Below, one piece after another: positions 1-64,000 of a DNA stretch of 64,000 bases. The stretch's first letter is position 1. Each line of letters opens with the position of its first letter. Below the pieces are notes generated by a model. The model worked only from the letters and a program-made list of their open reading frames with translations. It was not told the DNA's origin and ran no database searches. Made by a program: the position numbers and the translations under genes. The DNA comes from Blepharisma stoltei ATCC 30299 (lineage: Eukaryota; Protista; Ciliophora): NCBI GenBank assembly GCA_965603825.1, contig CBFDEM010000022.1, forward strand, positions 248,001-312,000. The letters are read 5' to 3'.

Positions 1-1
1 T

Positions 2-1009
2 TTAGCTCAGCTGCTTGGATCTAGCTTAGTTACTATATCAAATATGTCTATTTTAAATGAAGCAAGCAATAGAGGCCTCCCTCATTCAGCAAGCTGCTAT
101 TCGACTGACTTCTCAGCTGGGACATTTAATTCCAATAATTTATCACAACTTATTGATTCTATCACTGATTCTAGCATGCAAATTCCTTTAAAGTTTCCAA
201 TTGCTTCATTACTGACAGATACAAATTTAATAGAGCCACCTCTTACTCAAAATGATATAGAAACCCTTGCATCTGACATTAAAATAGGTCTTTATCCTCA
301 TTTAACTGTTATTGTTACTGAAGAAATCGGGAATTTGTTGCTCCGCCATTTCAAAATAAGAACATCATACTCTTTTCGTTCAACCATCACCCAAACTCTT
401 CATTTCACCATTGACGGAATTATGATAATCAAAGGCTCGCCTCTTTTAAAAGATCAAGACAATTTTTTCCAGTCCTTTTCTCCAGTTTTCCTTTCAAATC
501 AAATAGGTATTGAAAGCTTGATTATTATTGAAGAAGTTTCTACATGCACACCAGAAATTTCACTAGGCACTATTGTAAAAATAACTGACCAATGCGGGCT
601 ATCTTGCTTTAATCCCTTAATAGGTCCTAATATAGCGACTTGAGGGGAGAGGTTTCCATATATTTCAGATGCTTTTGATAGCAAAATACAATGAAAAAAG
701 GTTTTCGAAGAGCATAGGATCAAAACTTGTGAGGCAAAATTGCTATTTACAAGCAAGGAACGTGGAATGACTGGATTTTCATTCGCAAAAATTGCAAGGA
801 CTTTAGGAGCTGGAGTAGTCGGAAACTCAGGGCCATATTCAGTCATAATTTCTCAGCATAAGTTAGCACATCAACCCAAGCGAAAACTGTTGTATTTAGG
901 CTATGTCAATCACGACCCTATAGAAAATATCACAATAAACGCTCCTCCTGTAGAGTACCAGCTTGCAATGAAACAAATAATTTTAAAAGAACTAAAAACC
1001 TTAATTTAA
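2..1009 (+). CDS. Purine nucleoside phosphorylase-like protein, 5'-truncated by the window edge, probably tandem degenerate PNP domains
   Basis: The frame is open from base 2. TGA at 641 and 692 read as W join ORFs 44..643 and 740..1009. Motifs KITDQ..NPLIGPN..WGERFPYISDAFD and ARTLGAGVVG match the PNP family (NPLIGPN...[17 protein letters not shown]). Confidence 0.7.
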
Positions 1010-1028
1010 CCACATCAATTAATAAAAA

Positions 1029-2852
1029 ATGGCAGAAGCAGGCTATGTAGAAATTGTTTCAGCCCTTGAAGCAAGAATTGCTGAGCAAGATCTGCAAATA
1101 AATGAGCTAAAAAAAGAATTGGAAGAAACAAAGCTTCAGCTTCTTGAGCAAGCTTTCACACATGAAGTGCATTCACCTCAGCCTCCCCAGATTCCAGAAG
1201 GATCTAAGCCAGAAATCGAAATTCCAAAAGCAGGGCATGGAAGAGCGTTCATGACCAAGTCTGTGAAATTCTTTGCAAAAATTGTTGGAGGAGTTGCAAC
1301 CATTGAGTTTCCTAAAGGAGCACAAAAACAAGAGTAATTCTTATATAGTTCTGAAGCAGAAGCTCCTTCATTGCTACGTGAAATGACGAAAAATAGCTTT
1401 TTGACACATCAGTTTAAGGAGCTTGACCAAGCAAAACAGCAGAAACAAGATTTAGAGAATGAGATTCAAAATCATGCAGAAAAAATTAGACAGCAATCTG
1501 AAGTGCAAGTCAAGGCTTTGCAAGACTCTTATGCTCCTTTATTAGAAAAAGAACAAGCCACAATTTCAGATCTGATAAAATCAATTGGAAAAGAGCTTGA
1601 TGGAGCAATAATTTGTGAAAACGACTCAGAAAGAGCATATATTGTCGACCACTTTGATCAAAACACTTTACAAATCAGCCTTCAGCAAGTCCTTGATAAA
1701 AACGGAATTGCTCTCAAGGAGCCCAAGGCAATCCAAAGAGAATTCCAAAGTCTTGGCCCAGTCCACGCAATGCACAGAAGTGAGATTGACCAATTTATGC
1801 AGACCCTCCAAGATAAAATGATCACAGTTCAATACCAAATAGTAGAAATTGACGGAGAAGAAAAAATGTGCTGTCCAATTTACATTACCCCAAATTTTAT
1901 TTCCCTGCAAGATTATGAAATTAGGTTTAACAAAAATGAGGAAAAAATAACTGACATCGTTAACAAAGAAGACGGAAATGTTAAGTTTGAAGCAATCCAT
2001 GTCAGTGAAGAATGTGGGCTTGTCAGAGATACAATTGTGGAGGTATTTACTGCAGAAATGAATCCACACATACTTAATATCATCCATTTGCACATTGATG
2101 ACATGAAAGAAGAGATCCCTGTTGAAGCTGTTTATATTATGGATTCACAGTCTGCTGATGATTATGGAGATTGGATTAGGGATGCAAGAGGAATTGATTT
2201 GAGATATAAAATACTTGTTAGGTCTGGAAAAATTGAAGCTGTTTTATATAATACGGGACAGACAACTGAAAAGCTGCACTTTATTGAAAGAAGGCTGAAG
2301 GTAGGAGACTATGTCCAAATACATGAGAATGCAGTAGCGCAAGTTACTTTAATACCTTATGGACTGCTTGCTAGAGATTGGACCGCTAAAAATGCAGAAC
2401 TGCCAGATATTTTTAACCATTTGAGCCCAAGTTCTTATTGCATGAAAAGACATGTTGAGGACACTCCAGGCTATATCAATGTCAAGCTGATTTTAGAGAA
2501 TGGGGATACTGTGGAAAATCAAAGAGAAATGTCATATCCGATATGCCAATGTGGAGAACTCGGAGATTTTGAAAAAATTCAGCTTATGTCTCTGTTTGAA
2601 TTCATTGAATCTAAGAAAAAAGGCAATATAGAAGAAACATTAAGAACTTTACAAGGGATGACTGAAGACTACAGACACTCAAGATATACAGACAAAAGAG
2701 AATTTTTAGACCAAATCAGCAAGCTAACTCAAAAAGCAAGAGAAGGACTTGCAAATGATGAAGGACTAAGACCGCTATGGGGAGAATTAATTCAAAACGC
2801 AGATAGGATAGTTAGAACTTTAGCAACAGAAATAAGATTTGGAGCCTTCTAA
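1029..2852 (+). CDS. Hypothetical protein with N-terminal coiled coil
   Basis: 15-nt intron 1334-1348 (gtaattcttatatag) joins ORFs 1029..1337 and 1371..2852 in frame. No family recognised. Confidence 0.75.
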
Positions 2853-3052
2853 TTAATTCATTTTATTCAAATTTGCAAGCCAAAAAACTTCTATTAATAC
2901 TAATAATATTCATCTATTGCAAAATAAAGATTTATGAAATCATTATTAAGCTGAATTTTTATCTAGATTAAATGAATGATCAGTGTAATAGACAAAAGAA
3001 GTAGCCTAAACCAAAGAAAATGGAATAAAAGATTTACAAAATATTTAACAAA

Positions 3053-3634
3053 ATGGGAAATCCAATGTCTGGATATTGTTCATACAGTGACAAACCCAAA
3101 AAAATAATTGCCCGACGGACGTTTTTTAACTCATTTACTGATGGAACTGTCAAAATTATTGATTACACTGGCGTAATGGGATATTCACAAACTCTTAGTG
3201 ATATGAAACACAAAATGAGATCAATCATCCCTTATGAAATAAGAAGAATCAAAGATAATTCCATAGACGAGCGGCATTCCATTGTGAAGGTTGCAGGGAT
3301 AAAGCAAGACGGAGACATGTTTATTGAATTCACCTTTGATATCATTTTCAGCTCTTTAGGAAAATTCAATATCAGCATAGCTCAAAGTAAAAGTCCTTTA
3401 TTAAACGACGCAAAATGTAATGGAGTGCTAGAGTTATATTATACTTTTCCGAAAGATACCGTAATTTTTATTCAGATTTTCAAAAGGGATTTTAAAGATT
3501 TTTTTGAGTGGCTTGAGAAGAATAAAAATAATCCATATAGTATTTTGAAGGGTGAAGGAGATAATATGGGAAGGGTTATTTATGCGTATTTTCGATCAAT
3601 GGGAATAAAGGATGAAAAAAATAACTTAAATTAA
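3053..3634 (+). CDS. Hypothetical protein, start uncertain
   Basis: 193-aa ORF ending in TAA. An overlapping upstream frame exists (see findings). Confidence 0.55.
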   Translation: MGNPMSGYCSYSDKPKKIIARRTFFNSFTDGTVKIIDYTGVMGYSQTLSDMKHKMRSIIPYEIRRIKDNSIDERHSIVKVAGIKQDGDMFIEFTFDIIFSSLGKFNISIAQSKSPLLNDAKCNGVLELYYTFPKDTVIFIQIFKRDFKDFFEWLEKNKNNPYSILKGEGDNMGRVIYAYFRSMGIKDEKNNLN

Positions 3635-3724
3635 TGTATTATTACTGAATTCATATAAAAATTAAGTAGTAGCCATTTTAATTAATATTAAAAAATCCTT
3701 TTAGCACTTAAAAATGCATTATAA

Positions 3725-5305
3725 ATGGCATCATTCATGCAAATTAAAGGACTAAGCAAGTCTACTCCTAACATTCTTCGGCAGGCTAAGAAGGGAAACT
3801 TTGATGAAGTTTTTCAAAATTCTGAGCAACTTCTCGCATCTCAAAATGCCAAAGAAGAAGACATTCCCAGCCCAGACCTCACTGTAAATTTGAAATCTCT
3901 GTCAAGTATTTATTTAGATTCAAATCCTAAGTTTATTGAGCTCAAAAAGAAGCTGGAATTATATTATTTAGATATAAGAAGAGAAAACCCTAGACTCCAT
4001 CCCCAGAGATCAGCACATTGAAAGAAACTGCTGTATTCGTCGCTTCACAAACTTTTAAACGAATGCATGTTTACCCAAACAAGAAGCTTACAAATCCAGT
4101 ATCTAAACAAAGTTTATGAGTGGTACATGGAAAAAATTGGTGTAGAAAACAGAATCAAAGAAACGCCTACAGAAAACTTGATAACTATAACTACAGAACA
4201 AGGAGAATTCAACGCAGAATCTGCAGTTCCTGAAATCACTAGTCCTACTTATGACAAGCTTTCTCAGTATAGCCGCAGACACATTAGTTCAGCTCAAAGC
4301 TTAAGACCGCAAACTGCTCCTATAGAAACCCCTAAATGACTGGAAAGCAGGCCTACAAGTGCTTTTAAACCTCCAATTTTAGCTTATACAGGATTAAGTG
4401 AACCTATAGCTGCAAAGCCATTGCCAGATTTCAAAACAACATTTGTGAATTACCAGCCTTTAGGAGAAGAAGCTGAAATTCAAATGGAAAAGAGATATCA
4501 AGTGTTCAGGCAAAAAGATTTGGAAGAAAAAAGGCTTAGAGATGAAATGAGTCAAAAAGTTTTAGAATGGACGATATCGAAGTCGAAAAGGGCTGAAGAA
4601 CAGATGAGGAGAAACGAAAGCTTTAAATTTGCTTCAAAATTCGAGCAGCGAGCTTTTATGCCCAGCAGGCCACAGACTGCAAATTCTGATTTATTTTCAA
4701 AAGTTTCTGTTGTCGATTTATCAAGACATGATATAGCAAATGATGTAATAAACGAAGCATCCCAGCACCAAGAAAATGGTTTACCTCAAATTGAAGAATC
4801 TTTACCTTTTCATAAATTGTCCAAAGTCACTTCTTTCAGAAAATTGCATGGAAAACTTATAGACACTGAAGAATCTGCTGAAGGTCTATTAATTCAAGAC
4901 CCCAATGCAGTAGTTTTAAGTGCGTACTCCCATATCAAAACAATCCCAGAAACTACAAAAAATGAATCAATAAGACCAAAAACAGCAGGATCATTAGTAT
5001 TCACTAGAAGTGCTTCAGTTACAAATATAGCCCCATATTCACGCCCAGTAACAGCTTCAATGGCGAAACAAGTTGAAGAGGTCTACGAAGTCAAACAAAG
5101 ACTTGCAACTAAAAGCATTTTCTGCTCAATGGACGACATGCGATATGCCTTGCTTTCTCCTGAAGATCTTCCTCCAGAGCAGCTTAATTTCAGATGCTTC
5201 CCTAAGCCAGGCGCAGGGCTTCTTATAAACCCCTTCATAAAAATTGGTGGCAAAAAGAAGAAAAAGAAAGGTAAAAAAGGCAAAAAAGGGAAAGCTAAGA
5301 AGTAA
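3725..5305 (+). CDS. Hypothetical protein with Lys-rich C-terminal tail
   Basis: Three same-frame ORFs joined by TGA at 4019 and 4337. Ends PKPGAGLLINPF...KKKKKKGKKGKKGKAKK-TAA. Confidence 0.8.
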
Positions 5306-5313
5306 TTAATTAA

Positions 5314-6447
5314 ATGATAAATAGTAATATGCAAATCAACGCTTTAAATGAAGGAATCATGACTTATTTGATTGAAACAAGGTTTGGAGACCCAGTTTTT
5401 AGCATGGATATATATGGCAATCAGCTAGTTTATGGGACAGCTTTGGGGCAGATCGGCAGTTTTAATATTGAGAGCTTTGACTTGATTATGCTGACAGAAA
5501 TGACTGAAGAATGTGTACGAGGGATTTTTATATCAGATGACCATGTAATTTATGCAGCGGTAGGAGATTTATATGTCCTAGTTTTGTTTAAAAATGAAAA
5601 CGATGAATGAGGAATGGATGAAATCAAGTATGAAGGAAGAGAACATTCAAGTTTACTATGCACATATAGCCAGATAATACAGCATAAAGGCAAAATTTGT
5701 ATTTTTGTGATTGATAATGATAAAGAAATACTGTCATCAATAAGAAGTGATGGGAAATCTAAAGTTTTAATTATCAACGCAATTTCAAATGAGCATGAAG
5801 AATACCAAGGAATCTGCTTCCCAAAATCGTCTATTCCGCTTGATTTCGATGGACAAAGGCTTTTATGAATAGAAGAGTTTCCTAGGCACCGAGAATTAAA
5901 ACTAACAACTTTTAACCCTCTAAGCCACTACAAATGTAAACACCTCGACAAGCATTTTGGCCATCTATCACAGCCGTTTTTATTGCAGGACTCAATGATT
6001 TTTGTACACAACTATAAAGAGATAAAATCAATGGATCTTTTATCAGGCGAATTCACAGCGATAATAGGTATCCACTCTGAAGATATTGTATGCATTTTTC
6101 CTATACTCTTTCCATCGCAGGTAAATCCTAACGGCAATGAAGAAAACGAGGGGCATCTGCTAACAAGCCGAGGAATAGTGATAGCTGCTGACAAAAAAGG
6201 GATCATTTGTCTTTGGCAAGATGGGAATTTACTAGAAAAAATAGATTTGTGCTGTCTAGAAGGATTTGAAGTAGAAGCAAGAGATAGGCTCTTTGGGATG
6301 GGGTATCCTTATGTGATTAGAGCTGGGGGCATTTGAATAGCTGTTTCAACTGATATTGGAATTATTATTTTAAAAAGCAATTATTTAAAACAGAATGGAG
6401 GAATTGAAAGCACTGCCCCTAGTCTTGGCAGTAAGTCGTGAGCATAA
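5314..6447 (+). CDS. WD40-like beta-propeller protein
   Basis: Same-frame ORFs joined by TGA at 5608, 5866, 6334 and 6439. Blade-like motifs VFSMDI..LVYGTALGQIG and IAADKKGIICLW. Alternative start at 5329. Confidence 0.65.
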
Positions 6448-6471
6448 TAAGTATAATGTTGAATTAATAAA

Positions 6472-7728
6472 ATGTCCTCTATTCGAGCTTGGCAAAAATT
6501 ATCAAACAGGACAGAGCCATTTCAATACACAGTATGGACTGAGTTCACACCTCTTGCAATCAAAAATCAAGCTGTCAACTTAGGCCAAGGGTTTCCTGGC
6601 TTTAAATGTCCAGATTTTGTAAAACAGGCTTTAGCTGATGCTACAAATGCTGATGAAAATCAATATGCAAGGTCGCAAGGTTTCCTGCCTCTTGTTCAAG
6701 AAATTGCAAGGGTATATGGGAGAAAGCACAACCGTGAAATTAACCCTCTCACAGAAGTAGTTGTCACAGTAGGAGCTACTGAAGGAATTATGAGCTCGTT
6801 TTTAGGGATGATTGATGAAGGAGACGAGGTTGTCATTATTGAGCCTTCTTTTGACTGCTATATTCCAGCAATTATTATGAATGGAGGAAAACCAGTAGGA
6901 GTGCCACTTATTCCACCTCAGCCTGGAGAAACTCTTTGGAATATTGATTTTGAAAGGCTAGAATCTGCATTTAATGAGAGGACAAGGGTTTTTATGATAA
7001 ACACCCCGCATAATCCTATTGGAAAAGTTTTTAGCAGACAAGAACTTGAAAGAATTGCTGCTATTCTTAATAAGTGGCCAAATGTAGCTATTATATCGGA
7101 TGAAGTGTATGAATATGTCATTTTTGACGATAGAGAACATTTAAGTATTGCTGATTTTTCTAATTTGTGGGAGAGAACGGTTACATTAAGCAGCGCAGGG
7201 AAAATATTTTCTATTACGGGATGGAAAACTGGATGGGCTGTTGGTGGGCCTTATGTGATTAAAAAAATTGCAACTTCCCATCTTTGGAATCCTTATTGTT
7301 CTAACACTCCTTGCCAAGGCGCAGTGGCAAGATGTTTGAGAATTGCTGATGAGCCTTATAATGGATTTCCAAATTATTATCTGTGGCTCAGAAATGAATA
7401 TTCAAGAAAACGAGAAATTTTGTATAATTTATTAAAAAATGCAAAAACACTTAATTTAGACCCAATCATGCCGGAAGGAGGGTTCTTTTTGTGCGCAAGA
7501 GTTGATCCAAGTGTTATTGATAGAAGTTATCTAGAAACAGCGACTCCAGATTTTGCATTTAGTAGATGGCTCACAGAACAAATAAAAATTTGCACTATTC
7601 CATGCTCGGCATTTTATTTACCAGAGCACAAACAAGATGGGGAAAATTTAGTAAGATTTGCATTATGCAAAGATTATTCAGATTACGAGGCAGCAGCTAA
7701 AATATTAATTAATGATAATTCCTCCTAA
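6472..7728 (+). CDS. KYAT: Kynurenine aminotransferase / glutamine transaminase K (class I PLP aminotransferase)
   Basis: AVNLGQGFP, NQYARSQG, NTPHNPIGKV, SDEVYE, SAGKIFSITGWKTGW (PLP lysine), VRFALCK. Confidence 0.9.
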   Translation: MSSIRAWQKLSNRTEPFQYTVWTEFTPLAIKNQAVNLGQGFPGFKCPDFVKQALADATNADENQYARSQGFLPLVQEIARVYGRKHNREINPLTEVVVTVGATEGIMSSFLGMIDEGDEVVIIEPSFDCYIPAIIMNGGKPVGVPLIPPQPGETLWNIDFERLESAFNERTRVFMINTPHNPIGKVFSRQELERIAAILNKWPNVAIISDEVYEYVIFDDREHLSIADFSNLWERTVTLSSAGKIFSITGWKTGWAVGGPYVIKKIATSHLWNPYCSNTPCQGAVARCLRIADEPYNGFPNYYLWLRNEYSRKREILYNLLKNAKTLNLDPIMPEGGFFLCARVDPSVIDRSYLETATPDFAFSRWLTEQIKICTIPCSAFYLPEHKQDGENLVRFALCKDYSDYEAAAKILINDNSS

Positions 7729-8120
7729 ATTATTTAAGAAAGAAAAATAATTTTATATTATTTGCTAAATACATTAGAAATAATTTAAATTAAATTTTTT
7801 GGTGCTAAAATACGAGCAAACTTTATATTTCTTTACTCAAATCCGCCAAAATAAAAAATGTTTTATTATTCTCCACTCCGGTAAAGAAAGTTAAATGTTT
7901 AAATAACTTAAATATGGAAATAAGGCTTAAATAAAGTCATCGATTTAAATTTAAAAAGAATTTAAAAAACTCAAATAAGCCAACCTACAAAAGCCTTAAT
8001 AAAATAGCCAAAATAATCTCGTTACAAATTGAGGCCAAAAAAATTCTTAAAAAATTCGTTTAACAGTTGTTAAGAAATGAGCTACTGCAATGATGCCATG
8101 GTGATTTTTCATATTTATAA

Positions 8121-9317
8121 ATGACAAAATATTATCTTCTATGCATTTACCTAATCGCAAGCTCTGTCTATAGCTGTAATAGTATTTGCTTCTCATGCTC
8201 AACAATAATTGGAACTTGAATAGTCAATAATTGCACAAATGCATACTGCCGAGCAAAAGATACTGACTGCAATAATAGCTGTTCAATATGCACTGATGAA
8301 AATCTCCCTATCCCATGCGGGATTATTTCAGCCTCTCATACGAAATGTAAGAATCTTCCAGTAATTTTTATTTAGAGTATATGTGGTGGTGACGTGAGCA
8401 TATTTACGACCCAATCAGGCATAGTAGAAATTTCTCCAAAAATAAACCAATTTCAAGTTTGTGAATGGTATATAGACAGCAGAAACTCATTTTCTTCTAA
8501 AGAGAATCATTATATTGATGTTAAAATTGTATTTCAAGATGTGAATCCAAATGATATGGTATATTTTATGTAGAATATAGGCAATTTGACAATATGAGCC
8601 TATGATGTTGATTCTTCTGATGCATCTCCAAACCTAAGCTCTTTGTCCCCTTTGAAATTCCAATTGCAGCCAGATAACGTAGCGTCCATGACTTCTGAAA
8701 GGCTAATTAAATCAAATTATTTAATAATTGATTATATCACTGGGAACTCGTACGATTCATATGCTGGGATTCATATATCATGAGTTGCACAAATAAATTC
8801 ATCAGGTGGGAGTAATAATAATCAACTATTAACTATAGTTGCTTTAACTCTTTCTATTTTTTTTACACTCGCTTGCAGTATAGCAGTCGCATGAAGAATC
8901 ATTCGAACAATTAGAAGGAGAGATAGAGTAATAGATGGGGCAAGAGTAGTATATCCTCAAACCATGGGGAGAGCTAGAGAATATGAGGCAATTCCTGACG
9001 ATTCAGCTATAATTTTATCAGAAGAAAATATTGAGAGATATATGCCAAAAACAAAATATGTGGAAGGTTTAGTAGAGATTGGTGAATGCACTTGTTGTGT
9101 TTGCTTTGAAGAGTAAGAGGTATTTAGATTCAAAGCTAATAGTGAAGCTAGAAAACTTCTGTGTAGGCACGTTTATCACGCATCGTGCATAGAGGATTGG
9201 TTAGTGTCACAAGGAGGGATCCCAAAATGCCCATTGTGTAAATGCAATCCATTTCAGCCTCTATTTGATAACTCATCTGATATTAATGAAGGGGTAAGGT
9301 CAGAAAACCCAGATTAA
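8121..9317 (+). CDS. Signal peptide, Cys-rich/CUB-like ectodomain, one TM helix, RING-H2 E3 ligase
   Basis: Absent from the ORF track. Reconstructed with 15-nt introns 8361-8375, 8559-8573 and 9113-9127 plus four TGA=W. MTKYYLLCIYLIASSVYS; CGG..QSGIVEISP..CEWYI; TM LLTIVALTLSIFFTLACSIAVAW; CCVCFEEF..LLCRHVYHASCIEDWL..CPLC. Confidence 0.85.
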
Positions 9318-9741
9318 TAAGCTTTGGTTCAATAATTCTTCCTTTCAAAATAAAACTGGGAGTGCAAGTTTAAATTATCTTCTATGATAAATTTCATTTA
9401 TAGACATTTTAAAGAATTAATCATTTAATATTTAAAAAAAGAAAATCATTAATAAAAATTTAATTTCTTGAAATATAATATTAATTACATAGAAAAAGTG
9501 CTATACTTTTTCTCTGGGGCATATTTAAGGCTTATTAAAAAGAGATTATTAAAAGAATTGAAAATAAAAAAAAATTTTAGGTTTTGAAGAATAAGGCTAT
9601 TTTTACGATTTTTTAAGCATTTGATAATAGCATCTCATGCTTCCTTTATTTTCAGGGTAGTTTAGTAAATTTGCAAGCCGCTTGCACCATATATGCAAAC
9701 TATTTTGAAAGAAATGATTAAATTTGGAAACTACTATAAAT

Positions 9742-11754
9742 ATGAGTGGAAGTGCAGATAAATTTAAGCCAAGCAGTAATCGCTATTCAAATCCGAAGTC
9801 TAATCCATACTTCCAAGAATCAAGCCAAAATCCATGGGAATCTCCTAAACCACTTCCAGCATACACTCCTAAATACCAATTTTCAACTTTAAATTCTTTG
9901 CCGGTTCGCCATACACAATCCAATTCTGCTCTAAATGAACCCCAGCACTCATGAACTGTCAATAGGCGGAGCCAACTTTCGTTAACTTCTCCTCAGAATA
10001 AAATGAGATCTCAAGAAATCAAAAATCAACTGGAAAATGAGCTAAAACGACTAGACGAAGATTTCACGTTTGATTATGATGAAGAGGTTTCTTTGATTCA
10101 ATCGGCGAAATATATTAAGCAGGCCGTCGATAAAATTATTTTTGAAAAACAGCAGGTCATTGAGCAGGGAAATAGATTATCGCAGAGACCACTTAGCATG
10201 GTAAGTGAAATAGGGAGTAATCCTTCAGCAATAGAAGAATTAAAATCAAGCTTAGAAAATCAAAATTTTCAAGCTTCTCAAGAATTGGAAAAAATTAAAA
10301 AAACTCAAAATCAGCTTAAGAGATATGAATCAATACTGAGGCAAAAAGAGAAAAACTTAAAAGACCAAGAAACTCATGTAAACTATGAAAAAGCTCAGGT
10401 TGAAAAAGAAAAAACAGAAATTCACCAAGAAAGAGACAAATTAGCATTTGAAAAAGAAGAAAACCAAAAGACTTTGACAATAATAAACGAAGAAAAGCAA
10501 AAACTCAATGCTCAAATGAACAGTTTAGATAATAAGTTTTTAGAAATCAAAGAAGCCTTAGGAGAGCTTGAAAGAGATCCAAAAAACCAGGCCAAAGGCT
10601 CTCTTGATGAATTTGAGCAACAAAGACTTGACTTTTTAATGGAATGTGAAGAAAAAGCTGAATGGATAGCAAAAGCTGAAGAAAGCTTAAATACAAAAGA
10701 AAGGATTTTAGCCGAACAACAAGAAGAATTAGGCCAGCTCTCTCAATCTTTACAGCAGCTTAAAGATGAAATGGAAAGTCAGCAGGAAGCCATATCCTCA
10801 AATCTCGAGTTACAGTCAAAGTCAATTCAAAATGAGTCAAAGTTGCTAGAAGATAAAAAAAAAGAAATCGAGTCAACCTTAAAGATCCTCAATGAAAAGC
10901 TAAAAACAGTCGAAGCCCTTGAAAAAGGCTTAGAAGAACAAAAAAGAATCAGAGAAAACGAAGAGCAAAAGCTTAAAGAGCATTATATCGTTAAGCTAGA
11001 CGAAGCAATAAAAATGAATGAAGAAGCTCAAGAAAACATGAAACTTTTGGCTGAAAAAGAAGCATTTATTGATGAAATTATTCAAAAAATCAAGGAGGAA
11101 GAAATTGAGCTGGAAAATAGATGAAAATATTTAGAAGATGTAGAGAAGATGAAAGAAGAATTAGAAAAAGTAAGAATGATGTATGAAGAAGCCAATAATG
11201 AGCTAAAGAAAAGAGATGAAAAGCAGCAGGAGCTGATCAAAGAAATCCAAGAAAGAGAAGATAAAGTTCTTCTCAGAGAGAATCAAGGGAATAATGGAGC
11301 TACACAGTCAAACGAGAGAATAGAAGAACTTTATAACAGCTTAGAAGAGAAACTCCAATTTATTTTGCAAAAAGAATCTGAGCTGCAAAAAATGCAAGAA
11401 TATATTGAAAAAGACCGAGAAGATATCGACAAAACTGCTGATTTGCTACAAAAAATCCATAGTGAGCTCAGTGAGCAGCGTGAGCTCCAAACCTTAGAAC
11501 AAGAAAAAATAAAGTTAGACAAGAAAAAGATCTTAGACATGCTTGAAAGATTGAATGAAGAAAGCCTAAATATCAAGGCCAAAGAAGAAGAGCTGCTTGA
11601 AAAAGAAGAATTTTTGAACTCAAAAGAAGTCGAGCTCCTAGAAAAAGAAAGCGACATTGTCAAGAAAAGCCATGGCTCTATTGAAAAAGAGAGTGAAAGC
11701 GAAGAAAAGCCAGAAGATAACGTAAAAGATGGGTCTCAGCCTGAAGAAAGTTAA
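9742..11754 (+). CDS. Long coiled-coil protein
   Basis: Same-frame ORFs joined by TGA at 9952 and 11122. E/K/Q-rich heptads. Confidence 0.8.
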
Positions 11755-11777
11755 GTTAATTAACCATTATTTAATCA

Positions 11778-12749
11778 CTACAAGAATTTTAAGTTCTGCA
11801 TTATCGATCTAGAAAACTCGAAGTGCTCACTAGCTGTCATTTCAGCTTGAAGCTGAGGAGTTATGTCAGAAAGAGTGACAGGGTTTCCAAGGACGTTGAA
11901 TTTTTGTAAATTTTCATTGTTTTCGGTAACTTTTTTCCTCTTTTTGTTTCTCCTTTCAAATCTGTGATAATATCTCATTAAGTCTCTGTCAACGTCTTTG
12001 AGCTCTTCAGTGTCATCTCTTTTTTCTTCATCTGCTTCAGGAAGATTGACTGCAATTGTATAGTTTCTAGAGGATCCATCTACAATAGGAGCAGCCCTAT
12101 ATGATTGTGCACGATTTGCAGGTCTTGGCTCATCGATTACGTCAGGCATGATCCCAAAAAATGAAGGCGGCAAGTCAATATTTAGGCAGTTCCTCATTTG
12201 ACTTTCCAATAGCCTAATTTGCTGTATCCCTCTGTCTCTCTGATCGAGTGCTTCTGTGACATTTAAAAGTTTTTGGACTAAAGGTGATCCCTGACAGAAA
12301 TTACATGTAAATCGAGATATAGCCGCATCTTCGACAGAATAATCCCTATGACATTTTTCACATTTATATAGAATTTGCCTTGCATCATCAACCAATTTCT
12401 CGAGGGATTCCTTAAGATCCACAATTCTGCAGCATATCACATTTTTGATATCAGGATTAAACCCCCAATAAACCATTTTCCCAATGTCTGGTCCTCTCGT
12501 AAACATATTTCCGCTTCTTTCCTCATGTCTCCTATCTCTTCTTCCTTCTCTACATATCAAAATGCTGTTTTCCCCCATTTCAATTAAAGCTTGTCTTACT
12601 CTTTTGAAAGGAAGATTTAAAGCTTCCGACATTTGATGTTCCTCAACATTTTTGTAATAAAGAATATAGTCAAGAACTACAATGGCTGCTTCATCATAAA
12701 ATGTGCGAATAACTATCTTGAGAAGGTCTTCAAAAAGCTTTAAAGACAT
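11778..12749 (-). CDS. GTF2E1: Transcription initiation factor IIE alpha subunit
   Basis: N-terminal winged helix (VIRTFYD..IVVLDYIL..EEHQMSEALNL..KRVR) followed by zinc ribbon YKCEKC..FTCNFC. Confidence 0.8.
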   Translation of the reverse strand: MSLKLFEDLLKIVIRTFYDEAAIVVLDYILYYKNVEEHQMSEALNLPFKRVRQALIEMGENSILICREGRRDRRHEERSGNMFTRGPDIGKMVYWGFNPDIKNVICCRIVDLKESLEKLVDDARQILYKCEKCHRDYSVEDAAISRFTCNFCQGSPLVQKLLNVTEALDQRDRGIQQIRLLESQMRNCLNIDLPPSFFGIMPDVIDEPRPANRAQSYRAAPIVDGSSRNYTIAVNLPEADEEKRDDTEELKDVDRDLMRYYHRFERRNKKRKKVTENNENLQKFNVLGNPVTLSDITPQLQAEMTASEHFEFSRSIMQNLKFL

Positions 12750-12779
12750 TTATTATAAGATTTTATTTATTAAATAAAC

Positions 12780-13280
12780 ATGTCAAGTTATATTTTGTTT
12801 GAAGAAAATAACGATGAAACACCAAGTAGGCTGAAATTTAACCCTATGGTCGAAGTCACAGAGTTTGAGCAAGAAGAAAGGGAAAGGGGGGGGATTAGTG
12901 AGATAGATGGAAAAGTTCTAAGAAGCAGCAAACATTATAAGAAGTCTGGAGATTGGCTTAAAGAAAGAGAAAAAGCAATAAGTTTGAATAGGAAAACGAA
13001 AAATTCAGTTAAGGAGAGGGTCAATTCAAAGCTTAAATCGCTGTCTCCTTTAAGAGTTTCAAGCAATTCATGCTATAGGAGAAAAGATAATGTGTCATCT
13101 CGGAGAAGCACAAATTATTCTATTAGGATAAATAGCAAAGGAAAATCAATGGTTCAATCACCAATGCTCAGGACAAGAAAAGGGAGGATGAGGGATTCAA
13201 TAAGGAATAGCATTGCTGCCTTGACTCAAATATATGGGTCTAGAAATTCAAAATGTTCAGAAACTTTTCAAAAATACTAA
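12780..13280 (+). CDS. Hypothetical basic, low-complexity protein
   Basis: 166-aa ATG-TAA ORF with purine-rich coding bias. LKFNPMVEV resembles an RVxF-like motif (weak). Confidence 0.6.
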   Translation: MSSYILFEENNDETPSRLKFNPMVEVTEFEQEERERGGISEIDGKVLRSSKHYKKSGDWLKEREKAISLNRKTKNSVKERVNSKLKSLSPLRVSSNSCYRRKDNVSSRRSTNYSIRINSKGKSMVQSPMLRTRKGRMRDSIRNSIAALTQIYGSRNSKCSETFQKY

Positions 13281-13478
13281 TGAAAAACTACCTAGAATAT
13301 TTGTAACTATTATATAACAGTTTTCAGCATATATTAAATAAACATTTAAGCATATATTTATTAGAAAGTTTATTTTTCAAGCATCTTTACCAAAAAATAC
13401 AATTATTATGTTTTGCATTTTATCATGAAAAGATTTAATTTAATTATCTAAAATTTCACTAAGAACACGAATAAAAAT

Positions 13479-15155
13479 ATGTATAAAAATGTGGAAGATG
13501 CAATTAAAATAGAATCTAATCCTGATTTAGAATTATATTTTCAGTGAGCAAGGGCACATGAAATTAGATGAGATAAAATTGAATATCCTGTCCTTTTCCC
13601 TCCCGGATATATAGGATCTAGAGCCATTGCTTCTATAGAGCCTGAAGAATCGATCATCACAGTTCCTAACAATATGCTGATTACTACCAAAATTGCGTTT
13701 TTAAGCGAAATAAAACACATTTACGAAGAAAATCCAGATTTATTCAGTAAAATCAATCCTCGATACGAAGAGCTTATTTTGATCACTTTTCTAATATGAG
13801 AGAAATGCAAGGGATCTAATTCTGTTTGGTATGAATTCATTATATCTCAGCCTGTGCAAGTTGAAATCTTACAAGATTGGTCTATTGAAGAAATTCAGCA
13901 ACTTCAAGATGAAGATTTAGAATATGAAGTAAAATAAATTTAGTCACAATCACAACTTTCAGCTGAAATAAAGCTGTATTCAGATTGGAAACAAGCAATT
14001 GAAAAATACCCTCAATATTTCCAACCAAACATGCTAGATTATGCAGAATTTAACTGGGCGTATAAGCTCATAGGCACAAGAGCATTCGTAAAATTCGTCC
14101 CGCATTGAACTTTGGCACCAATAGCAGAGCTTCTTAACCATCATAATACAAGTACTTTTTATTGCTACAATTTTCCTAATGAGATCTCAGAATCATTATC
14201 AAGATATAATTACTTTGAAGAAGATGAAGACAATGATGAAGATTTTGCAGAGAAAATTCCTATTACAACAATAAACTGCAAGCAATTATTGTCTATTAAT
14301 AAAGATGGAAATGAAAATATTGATGAATCATTGAGAATAAAATATGAAAAGCTTATAAAAGAAGCTGAAAAAATTGATGATAATGAAAATGATGGAAGTA
14401 AAAAATATATAGAGATGAGAAAAGAAAGATATCAGCAGCCAAATATACTTTTAATAGAAAATGATGAAAAACAGCTGAAAATTGTTGCAGGGCTTAATGA
14501 CAGATATGAAGCTGGCTCAGAGGTATATATGAGTTACGGAAGAGATTCAAACAAAAGGCTTTTATCTGTCTATGGATTTTCTTTGAAAGATAATAAGTAT
14601 AATTATGCAAGAATCAAAGTCAATTTAACTGATCTATCAAGTAATCTGAATCAGATTCAATACATGATAAACTCTAGTCTTGATGGGATTTATGCATTTA
14701 AAATCAGGGAACGTCACTTATGTTTAGGTATTTCATATGCAGATCTTTTAAGAGTTATAAGAGCCCTTAAGTGGAGTAACAAATTCCCAGAAGCGGCTTT
14801 TTTCCTTCCAGCAAGCATTGACTTAGAAATTCAGACATTTGAGTATGCAAAAAATATTCTAAATAGATGAATCTCTCGTTATCCCACAACATATGAGCGT
14901 GATTTGGAGCTTCTTCAAGAAAACCCACCATTAAAACTGTATTTTGCTGTAAAGGATAATTAGTTAGTATATAGAAGTGAAGTCAAAAAAATATTGCTGA
15001 AGCAGATGCAGTTAATAGACATTATAATGAGACTCCTAATGAAATTAAAAATAGGAGCTGAAATAGAGCAAGCGTTAAATGAAGAACTCGAGAACTCTGA
15101 AGATGGATTAGGAAACAAAAGAGTTATTGAGGTATATTTAGATATGCTGAAATAA
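13479..15155 (+). CDS. SET-domain protein lysine methyltransferase, Rubisco-LSMT/SETD3/SETD6 type
   Basis: Introns 13929-13943, 14949-14963 and probably 14728-14742, plus five TGA=W. Motifs GSRAIASI..IITVP, FNWAY..IGTRAF, LAPIAELLNH, GSEVYMSYG..SNKRLLSVYGF, YPTTYERDL. Confidence 0.85.
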
Positions 15156-15277
15156 TTAGACAAAAACATAGGCATAATAGATCTTTTAACTATATTAATA
15201 AGAAAATTTTTTTAGGCATCCCATAAAAGAAGCTTTAAAACTTATTATACAAATTTGCTTTACTCCTCTATTTATAA

Positions 15278-22177
<6,900 letters not shown>

Positions 22178-22242
22178 ATAATTTAGGTAAATAATTTATT
22201 TCAGGAATTTTAATTTTATAATAAGAAAAATGCTAATATTTA

Positions 22243-23574
22243 TTAAACATCCTTTTTTTGCCCATTTTCCGTAAGTCTTCGATACTCTTCTTTGAGAGCA
22301 GCAATCGTCTGCTCATTTTTATAAGTATTAAATGCAATTTCAGAAATCTGCCTCTTGATATTATCCAAATCTCTTTTGAATTGGAATCTGAGAGAAAAGC
22401 TTGGGTCAGTTTCATCAGCAGTCTGAACTCCTTGAGAAATCATGTCAGCTGAAAACTGAGTCCCAGAATCCAGCTCTATATTCATCCCTTTTTCTTGTCC
22501 ACTGTCTTCACATGTCGTCTCTGAGCTTATCTCTTTCCTTTTCTTATATTTTTTCTTAGGAATGGTTTGATCTTGAAACGAACCAACAACCAAGCCTGTA
22601 ATGAAATCATTCTCTTCTGATGTCAAGTCACATGTTTTTATTTGAAGCCACATCCAAGAATGAAGCTTAATTTCATCTAAATTTGTATACCCAGTGCAAA
22701 GGTCAACTGGGAACTCAACATACTGCCCATCGGTGGTATTCCCTTTAAAAGCCCATTTACACGACAAAAACCCTACATTGAACACTGAAACTGGTGCTCT
22801 ACACTCTCTACAGACACAACTTTGAGCTTCGTTTAGGTATTCAAATGTCCCTCCATTGCCTAAATACACAAACTCTTTGGCTTTCAAAAGGGAGCAGGAA
22901 GGGTTTGTGCATTTTATCTCAAAATAGCAGCCAGCACTGATTGGCTGTTTTTGAGTAATTTTTAAGGAGGAATTAGATTTTACCTCATCAAAGGTAATTT
23001 CTATATTGTGGTCCGCAATAAAATTCTCCTTTTTGGAATTCACAGTATCTTTAATGCTGATACAACTTCTGATGAAGGAGATAAAATGTCGGGTTTTTTG
23101 GTCCTCATCACCAGCCTCAAGAGAAGGCTCATAAATGCTAAGTCAATGGCTCATAGTTTCTCGGAAGATGGATTTAGACAGAAGTCTATCAAGAAACTCA
23201 TAAGACATCGATTTAAAGCGCTCATCGGAATAGACATTGTCTGGGTTCAAGGTCTTAATCCAGTTCCAGAATTTAATTTCCTTCGGATCTGTTCGCATTT
23301 GCTTGGCATTCCATGCGAAAAAGTTCCTGAGGATCTTTTTCCTTTGGTGTTCTTTCTCCTTTGGCCCTACTTTTGAGAGCAGAGTTTTCTCCATAAGTCT
23401 TTTCTCCTGCCTATATGAAAATTACGCTTGGATTTTATTTCGAGGACACGAACGATAGTAATGCCCCAAGTTCGAGAGCTCCGCCTCGGTCTTAATTTGG
23501 AATTCTGACGAAATTTCTTTGGTTTTTTCGTCCTTAACCACAGTCATGGCTGCTTGAGAATTTGCTCCAATCAT
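22243..23574 (-). CDS. Hypothetical protein with Cys-rich putative zinc-binding domain and C-terminal coiled coil
   Basis: 15-nt intron 23411-23425 (gtaattttcatatag on minus) and TGA at 23143-23145 join three ORFs. GCYFEIKCTNPSC...CVCREC..VGFLSCKWAFKG. Confidence 0.75.
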
Positions 23575-23736
23575 ATTTATATGTCGTAATTTTCGCCAGT
23601 CACTGGCTATTAACTTAAGGGATTTAAATTGGATTTTAATTGTTTGCAATTCTTTGAAGAAAAATTAAGAAAATAAGTGCTTGGAAATAAAATAAAAAAT
23701 ACATTAGGCTTAAATTATTATATGTAAAAAATCTAA

Positions 23737-23834
23737 TTATGGAACAAAAAAAGAATAAAGCGGTTACGGTATTTTTGAAGTGATTATAGATCAAAAAGCT
23801 AAGTATTTAGAATAAATAAATATTTGTTCCATAA
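23737..23834. repeat. Perfect 12-bp inverted repeat (ttatggaacaaa ... tttgttccataa) enclosing a TA-bounded segment
   Basis: Arms at 23737-23748 and 23823-23834, read directly. Confidence 0.6.
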
Positions 23835-25111
23835 GGTTTTATATATAATTATTCAGAATTTCAAAAATTTTTGATTTGATAGTTCTGCTTTATCTACTAT
23901 CTACGTAATTAAAAGCCTTATAAGATCTACATTAGTCTAATCTATCAAAAGCTCTTTAAGAGCATTATTCAATAGTTTAAAAGAAGCATCTATTTAAATG
24001 CTAGAGATTGCAATAGCCATAACTAATCCATATTGTTTTGCTATGCTCTTCATATATTTTTGAAACTCTCATAAGACAATACAGAATTTTAATTTAAATT
24101 TTATATGAATTGAAGTATAATGGAGATATAGTCATCAATTTGAAGCCAATTATTCTAATTTAAAGAAATAGCTTAAGTATCGGTTAATTTTCCTAAATTT
24201 ATACTAATAAGCTCCATCCCTTTTTAAAATTAATTGAAAAGAATTTTTAAATATAAAAACCTCTTCAAGTTAAACTTACTAATAAAATTATGTTTAATAA
24301 AGAATAGTTTTTATTTAAGATGAGTTATTAATATTCTCCGTCTATTTCAACTTTTCAGAAAGTATATAATTAATAAAAATTTATGATAATTAAAATACCA
24401 ATTCGAATTAAATGCAACTATTATGATATTAAGAATAAATATAAAGTATATGCAATTTAATTAATTATTATGAATTTTAAAAAGGATTAAAATCTTATAA
24501 TGCCAAAAATTTAAGATTACTTTATCAACAAATTTATAAGGTTAAAGTGAAGGCATTCAGATACTAATCTCTGGTATTTGCACATTATTAAATTTATAAA
24601 ATTTCAATGGTTTAATCATTTTGATCTTTTCATCATGATCCACATTTTTCAAAATATTATAATATTTTTGATTTAATATACTAATAGATAGATAGCAATG
24701 AGTCTTAAAGTCTTTTTCTATATTATTTTGTTAATCTTATACCAATAATTCGCAAATATATTAAAAAGTAATCTTGTCTGATATTTTAATAAAAGCTAAA
24801 TATCTATTTGATTAATAGTTTATAAATGTTAGATAATAATTGTGAAGTCATTTTAGGATTATTTAAGAAAATCATCATCTCTTGTGCCTCAAATTTTTAT
24901 ACTATTTTCTCAAATCTTTTAATATTAAGAATAATGACGTATAAATGCCTATAATAGATATCAGATATTAATTTTTCTTTTAAAAATAAACTTTAATCCT
25001 ATCATTTATCATCAATTTTTTACCTATTCACTATCTATTTGATCTTATTAGCATCCACCTTTCTTGCCAAATTATTTTTTAATCATCCAAAATCCTCTTT
25101 ATTTAGATTAT

Positions 25112-26200
25112 ATGGCGTCTTTTCTCAGACATCAAACAGCATTATCTCCAAGTGCCCGTGGCAGTATCCGCTCAGGAGCTTCAGGCAGACACCATTCAAA
25201 GACTCTCCAATCTGCCCCTCACGGTAGTTCTGCTTTTTCTCGTATTTTTAGTGCAAAAAATATAACAAGCAACATTTTACCAAATTTCATGGTTTCAGAT
25301 CAAACAAAGAAAGGCCTGACTGAAGAAGAGCTTCAGAAGTTTAACCTAATGAACGCTATGTATTCAAACCCTCAAGAATCATTATCAAGGACGCAAGTAA
25401 TTTTCGAATCTCGGGAATCTCTAGGCAGATGTGCAACTGAAGGCGATCTTAAAGCAGATCTCCTAGCTCCAGAACCAGCCCAACGACAAAGTTTACCTAT
25501 TAATAATCGATTAAAGATAAGCACAGAAAAAATTGAAGAAATCAAAAAAATTGAAAAGGTTACTAGGGATATTTTTAACCCTACCCTTAAGCCCAGCGAA
25601 ACTATATTGTCGATAAGGAAAAGAGAGCTAAAGAGAGAGGACCTTGTTAAACTTAAAGAAGGCGTTGATTTACCTGAATGCATTGTGGATTGCTATTTAT
25701 CTATTCTTAAACACACAAATAGCTTGAGAATTAGATATACTCCAGGCGCTTTAAGGGTGCTAATTGCGAGCGCTAGTTTTAGCTCGATGGTATTTTTGAA
25801 AGGAAGAGAAATAGCACAGCCTAAATCAAACGTGTTTAAATACGATTTTTTATTGTTTCCAATCTTTGTAGGGTACTGAACACTTTTGATAGTGGATATG
25901 AAAAGAATGACAGTAAAGTATTATGATCCAGTTAAGGAGCATAAAACAGTTTCCATTGTAATGACAAGGCTAACAAAATTCATTCAAAAAGCAGCGCCAC
26001 GAGAGGACCAAAGAGTAAACACTAATTTTCAATTTATCCCAACACCAGTGCCAAATATCCATTTTACAGACAGCGGAGTATTTGTTTGCACCGAAGCAGA
26101 AAATATTGCATGCGGGAAAAATAATAAGGTTACTAAAGAATCAACAGATAATTATAGGAAAGATATGCTAGCAGCGCTAGTAAAAGCATCAAGCATATAA
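25112..26200 (+). CDS. Ulp1/SENP (peptidase C48)-like protein, catalytic residues substituted (gene A)
   Basis: TGA at 25877 = W. LKREDLVKLKEG..IVDCYL, FLLFPIFVGYWTLLIVD..VKYYDP, TDSGVFVC. The family HW and DCG motifs appear as YW and DSG. Confidence 0.8.
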
Positions 26201-26428
26201 TGAATGAAAGTATGTTATTTAATCAAACTATGCAAATAATAATTTTTAAAAGTAAAAATGAACTATTTGGGTTAGGAAACAAATTAAAAGTAAAACTCTT
26301 AAAAGTTACAGCAAAATATAAAAATTTGATAATTCGTATAAAAAATCCTATTTTGATTGTTAACTATGTAGATATATCCATTAAAAAATGATGGAGAATC
26401 ATTTAAGATATCAATAAACATATATTTC

Positions 26429-28361
26429 ATGGAAAGAAAATTTCATGAAGGGCAGTTAGTCTGGGCAAAAGTTGAAAGCCATCCTTGGTGGCCTGCAATC
26501 GTAAATTTTATTAAAGATTGATAGCATAGAAGAAAATAATCCTTCTGAGTTCGATGAAGTGCAAGAATTGAAAGGTACTATCACCGTCAATTTAATAGGC
26601 GAAAACAAATAGTAATTTATATGCAGCGCACACCTGTCTCCTGCAGAAATTGCTGATTATGAAGAAGCATATCGATTGCATTCCAATGCAAATGATGAGG
26701 TAAGGATTACCTAGAAACTTAAAAATTGTATCATAATTGCTAATAAATTTTTGGCAAAAGAAATTGACATCGCAAACCTTGAAGAAGTCAATACAAATTT
26801 GATTGCATTTTTACAGAAAAAGAAAGGGACACAAGAAGCGAGAGATCACGCGATTTCAGACGATGAAATCAAAAGAGTTGTAAAAGAAATAAATAAACAT
26901 TTAGACTCAAAAATAGCACTTAATGAACGGACAACAGATCTCAGTGGGCTATGTAGTAATTCTGATGCAATTAGACATAAACTTGAAGAATTCATGAAGC
27001 TTCTCACAATTTTTATTGACCATGCAGAGTCCACTTCACACTTTTTACCGGCCCTTGAGCTTTGCAACTGTCTATCATTTATTGTCCAAATAATCCCTGA
27101 CTCTTCACTATTAGAGGCTTCAAAAATCTTAAAATGCATTAAAACCTTTAAGAACAAACTCAAAGAAAGCTCAAATAGTCTTCTTAAATTTGTTTCACAT
27201 ATATGCCACAAACTTTATTTATTTTGGAAAAAAAGCTTAATTAATGCAAGTATTAAAAGCCTAGTTACTTCAGATAGGCAACAAATAAATAGACCAGATG
27301 AACAAGAAGCTTCATGGTCTTCTAGAAATTCAGCTTTTTCATCAAATTCCCATCAGGGACAAACGAAGAAAGTGCTTACTGGAGAGGACGTGAGAAAGTT
27401 TAATATGATGAACTCACTTAATGCAAATTCTCAAGAGCTTTTGAGAAGATATAAGTCTGGCACAAGCCCTTTGGCTGCTGCTTCACGTTTCCCTATGAGT
27501 CCAAGAGGGGAAAGAAAACCAAAAACAATGCCATTTACAGAGTCTCCTAGAAATAGTCTGGGTGATGCAAGATTTCTCAATTCCAGTTATTCTGATAAGC
27601 AGCTATTGCGACCCTCCAGTCCGAAAAGCTACACACGACAAAATGATCCCAGCTCTCCAAATGACATGATTTTAGTAATAGAATCAGACTCCCCAGAAGA
27701 AAACAAAAGGATTGAAGGAGTTGATAGAACCCACGATACCTCACAAATCCAAGAAGCACTATTAGCAATTCGCAAAAGGGAGTTAAAACGAGATGATCTC
27801 TCAAGATTGAGGGAGGGACAAGAATTGCCTGAAAGTTTAGTAGACTGCTACTTATCAATACTTAAGCATACCAACAGCTTAAGAGTCAGATATACTCCAG
27901 GTGCACCAAAAATTATGATTGCAAGTTCGAGCATAAGTAAAATGATTTTTATGAAAGGAAAAGAAATTTCTCAGCCAGAGCCAAAAATATTTAAGCATGA
28001 TTTTTTAATATTTCCAATTAACACAGGCTATTGGACACTACTGATTGTTGATTTGAAAAATGTGGTCGTTAAATACTGTGATCCTGCTAAAGAGCATAGA
28101 TCGATCTCAGTGCTAATAGGGAAATTGGCGAGATTTATACAGAAAGCGACTCCAAAAGATTTGCCTAAGGTAAATACTAATTATCAGTTTGTGGCCACAC
28201 CAGTGCCTGATATCAATAGAGATGACACTGGAATTTATATTTGCAATGAAGTCGAAAATCTAGCTTGTGGAAAGCAAAATATAATAAATAGAGAAACGGG
28301 TGATAATTATAGAAAAAGCATGCTTCTTTCGCTTGTTAAAGCTTCAGGAGCAGGCGTATAA
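26429..28361 (+). CDS. PWWP domain, helical domain and inactive Ulp1/SENP-like domain (chimeric gene B)
   Basis: Introns 26501-26516 (16 nt), 26612-26626 and 26700-26714. GQLVWAKVESHPWWPAI. C-terminus is paralogous to gene A (GYWTLLIVD, DDTGIYIC). Confidence 0.85.
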
Positions 28362-28449
28362 GCAGAAAAGTGGCTATTAAGTATTTTTATTTATTTTTAA
28401 GATAATAGTGTCCCAGGTTAAAAATGATGAGTTAATATAGATTCTTAAA

Positions 28450-29784
28450 ATGGAACGAAAGTTCTATAATGGGCAGTTGGTTTGGGCAAAAATAAAAACT
28501 TATCCATGGTGGCCAGCCATTGTATTATTAAATTAGGTTGGTAAAGTTGAACAAATAAATTTAGCAGAAACAGATGAAGAGCCCGAATATCAAGATGAAA
28601 TTACTGTTAATTTTATAGGTGAGAACACACAGTAATATCTATGCAGCGCTGCATTAGACACAAAAGAGGTTATGGATTATGAAGAAAACTACAAGCAATA
28701 CAGCAACGTGAAGCAAAAAGTATTTATTATTTAGAAACTTAAAAATTGCATTTTGATTGCTGATAAATTTTTATCAAAAGAACTCGATATTTCAGACTTA
28801 GTGGAAATAAATAGCCATTTATCGGATTATGTAGAAAAGTTCATTCCAAAATCAGATGAATCTGAACCTTCCTCTTCTCAGTCTGAGTCTGAATCTGAAG
28901 ATGAGCCAGAGCCGAAAAAAATCCAAAAAATTGATGAACCAGAAAACAATGGTAAAAATAGATTAAAAGAAGTTAGCAAACAGCTAGAGTCAAAAATTTC
29001 TCTGAGTGGAAAAGCAGCTGAGAATAGCCGTAAAAGAGAATTTGACAATATTAGTGCAAAAATCAACGATCTACGAAAAGGGCTATGCACCTATTTAAAT
29101 GATGATGAGGAAACTAAAGAGCCACTTTGTCCAATAAATGATATTTGTGATTATTTATCTTATTTAATTCAAAATACTCCTGATAGCTCGTTATTGGAAT
29201 CTTCAAAAATTTTAAAAGCTTTTAAGCTTTTTAAATCAGATCATATTAGCAGTCCAAATCAAAATTTAAGGTCTTTATCTGATATTTGTTACAAGCTGTA
29301 TTTATTTTGAAAAAGACATATTATTAACGAAAGCATTAAAAGCTTAATTGCTTCTCCAGTAAAAGCATCTTCAGCTAAAGCTTCTCCAGCTAAGTCTTCT
29401 CCTACTAAAGCTTCTTCAAAACCTAAGTCACAAGAAAAAAAATATACGCCAAAAAAGGCACCTGCAAAAAAAAACTCTAAAAAATCTCCTAAAAAAGTGG
29501 AAAAAGAAGAAGCAAAGCAAACCCATAAACCTTCATCCATTGGTACTACAGATTTTGAATTAAGAAAAAAAGTATGCAGAAAAATCGCCAAAATAATTGA
29601 AGATAGAGGGATCCCCAAAAATCAGTCTCAAGATCATGCACTTGAATTAGAAAAAATTATAAGGGCAAAGGATCCACATATGAAAGAGAAATATGTTGAA
29701 GCTTTTAAAGAGCTAAGAAAAAAGCTAACGAATGAAGGAAGAGATATTAGTGATATTATAAAAGAGTGTGAGAGGGATTTATAA
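28450..29784 (+). CDS. PWWP domain protein with SPxK-rich basic linker and TFIIS-central-like C-terminal helices (gene C)
   Basis: Introns 28522-28536, 28632-28646 and 28720-28734; TGA at 29308 = W. GQLVWAKIKTYPWWPAI; SPVK/SPAK/SPTK/SPKK; LRKKVCRKI..ALELEKII..KY. Confidence 0.85.
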
Positions 29785-29977
29785 TAATTAAGTATTTTAT
29801 TGCGGGGTAATTTTGCATTATATAAGGAGGTAAGCATCAATAGTTAATCCAATTTTTATTTTTCTTTTGTCTATGATCAGAATAGAATTCCAGCTAAAAT
29901 AAGATTAAATAATAATTTGCTTCCTTTATTAATTGAATTTACTGGATTGTTTGACATTAATTATAGTGAGTAAAACA

Positions 29978-31696
29978 ATGGATCTCGCATTAAATGATCT
30001 CCTTAATGATCACCAAATCAAAGATATTTTTCATAAAGAATCCCAAAAACAAAACATTACAGTTGATGGCATGCTTCCAACAATTCTTGACAGAATTTCA
30101 TCATTATATGGGCTTGATTTAGAAGGAGCTCAAGATTATTTCAGGAATCGCATTAATTTTGATGACGAAGAAGATATTATAGACCCATTGTAAGTTCTAT
30201 TCAGAATGATAACTTGGGAACAATTCCAATTAAGACTTGCTAATTTTTTAGCATATATTACAGGGACTGGTGAAACAGTTATAAAAAATATAAAGAAGAG
30301 ATCATCAAAACTCATAAAAAATACCCCAGCTACTGTAATTGAAAAAACCAATGAAAGCCGCTTTATAAGAAAAGGGACTCCAAGGATTATAAAGAGATCA
30401 ATAAAAGCTAGAAATTCAGAGTCACCTCCTAAAGTTTATTATGAAAAGCCGCAAGAACAACGGTCTTGAATATCCCCTTATTTAAACGAATATTTTGAAG
30501 ACCTAGTCGCAATTTTCCAGCAGCTTGACACAAAAAACCAGGGCATGATTGATGCAGGTGAGCTTAAAGAAGGCTTGAGAATGCTATTAAAAATCATGAA
30601 AGTAAAGAAAGATGGAGATTTGTTTTTGTTTGATAGAATGATAGAAAACAGATTTAAATTAATTCAACCAAACTCAAAAACGAGCTATAGCAAGGTGTCT
30701 TTGTATAGTATGATTGAAATTATTGAAGAGTGGGCATTAAAAGAGTCTTATAATAAAAATTCATTGAGGGAAGAACTAAAGAGCTCTATTGATGAGTATC
30801 AAGAGCTACTACAACAATTTCCTGCAGAAGAGGCAAAAGAAATTAGAGAATTAGTGAATTCTCTTAAAGAAATTGAAAAGAATTTATATGAATCTAAACC
30901 AGCCCAAGACTCTATGAGAGAAAAGCAAATAAAAGGATTGAAATTTATTTTCAATTTTTATGCAAGGCAGACCCAAATGTTTGGAAAATCGCCAACTTTT
31001 GATGAGCTAACAAAGATTAATAATATTTGAAACATCGGAAAATTTTTCAAATTCTGCACCGATTTCGGAATTATGGGCAAGCAAAATCAGTCAAGAAAGC
31101 TCTCCAAATCTGATTTAACACAAATTTTTCAAGTCTCTGCTGAAAATTCTTTAGCGATGAATGAAACCTCATTTATGGTAAAAGTCATTTAGAAAGCCCT
31201 TGACCAAATAGCAGATCTGTATTATAATAATCAATTTGATGCCCTTATGGGTGAGCACACAAGTAGTCTCAGTCTTGATTCCAAAAAATCCCTTCTTTAT
31301 CAATTTCTTGATTGCGGCGATTCTTCAATCTATATGCAAAAAGTTAAAGGCTTTGGTCTACCATTCAGTAGCCAAAAAGAAGGCTTTCGAATTGATCCCA
31401 ATGATTTAAGCAAAAATTATAAGCCAAAAATATCTGAAAAGCGAAAACAGCTGCTTCGACAATGAAAACAAAAAAAATTGACCCCAGATTTAAGGATTGA
31501 AAAATCACTTAAATTTCAAGAAAAAGGAGAAAAATCAATTATCGAGCCTAGAGAAAGAATACGATTAAACCGATCCGAAGAAATCCCTGAGCAAGAAAGC
31601 ATTACTTGGAATCAGTTGAACTATATGGACTTAAATAAATATTTAAAAGAAGAAGAATTCCAAATGCTTTTGCAAGAAGACGAAGAATTTTTGTAA
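29978..31696 (+). CDS. EF-hand / p25-alpha-like protein
   Basis: Introns 30190-30204 and 31178-31192; TGA at 30467, 31028 and 31463. EF loop DTKNQGMIDAGE. WNIGKFFKFCTDFGI..LTQIF..FMKALDQIA resembles TPPP/p25-alpha. Confidence 0.7.
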
Positions 31697-31721
31697 TAAA
31701 TTTTATAATAAATATAGAAAG

Positions 31722-32576
31722 ATGGGAGAAAAGACAAGTTGGTGGAGCAAAGTCACCGATGCGACGTGAAATGGCTTAAAGAAGGGGGTAGGCCAAGCTG
31801 GTAAGGCTATAAGCTATGTAGGAGACAGCGTTATGAATGCTGGAAAATGCTACATGTGCCTGAAACCTGCGGAATGTGATATTAATTGTGGACATATTTT
31901 ATGTAGGGCTTGCCTGGCATTTTATGTTGAGAGCCAAGGAAACACAAAAGCAGATCAAATTGCTTGTTTTATTTGTGGAAAACAGATACCATTTGAATTT
32001 ACTCAAGAATTTCTCAAAGATAATCAAGGTGCTTTAAAGGATTTGGAAGAAGAAAAAGTGCCTGCTAGAAAAATCCCAAAAGCACCTCCAAAGTTAGATT
32101 TATTCAAAAAAGATTCATCAGAAAAAAGTAGCAGTATCCCTCAGCAAGCTGGCCCAAGCAGCAAGATCCAGCCACCATTGGGTCCAATTAATTCTCAAGA
32201 AATAAAAGAGCCCAATGGTCTTCCTCAACAAAGCGAGCAACTCAATTCTCAAATTCCTTCTCTTCAAGATTTATCTGCTAAAGATTTGACCGAGAAAAAA
32301 AGCGATTCCCCTAAATCAAGCTACCCGAAAAGCACAATTCCACCACCATTTCGTCAAAATATACCTCAAATAGGCAAAAAAGCCAGTGACTCTCTTCCAA
32401 TATTTGAGCCAGCGAATAAAATTCAACCTTCAACATCAACATTTAATAGTTTTCCACCAATCAGAAACTTTAATGAAGGGCAAAGGCCATTAGAAGAGAG
32501 GCTTAAAGATTCGCTGCCTTCATTGGCAGATTTGTCAAGCTCAGAGTCAGAATCAAGTGAAGAGTTCAATATTTAA
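31722..32576 (+). CDS. RING finger (C3HC4) protein with Pro/Ser-rich tail
   Basis: One TGA=W extends the ORF to ATG 31722. CYMC..CGHILCRAC..CFIC. Confidence 0.75.
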
Positions 32577-33014
32577 TCTGAGTTGAAGCATTAATTAAAC
32601 ATTTATGTGTTATTATGTAGAAGTTCATTTTATTTTTTGAGGATTCTCTTAATTTGAGAGCTCTATCTTAAAGAATCATACGTTATGCGAATTAATAGTT
32701 TAGGTAAATATTAAAAAACTTTCAAAGTCGAATATCCACTTTGAAATGCTATCCATATTTAAAGTATCTTTTATTTATGGATAGTTTTACATATATCAAC
32801 TTTTATTAATTGGCTATATGCTTGAAGTGTGCAGACAGTTGGAATTTTTCATAGTCGAATTCAAAGGTTAAATCGATTTCTGGTTTTGAGAACAATAAAA
32901 ATAATAACTAAAGCCAAATGTATTGCAATGTCCTACTTCAGAAGACAGTTTAGCAATAAATAATAGCAAGCTTGAGTCCAAACGGATATATTTCGATAGG
33001 AAACTATAATAAAT

Positions 33015-35981
33015 ATGACTGAAAGCGAAGAAGTCCATGAATCATCTGAAAGTAGTGAAAGCCACGAAAGCAGACTAACAGAAAACATCATTTTATTCGT
33101 CTTTTTAGGCTTAATTCTCTCTTTTTTCTGCTACCAAATCAAGAAAAGATTCAAAGTCCCAGTCGCTCCAATTTTGATTGCAGTAGGCGTTTTATACAAA
33201 GTTGGAGGCAATTATTTATACTTAGTCTCAGACGCAGTCGGTCTAATTGATCAGCTTTCCCCTGAAGTCCTAAATTTAGTTATTTTACCTCCTTTAGTAT
33301 TTGAAGCATCCTTGGCAACCGATTGGTATACATTTAAAAAGGAGCTCGGGCAAATTATCCCAATGGCGACTACAATGGTTGCTTTATCATCATCTCTAGC
33401 AGCCTTTGTCATAAAAACCTTACTTGGCTATGATTTTTCTTGGTCAGAAGCATTGCTTTTGGGCATCATTTTAATGGCTACTGATCATGTTGCAGTCGTT
33501 GCTCAACTTAAAGAAATCTATGCCAGTGAGCGATTGGAAACTTTAATATCAGGCGAAACTTTATTGAATGAAGCAGTAGTCATTATGCTTTATAAAACAG
33601 TGCTAGCTAGCTGCCTTGGTGATGCTGAAGGGGAGCAAGCAGTTGTTACTTTATTTGCTAGGCTGACTTTTGGAGGAATAATTTTAGGGCTAGTTTTTTC
33701 AGTGCTGATGGCATGGACAATCAAGAAATTAGTTAATGATGAGGTTCATGAAACAAATTTAACACTTATAGCAACTTATATGATTTTTTATTTGGCGGAT
33801 GGGACTGAACTAGAAACGTCAGGAGCTATTGGGGTAGTTACGTTTGGGCTTTTTATGTCAGCTTATGGGAAAACACTGGTCAGCCCAGCTGTTGAAGAAA
33901 CCTTGCATGCTTTTTGGAAAATTTTGGCCCAAAATATTGAATCTATTGTATTCATTATTGGTGGGATGGTTTTAGGAGCATTTGCTGTAGGCTACAGCGA
34001 TCTAGAAGTTGCTGACTTTTTAGAATTTTTACTATTATTTGTACTCCTTTATGTAATTCGAGCCATAGCTGTGCTTGCTCATTATCCCATTTTCAAATAT
34101 GTTGGCTATGGAATTACTTTTAAAGAGCTTATAGTGGTTATCCTTGGTGGTATTAAAGGAGTCATTTCAATCACTTTGGCACTTATGGTCTTCAATAATG
34201 AGCATTTAGACGAGCATTATCGTAATATCGTTCTATTTTTCGCTTCTGCAACAGCTTGCTTTTCTATAATATTTGGCAGCGTAATAGTAAAGGAAGCAGT
34301 AAAAAGACTTGGATTAGAAGAATTGACAGCCGTCCAAGAAAATATGCTGGTAGGTGTAACTACAGCTGTGCTGCAAAATACTTCAAAACAAATTGATAAA
34401 TTTAAAGGAGATAAAAACTATAGCCTTGTCAAATGGAATGAAGTACTAAATCTTACTGGATCCAGCGTTTTGACAACTCAGATGATTAAATCTACGAAGG
34501 CTGGTGCAAAATTACTTAAAAAATATCCAAAAGATTCCCCTGAAGAGCTATTGAGAAAGTATATGGAAGGATTCCAAATAGACTCAGGAGAGCTAGTTAC
34601 AGAAACTAGAAGAAGATATTTGACTACACTTAAAAGGCTATATTGGCATGAATTTGAAAATGGGCACTGCATGGGGTATACCGCACTTATTCTTATTGAT
34701 TCTGCAAATCAAGCTTTAGATCAAGAAGATCACCACATGGAAGATTGGGAAAAATTCGAAAATAGTGTGTACAACCACAGTTTAATGAAATTTTATTTAA
34801 AATTCTCAAAAATCCCTATAATTGGAAAATTCTTTGTTAAACTGATGTATGAGATGATTATCGTCGCTTATGACGCTGCAAGGGTGTTCATAAGAGTCCA
34901 TCATGAAGCTGAAGAACTTTTAGACCAAATGGAAGTTGATATAGACAAAGAGCTTTTTGAAAGAGTCATGGAAGAAGCTCATTCTCAGATCTTCCACTGT
35001 AAAGAGTTCGCAAAAGCTCATATAATTGACAGCTATCCAGAAATTATCGCAGAAGTCCAAACATATGAAGTCTGTAACGCTCTTTTGTTATCTCAAAGAA
35101 AACTAATAAAAACCATTTATCATCAAGGCTTAATTCAAGAGCTTGAATACGAAAATCTTTCTGAAACCATTGATTTGAATATAAAAAAACTGTCCCAAAG
35201 AGAAATTCCTAAGATGCCGACATTCAAAACTACCCTGAAAAACAGATTTTTGCGGGCTTCTGATGGAGAAATTGAAGAATTATTGCCACTTATAAGGCAA
35301 AAAACTTTCAAAGCTGACGAAATTCTTTTCACTGAAGGAAGCAAGTCAAATGGCGCATATTTAATTTTAAATGGAAGAGTTAGAGAACAAAGCTCTTGGA
35401 TTGACCAAGAATTGATTACTGGAAATATTGTTGGCGTACAGCATTTATTCCCAGAGTTTAATGTCAATACAACAACAGCAACCGCACTTACAACAGTAGA
35501 AACAGCTATTTTACCAATAGAAATCATAAATAATGAAGCATTGATGCTTGATTTATATAAAGAAGCTGTCGAAGAATTGTTGCTTCTTAATAAAACAAAT
35601 CTCGGGCTAAGTGAAGTAAAAGATGAGCATTTATTGAAAGTCGCGGGACACTCACAGATTTTATTAGTAAAAGCGAAAGAAGTTGCTGATGTAAAGCATG
35701 GAGGCATTTTATTGCATGGGAAACTGAATAAAAAGAGAGGCATAAAACTGATGAGACCTGATAATGAAGGACTGAGAGCAAGCGAAGACTCAATTTTTAT
35801 GTCTTTTCCAAAGGAGCTTGGGGAAAATCTATCTCATATGGAAAATATCCCTGAAGCTTTCTTAGATTATTATGGGAAGTCATTTAAGGATACTGATACC
35901 TTAAAATTGGAGACAGGGAAGAAGATGATTGAAGCTTACCGTTTGAGCTCAAAGCTAGTCCCAGTTTCTTCTAATAGTTAA
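33015..35981 (+). CDS. Na+/H+ exchanger, CPA1 SOS1/SLC9C-like, with C-terminal cyclic-nucleotide-binding-like domain
   Basis: About 12 TM segments. LPPLVFEA, ATDHVAVV, GETLLNEA, SGAIGVV; ETRRRYL..YWHEFENG; ILFTEG..GAYLILNGRV. Confidence 0.9.
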   Translation: MTESEEVHESSESSESHESRLTENIILFVFLGLILSFFCYQIKKRFKVPVAPILIAVGVLYKVGGNYLYLVSDAVGLIDQLSPEVLNLVILPPLVFEASLATDWYTFKKELGQIIPMATTMVALSSSLAAFVIKTLLGYDFSWSEALLLGIILMATDHVAVVAQLKEIYASERLETLISGETLLNEAVVIMLYKTVLASCLGDAEGEQAVVTLFARLTFGGIILGLVFSVLMAWTIKKLVNDEVHETNLTLIATYMIFYLADGTELETSGAIGVVTFGLFMSAYGKTLVSPAVEETLHAFWKILAQNIESIVFIIGGMVLGAFAVGYSDLEVADFLEFLLLFVLLYVIRAIAVLAHYPIFKYVGYGITFKELIVVILGGIKGVISITLALMVFNNEHLDEHYRNIVLFFASATACFSIIFGSVIVKEAVKRLGLEELTAVQENMLVGVTTAVLQNTSKQIDKFKGDKNYSLVKWNEVLNLTGSSVLTTQMIKSTKAGAKLLKKYPKDSPEELLRKYMEGFQIDSGELVTETRRRYLTTLKRLYWHEFENGHCMGYTALILIDSANQALDQEDHHMEDWEKFENSVYNHSLMKFYLKFSKIPIIGKFFVKLMYEMIIVAYDAARVFIRVHHEAEELLDQMEVDIDKELFERVMEEAHSQIFHCKEFAKAHIIDSYPEIIAEVQTYEVCNALLLSQRKLIKTIYHQGLIQELEYENLSETIDLNIKKLSQREIPKMPTFKTTLKNRFLRASDGEIEELLPLIRQKTFKADEILFTEGSKSNGAYLILNGRVREQSSWIDQELITGNIVGVQHLFPEFNVNTTTATALTTVETAILPIEIINNEALMLDLYKEAVEELLLLNKTNLGLSEVKDEHLLKVAGHSQILLVKAKEVADVKHGGILLHGKLNKKRGIKLMRPDNEGLRASEDSIFMSFPKELGENLSHMENIPEAFLDYYGKSFKDTDTLKLETGKKMIEAYRLSSKLVPVSSNS

Positions 35982-36152
35982 GCTAAAATCAATCTAATTT
36001 AATTTTTTATATTTTTCAATTTAATCCAGTGCGCTTTTTATAAAGCTGAATATTAAAAGCTTATTTATTCTTAACTTTATAAATTTCTGAGCAATTCCCT
36101 TACTAATTCCTCGACAATTTAAAAGCTTTGATTTTTCATTGGCTATAATAAA

Positions 36153-37127
36153 ATGGAAGGTGTAGTCAAAGTTTGCGTGACAGGAGCAGCAGGACAAATC
36201 GGATACTCGATCATCCCAATGATTTGCTCAGGAAATCTGCTTGGTCCTAACACCCAGATTGATCTCGGACTTCTTGATATTCCTCAATGTGAAGAAGCAC
36301 TTAGAGGAGTTGTCATGGAAATTCAAGACTGCTCATATCCACTTATTACCTCCATTAGACATGGATCAGACCCTCGCGATATCTTACGTGACGCTGATAT
36401 CATCATCTTCTTAGGAGGGTTCCCAAGGAAGGCAGGAATGGAAAGAAAAGAACTCCTTCAAAGAAACTGCAATATCTTCAAAGAACAAGGAGCAGCTCTA
36501 AATGAAGTCGGCAAGCCAACAACCCTCTGCTTAGTTGTAGCAAATCCAGCAAATACCAATTGTTTAATCTTAGCTCACTATGCTCCAAATATTCCTCGCA
36601 AGAATTTCTCAGCCATGACAAGATTAGATCATAACAGATCAATGCACCAAATTGCAGCTAAAGCTAGAACTCACAGTAGCGCAGTAAAGAATGTGACTAT
36701 TTGGGGAAACCACAGCTCAACTCAATATCCTGATGTAAACCATGGCACTGTCAATGGACATCCAATTAAACAAGCTGTTAACGACGATGCTTGGCTCCAT
36801 GGAGAATTTATTACTACAGTCCAAAGAAGAGGAGCTGCCATTATTGAAGCCAGAAAATTATCAAGTGCGATGAGCGCTGCCAAAGCTGCAGTAGATCACA
36901 TCAGGACTTGGGTCCACGGCACACCAGAAGGAGAGCATGTATCAATGGCTGTTCTCAGTGATGGATCTTATGATATTGATCAAGGACTTTGCTACTCATT
37001 CCCTGTCACTTGTGCTAATAAAGAATGGCATGTTGTGCAAGGACTTCACATTGACGAATTTTCTAGAGAAAAGATGGAAATTACCAAGAGAGAACTCATT
37101 GAAGAAAGAGACGAAGCACTCAGTTAA
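36153..37127 (+). CDS. MDH1: Cytosolic malate dehydrogenase
   Basis: VTGAAGQIGY, GFPRKAGMERKELL, VVANPANTN, TRLDHNR, WGNHSSTQYPD, RKLSSAMSAA. Confidence 0.97.
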   Translation: MEGVVKVCVTGAAGQIGYSIIPMICSGNLLGPNTQIDLGLLDIPQCEEALRGVVMEIQDCSYPLITSIRHGSDPRDILRDADIIIFLGGFPRKAGMERKELLQRNCNIFKEQGAALNEVGKPTTLCLVVANPANTNCLILAHYAPNIPRKNFSAMTRLDHNRSMHQIAAKARTHSSAVKNVTIWGNHSSTQYPDVNHGTVNGHPIKQAVNDDAWLHGEFITTVQRRGAAIIEARKLSSAMSAAKAAVDHIRTWVHGTPEGEHVSMAVLSDGSYDIDQGLCYSFPVTCANKEWHVVQGLHIDEFSREKMEITKRELIEERDEALS

Positions 37128-37213
37128 ACGTAATTAAGGCAATTTCATTAGTATTTATATGTTTTTGAAATACTATCCAAAAATTAATATTTTGTATATC
37201 AATAATTAATTTT

Positions 37214-38833
37214 ATGAGCAGAACAACGTTGAAGCTGAGAAATAACTTAACAACTATATTAGAGAAAGAATATGAAACTGGAAACTCATCGATGATCAAT
37301 ATGCTAAAAACCTATACAAGTGTTGAGAAAACTGAATTAAATACAACATTGGTGAACTCGCAGCTTCCTGAAAGTGGCAGCATGAGATCTTCTTATCCAA
37401 TTTTAACACCTTTGAGAAAAATGCTTCCTCAAACCTCAGCTAAATTGATGAAAATGAATCAAAGAAGATTAAAAGCTCTTAAAGAAAGCCCTATAATCAG
37501 CAAAAAGCTCTCTTTGGCAAATAAAAATCAAGATAACCAACAACAGCAAATTAGTTCGCAAGCTCCTATTGACATTAGCAATAAACTTTTAAATAAACTC
37601 GAATCAAATTTGGAGGCACTAATAAATGAAATAAAAGAAAAATTTCCCCAAATTGAGGTAATTTTTGATTGCTATGATAATCCAAGTGCAGACAAGAAAT
37701 ACAAATACATCTACAATATCGCTACAAATCAGCAGCTCAAGTCAATTGAAGAACTCTCTGAAAATACAACCATGATTTTATTGACAAACAGAAAAAATGT
37801 AGTTTTTGATGCAAATATCACAGGCTTTGATCCAGAAACAAATTCTATTGTAAATCTGCGAAATATTCCAACCGAAGACCATCAGAAATATCAGCCTCTC
37901 CCTAATTCCAACATGACATCTCCACATTCTATTGAGACAAAAAAGCAATCTAATTTCTATGAAATTCTTCCAATAATTATTAAAAAAAGAACTGATTATA
38001 TAGAGCAGCCGCAAGTTGTTCCAAGGAAAAATTATTTTTCCCCTCCAAGATATTATCATGGAAGAGCTCGCTCTTGTAAAAAGGTGCAAGAAGAAAAGCC
38101 TTTATTAAAGTTCCAGCATTCTGAAGTTTCAATATCAAGGCCTCAAATAAAAATTATCAGAGGAAATGCAGGCTTTAGACTGCATTATCGATATTATTCA
38201 GCCCCAAAGCTTAAAGAAGCAAACTTTACCACAGCTCCAATGCAAAAAATCAGCCTCCAAAATGAAACGAAACCTGTAACTTCGACAGTGAATTTCAATT
38301 TTAATGGAACAAAACTGAAAAATGATATGGTCAATATATGCATTAAATATAATTTAACTCCCGAAGAATTCTCCACGATGGTTCATGATTTCGTTGGACT
38401 TGAAATCATCGGAGACACAGCCGGGATAGTCTCTAAACAAGAAGTGATAGATTACTACAAAATTTCAGAGATTTGTATAAATGGTCTAAACACTGAGCTG
38501 GTACAAAGAGACTATATAACATGAGATGAATTTGCACATCTTTTTAGCATTTTTATTTCCCAAAAATGCAGCTATAATATGCTTTGCAGCTTTATATTGA
38601 ACCTTGTGGCTCCATTTTGAATACATGACGCTTCCCAAATGTTAATTAGTTTACGTTCTTTATTTTCCAATTTTTCGCCAAACGTCAAAATAATTTGACA
38701 AAAAATTTCAAATATTGTAGCATCTTATAAGACATTAAGCAGCACTTTTCAGATTGAAGAACTGAAGAATCTATTCCATGAAAAAATTAGTTTGCTGGAA
38801 TTAAGAATGCTGGTGTCTGAAATTAAAGCTTAA
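37214..38833 (+). CDS. Hypothetical protein, possible degenerate EF-hand C-terminus
   Basis: The ORF extends through TGA 38522 and two further TGA to TAA 38831-38833. Confidence 0.7.
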
Positions 38834-38959
38834 TAAATAATGAAAAAATAATTAAATCAAATGCATCAGGATAATAGATTCCAGAAGTCATAATAGTACT
38901 TTCTAACTGTTTATAGAATTCTAAAAATAAAAAGGGAATTTATTAGTCCTAATATATGC

Positions 38960-40162
38960 TTAATTACTCGGATGTTTACTATTAACAAGCCCTTTCCAAG
39001 CTGTGAAAATCATTCTCATAACCATACCCCCGGAAAATTCATTACTTCTAACTTTAGTGATGTAATTTCTATGCTTCCTCAATGAAGTCATATACGGTTC
39101 ATTTTTTTTATCTGGCTTCAATTCTTCGGTCTTTTTTATTCCTTCTCTAAACTTAAAAAACAGTTTTTCGATATTTTTCTCTTTAGATTCTGAATTTGAA
39201 TCTATAGATCTTCTATTATTGCTAGATCTCCTGTCAGTGACATTTAGATCTCTTTCTGACTCTAATGCAATTAATGTAGAACCTCCTCCAAATTTAGGAC
39301 TTTGCGAAATATAAGTCCCTCCTGATAGCGTTCTATAGTGTTTCTTATCTACAGATAGGAAAGCAGCTAGATTTTTCGATTTTTCTAAAAACTCTTGTGA
39401 AATTTTTTTAATCTCACTGATTGCTTGATATCCTTCTTTTCTTTTCGTAGTCAAGCTTTTATTTTGTAATGGACTTGGCTCTTTCGATAGAGTTTTATTA
39501 GAATAACTCGGAACTATTTTTGGTGAAGCTCTTATTCTACTTGTGGATTTTGAGTCTCTTGGTGAACAACTTTGGCGTGAGACAGCAGCTGTATTAATAT
39601 CTCAAGCTGAGTTTAGATTATTGTCCATAGTTTTTCGTTTTAAAAACTGCTTTTCTGCATACGAAACCATTTGGACTTTATTGCTGTTTCTGTTATCCTC
39701 GTATTCGGACCGAGAAGTATCACATGATAATGGGGTATTTGTCCTTGACTGCTTTGTTAAAATTATATGTGCGTTGTATGCCTCTTTGCAAGGAGCAGAA
39801 ATTTGCTGAAAAAGATTGCAAAGTTTGTCTGATAAGGATAGACCTTGATATGCGGCGATTGCGATGTATTTTAAACATAGTTCAAAATTTTGGTAAGTCA
39901 ATGAGCTTCGGGAATTTTGGTATTGTGTTGAACGGGTGACCACACGCTTAATATCTAGCATTGAAATTAAATCCTATGTTATGCTTACGGGAAATATTTG
40001 GGCATTCCTACAAAACTTGCAAAATTCTGAAAAAGATATTTTGTTATCTTGAGGGTTGTGCTGAGAAAAGATTGATTTTAAGTGTGGCCTATTTGACAAA
40101 AACAGAGTTTCGGGATTAACGAATTGTGGAGGATCGGGTATATTTGACTTTGAATGATGCAT
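38960..40162 (-). CDS. Hypothetical protein with N-terminal EF-hand/p25-like helices and Ser-rich tail
   Basis: Intron 39974-39988 (gtaagcataacatag) and TGA 39602-39604 join three ORFs. ISFSEFCKFC..IFPDLI..LTYQNFELCLKYIA. Confidence 0.75.
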
Positions 40163-40515
40163 TTTTTATAATTAAAATTGATATTCATAAAAAAATAATT
40201 ACTGAAGCAAGAGCATAATATTGACTTTTATTAGTTTATCATTTTTAAACGATATATGAAAGAATTTTCTTAATTAAATGGTTTATATTATTTATAGCAA
40301 AATCGATATTGCATAGATTATTAAAATGTGCTACCAAAATGAGCTAAAATTTATTCACCAATTTCATCATTTCAAAATATTTTTTCTTTTCACTTATTTT
40401 TTGCATTAAAAATTAAAAAATCTCTATAACTCAAAAAAAATCAAGACTTCCTTGTTATTTCAAGATTTAAACTCCAAATTATTTTAAATTTGAATTTTCT
40501 TTCCTTAATAAATTA

Positions 40516-42087
40516 ATGGCCTTATTAAGAGTTGACACTGAAAGAAGACTAGCTGAATTTTTCTCATCAGCAAGTAAAGGTGAGCAGGAAGTTGAAATTG
40601 CTCGTATAGCTCTTTCTGAAAACCGCGATTTTGATCCATACTCAGCTTTTAAAGTTCTCGACCGCTTTTCCAATGGCTATTTAAATTACTTGGATATCAA
40701 AGCATTTCTTGAGAACAATCGCATTTTTGCTTCATCCCAAGAAATTGATTTACTTATAAATCAATATGACTCAGACTCAGACGGTCGATTAATCCTCAAT
40801 GATTTTCATCAACTTACCCTCCCTTCAACCAACTTAGTTCTGCGTGACATTGCCTTAAATCGATCAGGCATTTTACGGTTATCTGCAGATGTCGAATTTT
40901 TACTTGTAAGGCTACTTGAAAAAGAGCTTAATTTACAAAGAAGACTAGAAGCAATCCGCAAGGACCTAGAGATTTTCCCAGATTTCTCTACTATCAAAGC
41001 TTTCGATACCATTGACTATCCTTCATCATCAATAATTACAAGGGACAAAATTGCTGATTTTTTGAGGAAAAACCTGATAAGTGCCTTTAATGACGACTTG
41101 GATGCTATTTTAAGAAGATTTGATGTAGATAGTGACGAAAGATTAAGCTACAGCGAATTTTCTGACGCCATTAAATCAACCACCCCATCCAGCTATGTAA
41201 AATCACCTATTAGAGATTCACCTTCAAGATCTGGAAGGCATTCATCACCTTTGAGAAGGTCTCCAAGTCCTACTCGAAGCCCGAACAGATCTATTGATGC
41301 TTCTTCAAGATTTGATGCTTCAATTACCAGAAGTCCAGGGAGATCCCAATTATTAGCAAGCTCCAGTGGCTTTGACAGATCATCTAGATCTCCTTCAGGG
41401 CAGCCTGAAGAATCAGAGCTTGTGAGCGTGTTCAGACAACAAATTGACTTAGACAGAGACTTAGAAGCTGCAAGAAGAGATTTGGCCTTATGTCCAGACT
41501 TTACAGTTATAGACGCTTTTAATCTGTTTGATTTAAATAACCTTGGCTACGTCACTCAGCTCGAATTTGAAGACACCTTAAGATCTCTAAGAGTTTATCC
41601 TATAAAAGACGAGGTTTCTCTGCTGTTCAAGCATTATTCATATATAGAAAGAAGACTCACCTTCACTGATTTTTCAAAAATTGTGACCACAAAAGACCTG
41701 GAATATGCAAGACTTATCAATAACAGAGTTCCTCAAAATTTGCCAAGGTATGATAGACAGCGCACTTTCAGCTTGACCACTGAAAATTTGCTATCAAGAG
41801 TGATGAAATTGCACTTGGAAAATGAATCAGTTGCTGAAAGCTTAAGACAGAAATTAGAAAGAAGGCCTTATTTTAGCAAAACTGACGCTTTTCAGTGCGT
41901 AGATAGGGATAGAAATGGATATCTCACGTTCAACGAGTTCGAAAATTTGTTGCAAGATTATGGGATTTATGCGTCAAGAAAAGATGTAGAAAATCTGATG
42001 GAGAGATACGATAAAGATCAAGACGGAAGAGTTTCTTATTCAGAATTTTTAAATGAGGTTACTCCCAAGTCTCCTAGGAAATATTAA
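40516..42087 (+). CDS. Multi-EF-hand calcium-binding protein with two homologous halves
   Basis: EF loops DSDSDGRL, DVDSDERLSYSE, DRDRNGYLTFNE, DKDQDGRVSYSE. RS/SP-rich linker between the halves. Confidence 0.9.
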   Translation: MALLRVDTERRLAEFFSSASKGEQEVEIARIALSENRDFDPYSAFKVLDRFSNGYLNYLDIKAFLENNRIFASSQEIDLLINQYDSDSDGRLILNDFHQLTLPSTNLVLRDIALNRSGILRLSADVEFLLVRLLEKELNLQRRLEAIRKDLEIFPDFSTIKAFDTIDYPSSSIITRDKIADFLRKNLISAFNDDLDAILRRFDVDSDERLSYSEFSDAIKSTTPSSYVKSPIRDSPSRSGRHSSPLRRSPSPTRSPNRSIDASSRFDASITRSPGRSQLLASSSGFDRSSRSPSGQPEESELVSVFRQQIDLDRDLEAARRDLALCPDFTVIDAFNLFDLNNLGYVTQLEFEDTLRSLRVYPIKDEVSLLFKHYSYIERRLTFTDFSKIVTTKDLEYARLINNRVPQNLPRYDRQRTFSLTTENLLSRVMKLHLENESVAESLRQKLERRPYFSKTDAFQCVDRDRNGYLTFNEFENLLQDYGIYASRKDVENLMERYDKDQDGRVSYSEFLNEVTPKSPRKY

Positions 42088-42655
42088 GTTAATAATTTAA
42101 TCTTATTTAACTAATTCTGCTTTAGAAATATGGATGATCTAAAAACGCTTTTATGGACTATTAGCATTTTTTATATTGATGTAATTAGGAAATTTTTTCT
42201 CATTGAGTGTTGGTTTTATGACTGAGGAGTCTTGGCGGTTTCATCTTATTATTAAAACTCTTTATCCGGCCATTTGAACTAGCTATACATGAATAAAATG
42301 CAGAGTTAAAGAACAGTGATGGAATTTAAAATAAATTATTAAATTAGATATCATGGATGAAGAATTTTTTAAATAAATATATAATTAACCTTTTTTAAAC
42401 TATTTCAGGCAAAAGTACTTCAAATATTATGAAATTTTAATTAATCACCTGAATTTATTAGATTGATAATTAATAGTCACCTACAATTATAATATTCGAT
42501 AACTCTTAAACCGAGGAGAGGAAATTTTTGCATTTTTATTCGGAAGAAAAGCCATATCTATTCTTATTAATATAATTTTTTTTTGTGTCTATTTCTCGAA
42601 TAACTCTTTATTTTATCCAAATTATGTGGAATCTGTACAGCCATAAGTAAAATAA

Positions 42656-44401
42656 ATGTCAAAGCATCTGAGATCTAAAAGTTGTCAGAATGTTCGCGAA
42701 ATTTATCTATCATCTGTTCTACAAGATAATAGAAGTTTAGAAATAGCCCTTGCCAAGCTGATTGTAAGTTTCATACAGGACATAATAGACAGCCCGACTT
42801 CAAAATCTCTATTGGGTAGAGCTTTAATGTTCAAAAGTATTCATAGCGACTATTCAGAATATGACTCATTTGGCCACATTTTTCGCCAGCTTGACCAAAA
42901 GTCGTTTGACTACCAAGAATCGCAGCCAGAATTAGAATATAAAAAGCGCCTTGAAGCCTTATTAGAATTTTTAAAATACGAGTGCACACGAATGTGCCCA
43001 AAAGCATTTTACACAGTAATTGAGCGAGTTATTGATGAATTTAGGCCTGCCATATTCTTGAGCCTCTACCATCCTTGTCTTGGCAAAATTTTAAATGAGT
43101 AATAATTATATAGTCTCTCCTTATATCTCAAAACAGACACTTGCCATATTCACTTACTTGCTCTAATAATGGAATTAAAGTGATGGCTAGATAAAAATTT
43201 CGACGAAGAGGTGATTGCTAGAAAAATTCGGAAATTTTTTATCCCCTTATATGGAATTTTAAGCCTTGAAGAGTCTTGAGAACCTGAAGCTCTAAAAGGC
43301 ATTGAAAATATTTTAAATGATGAAAGGGTCGAATATTTACTCAAGAAATACAGCTGTGATCGCGACGAGATCCCCATGGCAATATCTGACCAAATGATCC
43401 CAAACCTTCTCGAATTTGACCAAAATATAAGCTTTTTTAGTGAAGGCTCCATAAAGTCTGATCGCTCATCAAAATCCTTGAAATTGCCTCACTTAAAAGA
43501 AAACTCAATCTCCAAATATAAAGAACTGGCTTTCAGAAGATGCGCCTCTTGTGAAGACTTAAAGATTTCTTCACAAGAGAAAATCCAAAACAATTTATTT
43601 TCTGTTTTGGCTTCCTCGAGCTGAAACTCAAATAATTTTTCTGAAAATCCCTATGTGAGTGATATATATATAGCAATTACTCCTCCTAGCAGGGCGAGTA
43701 CTACATCTATATTTCCCTCTGAAAGCTCTTCATATCATCCTATGATAAACATTTTGCATAGTATCCAAGGGAATTCTGTGCAAGAGGAAGAGGAATTGAT
43801 GAAGCTGGAGCATCCATTTGCGTCAGATATAAACGAAATTGTGTCTTTAGAATCAATCACCCCAATCCCTAGAGAATGGGTGACTTTGCTTGAGTCTTCT
43901 GATAGAAAAATCATATGCAAAGTCCTCAGTTCTAAAGGCTTAGTCTTGATATTAGCATTTTTGTCTTTGCCAGTCCCTTATAAAGAGGTGTTAGCTGTCT
44001 TGCAGCAGCCAAAAAACACCCAAAAAGGGGCAATAAGAGATTTAACAGTTTTAGACGTGTCTTCTTATTATGACATTGTGTCATTCAATTTGATGCCATA
44101 TGGAGGTATAGCTGAGAGAGAGTTTATTTGTAGAAGGATGGCAATAAAAGACTACCCAACTAAAAAGTCTCATATTTTTGTCATGAAAAATATCGATGAC
44201 TTTGAAAATCCAGACAGCAAACTTGCAAAAGGAAAATTGCTGATGTCAGGAACAATTTTAAGGCCAGCTATAAATGGAGGATGCACCATCAGCCATGTGC
44301 ATAAAAGCCAACTTGGCGGGATAATTCCAAAGCCGTTACTTTACAAGTATTATTTGGAACTTATCAGCCAAGTGCTTTCGGATATAGAAAATTCTGTCTA
44401 A
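42656..44401 (+). CDS. START (lipid-binding) domain protein
   Basis: Intron 43099-43113 and three TGA=W join the ORFs. C-terminal IAEREFICRR..GTILRP..GCTISHV..LGGIIPK. Confidence 0.75.
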
Positions 44402-44410
44402 ATAAAAATA

Positions 44411-46384
44411 TTAGATTAATTCTACCATAACACTCGCTTCAGTCTCTTCATCTTCAGCTTCTTCACTTGTTTTCACTGTTTTTTGAGATGTGAAAATCCT
44501 CTTGGAAAGCTTGGTTTTAACAGATTTTGAAATTTTTGAATATGCCTCTTTCATTTCTAAGGTAGAAAAATGTGGAAGATGCTCTTTAAGCATATCAGTA
44601 TTTATCCTATAATTTAGCAGGACTTCTACAGCTTCATCAATTTTTTCTTCGTTTAATAGCTGGATTACCCAGGAATATAAACAATTGGCGTAGTTTTCGA
44701 TACCTTCATTGCAGACGCCTAGGGAAGTGTGCATTAAGCTTTGCTTGGTTTCTATAAAGATTCGGTTTGATTTGTTTAGAGATGATCCTTTTGAGCGTAA
44801 CTCAGGGAATCGTAGGACGTCTATGTATTGGTTTGTAAAGGATGTGGGGATTATTGAGGAAGTCGTGGCGAAATTATGAAGGAGTGACCAATTTTGCTGA
44901 CCTTTTATTTGAGACATGATTATGTCAGATAAGGCTATTGAGTCAGCTGATTCTGAAATGTCAGATAATTTTTCAGTTACGTCTATATAGTTTTCTTGGA
45001 CTAGCATAGGAATAAAATCATAATCAATCAAAACTAAATCAATTTTGCTCTCAAATTTATTTTTTTTTTGGTTAAATAGCTCTTTTGCTGCCTCAAAATT
45101 AGACAAACATACAGCCTTGTCTTTTCCGGAGTTCCTTAAATCGCTTCCTTTTTTCACTAATTCTAATAAATTTAAAGCTTGCCTCATGTCCCCATTTGAA
45201 ATTTGTGCAATTTCTTTGGCTTGGAAGTAGTTAATTTCAAGTTCTTCTTTTTCTGCAATTTCTTTAATTTTATTTGCGATTTCATCTTTATTTGGATTGT
45301 AAAATTTCAAATCTAAGCAATAGTTAGCTAGGGATTTGATTTTTGTGGAGTGCCTATCATTACAAATGCATATAATTGGAATTTTTGTGAGTTTTATTAA
45401 TTCAATTAAGGCAGCATTTCCTCCTTCATCCCCTGTGGTCATCCCATCAACTTCATCCATAATTAAAACTCCTTTTCCAACTGAATGAGGACCTCTAATA
45501 GAAGTGTTCAAACAAAATGGCTTAGCTTTATCAATAATTATCTGTTTGTTGCGAGTATCGCTTGCATTGAATTCTACAGGCTGATATCCGAGGTCTTTTG
45601 TGATTATTCTTGCTGCTGTTGTTTTGCCTATACCTGGAGGACCGCTTATAAGAATAGCACGGGCCGAATATTTGTCATTTTGTTTTCTTTCGGAGATTGG
45701 GCTTTGCCACTTTTTAAACCATTCTAAGAGCTTCTGAATTTGAGGTTTGTTTCCTATTAAATCCTTTAAACATTTTGGGGAATATTTATCAGAAAGTAGC
45801 TCACCTTTTTGAGTCTTTTTGGGAAGAGATTTTAATGGCTTAATAGGAGAGATTATTGATAGAGCTGGAGTTGAAGAATTAGTTTCATCTGAGGCAGGTT
45901 TTGCAGGTCCAAAGTTAAACTGTCGAATTTGCTGTTGTTTTTTTACTACTTTTGGAGAATTATCTTCCAATTTCTCTTTTGAGACCTCAATTTCTTTATC
46001 TTTATCATTTTCCACAAATCTCAAAGACTCATCCACAAAATTTTCTTTATAAATTTCTTCCCTCTGAGGAGTCTTAATTTTCTCTTTTTCCAGCTTATAA
46101 TTCCTATCAGAATAAAGTTTCATAATTAAAGCTTCTTCACTTTCGCTGCTAGATTCGCTATCATTTACTTCTTTTTCCTCAGCTTTTATAGCAATTTCTT
46201 TTTTCTCTTCTTCTAATACTTTTGGCTTTATTGATTTGAAATAATCAAAAGGTGAGATTGCTTGTTTAGGCTCGATTTTGGGGAGTTTTTCGACTTCATT
46301 TGTTTCTTCATGCTTTCTTTTGTGCGAAATTGTGTTGATTTTCTCGCTGGGATCAACTGGATTTAAAAAGCGCGAAATGTTCAT
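44411..46384 (-). CDS. RFC1: Replication factor C large subunit
   Basis: DKYSPKCLKDLIGN, AILISGPPGIGKTT, EFNASDTR, LIMDEVDGM, IPIICICND, GDMRQALN, PMLVQENY, QNWSLL. Confidence 0.92.
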   Translation of the reverse strand: MNISRFLNPVDPSEKINTISHKRKHEETNEVEKLPKIEPKQAISPFDYFKSIKPKVLEEEKKEIAIKAEEKEVNDSESSSESEEALIMKLYSDRNYKLEKEKIKTPQREEIYKENFVDESLRFVENDKDKEIEVSKEKLEDNSPKVVKKQQQIRQFNFGPAKPASDETNSSTPALSIISPIKPLKSLPKKTQKGELLSDKYSPKCLKDLIGNKPQIQKLLEWFKKWQSPISERKQNDKYSARAILISGPPGIGKTTAARIITKDLGYQPVEFNASDTRNKQIIIDKAKPFCLNTSIRGPHSVGKGVLIMDEVDGMTTGDEGGNAALIELIKLTKIPIICICNDRHSTKIKSLANYCLDLKFYNPNKDEIANKIKEIAEKEELEINYFQAKEIAQISNGDMRQALNLLELVKKGSDLRNSGKDKAVCLSNFEAAKELFNQKKNKFESKIDLVLIDYDFIPMLVQENYIDVTEKLSDISESADSIALSDIIMSQIKGQQNWSLLHNFATTSSIIPTSFTNQYIDVLRFPELRSKGSSLNKSNRIFIETKQSLMHTSLGVCNEGIENYANCLYSWVIQLLNEEKIDEAVEVLLNYRINTDMLKEHLPHFSTLEMKEAYSKISKSVKTKLSKRIFTSQKTVKTSEEAEDEETEASVMVELI

Positions 46385-46487
46385 TTATTAGATAAAAGGC
46401 GGTATAGCTCTTGATAAATTGTTTTACTATTTAAAATGTTTTAATAAATTATGCTTTATGTGTATTAATTATTAGCCCTACATATAA

Positions 46488-48788
46488 TTAATCAAGTTTG
46501 TCTTCACTCAAATGCATCCTTTTCGGCTTACAGCTTGGACAATAAAACTCCTTTTCTTCATGCAAATACGGGAATTTCATGCACTCATTATGAAACCATT
46601 CATTGCATTGCTCACACTCAATCATGCTTGTAAATCATTTTCGTTTTTCAAAATCTTCCTCACTTTCATAAGCTCTTTTAAACGTTTGTTCCACATATGG
46701 TTTTCTGCAAATGCAGTATACCTCTTTGGTGTAAACATCTTCTAAGACAGGCACAGAAATCATTGCTTGTACGAGCTTTTGTTCTTTGGCTCTAGCTTTT
46801 TCTTTTTCTATTTCGTCTTTCAAGATGATTTTTTTAATTTTTTTAATCTTTCCCTTAGGTACAAAGGTGCTGGGCTGAACATTTAAAATTCCAAATTCTT
46901 TTTTAATTAAAGGCTGAATAAAAGCTTTATAAAATGTATAACACTCAAATGGCTTTCGGCCAGGAACTGTTATGTTGTATTGCAATATAGCTTGCGGGTC
47001 AAGGGTGTTATAAATAAATGGTTTTTGTACTTCAACACTACTCCGTAACGCATTACTAGCATTTTTTTGCTTAATTATAAAAGAAAATCCATTATTTTTG
47101 TGTTTTACCAAATAATCAAGCTTTTCGTCCATAGCTTTCCATAATTTGAATTTCTCTATGCATGAGAATGGCTCCTTTTCCGACTTCGATTTTTTCTTCT
47201 TTTTGGTTACAGGACTTTTCAATTTCTTTTTCTTTTTTGAAGTTTTATCAAATATTTTTGCAAAATTTATGATATCTTCCACAGTCTTTTTTTCCCTGCT
47301 TTCCAAAACCCTCCTTAATTTTAAAGGTTTATGCAATGGGCAATACATGCCTACTTCATCATACCCAGACTTGTCCCTTGTATTTGTAAATAAATCTTTC
47401 CCACACTCAGGATGATAAGCAGCCTGGCATCTTCCATGCTGGCATTGCAAACAAGCTCCTTCTTTGCTGCCACATTTCCCGCATCTCAAACTAAACCTTT
47501 TCATATCAATTTTCGTTAAATCAATTCCACTGACGTTTAATTTATCAGTAATAGTGGCAGGTTCGATATGCAAAGCACAAAAAACATGAACCCAAACTTT
47601 TTCTGGGTTTCCTTTAAAATCATAGTTGGGGAAACTTAACTCTTTTGAGGTCTGGTGAATCGTTAATTTTATGGCTCCGCCATTTACAGAGCATAAAGCA
47701 CATTTTAAGCTATGTCTTTCTTCAGGGCTGTTAGTTTTTTCACATGCTTGGCAGTATCAATCGTGATCTGGGACGTTAGGGATTCCATAACACTTCATGT
47801 GAGCACCCATTTCACAGCGGGAACAAATAACGATTAAATCATCGTCTTCGTAGTCTCCATCTCCACAAACTCCACATACCCAATCTTCTTCACATTTAGG
47901 AGGACCTCTAAGACCACTTTGGCGTTTTTCTGCATATGAAAACTCATTATCACCTCTGCCTTTCGTTTCAAAATATTTTAAGTATTCTTCATAGTGGCCT
48001 CTTCTGTTTATTTTTTTGATTTCGCCTAGAATCAGGTCATCTTCTTTATTATGTTTAATTTTTTTGATCCCATTATCAACAACTTCTATTGTTTTTCGAT
48101 TTATTTCAGGTTTTAAAGATTCATTGATAAGTCTTTCGTTTTCTTTAGCAATATCTTCATGCTCTTTTTCATAACACTTAATTAAAAAATCAACATCTCC
48201 ATCAAAATACGGCTCTTCGTCCTTCTCCTTTATACAGAAATCAGGGAAGTTTTCTATCATATAAGTGTTTGGAAAATATTGCACACCAATCACATACCAC
48301 AAAATATTGCCCGTATAAACGTTTGGAGCTTTATAATCGTCATATGTTTCTTTTATAATCCTCACTGATTCTGCGTCTTCGCCCACTTTGTGAGCTACTT
48401 GTCTGCTTTGTCATACTCGCTGATATTCGCGCTTTCTTCTGCCATTTGGAAGATGAATATCACACCGAGGATCTTCAAGAGAAAATGAAAAATGAAGAGT
48501 CCAATCCATGCACCAAGGATGGACAACTCTAGAGCACCCATAAGATCTGCAATGCAAAGTCATGCCAGATAATCCACAAATTATACACGATCGATTTTCC
48601 CTGCAAGAAGAATGAGCCAAAGAACAGCTTGGAAGCTGAGTTAGCGGGTTTGTAGCTTTCTCACAAAAGATGCAGTGTTGGCGAGAACTTTTGTTTTCGT
48701 ATTGGGGCTTGATAGATTCTTCAGCTGGGCTGTCACTGGAATCCTCATAAAGAGTTGCCGCGCTTTCCAACATTATAATATCCCCCAT
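46488..48788 (-). CDS. PHD-finger chromatin reader with PHD plus extended PHD (BRPF/JADE/AF10-type PZP) and additional N- and C-terminal PHD-like fingers
   Basis: TGA at 48411, 47757 and 46635 join the ORFs. CGVC..IVICSRCEMGAHMKCYGI..DWYCQAC; CALC..GGAIK..WVHVFCAL..CGKC..GACLQC..YHPEC..YCPLH; YCICRKPY..MIECEQCNEWFHNEC..FYCPSC. Confidence 0.9.
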
Positions 48789-49122
48789 ATGAGCTGATAA
48801 AAATTGGATTCATGCATTTTAGAGGGAAAATTATCAGAATTATAAGAATATAGGCATTATTTTACAATTTTCAGGGAGCAATACTTAAGATAAATCTCAC
48901 ATGTGTTGGATTGTTTTATAAGCGTTTTATGCATCATAAATTTTCCAAGTCACAAAAAAAGCTGCCTATTTTTAGCAATTTAAGTTTTAATGGAATATTT
49001 TCACTATAAAACATGTGAATAAAAAATGAATTTTTTATCAATTTTCTCCATTTCCTATAATTTTTGATTGCTTTCTCATTATTAACTACAAATTATTAAA
49101 ATTACTCCTAATCAGATGTAAA

Positions 49123-49950
49123 TTATATAATTTTATAAAACTTTTTGAAATTCTCTAACCACTCCTCAGATATAACTGGATTATTATCATCCAACTTTGC
49201 CAATTTTTCCGCTTTTTCTCTTAGCGCAGCTGAGGTATCTTGGATTGTATCTTTATGCAAGTTATATCAGTCATTCAAGCACTCATCAATATCCCTAAAG
49301 AATTTATTGATCTGTCCTTTTAAGTTTGACTTATAAAGATGCTCTACATGTGAAGCTTGAAATAGTTCATTTTTTATTTTATCTCTTCATCTCACTATAT
49401 TTATTGAAGGAATTTCAAGTCCTTTAGCTGTTTCATTGAGTCTCCCGTTCTTCATATATTCTCTTACAGCTTGGATTTTTCGAGCGGTTGAGTATGTATT
49501 GACATATCTTTTTTCGTCGCTTGTTTTTCTAATTTTTCTAGGTCTCGGGGCAAATTCTTCACCATTTAAGTGTTTTTCTTTAGTCTGGGAGCGTGATTCT
49601 TTGTATTCTTTAAAAGATTCTGGGGTGACTTGTGCGTTAGAATCTTCGACTTTTAGAGAATCCTTGTCAATGCTCGACATATAGTCGTTTTTAAGAGAAT
49701 TTATGATGCCTTCACTCAAGCCTCAATCACGGCTGGCACCTTTGGAGCCTTTTCTTACTGATGTTTCAAGTATCATTTCACGAGTTTTTTCCAATAGTGG
49801 AAGATTCCCGAATTCTAACGCACTTATTCAGCGCTCAACATTTTCTGATGAGACTGAGAATTTTTTAACTGTTTTTGGGATGCCGTTAATAATGGCATAT
49901 CTTGCAATTTGGCTTTGCTTTTTAGATGCAGAATGGGGCTCTTCAGTCAT
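49123..49950 (-). CDS. Multi-HTH DNA-binding protein ending in a CENP-B/Tc5-type HTH, no transposase catalytic domain
   Basis: Four TGA=W give one 275-aa frame. YSTARKIQAV..NETAKGLEIPSINIVRW and IDECLNDWY..LREKAEKLA..SEEWLENFKK. Confidence 0.75.
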
Positions 49951-50192
49951 TTTTGAGGTTATGAATTATTAGAGGGCATAAGGGAAATTATATTAAATGT
50001 TAATAAATTATTTATCAATTGTTGCTGTAATTACAATTGCAAAGCCTTTCAATAAAATCTATTGAATTCAATATTAAAACAACTTTTATTTTATTAGCAG
50101 ACCATCTAATAATTTTATTTTCTCTTATCTAACAATTTTTAGTAATCCCCTTTTTAAATTTGCAAATAAAATATTGAAAACGACTATTTAAT

Positions 50193-50585
50193 ATGGGTAT
50201 AACAACCTTATCATTTTTATGTGCTTTACTATCTTTATCAATATCCCTACAAAGTAAAGAAAATCATTTGTTCGCAACTCCATCATTTTTAGATGTATCA
50301 GATACTGAAGCAGACTTAGAATCATTACAAAATACAACAGATTCTCAAACTATAATCACAGATGACGATGTGGATGAAGCAATTCCTGTGTTTTCATCAA
50401 GCCAACCATATGATGAACAGCAAGGGGATATGACTGATAATGATGTCGAAGATTATGTGAGTTTGGCCTTAATAACGCCGACTGAAGATGCTGAAGGATT
50501 GACCTGGCAGGATATTGAAGGGACTGATGATATTGATGAAGCTGTAGAAGGATCTGATAACCCTGATGCAGGAGCTTGGGTATAA
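50193..50585 (+). CDS. Small secreted acidic protein
   Basis: Signal peptide MGITTLSFLCALLSLSISL followed by a D/E-rich mature part. Confidence 0.7.
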   Translation: MGITTLSFLCALLSLSISLQSKENHLFATPSFLDVSDTEADLESLQNTTDSQTIITDDDVDEAIPVFSSSQPYDEQQGDMTDNDVEDYVSLALITPTEDAEGLTWQDIEGTDDIDEAVEGSDNPDAGAWV

Positions 50586-50863
50586 AGGTAAAAATCAATC
50601 ATATTTTGGAAATAAAGTTTGATAAAATTTAGTTTAAAAATGAGAAGTTTATTAAAAACTAACTGCAAGCAATTCATGATTGAATTCAGTTAATATTTAT
50701 CGCTTTTTCATAATGCCAATAATTTAATGGCTGCTCATGTTAACTTTTAATGCAAGATATAGCCAGTTTTAATCTTAATGCTTATTCATATCTTTAATGA
50801 TTTACTAAATAAGCGTCTTAATTCTATTTATCAATATGCTATGCCATTAAAAAGTATTTTAAA

Positions 50864-51406
50864 ATGTTGAAATCTATATCAAGGACTTTTGGATATATCC
50901 CCAAAAACGAAATTCTTTTTACTCGAGGCAAATATAAAGTTTTAGAGAACAAAAGTATAAATTTCATAGGAGCAGGTGCCAACTTCTTATCATTAGGAAT
51001 GTTTTACAAATTCGCTTCAGGAATATATCATCATTACTCAACAATGAGTACGCTCGCTTTTGTTTTTGATTCTACAGTATGCTTTGGAGCAGGTTTACTT
51101 TCATTGAGTATTGCAGGTGCAGTGGGTGGTATTGTATCAAAACTATGCTTATTAGAAAATGGGAACATTGAAGTTACTACAGCTGCAGTTTGGGGATGGC
51201 CAAGAAAAACGATAATAAGCCAAGCTGATCTTGTGGATACTGCAGCAGATAAAGATATTGTTGAGAGAGCTAAAAAGAGAGAATCATTGGCTATCGCTAC
51301 TAAATATAAAACATATTATTGACTTTTCCCATATGGAACTAAGGTTAAAGATAAACAAATAGCTCACTGCTTCTTAAAAGGGATTGAAGTTCAAATAAAC
51401 CAATAA
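50864..51406 (+). CDS. Probable mitochondrial two-TM membrane protein (TMEM70/186/223-like)
   Basis: MLKSISRTF presequence-like start and two hydrophobic segments. TGA 51320 = W, TAA 51404-51406. The family call is tentative. Confidence 0.55.
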
Positions 51407-51461
51407 ACTTAAGTCTTAGGTTTGAGATTAAATCTTTAAAAATCAATTAATAAAATTAAAT

Positions 51462-52445
51462 TTATTTTAAACCAAATTGCGTGCCAAGAATATAGCTAAA
51501 ACTGAAACCAAATATCAGGCAAACAATTGTAAATTCTAAAACTGTAGGTTCTCTATCTTGGATATTTAACAGCTCACGATCAAGGTTACCTGGAATCTCT
51601 AGTCTTTCAATTTCAATGGTTTCTGAAGCTTTTTCACCTATCTCTTCAATAGCATTCTCATCTTCATTCTTTTCAGAACTCTCTTTTTCTTTTTGTTCGC
51701 TTCTCTCCTCTAATATTTTAATATCATTAACCAAATTCATAATTTTTTCGTCTTCCTGTCTACATTCATTCAGTACATTTTTATATTGTTTAATTTTTTC
51801 TATATTAATATCTCTCATTTTTGAAATTTCTGATATAGTTTCATTTATCCTTACATAAAATCCATAAAAATATGAAGCAAGCTCTTCTGATCTTTCTGAT
51901 CATATTAGCTTCCTGATTGATAAATCATCGATTTTCTTTATAGAAGCTTTAGATTTTTCCACAATTTCAAAAAAATGCTGGAGTATGGCTGATTCTTTAT
52001 TATATAAATCATTTAGATTTTTTACATCAGAAATAATCATACTTCTTTGCGCTTTCTTGTGATCAAGCTTTTTATTAATAAGCTTTATTTGCTTGGAGAC
52101 TAAATCTTTAATGGCATCTTTTTTCGAGTTTTTTATCTTTATTGGAAATTCTTGTACTTTATCTTTTGGCTCAGGATTTTTTTCCCGACCAGCAGTGGTT
52201 GATAAAGTTTGATTTTCCTTGGAAATATTTTTCCCAAACTCCTTCCATTTATCACCAATATTATCTGATTTGGGCTTATCCATCATTGGCATTGCTACTT
52301 TTACTTTTTGTATTTCTTTTGGGATTTCCATAGCAATTAGCAAGCTATTGAATGCTCATCTATTAAAGCGGGCCCCAATTACTCCTAATATCTTCTTGTT
52401 TAGATGTGTGAATATTATATCAGTTCTTGCTAACTTCTCAGACAT
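51462..52445 (-). CDS. Coiled-coil protein with C-terminal TM (tail-anchored)
   Basis: Two TGA=W join the ORFs from ATG 52445. C-terminal FTIVCLIFGFSFSYILG. Confidence 0.7.
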
Positions 52446-52515
52446 TTTCTATTTATTTGATAATTAATGATTTAAAATAAAATAAAAATACTATGATTTT
52501 CTTATTATTTTCTCA

Positions 52516-53904
52516 TTAATTATCATCTTCTTTGTTTTCTTCAGGTGGCTTTGGTACTACATTTACTACACTAACTAAGTTTTCAGACTCGCTTTGTTCT
52601 TTAATTTCAAGGACTTGCTCAATTGGTTCTCTGCATATCATGCATTTGCATTCTTTCTTTACTAGTTCGCTTCCACATGAAAAGCAAATCCCAGCATGCC
52701 CGCACTGCATGATAACTGCATTAGGGGGATCTATACAGCAAATGATGCAAAGTCTATCTTCAATACTCTTACTCACATCTTCATCTGATTTATCTGCAAT
52801 TAAAGAATTAACTTGAATCTCAATGCTGTTTTCTTTATCTGCATTGTTTGCTTGACTTGTAGATGCTCTCTTAATGCTTGCTGATTCAGTTTCTGTTGTT
52901 GGCCTATAAAATGTGTTAGAAATTCTTTTAAGAAATTTGGGAGGATCTTTAAAGAGTATAGCAATTCTATGTGTGAAACCTAATTGATGTTGTAAATCAC
53001 TGTAATTTATACTCCCAATAGGGACTTCAGCATATCTTGAATTGAAAAACATGTCAAACCACTTAACAAGATACTCGAAAAACAGAAAAGTATAAATAAC
53101 AAAGATTACAATAAAAAGTACCCCAAATCCTATAGCAATAGACATCTGGCTGAGTTCACCATCATCAAAAACATCTGCCAGCATATAAAAATTCAGAAAT
53201 GAACTTCCTGCTGATCCCAAAATAGTAAACCAACCCCAAAAAGGGCAAATTAAATCTAAACAAGAAGCTTTACCCCTGAGACTTTTGCAGAAAATGCTTA
53301 TATTCAAAAAAGTCCCTCCAATGATAGCAATAATCATTATCATATCTGCAGCATAAATTGGTCAAAACACAAAATGCCAATTTCACTTAATAAGATCATT
53401 GAGTTTTAGACTGGCAAATAAAAATGCTACAGAAAACATCCATCGACTGCAGAATTTCAATGAATATGACAAATTTAAGCACTCTATAGAAACGCTGTTC
53501 CTGATCCCAATAGATATTATATTTGATATGTATAGAGGAATCCCTGCAATTGCAATATTGAAGTTTGAAAAATTAATACAAAATATTAAAAGCACCTTGA
53601 AAAGAAAGGCTCCTATTGCTGCAATAATTTCTCTTATATAAAATTTTTGAGGGATTGGAGAATTTTCTTTATTGATTTTAAAACAAATTTGAATCAGATC
53701 GTAGATATTGTAAACAAAGAGAGGGATAAGTGGGATTTCCAGCGGCATTGAACTGCTTGCAGATATTAGTAAGAGTATTAATGCCCATCCAATTGCAATT
53801 GCCTGAACCAATCAGTTTCTTAATAAATCCCTAATTATATCTCTGTAAGGTCCATGCACTGCTGAATCATCGATACTTTCTATGTGCGGGAGTTGTCCGT
53901 TCAT
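52516..53904 (-). CDS. Multi-pass membrane protein with C-terminal RING (C3HC4) domain
   Basis: Three TGA=W join the ORFs from ATG 53904. WNWHFVFWPIY resembles TMEM185-type repeats. CIIC..CGHAGICFSC..CMICR. Confidence 0.8.
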
Positions 53905-54259
53905 ATTAAATCTTGTGAAATATATATCAATTTTAAGATCAGTGAAAAATTTTTGTTGAAAATAATGATTTCTTATATTATCTTAAATAAAATTAATTAT
54001 TAGTATTTTTATAGTAATAAATAAATTATCGATAATAAAATTGGCTTTTCTTATGCTTTGGGCTAAATGATTTCATTTTATTTTGTTTAAATAAATTCTC
54101 TTGAAAATTATTATGGCTTTATAAAAAATGAATGATGAATATACTATCCCTAACTGGATCTTGATGAATCTAAAATTCTGACCAAAAAATACTTTATAAA
54201 GTCAATAGATTTTCTGTAGCTTAACTAATAATGCTTCTAAGCAAATTAATCCTTAATAA

Positions 54260-56500
54260 ATGACTTCAATTCAAAAAGCAGACCCTTATTCACTTACAGC
54301 AATTGAAAATTTGTTAGAAACTTGAGAATATTCGCCAGAAAGGGTCTTTTTCGCAGTAAAAGCAATTTCCGATGTTGTTCGATTCCACAGCAACATGCTT
54401 AAAGAATTTGAGCATAGTCTAATGGCAAAATCCTCAAAATCCGAACTGAATGCTGCTTTAGCAACAAAACCAAATATTTCCGATATAATCTCAAGCCTTT
54501 CAGAAATTACATCATCAATAAATAATAAGCCAAACATTGAAGAAATCCAAGATTTAATAGATGAAAGATTTTCTTATAATAATTCCTTATATCAACTTTC
54601 CAAAAAAATTTCTTATGAAGAATTGAATAATGCTTTACAATCAAAAGTAGACTTGATAGACTATAAAAAAGATTACAGGATTTTATATGAAAATTTAAAT
54701 GACGCTACAAAGAAAATACAAGAAACCCTAAGTGAAGGAGACGCCAGAAAAATTTATGAAATTTTAGAAACCAAAGCCAATCTCGAAGATGTAAATGAAG
54801 CTTTGGAACATAAAGCTAACAAGCAGACAGTAGCAAATGCATTGCATAGAAAAGCGAATAGAGGAGAAATTGAAAGTATTTTAGCTTCTAAAGCTGATAT
54901 TAGAGATTTGCAAAATTTACTTGGAGCGATTGAAGCAAAAGTTGAATACGGCGCTTTAGAATCTATTAAAAAAGAAATAGACCAAAAATGCTCAAAAAAA
55001 GATTTAGACGAATTATACGACAGAATCAAAGGCATGAAAAGTCATGAATGCAATAGTGAAATTTTATTGCAGGACTGAAATAAGAACATTGATAAAATCA
55101 AGCAAAAAAATGAACAAGAAATCAATAAAATTATAAGTGAATTAAGAAATTTTGATGAAAAATTATTATTAAAAGCCGACCAAAGCTCAATAAATCAAGT
55201 TCTAGAAATTCTGAACACAAAATCAGAAAAAGAGCAGGTAGAAGAAATTTACAGCCAAAACTCAAAAATAAACGCAGCCTTAAAGCAAGTAAAATCAGAT
55301 TTTACAGAAAAATACAAAAATCTGGAATTCGAATACAAAAGATTTGATGATGAAGTTGGAATTCTGAAAAAAAACTTAGAAAATACAAAAGAAAAAATAT
55401 CAAAAGATTTGTCAGATTCATTTAAAGAAACTAAAAAGATATTTGACACAGATAAAACAGTTATGAATGAAATTTTGAAGCAAGAAACGTTAGAAAGAGA
55501 AAAAATAAAAACTAGTGTAAATGAATTAGTTAAACAAATTTATTTAAAAAAAGAAACTGAAGATGCTATTGAAATAGCAAGTAAAGATTTATTAGCAAAA
55601 TGCAAAAAAGAATCCAAATATAATTTAGAAGCTTTTAACTCAGGAATCGCTGAAATAAAAGCAGAGATGAGAAGCATTTTGAATAATCTAGAAAAGGAGT
55701 TTCTGGTCCAATTAGAAAAAAAATTGAATTTTTCTGATTTTTCTGCAGAAATGGAAGCTAAAGCAGATATTTCAGCCTTAGAAAGAGCAATTGCAAGCCG
55801 AGTTTCTCATGGAGAATTAGAAGAAGTAAAAGCAGAAATGGAGCAATTACAAAGTGAAATTAAAAGAAAAGCAAGCTTAGAGGCCCTTGACAACTCACTT
55901 AAAAGTTTCAAAGAATTAGTAGAAGAAATTAGTAAAGAACTCCTATTAAAAGGAAATATAAAAGATATATTAGCGCTTCTTGATACAAAAGCTACTATTG
56001 AAGAAGTAAATAAATCAATTGAAGAAATATATAGCGATCTTCAATTAAGAGCTCCTTTAGACGATTTTAATAGTCACATCTCAGATCAAGCTTTAATTAA
56101 TGAAGCTTTATGTGCAGAAAATTGCATTGCAAGATGAATTTGAAAAAATGGAGAAACCAGAGGAAATAGTGTGGTTTGGGAAATTCAAAGCGTTAATACC
56201 TGCCCAGATAATTTTATATGGGAAAAAGATTGCATTCAAACACTTGCTCCTGGACTCTATGAAATCAATTATGCATTTTTTGCTAGAAAAAAGCCTACTG
56301 TAACACTAATAATTAATGGAGAGCCGATAGGAATTGCTGGAGGAAGCCAATGCACAAAAACATGGACTCGACATCCAGCTGGAAATGTTTCTGGCTTATC
56401 TGTTATTGATTTTTTGGCCCTCCCAGCAAGAGCTCGAATAAGCTTTGCTTTTTCAAGTGAAGCTTCTGGTGAAGGCTTTTTAGGTCTAAAAAAGTTATAA
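54260..56500 (+). CDS. Coiled-coil/KA-repeat protein with C-terminal C1q/TNF-like beta domain
   Basis: Four TGA=W join the ORFs. Repeated LxxKAxxxxV motif. ARWIWK..VVWEIQSVNT..APGLYEINYAFF..FLALPARARI..GFLGLKKL. Confidence 0.75.
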
Positions 56501-56516
56501 TAACTAATAAATTTAA

Positions 56517-57221
56517 TTATTTTTTCTTCCCTCCAGCATGAAACAGCCTTGAGTTGCATTCTTCACAAATTATTGGTATAAGCTGCTCAGGAGTAATACT
56601 TTTATTCATAACATTTTTCACTTTTTTAACATTTCCTAGCAGGCTTTGGATTTCTTTATTTACTCTGTCCTTTAAATATTCATACTGTTTTACTTCTCGA
56701 TCTACATCGCTAATTCTTTTATTTAATCCATCACATTTTTCTTGACTCTCTTCAAGAAAAGTCTTTAAGTTTGTGATCGCAAATTCTGTTCTTTCATTTT
56801 GGTGAACTGTCTCCCCAATTCTTGATTCTAGATCACAAATATTTTCAAGATGAGCCATATCTCCTGTGTTTATTTTTGACCTTTTCACATCAGCAATGAC
56901 GTCCATTTCTTCGATTTCCTTTACATATTTGTCTCTTTCTGCCTCAGCTTCAGCTAGAGTGGCTTGAAGATCGTTTATTTCATTAGAAACGCTTTTCACG
57001 ACTTGTAGCCGGATTTTTCCATATCTGCAATTGTCGCACATACGTTTCTTTTGGTCATCTCATTGCTTTTTAATAGAATGCTCTTTGCACACACGCTCAT
57101 TACAGAACTTGCAGGTTCTTCTTGGTTTATTTACGCTAAAAGAGGCTTTGCAGATATGACAGCATTCATCGCTAGAAAAGAAGCTAAGGCTTTTCTTTTT
57201 GTCAACTTTTTGATCACTCAT
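56517..57221 (-). CDS. FYVE-like zinc finger plus coiled-coil protein
   Basis: One TGA=W extends the ORF to ATG 57221. CHICKASF..RRTCKFCNERVCKEHS..RMCDNC. Confidence 0.8.
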
Positions 57222-57463
57222 ATTTTTCACCAAGGTTTAGAATTAATAAATTATCTCAAAATAATTAATTATTCTAAATCTTTTATAAAATTTTGTAACT
57301 ACTTCTATCAAAATTATATTGTTTGCTATTGAGAGGAAATTATCTAAAATGGCTTTGGCAAGATCCATCACAAGCATTTAGAGTTGCTTCAAAAACTGAA
57401 ATATCTATATATAATCCATTAATTAATCAATTATATATTAATCAAATTAATTATCATTTCTAT

Positions 57464-58243
57464 TTATATAATAATTTCTTCAAAAATCCACTTTTTTCGA
57501 TCCCACATAAACTCAACAACATTATTATCGTGTTGTGTAATAAACAAATATGCACGAAGTTCATCGTTAATTTTATCATTCCAACTTACAAGAGAAGAGC
57601 TCACACCAGAATACACAAAATTCCCTCTTTTCCATTCATTTCCTGTATATAACCATTCAGTGATTTGATGACCATCAGAAATATAAGCTTTTATTATAAT
57701 TCCAAAATCTCCAGAAAATGAAATTGCCGATATATCATTGCCTTTAACATCAAGTTTTCCATCACTTCATTTGTCGTTGATTTTAATCATTTCTCTGATA
57801 TGTCCATTTGCAATAAATACATGAATGAAGTTGTTATTATTCGAATCATTATAAGAAATCGCCACTTGCTTTGTTAAAAACATCCGCTGGTTTGAAATTT
57901 GAATAAAAATTTCACGAGTTTCTATTGGTAAGCTGTCAGAGCCAATCAAAGCAAATGACAATTGTACTGTATCCCCATTTTTGCATTTTTCTGTACAAGA
58001 AACAGAAAATACTTGTGTCACTATAGGGACATTTAATAGTGTACTTAAAATCATATCAGACTCTTCTTTTATTATTAATTCCTCTGAGCTTGCTTCTGTA
58101 ACAATTCATGCATAGCCATTTGAAATGTCTGGTGTAATCTCTAGATAAATTTCTTGCTCCAAACTTATTCAAGCATGAACTGATAAGTCCAGATTAAAAA
58201 TATTCCCATGGACGATCCCAAATAAGTAAAATATTAATAACAT
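57464..58243 (-). CDS. Secreted protein with chagasin/I42-like Ig domain and three RSL/AAL-type fucose-lectin repeats
   Basis: Three TGA=W give a 259-aa frame. Signal MLLIFYLFGIVHG; PDISNGYAW; repeats AISY..IHVF..GHIRE..W, SAISF..IKAY..QITEWLYTGNEWKRG, SLVSW..RAY..NVVEFMWDRKKW. Confidence 0.75.
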
Positions 58244-58583
58244 TATATGATGGACAATTTAATGATATTAATATTTAGAATATTATATATCAGAAATCTA
58301 ATAAATGTGGCTTATAAATTAATAATGTATTTACATTATAAATTTTGGCAAATTTAATCAGATAAATAATTATAAAGCAGCATTTAATTTATTTTTAATA
58401 AATGATTTTTATTGGAGATAAATTTAAGAATTATTAAATTAATTCATATAATATAAAAGAATATTTAATAATTTTAGAATTTATCATCGCTATTAAGCTT
58501 CACAGTAAAGGCTCCGAAGTATATTAAATAATTAGGACTTTTATCATTGCCATCTTTTAGGCTTATAATATTTGGAAATATTA

Positions 58584-60539
58584 ATGGAAGAGACAAAGTT
58601 TCTCACAGAATCTAGCCCAATTGCACATAGCAAAAGCAGTATAGCTAATTTTACCCCAAAATCCATTGATAATTCGAAGAAAGGGCCGAACTCTCTTCCA
58701 AAATTATTCAATGGAAAACCGCTCAATATTTATAGCTATTTTGCCTTATATTCAAATTCAGGAACTTTCAATGTAAATATACCTACAACACTCATTAAGA
58801 CCGAAGACTCACCACATCCTTTCTTGCTCAGAACTAAAGGCAATGGAATTCTCCACTGCAGAGCATGCAGCCATAGTGAATTTTTCACTTCCAGTCAAAA
58901 ACACAAAAATCGAGAAATTCATATATACTTGTACAAATCTCTATACAGAGAATCAATTGTTTTTCAATCCCAAGAAGCTGCAGAAGAGTTTTGAAAATCG
59001 GCAAAAGATTCTTCTGGAATGATTCAATGCTACATAGAATGTATATCGACACCTGTTTCTATGACAAGAGTCTTGTGAAGAGCAGGAATGAAAACGAAGT
59101 ATTATAACGTCATAAGCTGTGATAAGCGAATTATAAGATCAAGAGAGACTCATAAAAGATCTACTTGCCCTGCAACGTCACTAAAAAAGAAAAAAACAGT
59201 TTCTATAGATTTTAGATACACAAATATGATTTTTAGAACATCATCGTCTATGAATAATCCATTTAAAGTTAATACCCCTTCAATATCTACAATAAAAGAA
59301 AGACCAAAATTAGCTTCAACTTTAACAGAACCAAATCTAGACGACTCAAATTTATCACTTAAAAAATCCAGATCAGATGATCCATCACTTCTAATGTTTA
59401 AGTTTGACCAAAAAAGAAGAGACATTGTCAATGTAAATAATCCAGAGAGCTTCGTCGTAATAGAAAATAAAAACAAAGTCCCTGAAATAGAAGCAATGAT
59501 TAATGAAATCATAAGCTTTTTAAATGCTCACGTATTTAAAGAAGAAGAGCTAAAAGGCGCTATTTTTGAGTTCATGAATGATAAAGACAATAAATGAGTA
59601 TTTCTAAATTGTAAAGAAGTCAGCTTAAATGCTAAAATCCCAGCAGAGATTATTAATTCGAAGAAATGCGAAGAAAGGTCACAAAAAAGAAGGAGCAAAT
59701 CTTTTGTTGTATTAAAATCTTATGAAAATAAGATAGATTCGCCAGAGACATACAAACATTCAGAGCTAGAAAAGCGTCACTCAGTAGTTGATGATAAAAT
59801 TAAGTTGCCTTTTCGAATAAGGACAAGCCATAAGCCAACTCAAGCTACTGGAAGCTGCACAGAAAAAGAAATACTTGAAAGATGCCAAAAAGTTAACGAA
59901 AAACTTGAGCAGATTGTAAATTTAAAACCTTTGAACTACCTTAAAGATGTAGACTTCAAAGAACAAAGCATAAAGGCCTATCAAATTAGATACCAGCTCG
60001 AAAATTACTCGTTTTTTTCATCTCAGAATAGGCCAGAAACGAGCACAACTGAAAGTTCGCCTCTATTAAAATCAGAAAGTACAACGAATGCTGTATTTTC
60101 TGACAAAGTGCTTCACCACACACGAAAATTAATTTCCGAAGGAATTAATCATTTAGACGAAATGAAAATGAACACAGAATTATTAAGAGTAAAAAGCCAT
60201 AACCTCGTTGGAAAATATGGTGGCAGTGAATTTTGAAATCAGTTTATATCATCTTTATATAAAAAAGTCATGTCATTTGAGTCGTTAAATGCCTATTTTA
60301 AAAACTCGAATTTGAAAATGATAATAAGCGGGATGTTCAAAATTTTCAACGGATGTGCCACACTTGAATTCCGAAGACATGTAAGGTCTTCTCATACAAC
60401 TTTAGGGATAAGTGAAAGTAACTTTTCATTGTATATCAAATTATTTGAAGACACTCTTATTGAATTTGATGTAGAAGAAGATGATAAGCAGGTCATAATG
60501 GCACAAATCAGGTCAATGAAGTGCTTAATTTGTAGGTAG
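58584..60539 (+). CDS. ATP-grasp-like protein with C-terminal truncated (2/2, group I-like) haemoglobin domain
   Basis: Four TGA=W join the ORFs into one frame ending TAG. LKGAIFEFMNDKDNKWVFLNCK; LVGKYGG..LYKKV..LNAYFKN..RSSHTTLGISESNF..FEDTLIEFDV. Confidence 0.75.
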
Positions 60540-60645
60540 AGTCCATTAATAATAAATGCACAGAATAATTAAAATGTGTTAGTAATAAAAAAATCAAATA
60601 AATCTTTCAAGCCAATATATGAAAAATAACGCTATACAATTTTAA

Positions 60646-61291
60646 ATGGAAGGTAATTCTGAATTCACCAATATAAAACGTAATTACTACAAAAGTCATC
60701 ATTATAGGAGCTTCTGGAGTGGGAAAGACTGCACTTATTCACAAATTAACTGGTAATGAAGATATTTTTCCAACAGTTGGGCTTGAGTATACACCTTTTC
60801 AGGTAAAAATGAATAATGAGAAAACTATTTGTTTCCAAATCTGAGATATGTCAGGAAATGAAAAATATAAAGATATTACTACCCCGTATTGGTAATTTAG
60901 ATTATTGAAAAGGCCTGATTTTTGTTTGCTTGTGCTTGACTTATCTTCTAGAAAAAGTTTTGAAGAGCTTGACAGATGATATAATTTATTAAAAGAAAAT
61001 TCTGAAGGAAATTTTACAAGCTATTTATTAGGAAATAAAGCTGATTTAGAGAGAGAAATTTCAGAAGAAGAAATAAATGAATGAGCAAGACCTAGAAATA
61101 TTGAATATTTTGAAACTTCAGCTATTTGAAAGAAAAACAAAAGCGAAGAATTCCAGCTTGGAATCGAGCCAATTTTTCAGAAAATTGGTCAAAACTGTCC
61201 AAAAAATAACACCTACAATGGACTTCCCTTAAAAATAATTAGACCACTTAAAACTTTACACCCTAGAAAACACAACTGCTTTTGCTGTTAA
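60646..61291 (+). CDS. Divergent Rab-family small GTPase
   Basis: Absent from the ORF track. Introns 60680-60695 (16 nt) and 60886-60900, four TGA=W. GASGVGKT, PTVG, IWDMSGNE, GNKADL, ETSA, C-terminal CFCC. Confidence 0.9.
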
Positions 61292-61307
61292 CTAAACAAT
61301 TTTTAAT

Positions 61308-64000
61308 TTATTCTTCAATTGCAATAAAATAAGTCTGCAGAATTTGGCTACGAAATCGTTCTTTATATGTATTTGGATGTGTAATTGTAGGCAATTCAGC
61401 ACCTACAACTTTTTTATAATTGCTTTCAATGACTCGTTCGAATGTATATTGCTCTACATAATCAATAATCCCTGCTGCAATTTTCCGCTGCTCTAGAGAT
61501 ACTATAATAAGTAAAGAATAATCAACGATATTTTGTTTTGATAAGAAAAGAGAATCATTCCATACAGCAGCGTCAAAAATTCTTTTGAATTCAGGAGAAA
61601 TATTGATAGGAACTCCAAAAAAATCGTCTAGAAAATTAATGTCCATTTTTGTGCGTTTTTCGCCTGATCTTACCTTTCTTCTAGAATTGGCAGTTCCTTT
61701 TAAGTCATAGGTGAAGCATTTTTCAGGCATATTGAACCCGACATTTTCATATAATAATGCACACTCTACCCGAGATCTTCCAGTGCCTTGGTTTTTTATG
61801 TAAATCCTGAAAGCTCCTAATGTTCTTACAAGTAAGGACGGCATGCTATGAAAAAAGCTTTTGCAGACATGCCGAAAATAATTAGGTGCTAAATCAATAA
61901 ACATGTGAAATTCTTTTTCGTCAACAATTTTCAATATATATTTCCCATCATGCGAAGTTCTAAAAGTCGCGCCACTTTTGCCAAGCTGCATTTGATTATT
62001 TTGTGAAGCATAAATCGACATTAAAAACTCTTCAGCAGATCCACAAACAAATAGTCGGCATGCATTAAATTGAAATGGAAAGCATATTTGGACTTTTATA
62101 GTCAAATGAGGGCCATATAGTCTTCTCATGTCATCTTTATGGGCAAGCTCATTAAATGCATCATCGTCATATGTAGAAATTTGAAACTCAAAATGGTCTT
62201 CACTGCCTGATAGTAAAGATGCCTCAATTTGGTTATTTTTATCTAGCTGTGGATTTGAATTTGACATTATAAAATCTTTATACTTTTCTGTAGACAGCGT
62301 ATAAGCTATTATTGACAAAGAATCTTGCTCATCAACCGGGACACAAATAGAATCCTTTACAAGTGGAAGCGTTAAACACCCTCTCTGCATATAAAGAAAA
62401 TGCGATGATTGTATTAGCTCATCATCTTTGTTAGATAAATTCACCTTTTTTATTGCGAAAGAGTCGTGAATCATCGTAGAAAGCTCATGTTTACTTTCAT
62501 TAAAAGAAGCAGTGTCTGCTAATTCGTTTTGTGTTTCAAAGAAAGAGTTTAAATTTGAAGAAATTTCATTTATCGTCACATTTTCTCCTGACTTTACCCT
62601 TCTTACATTATTTGCAATGTTTTCAATATTTACCTTTGTGGAGCAAAATTGGAAGAATAGAGCTCTTCTATATGTTTCTAGCTGTAAAATATTGGAGAAC
62701 TCAGAAATGTCTATGTTTTGCAGCTTTTCTACTAGTGAAGATAAAAAATCAATATCATAGACAATTTCTTGACGCAATTTTTCCCATTTATTTTGGGTAT
62801 CTTTTGATTCTTCTTCAGAAAATAATGAACTTATGACTCTTGACATGTCTTTGCAATTACTTATCATATCATCGAGCACGTCTTTTGCTGCCATTTTCAT
62901 TTCATTATAAGTTTTATTCAATAGCGTGTTATAATATCTTCCCATGTCTTTATTTCTAGATGTAACTAAATCAAAAATCGGGTTTTCTTCCCATTGAACA
63001 GTGACTTTGATTCCAAATGCATGGAATTGAAATCTCGCAAATTTATAATAGTCATGTCTGCAACTTCGATGGTCATGAAACAGGTCTTTTTTGACAAAAA
63101 AATTGTCAATGAATTTATTAAAAGAATACTCTCAGGTTGCTTTGCTTAAAATTTCTGATTTCTCGTCAGTTTTTCCACATGCTTTGCATTCTTTACTAAC
63201 TACGATGTCTCTTATTGGACAGGTTGATTTTCCAAGCCGAATTTTAATTCTGCCTCCTGATTTTAAATAGTAAAAAGAATGGACACCTCAGATTCTACCA
63301 CATTCGCATCTCTCATTTGATTTTTTGATGGTGGAGATAATAAATTCTCCCAAAGGAATATCATTTTCTTTATAAAAATCAATGGTCATGCTTTTAGGCC
63401 TTATACACATATTATGTCCACAGACAACGAGATATTTATAGGCAGTTGACTCTTTAAAAAAATTCAAAAAAATATCAGGGTAGTTTTCAAGCCTGCACTG
63501 CGTAAAAGCTCTTTTTTCTAGTCTTACATTGCGATATTCTAGACTGAGCTGTCTAATTAAACTGGCTACCTTTTTAAGCTCAGGTTTATCAGGCCCAGAT
63601 AAAATAATTGTGGCCCCTAATGAATTATCTGCAGAGCCTTTAAAGTATAAATATGTGGACTGTCCAATATTTTTTTGGAAAAATTCTTCACATTCCGCTA
63701 AATACTTTACCAAATGAGAAATTTGGTCCACAGATGTTAGAATTTGCCCTTGAGCGACCCTTGCAAGCATAGTTAGAATTTTCATTTTCACATTAATAAT
63801 AGTCGATATCCCCATTTTTGAAAGCTCATTTATGATAGGCTGTGACAAGCCTTTTTCAGATACTATCACTGTTGGGCTGATTTTTTCGATTTTTTTGATT
63901 AAGATTTTCGTTAAATCTCCTTCCTGATCTATTAAATTATCCATTGAAACGATTCTCTTTTCTGTAAAAAACGAATCAGTAGCTCCTTGCAATAATAAAA
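61308..64000 (-). CDS. FAB1: Fab1/PIKfyve-like PI(3)P 5-kinase, 5'-truncated by the window edge
   Basis: TCP1-like domain (IVSEKGLS, GATIILSGP), Cys-rich region (TWEYSFNKF), PIP5K domain (GKSGATF, YDLKGT, DSLFLSKQNIVDYSLL, GIIDY, PTITHP..YKERF). Joined by two TGA=W. Confidence 0.9.

Follow-up and report, generated by a model that had tools for sequence, protein, structure and literature searches.

Within the window, the 64,000-nucleotide stretch of the Blepharisma stoltei genome analysed here, three consecutive genes on the forward strand form an array, A-B-C. Gene models were built with TGA read as tryptophan and introns of 15-16 nt, and the spliced models of B and C correspond letter for letter to the annotated B. 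stoltei proteins P0001 and P0003. Gene A (25112-26200) is a single exon encoding 362 amino acids with one in-frame TGA (Trp) at 25877; it features the N-terminal motif of its family (SSAFSRIFSAKN....LP.FM; residues 39-63, 25226-25300), followed by a Ulp1/SENP-like domain (25577-26197) in which Pfam Peptidase_C48 is matched in the piece 25880-26197. After a spacer at 26201-26428, gene B encodes 628 amino acids in four exons (26429-26500, 26517-26611, 26627-26699 and 26715-28361), separated by one intron of 16 nt (26501-26516) and two of 15 nt each (26612-26626 and 26700-26714). Exons 1-3 (26429-26699) code for a PWWP domain (Pfam PWWP at residues 8-80), while exon 4, a single unbroken frame of 548 codons, codes in turn for a helical region (residues 81-264, 26715-27266), a junction linker (residues 265-295, 27267-27359) and a last part (27360-28361) composed of a further linker (27360-27731) and a Ulp1-like domain (27732-28358). 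A second spacer (28362-28449) leads to gene C (exons 28450-28521, 28537-28631, 28647-28719 and 28735-29784; 429 amino acids, with a TGA (Trp) at 29308), laid out as a PWWP domain, then a helical LW region and a linker rich in K, S and P, with a conserved helical domain at the C-terminus. A TFIIS-central-like identity for this last domain, based on its motif pattern, was dropped, with no TFIIS-like match in a PDB profile search.

RNA-derived contigs lacking the 15-nt introns are arranged gene by gene along the array: those of A cover 25123-26258, those of B skip introns 2 and 3 and those of C skip all three introns, with no contig over the bin 26312-26475 of the A-B spacer in any of four runs. 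The B contigs begin exactly at 26517, so that exon 1 and intron 1 are predicted from sequence. A single spliced contig of 1,826 nt (run X4, record 21) covers 26517-28372 and spans the junction within B, the transcript on which the sequence-only reading of B as a fusion had depended. All of these RNA contigs come from one study, are assembled rather than single reads and carry no expression levels; they support transcription of B across its junction.

B combines the beginning of C with the end of A. Its residues 1-264 align with the start of C at E=1e-73, with 46% identity across the truly homologous part, and its residues 296-624 match residues 64-360 of A (49% identity, E=5e-101), while A and C find no match in each other. 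Both the positions and the phases of the introns are identical in B and C (after codon 24, inside codon 56 and after codon 80), and the C-derived helical region of B is closed by an invariant LYLFWK motif that starts at 27213. The junction that follows consists of 31 codons assignable to neither parent, and this linker is poorly conserved (38% identity, pN/pS 0.6) between B and B2, a second copy described below. The N-terminal motif of the A family is absent from B, whose A-like part starts at the very next codon (A Q64 = B Q296), as is the C-terminal domain of C. These limits agree with the sequence-only reading, which had given B a C-type start (PWWP domain, three intron positions and helical region up to LYLFWK) and an A-type end including the whole Ulp1-like domain, and had placed the junction at about 27270, inside the interval defined here. 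The array order thus features a chimera between two intact parents, with the 5' part coming from the downstream parent and the 3' part from the upstream one; together with the trees of the two halves and the neighbouring A and C genes of a relative, this order supports the proposed tandem duplication with breakpoints inside the genes. A short upstream remnant (ttaaaaa(a)tgatg) that had also been taken as common to B and C did not hold up, being at chance level and missing ahead of the second copies. Homology beyond chance is likewise lacking between the A-B and B-C spacers, whose local score is 17, compared with a mean of 14.9 for shuffled sequence (p=0.19). The lack of a recognisable duplicated spacer is expected at the age of the array, where synonymous sites are saturated, and makes a single-step duplication indistinguishable from duplication followed by deletion.

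A second array, A2-B2-C2, was found on contig 58, where it forms part of a collinear duplicated block that extends over at least 45 kb and comprises at least 13 gene pairs. As an observation on its own, the B. stoltei macronuclear genome thus holds a large collinear paralogous block; the genome paper and its supplement mention old segmental duplications only in general terms, and neither mentions PWWP, Ulp1 or SUMO. Because this later block duplication left two independent copies of B, constraint on the chimera can be measured. B and B2 have the same structure and share 73% identity, with pN of 0.17 against pS of 0.71 and dN/dS of about 0.09, so that the selection previously surmised from the intact frame is purifying. 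By module, identity amounts to 71% in the PWWP domain, 76% in the helical region and 86% in the Ulp-like domain, a conservation at least equal to that in the parents. Saturation of synonymous sites, with pS of 0.70-0.82 throughout the comparisons, precluded dating by dS, and dN, trees and protein identities were used instead. Independent fusions in the two arrays were rejected (p-AU below 1e-40). The fusion is therefore old rather than recent and predates the block duplication that gave rise to B and B2. The stem branch of B, with 0.74-0.82 changes per site, is long in both halves, at least four times the parental lineages over the same interval.

The tree of the Ulp half recovers a clade of A, A2, Ax, B and B2 (support 99/99), and that of the N-terminal half a clade of C, C2, Cx, B and B2 (support 100/99), with the other B. 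stoltei paralogs and Stentor falling outside in both. Ax and Cx stem from L020, a contig of a related heterotrich, where Ax (10001-11050) and Cx (11167-12492) lie 116 nt apart with no B between them and are flanked by orthologues of PRP8 and other genes of the window. This is exactly the A-C order without B that had been anticipated for a related heterotrich. For three genes, L020 shows equal distances to the two B. stoltei copies. The fusion probably took place after the split from the L020 lineage, although the placement relative to L020 is statistically non-significant: in the best maximum-likelihood trees of each half and of their concatenation the L020 genes fall outside (support 76/90, 53/80 and, for the concatenation, 77/92), and A/A2 and C/C2 resemble the two halves of B more than Ax/Cx do, by 9 and 4 points respectively, while the AU test leaves the alternative placement unrejected (p-AU 0.13-0.38).

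An earlier birth, in which the same chimera would predate the L020 split and would later have disappeared from the L020 lineage (for instance through unequal crossing-over within the Ulp parts of A and B while these were still similar, which would bring back A-C), is on these grounds unlikely. A is indeed more similar to Ax (64%) than to the C-terminal half of B (49%), and the AU test retains clades of A, A2 and Ax and of C, C2 and Cx without B (p=0.38 and 0.17, and 0.13 for the concatenation); the low identity between B and A is however accounted for by a burst of rate on the long B stem, and both the three best trees and the relative distances of the two B halves point the other way. Far less probable is the reverse direction of events, in which a B-like PWWP-Ulp fusion would be ancestral and A and C would have arisen from it by partial duplication or splitting. 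The gene order alone is symmetrical as to direction, but B sits inside the youngest A and C subclades, and standalone A-like and C-like architectures are old, being found in Stentor, several B. stoltei paralogs and environmental relatives. The standalone A-like proteins have an N-terminal motif of their own, present in the paralogs on contigs 40, 55, 57, 46, 3, 34 and 54, in Stentor P0011 and in environmental relatives, and standalone C-like proteins with the C-terminal domain missing from B are known from several paralogs and an MMETSP transcript. Besides B and B2, moreover, no fusion of PWWP and C48 domains was found among 1.84 billion representative proteins, where only B2 matches both halves of B, which indicates that the fusion is neither ancestral nor widespread, contrary to what would have undone the chimeric reading.

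Among 5.8e9 clusters, matches to the junction region came from B and B2 only. A word search with exon 4 of B returned B, B2 and C but missed A, A2 and Ax, and was for this reason left unused as evidence of absence. A literature search found no paper with both PWWP and Peptidase_C48; the mechanism of origin is known, while the architecture is new. That B might instead be an artefact, through misassembly or through wrong annotation of read-through between two separate genes, is the least credible of the alternatives. In three of the four runs the RNA contigs do break near the junction, at 27207-27238, but overlapping contigs exist in those same runs, run X4 yielded the continuous contig described above, and the break falls in the LYLFWK-coding stretch common to the paralogs, as expected of a graph assembler. 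The uninterrupted frame of exon 4 and the independent copy B2 with the same structure further argue against it.

Pfam PWWP (PF00855) scores 41.3 bits in B, 39.5 in B2 and 49.9 in C, against a curated cut-off of 25.6. In NSD3 the aromatic cage of the PWWP domain consists of Tyr281, Trp284 and Phe312 (PMC8398374). Mapped on these residues, the corresponding positions in B are His18, Trp21 and Leu50, and B2 likewise features His, Trp and Leu; the cage of C is intact (Y18, W21 and F50), with Tyr, Trp and Phe found throughout C, C2, Cx, P0008, P0010 and P0153. The PWWP domain of B has thus lost two of the three methyl-lysine cage residues that are kept in every member of the C family.

The Ulp1-like domain shows a comparable loss at its active site. 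Peptidase_C48 (PF02902) is matched in B at 31.7 bits (residues 495-616; cut-off 20.7) and in the A piece at 34.3 bits, and B aligns with SENP2 over the whole catalytic domain (E=3e-06). At the catalytic positions of B, His is replaced by Tyr519 (28029), Gln by Asp579 (28209) and Cys by Thr585 (28227), and only Asp536 (28080) is kept; in A, His is replaced by Tyr255 (25874) and Cys by Ser321 (26072), with Asp272 kept, whereas canonical SENP-like proteins in the same alignment feature HW and QQN..DCG. Since the catalytic His, Cys and Gln are missing, the Ulp-like domain of B would be unable to act as a cysteine protease, and we regard it as catalytically dead as judged from these substitutions. 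A itself belongs to a heterotrich family of Ulp1-like pseudo-proteases. A complex prediction of the B Ulp-like domain (P0001 400-628) with B. stoltei SUMO (L022:1438-1728) returned a score of 0.00, which counts neither for nor against binding.

The helical region was examined with two AF2 models, Foldseek, a wide VIA-align search, Atlas by shape and features, Pfam and a PDB profile search. The AF2 model of the B region has a pLDDT of 76. VIA-align gave 7faw at Z 6.5 (81/84 residues), 6t3i at Z 6.2 (83/86) and 5yi9 at Z 5.9, against a background of many unrelated helical matches at Z 6-8; Foldseek matches in the PDB had E-values of 1.3 or worse, and Atlas feature matches to Med26 and LEDGF (score 0.85) serve as a lead only. 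Neither Pfam, with eight family members, nor the PDB profile search found anything. These leads fall within background, and an assignment as a TFIIS-N, LW or LEDGF-IBD domain is not claimed.

With protease activity precluded and the cage degraded, B most likely links a partner of the pseudo-Ulp domain to a partner of the C-type N-terminal module, as a putative non-catalytic adaptor. Candidates for the former would be SUMO, another Ubl or a partner of the A family; for the latter, DNA, nucleosomes or partners of the helical domain. The sequence-only suggestion that B could couple a histone mark to SUMO/Ubl binding is weakened, its PWWP domain having lost two of three cage residues and its Ulp-like domain lacking His, Cys and Gln. 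It is doubtful that a dead SUMO-protease fold became a non-catalytic binder of SUMO, a Ubl or substrates and was re-targeted by fusion to chromatin or the transcription machinery as a lineage-specific SUMO-chromatin link; if true, it would provide Blepharisma with such a link, for example in macronuclear development. In this reading B would define a so far unique architecture, made up of a cage-less PWWP domain with a helical LW-type module and a pseudo-SENP. Somewhat less unlikely, while still a minority view, is that B titrates the partners of A and C, via the helical module in common with C and the pseudo-Ulp module in common with A, and so tunes the A and C pathways. B keeps its two best-conserved modules, the helical and Ulp ones, and has shed the parent-specific parts, namely the A motif, the C-terminal domain of C and the PWWP cage; such titration is however putative, and the rapid evolution of both modules along the B stem suggests altered rather than identical binding surfaces.

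Overall, we favour, with a probability of roughly 0.85, a model in which B is a real, expressed chimera that arose by tandem duplication of an A-C pair before the block duplication and most likely functions as a non-catalytic adaptor. A duplication from mid-A to mid-C would have converted the ancestral pair into A-[C5'::A3']-C. B would have received exons 1-3, the first ~185 codons of exon 4 and presumably the promoter from C, as well as the last ~330 codons and presumably the terminator from A, in effect exchanging the N-terminal motif of the A family for a PWWP-plus-helical module. Rapid change in both halves would have followed the fusion, the old block duplication (at least 45 kb) would then have produced the arrays on contigs 22 and 58, and all three folded modules of B would have been under purifying selection since. 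Such a history, with fast divergence of both halves and then prolonged purifying selection, is the pattern expected under neofunctionalisation. The locus provides an unusually complete record, from public data, of how a gene was born by fusion in a deep-branching ciliate, preserving both parents, the chimera, a pre-duplication relative, a block duplication with two independent copies and a junction transcript; it also reveals a PWWP-helical family and, across heterotrichs, a family of Ulp1-like pseudo-proteases that share a conserved motif at the N-terminus.

The C-terminal 330 residues of B belong to this pseudo-protease family (Stentor coeruleus OMJ94748.1 / SteCoe_1927, i.e. P0011, and B. 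stoltei A, A2 and the paralogs on contigs 40, 55 and 57) and nest with A and A2. Like B, its members match the Peptidase_C48 fold and have lost the catalytic Cys and mostly the His; B differs in having Thr rather than Ser at the Cys position and in the replacement of the SAF.RIF...LP.F N-terminal motif by the PWWP-helical module. With SENP2 and Ulp1 (PDB 1TGZ, 1EUV) B shares the triad Asp and the Trp after the His position, but departs from them in His to Tyr, Cys to Thr, the oxyanion Gln to Asp and WLND to ELPE. LEDGF/p75 and HRP2, in which a PWWP domain precedes a helical IBD of TFIIS-N-terminal type, resemble B in its N-terminal PWWP domain and predicted helical bundle ending in Leu-Trp, and the best solved relatives of the B PWWP domain include NSD3, LEDGF, HDGF and HRP2; full-length alignments of the yeast LW domain and the HRP2 and LEDGF IBDs to the helical region score Z 5.9-6.5, within helical-bundle noise. 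B differs from LEDGF/p75 and HRP2 in the two missing cage residues, which C keeps, and in having a pseudo-protease as fusion partner.

As to its mode of origin, chimeric genes also arise by tandem duplications that ignore gene boundaries, and Sdic of Drosophila melanogaster is a chimera of the neighbouring genes AnnX and Cdic. Like B, Sdic is a new gene between two parents that takes one part from each neighbour and leaves both intact. Unlike Sdic, B is old, with saturated synonymous sites, and was duplicated again with its block; its junction is in frame and inside coding exons, it has undergone no tandem amplification, and a relative with the unduplicated A-C pair exists.

Gene B (26429-28361; four exons, 628 aa) lies between gene A (25112-26200; 362 aa), which encodes an Ulp1-like protein, and the PWWP gene C (28450-29784; four exons, 429 aa), and is related to both: B residues 1-264 match the start of C (46% identity, E=1e-73) and residues 296-624 match residues 64-360 of A (49% identity, E=5e-101), with no mutual match between A and C in sequence comparison. 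B and C have three introns in common, at identical codon positions and in identical phases, and B exceeds the curated Pfam cut-offs for both PWWP (residues 8-80, a threshold passed by exon 1 alone) and Peptidase_C48 (residues 495-616). The junction comprises 31 codons without match to either parent (27267-27359), and the A-like part begins exactly past the N-terminal motif that A-family members conserve. The sequence-only reading, in which a C N-terminus with three shared introns is joined to an A C-terminus, is thus borne out; the upstream remnant it assigned to B and C is not, as the A-B and B-C spacers are no closer than shuffled sequence (p=0.19).

A whole-genome search with B exon 4 in the B. 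stoltei assembly (41.5 Mb, 64 contigs, window at 248001-312000 of contig 22) revealed a second array, A2-B2-C2, on contig 58, with intact frames (365, 609 and 424 aa) and the exon structure of A, B and C. Protein identity is 77% for A-A2, 73% for B-B2 and 58% for C-C2. Both arrays sit inside a collinear block of about 45 kb (window 8.5-54 kb, contig 58 713-758 kb). It comprises at least 13 pairs of paralogous genes at 52-92% protein identity, and every pair shows saturation of synonymous sites (pS about 0.7). In character the block resembles a large, ancient duplication, segmental or whole-genome; the only ones described in the text and supplement of the genome paper are old segmental duplications affecting clustered gene families (PMC9942806). 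The spliceosomal protein PRP8, encoded by a long single open frame at 15278-22174, has no copy in the paralogous contig 58 stretch (694-771 kb searched), where its duplicate appears to have been lost. Conserved Trp positions in the window genes are filled by in-frame TGA and introns measure 15-16 nt, as the genome paper reports for the species (PMC9942806), and annotated B. stoltei proteins correspond to the window proteins. Because of in-frame TGA in A and C, pieces were searched separately, exon by exon; searches for B, B2 and C used the database proteins P0001, P0002 and P0003, letter-for-letter equal to the spliced models, and the joined models of C2 and of Cx, the C orthologue of a heterotrich relative, served local alignments and trees only, with single exons used in database searches.

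At least seven other contigs encode standalone A-like proteins with their own N-terminal motif, and such proteins also occur in Stentor coeruleus and environmental relatives; standalone C-like proteins, encoded by contigs 41 and 30 and by one MMETSP transcript, have a C-terminal domain missing in B, and the intron positions of C-like paralog loci are those of C wherever readable. In maximum-likelihood trees of the separate halves, the C-terminal half of B falls within the clade of A, A2 and Ax, the A orthologue of the same relative (support 99/99), and the N-terminal half within that of C, C2 and Cx (100/99), in agreement with the earlier proposal that B is a chimera of the local A and C lineages. 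B and B2 are sisters in both half-trees (100/100), and an independent fusion in each array is rejected (p-AU below 1e-40). These placements together indicate a single origin of B from its local neighbors, earlier than the block duplication. The reverse course, fission of an ancestral PWWP-Ulp fusion, is excluded by the standalone A-like and C-like proteins and by the nesting of B within the local parental clades.

Outside B. stoltei, the nearest A-like protein is P0004, encoded on a 24-kb contig of the heterotrich relative (L020), which uses TGA as Trp, has introns of 15 nt, and shares synteny with the window through PRP8 (92% identical) and counterparts of the genes at 22246-23421 (61%) and 30194-31189 (66%). 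As had been predicted for a related heterotrich, L020 has the A-C pair without B: the A orthologue (10001-11050) is separated by 116 nt from a complete C orthologue (11167-12492), in which the three introns and the C-terminal domain of C are all present. For three genes the B. stoltei copies are mutually closer than either is to L020, which is equidistant from both, so its lineage split off before the block duplication. B could in principle have been born before that split and then lost in the L020 lineage, and the AU test is compatible with such an early birth (p-AU 0.13-0.38); we consider it unlikely, however, as the L020 genes fall outside the parents plus B in both half-trees (76/90 and 53/80) and in the concatenation (77/92), and A/A2 and C/C2 are nearer to the B halves than Ax/Cx are. 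Upstream of the pair, L020 encodes an RRM protein and ribosomal protein S8 (7786-9811), and downstream RhoGAP, Exo_endo_phos and Peptidase_M20 proteins (12502-16498); all these genes are missing at the corresponding window places, and window 23600-25100 (about 1.5 kb, 28% G+C) holds no ORF matching the paralogous block or L020.

Selection, which the intact frame had suggested, is evident between B and B2 (dN 0.19, dN/dS about 0.09). The PWWP (71% identity, pN/pS 0.26), helical (76%, 0.17) and Ulp-like (86%, 0.12) modules are constrained at least as strongly as their counterparts between C and C2 and between A and A2, and the linkers are free (pN/pS 0.45-0.6). The stem of B and B2 carries 0.74 changes per site in the Ulp half, 0.77 in the N-terminal half and 0.82 concatenated, against at most about 0.1-0.2 in the parental lineages over the same interval; stems alike in both halves fit a single event. 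Past the block duplication the tips are equally slow (0.19 for B/B2, 0.16-0.19 for the parents).

RNA evidence consists of contigs at the locus from four runs of one study and carries no measure of expression level. These contigs lack the 15-nt introns at 26612, about 26700, 28522, 28632 and 28720, and therefore derive from spliced RNA; they are arranged gene by gene, with none from the four runs placed in the A-B spacer bin 26312-26475. A single 1,826-nt contig (run X4, record 21; 26517-28372) runs from PWWP exon 2 across the junction through the end of the Ulp-like domain. B contigs start exactly at 26517, and use of exon 1 and splicing of the 16-nt intron 1 rest on the gene model. In the other three runs contigs break at 27207-27238, a 32-nt piece encoding the invariant LYLFWK, where a graph branch with paralogs is the likeliest cause. 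In run X3 a 30-nt stretch (27896-27925) recurs in an unrelated contig whose depth is very high (about 4,100). B may be transcribed from a C-derived promoter and ended by an A-derived terminator.

Aligned with SENP2, B has Tyr for the catalytic His, Thr for Cys and Asp for the oxyanion Gln, keeping only Asp of the triad, and ELPE in place of WLND. Throughout the A family, also in Stentor, Ser occupies the position of the catalytic Cys, and His persists in only one paralog; the canonical SENP-like proteins aligned with them retain HW and QQN..DCG. No description of this many-member heterotrich pseudo-protease family was found in the literature searched. Its standalone members carry the motif S-A-[FY]-x-R-I-[FY]-S-x-K-N followed by L-P-x-F-[LM], present at 25226-25300, at loci L005, L006, L009, L010, L012, L014 and L015, and in proteins P0006, P0009, P0011 (Stentor coeruleus) and P0013. 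B. stoltei has a single-exon SUMO gene (L022 1438-1731, contig 21 733806-734099; 97 aa ending QTGGI), whose product would lose one residue on maturation. The cage of NSD3 PWWP1 is formed by Tyr281, Trp284 and Phe312 (PMC8398374). At these positions all C-family members align Tyr, Trp and Phe, and B and B2 align His, Trp and Leu, which weakens the histone side of the proposed coupling of H3K36me reading to SUMO; both substitutions occurred on the B stem and have since been retained. The helical region has a moderate-confidence predicted fold (pLDDT 76) and matches the yeast LW domain and the HRP2 and LEDGF IBDs over the whole domain at Z 5.9-6.5, within the helical-match background; all other fold and domain searches with it were blank, and a TFIIS-N-type identity is a lead rather than a result. 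C-family proteins terminate in a conserved helical domain about 65 residues long (29536-29784; C residues about 348-429), in which Cys, Glu, R-x-K-D-P-x-M, Tyr and Phe are invariant. This domain has no Pfam or PDB-profile match, and B lost it through the fusion. B might act as a non-catalytic adaptor or competitor that joins a pseudo-Ulp binding surface to that of a C-type N-terminal module.

With B as query, phmmer returned 137 hits from 1.84 billion representatives; only B2 covers both halves, which within this set speaks against a widespread PWWP-Ulp fusion, and the hits in several stretches are proteins with multiple PWWP domains or unrelated repeat proteins. A junction-centered word search (B residues 190-430) of 5.8 billion clusters returned only B and B2. 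Close Blepharisma relatives could be hidden from these searches by clustering above 50% identity or by being present only as short fragments. B is a real, old and conserved chimeric gene, its origin, age, expression and constraint all demonstrated here. As read from these searches, it combines a known mechanism of origin with a domain architecture without counterpart elsewhere.
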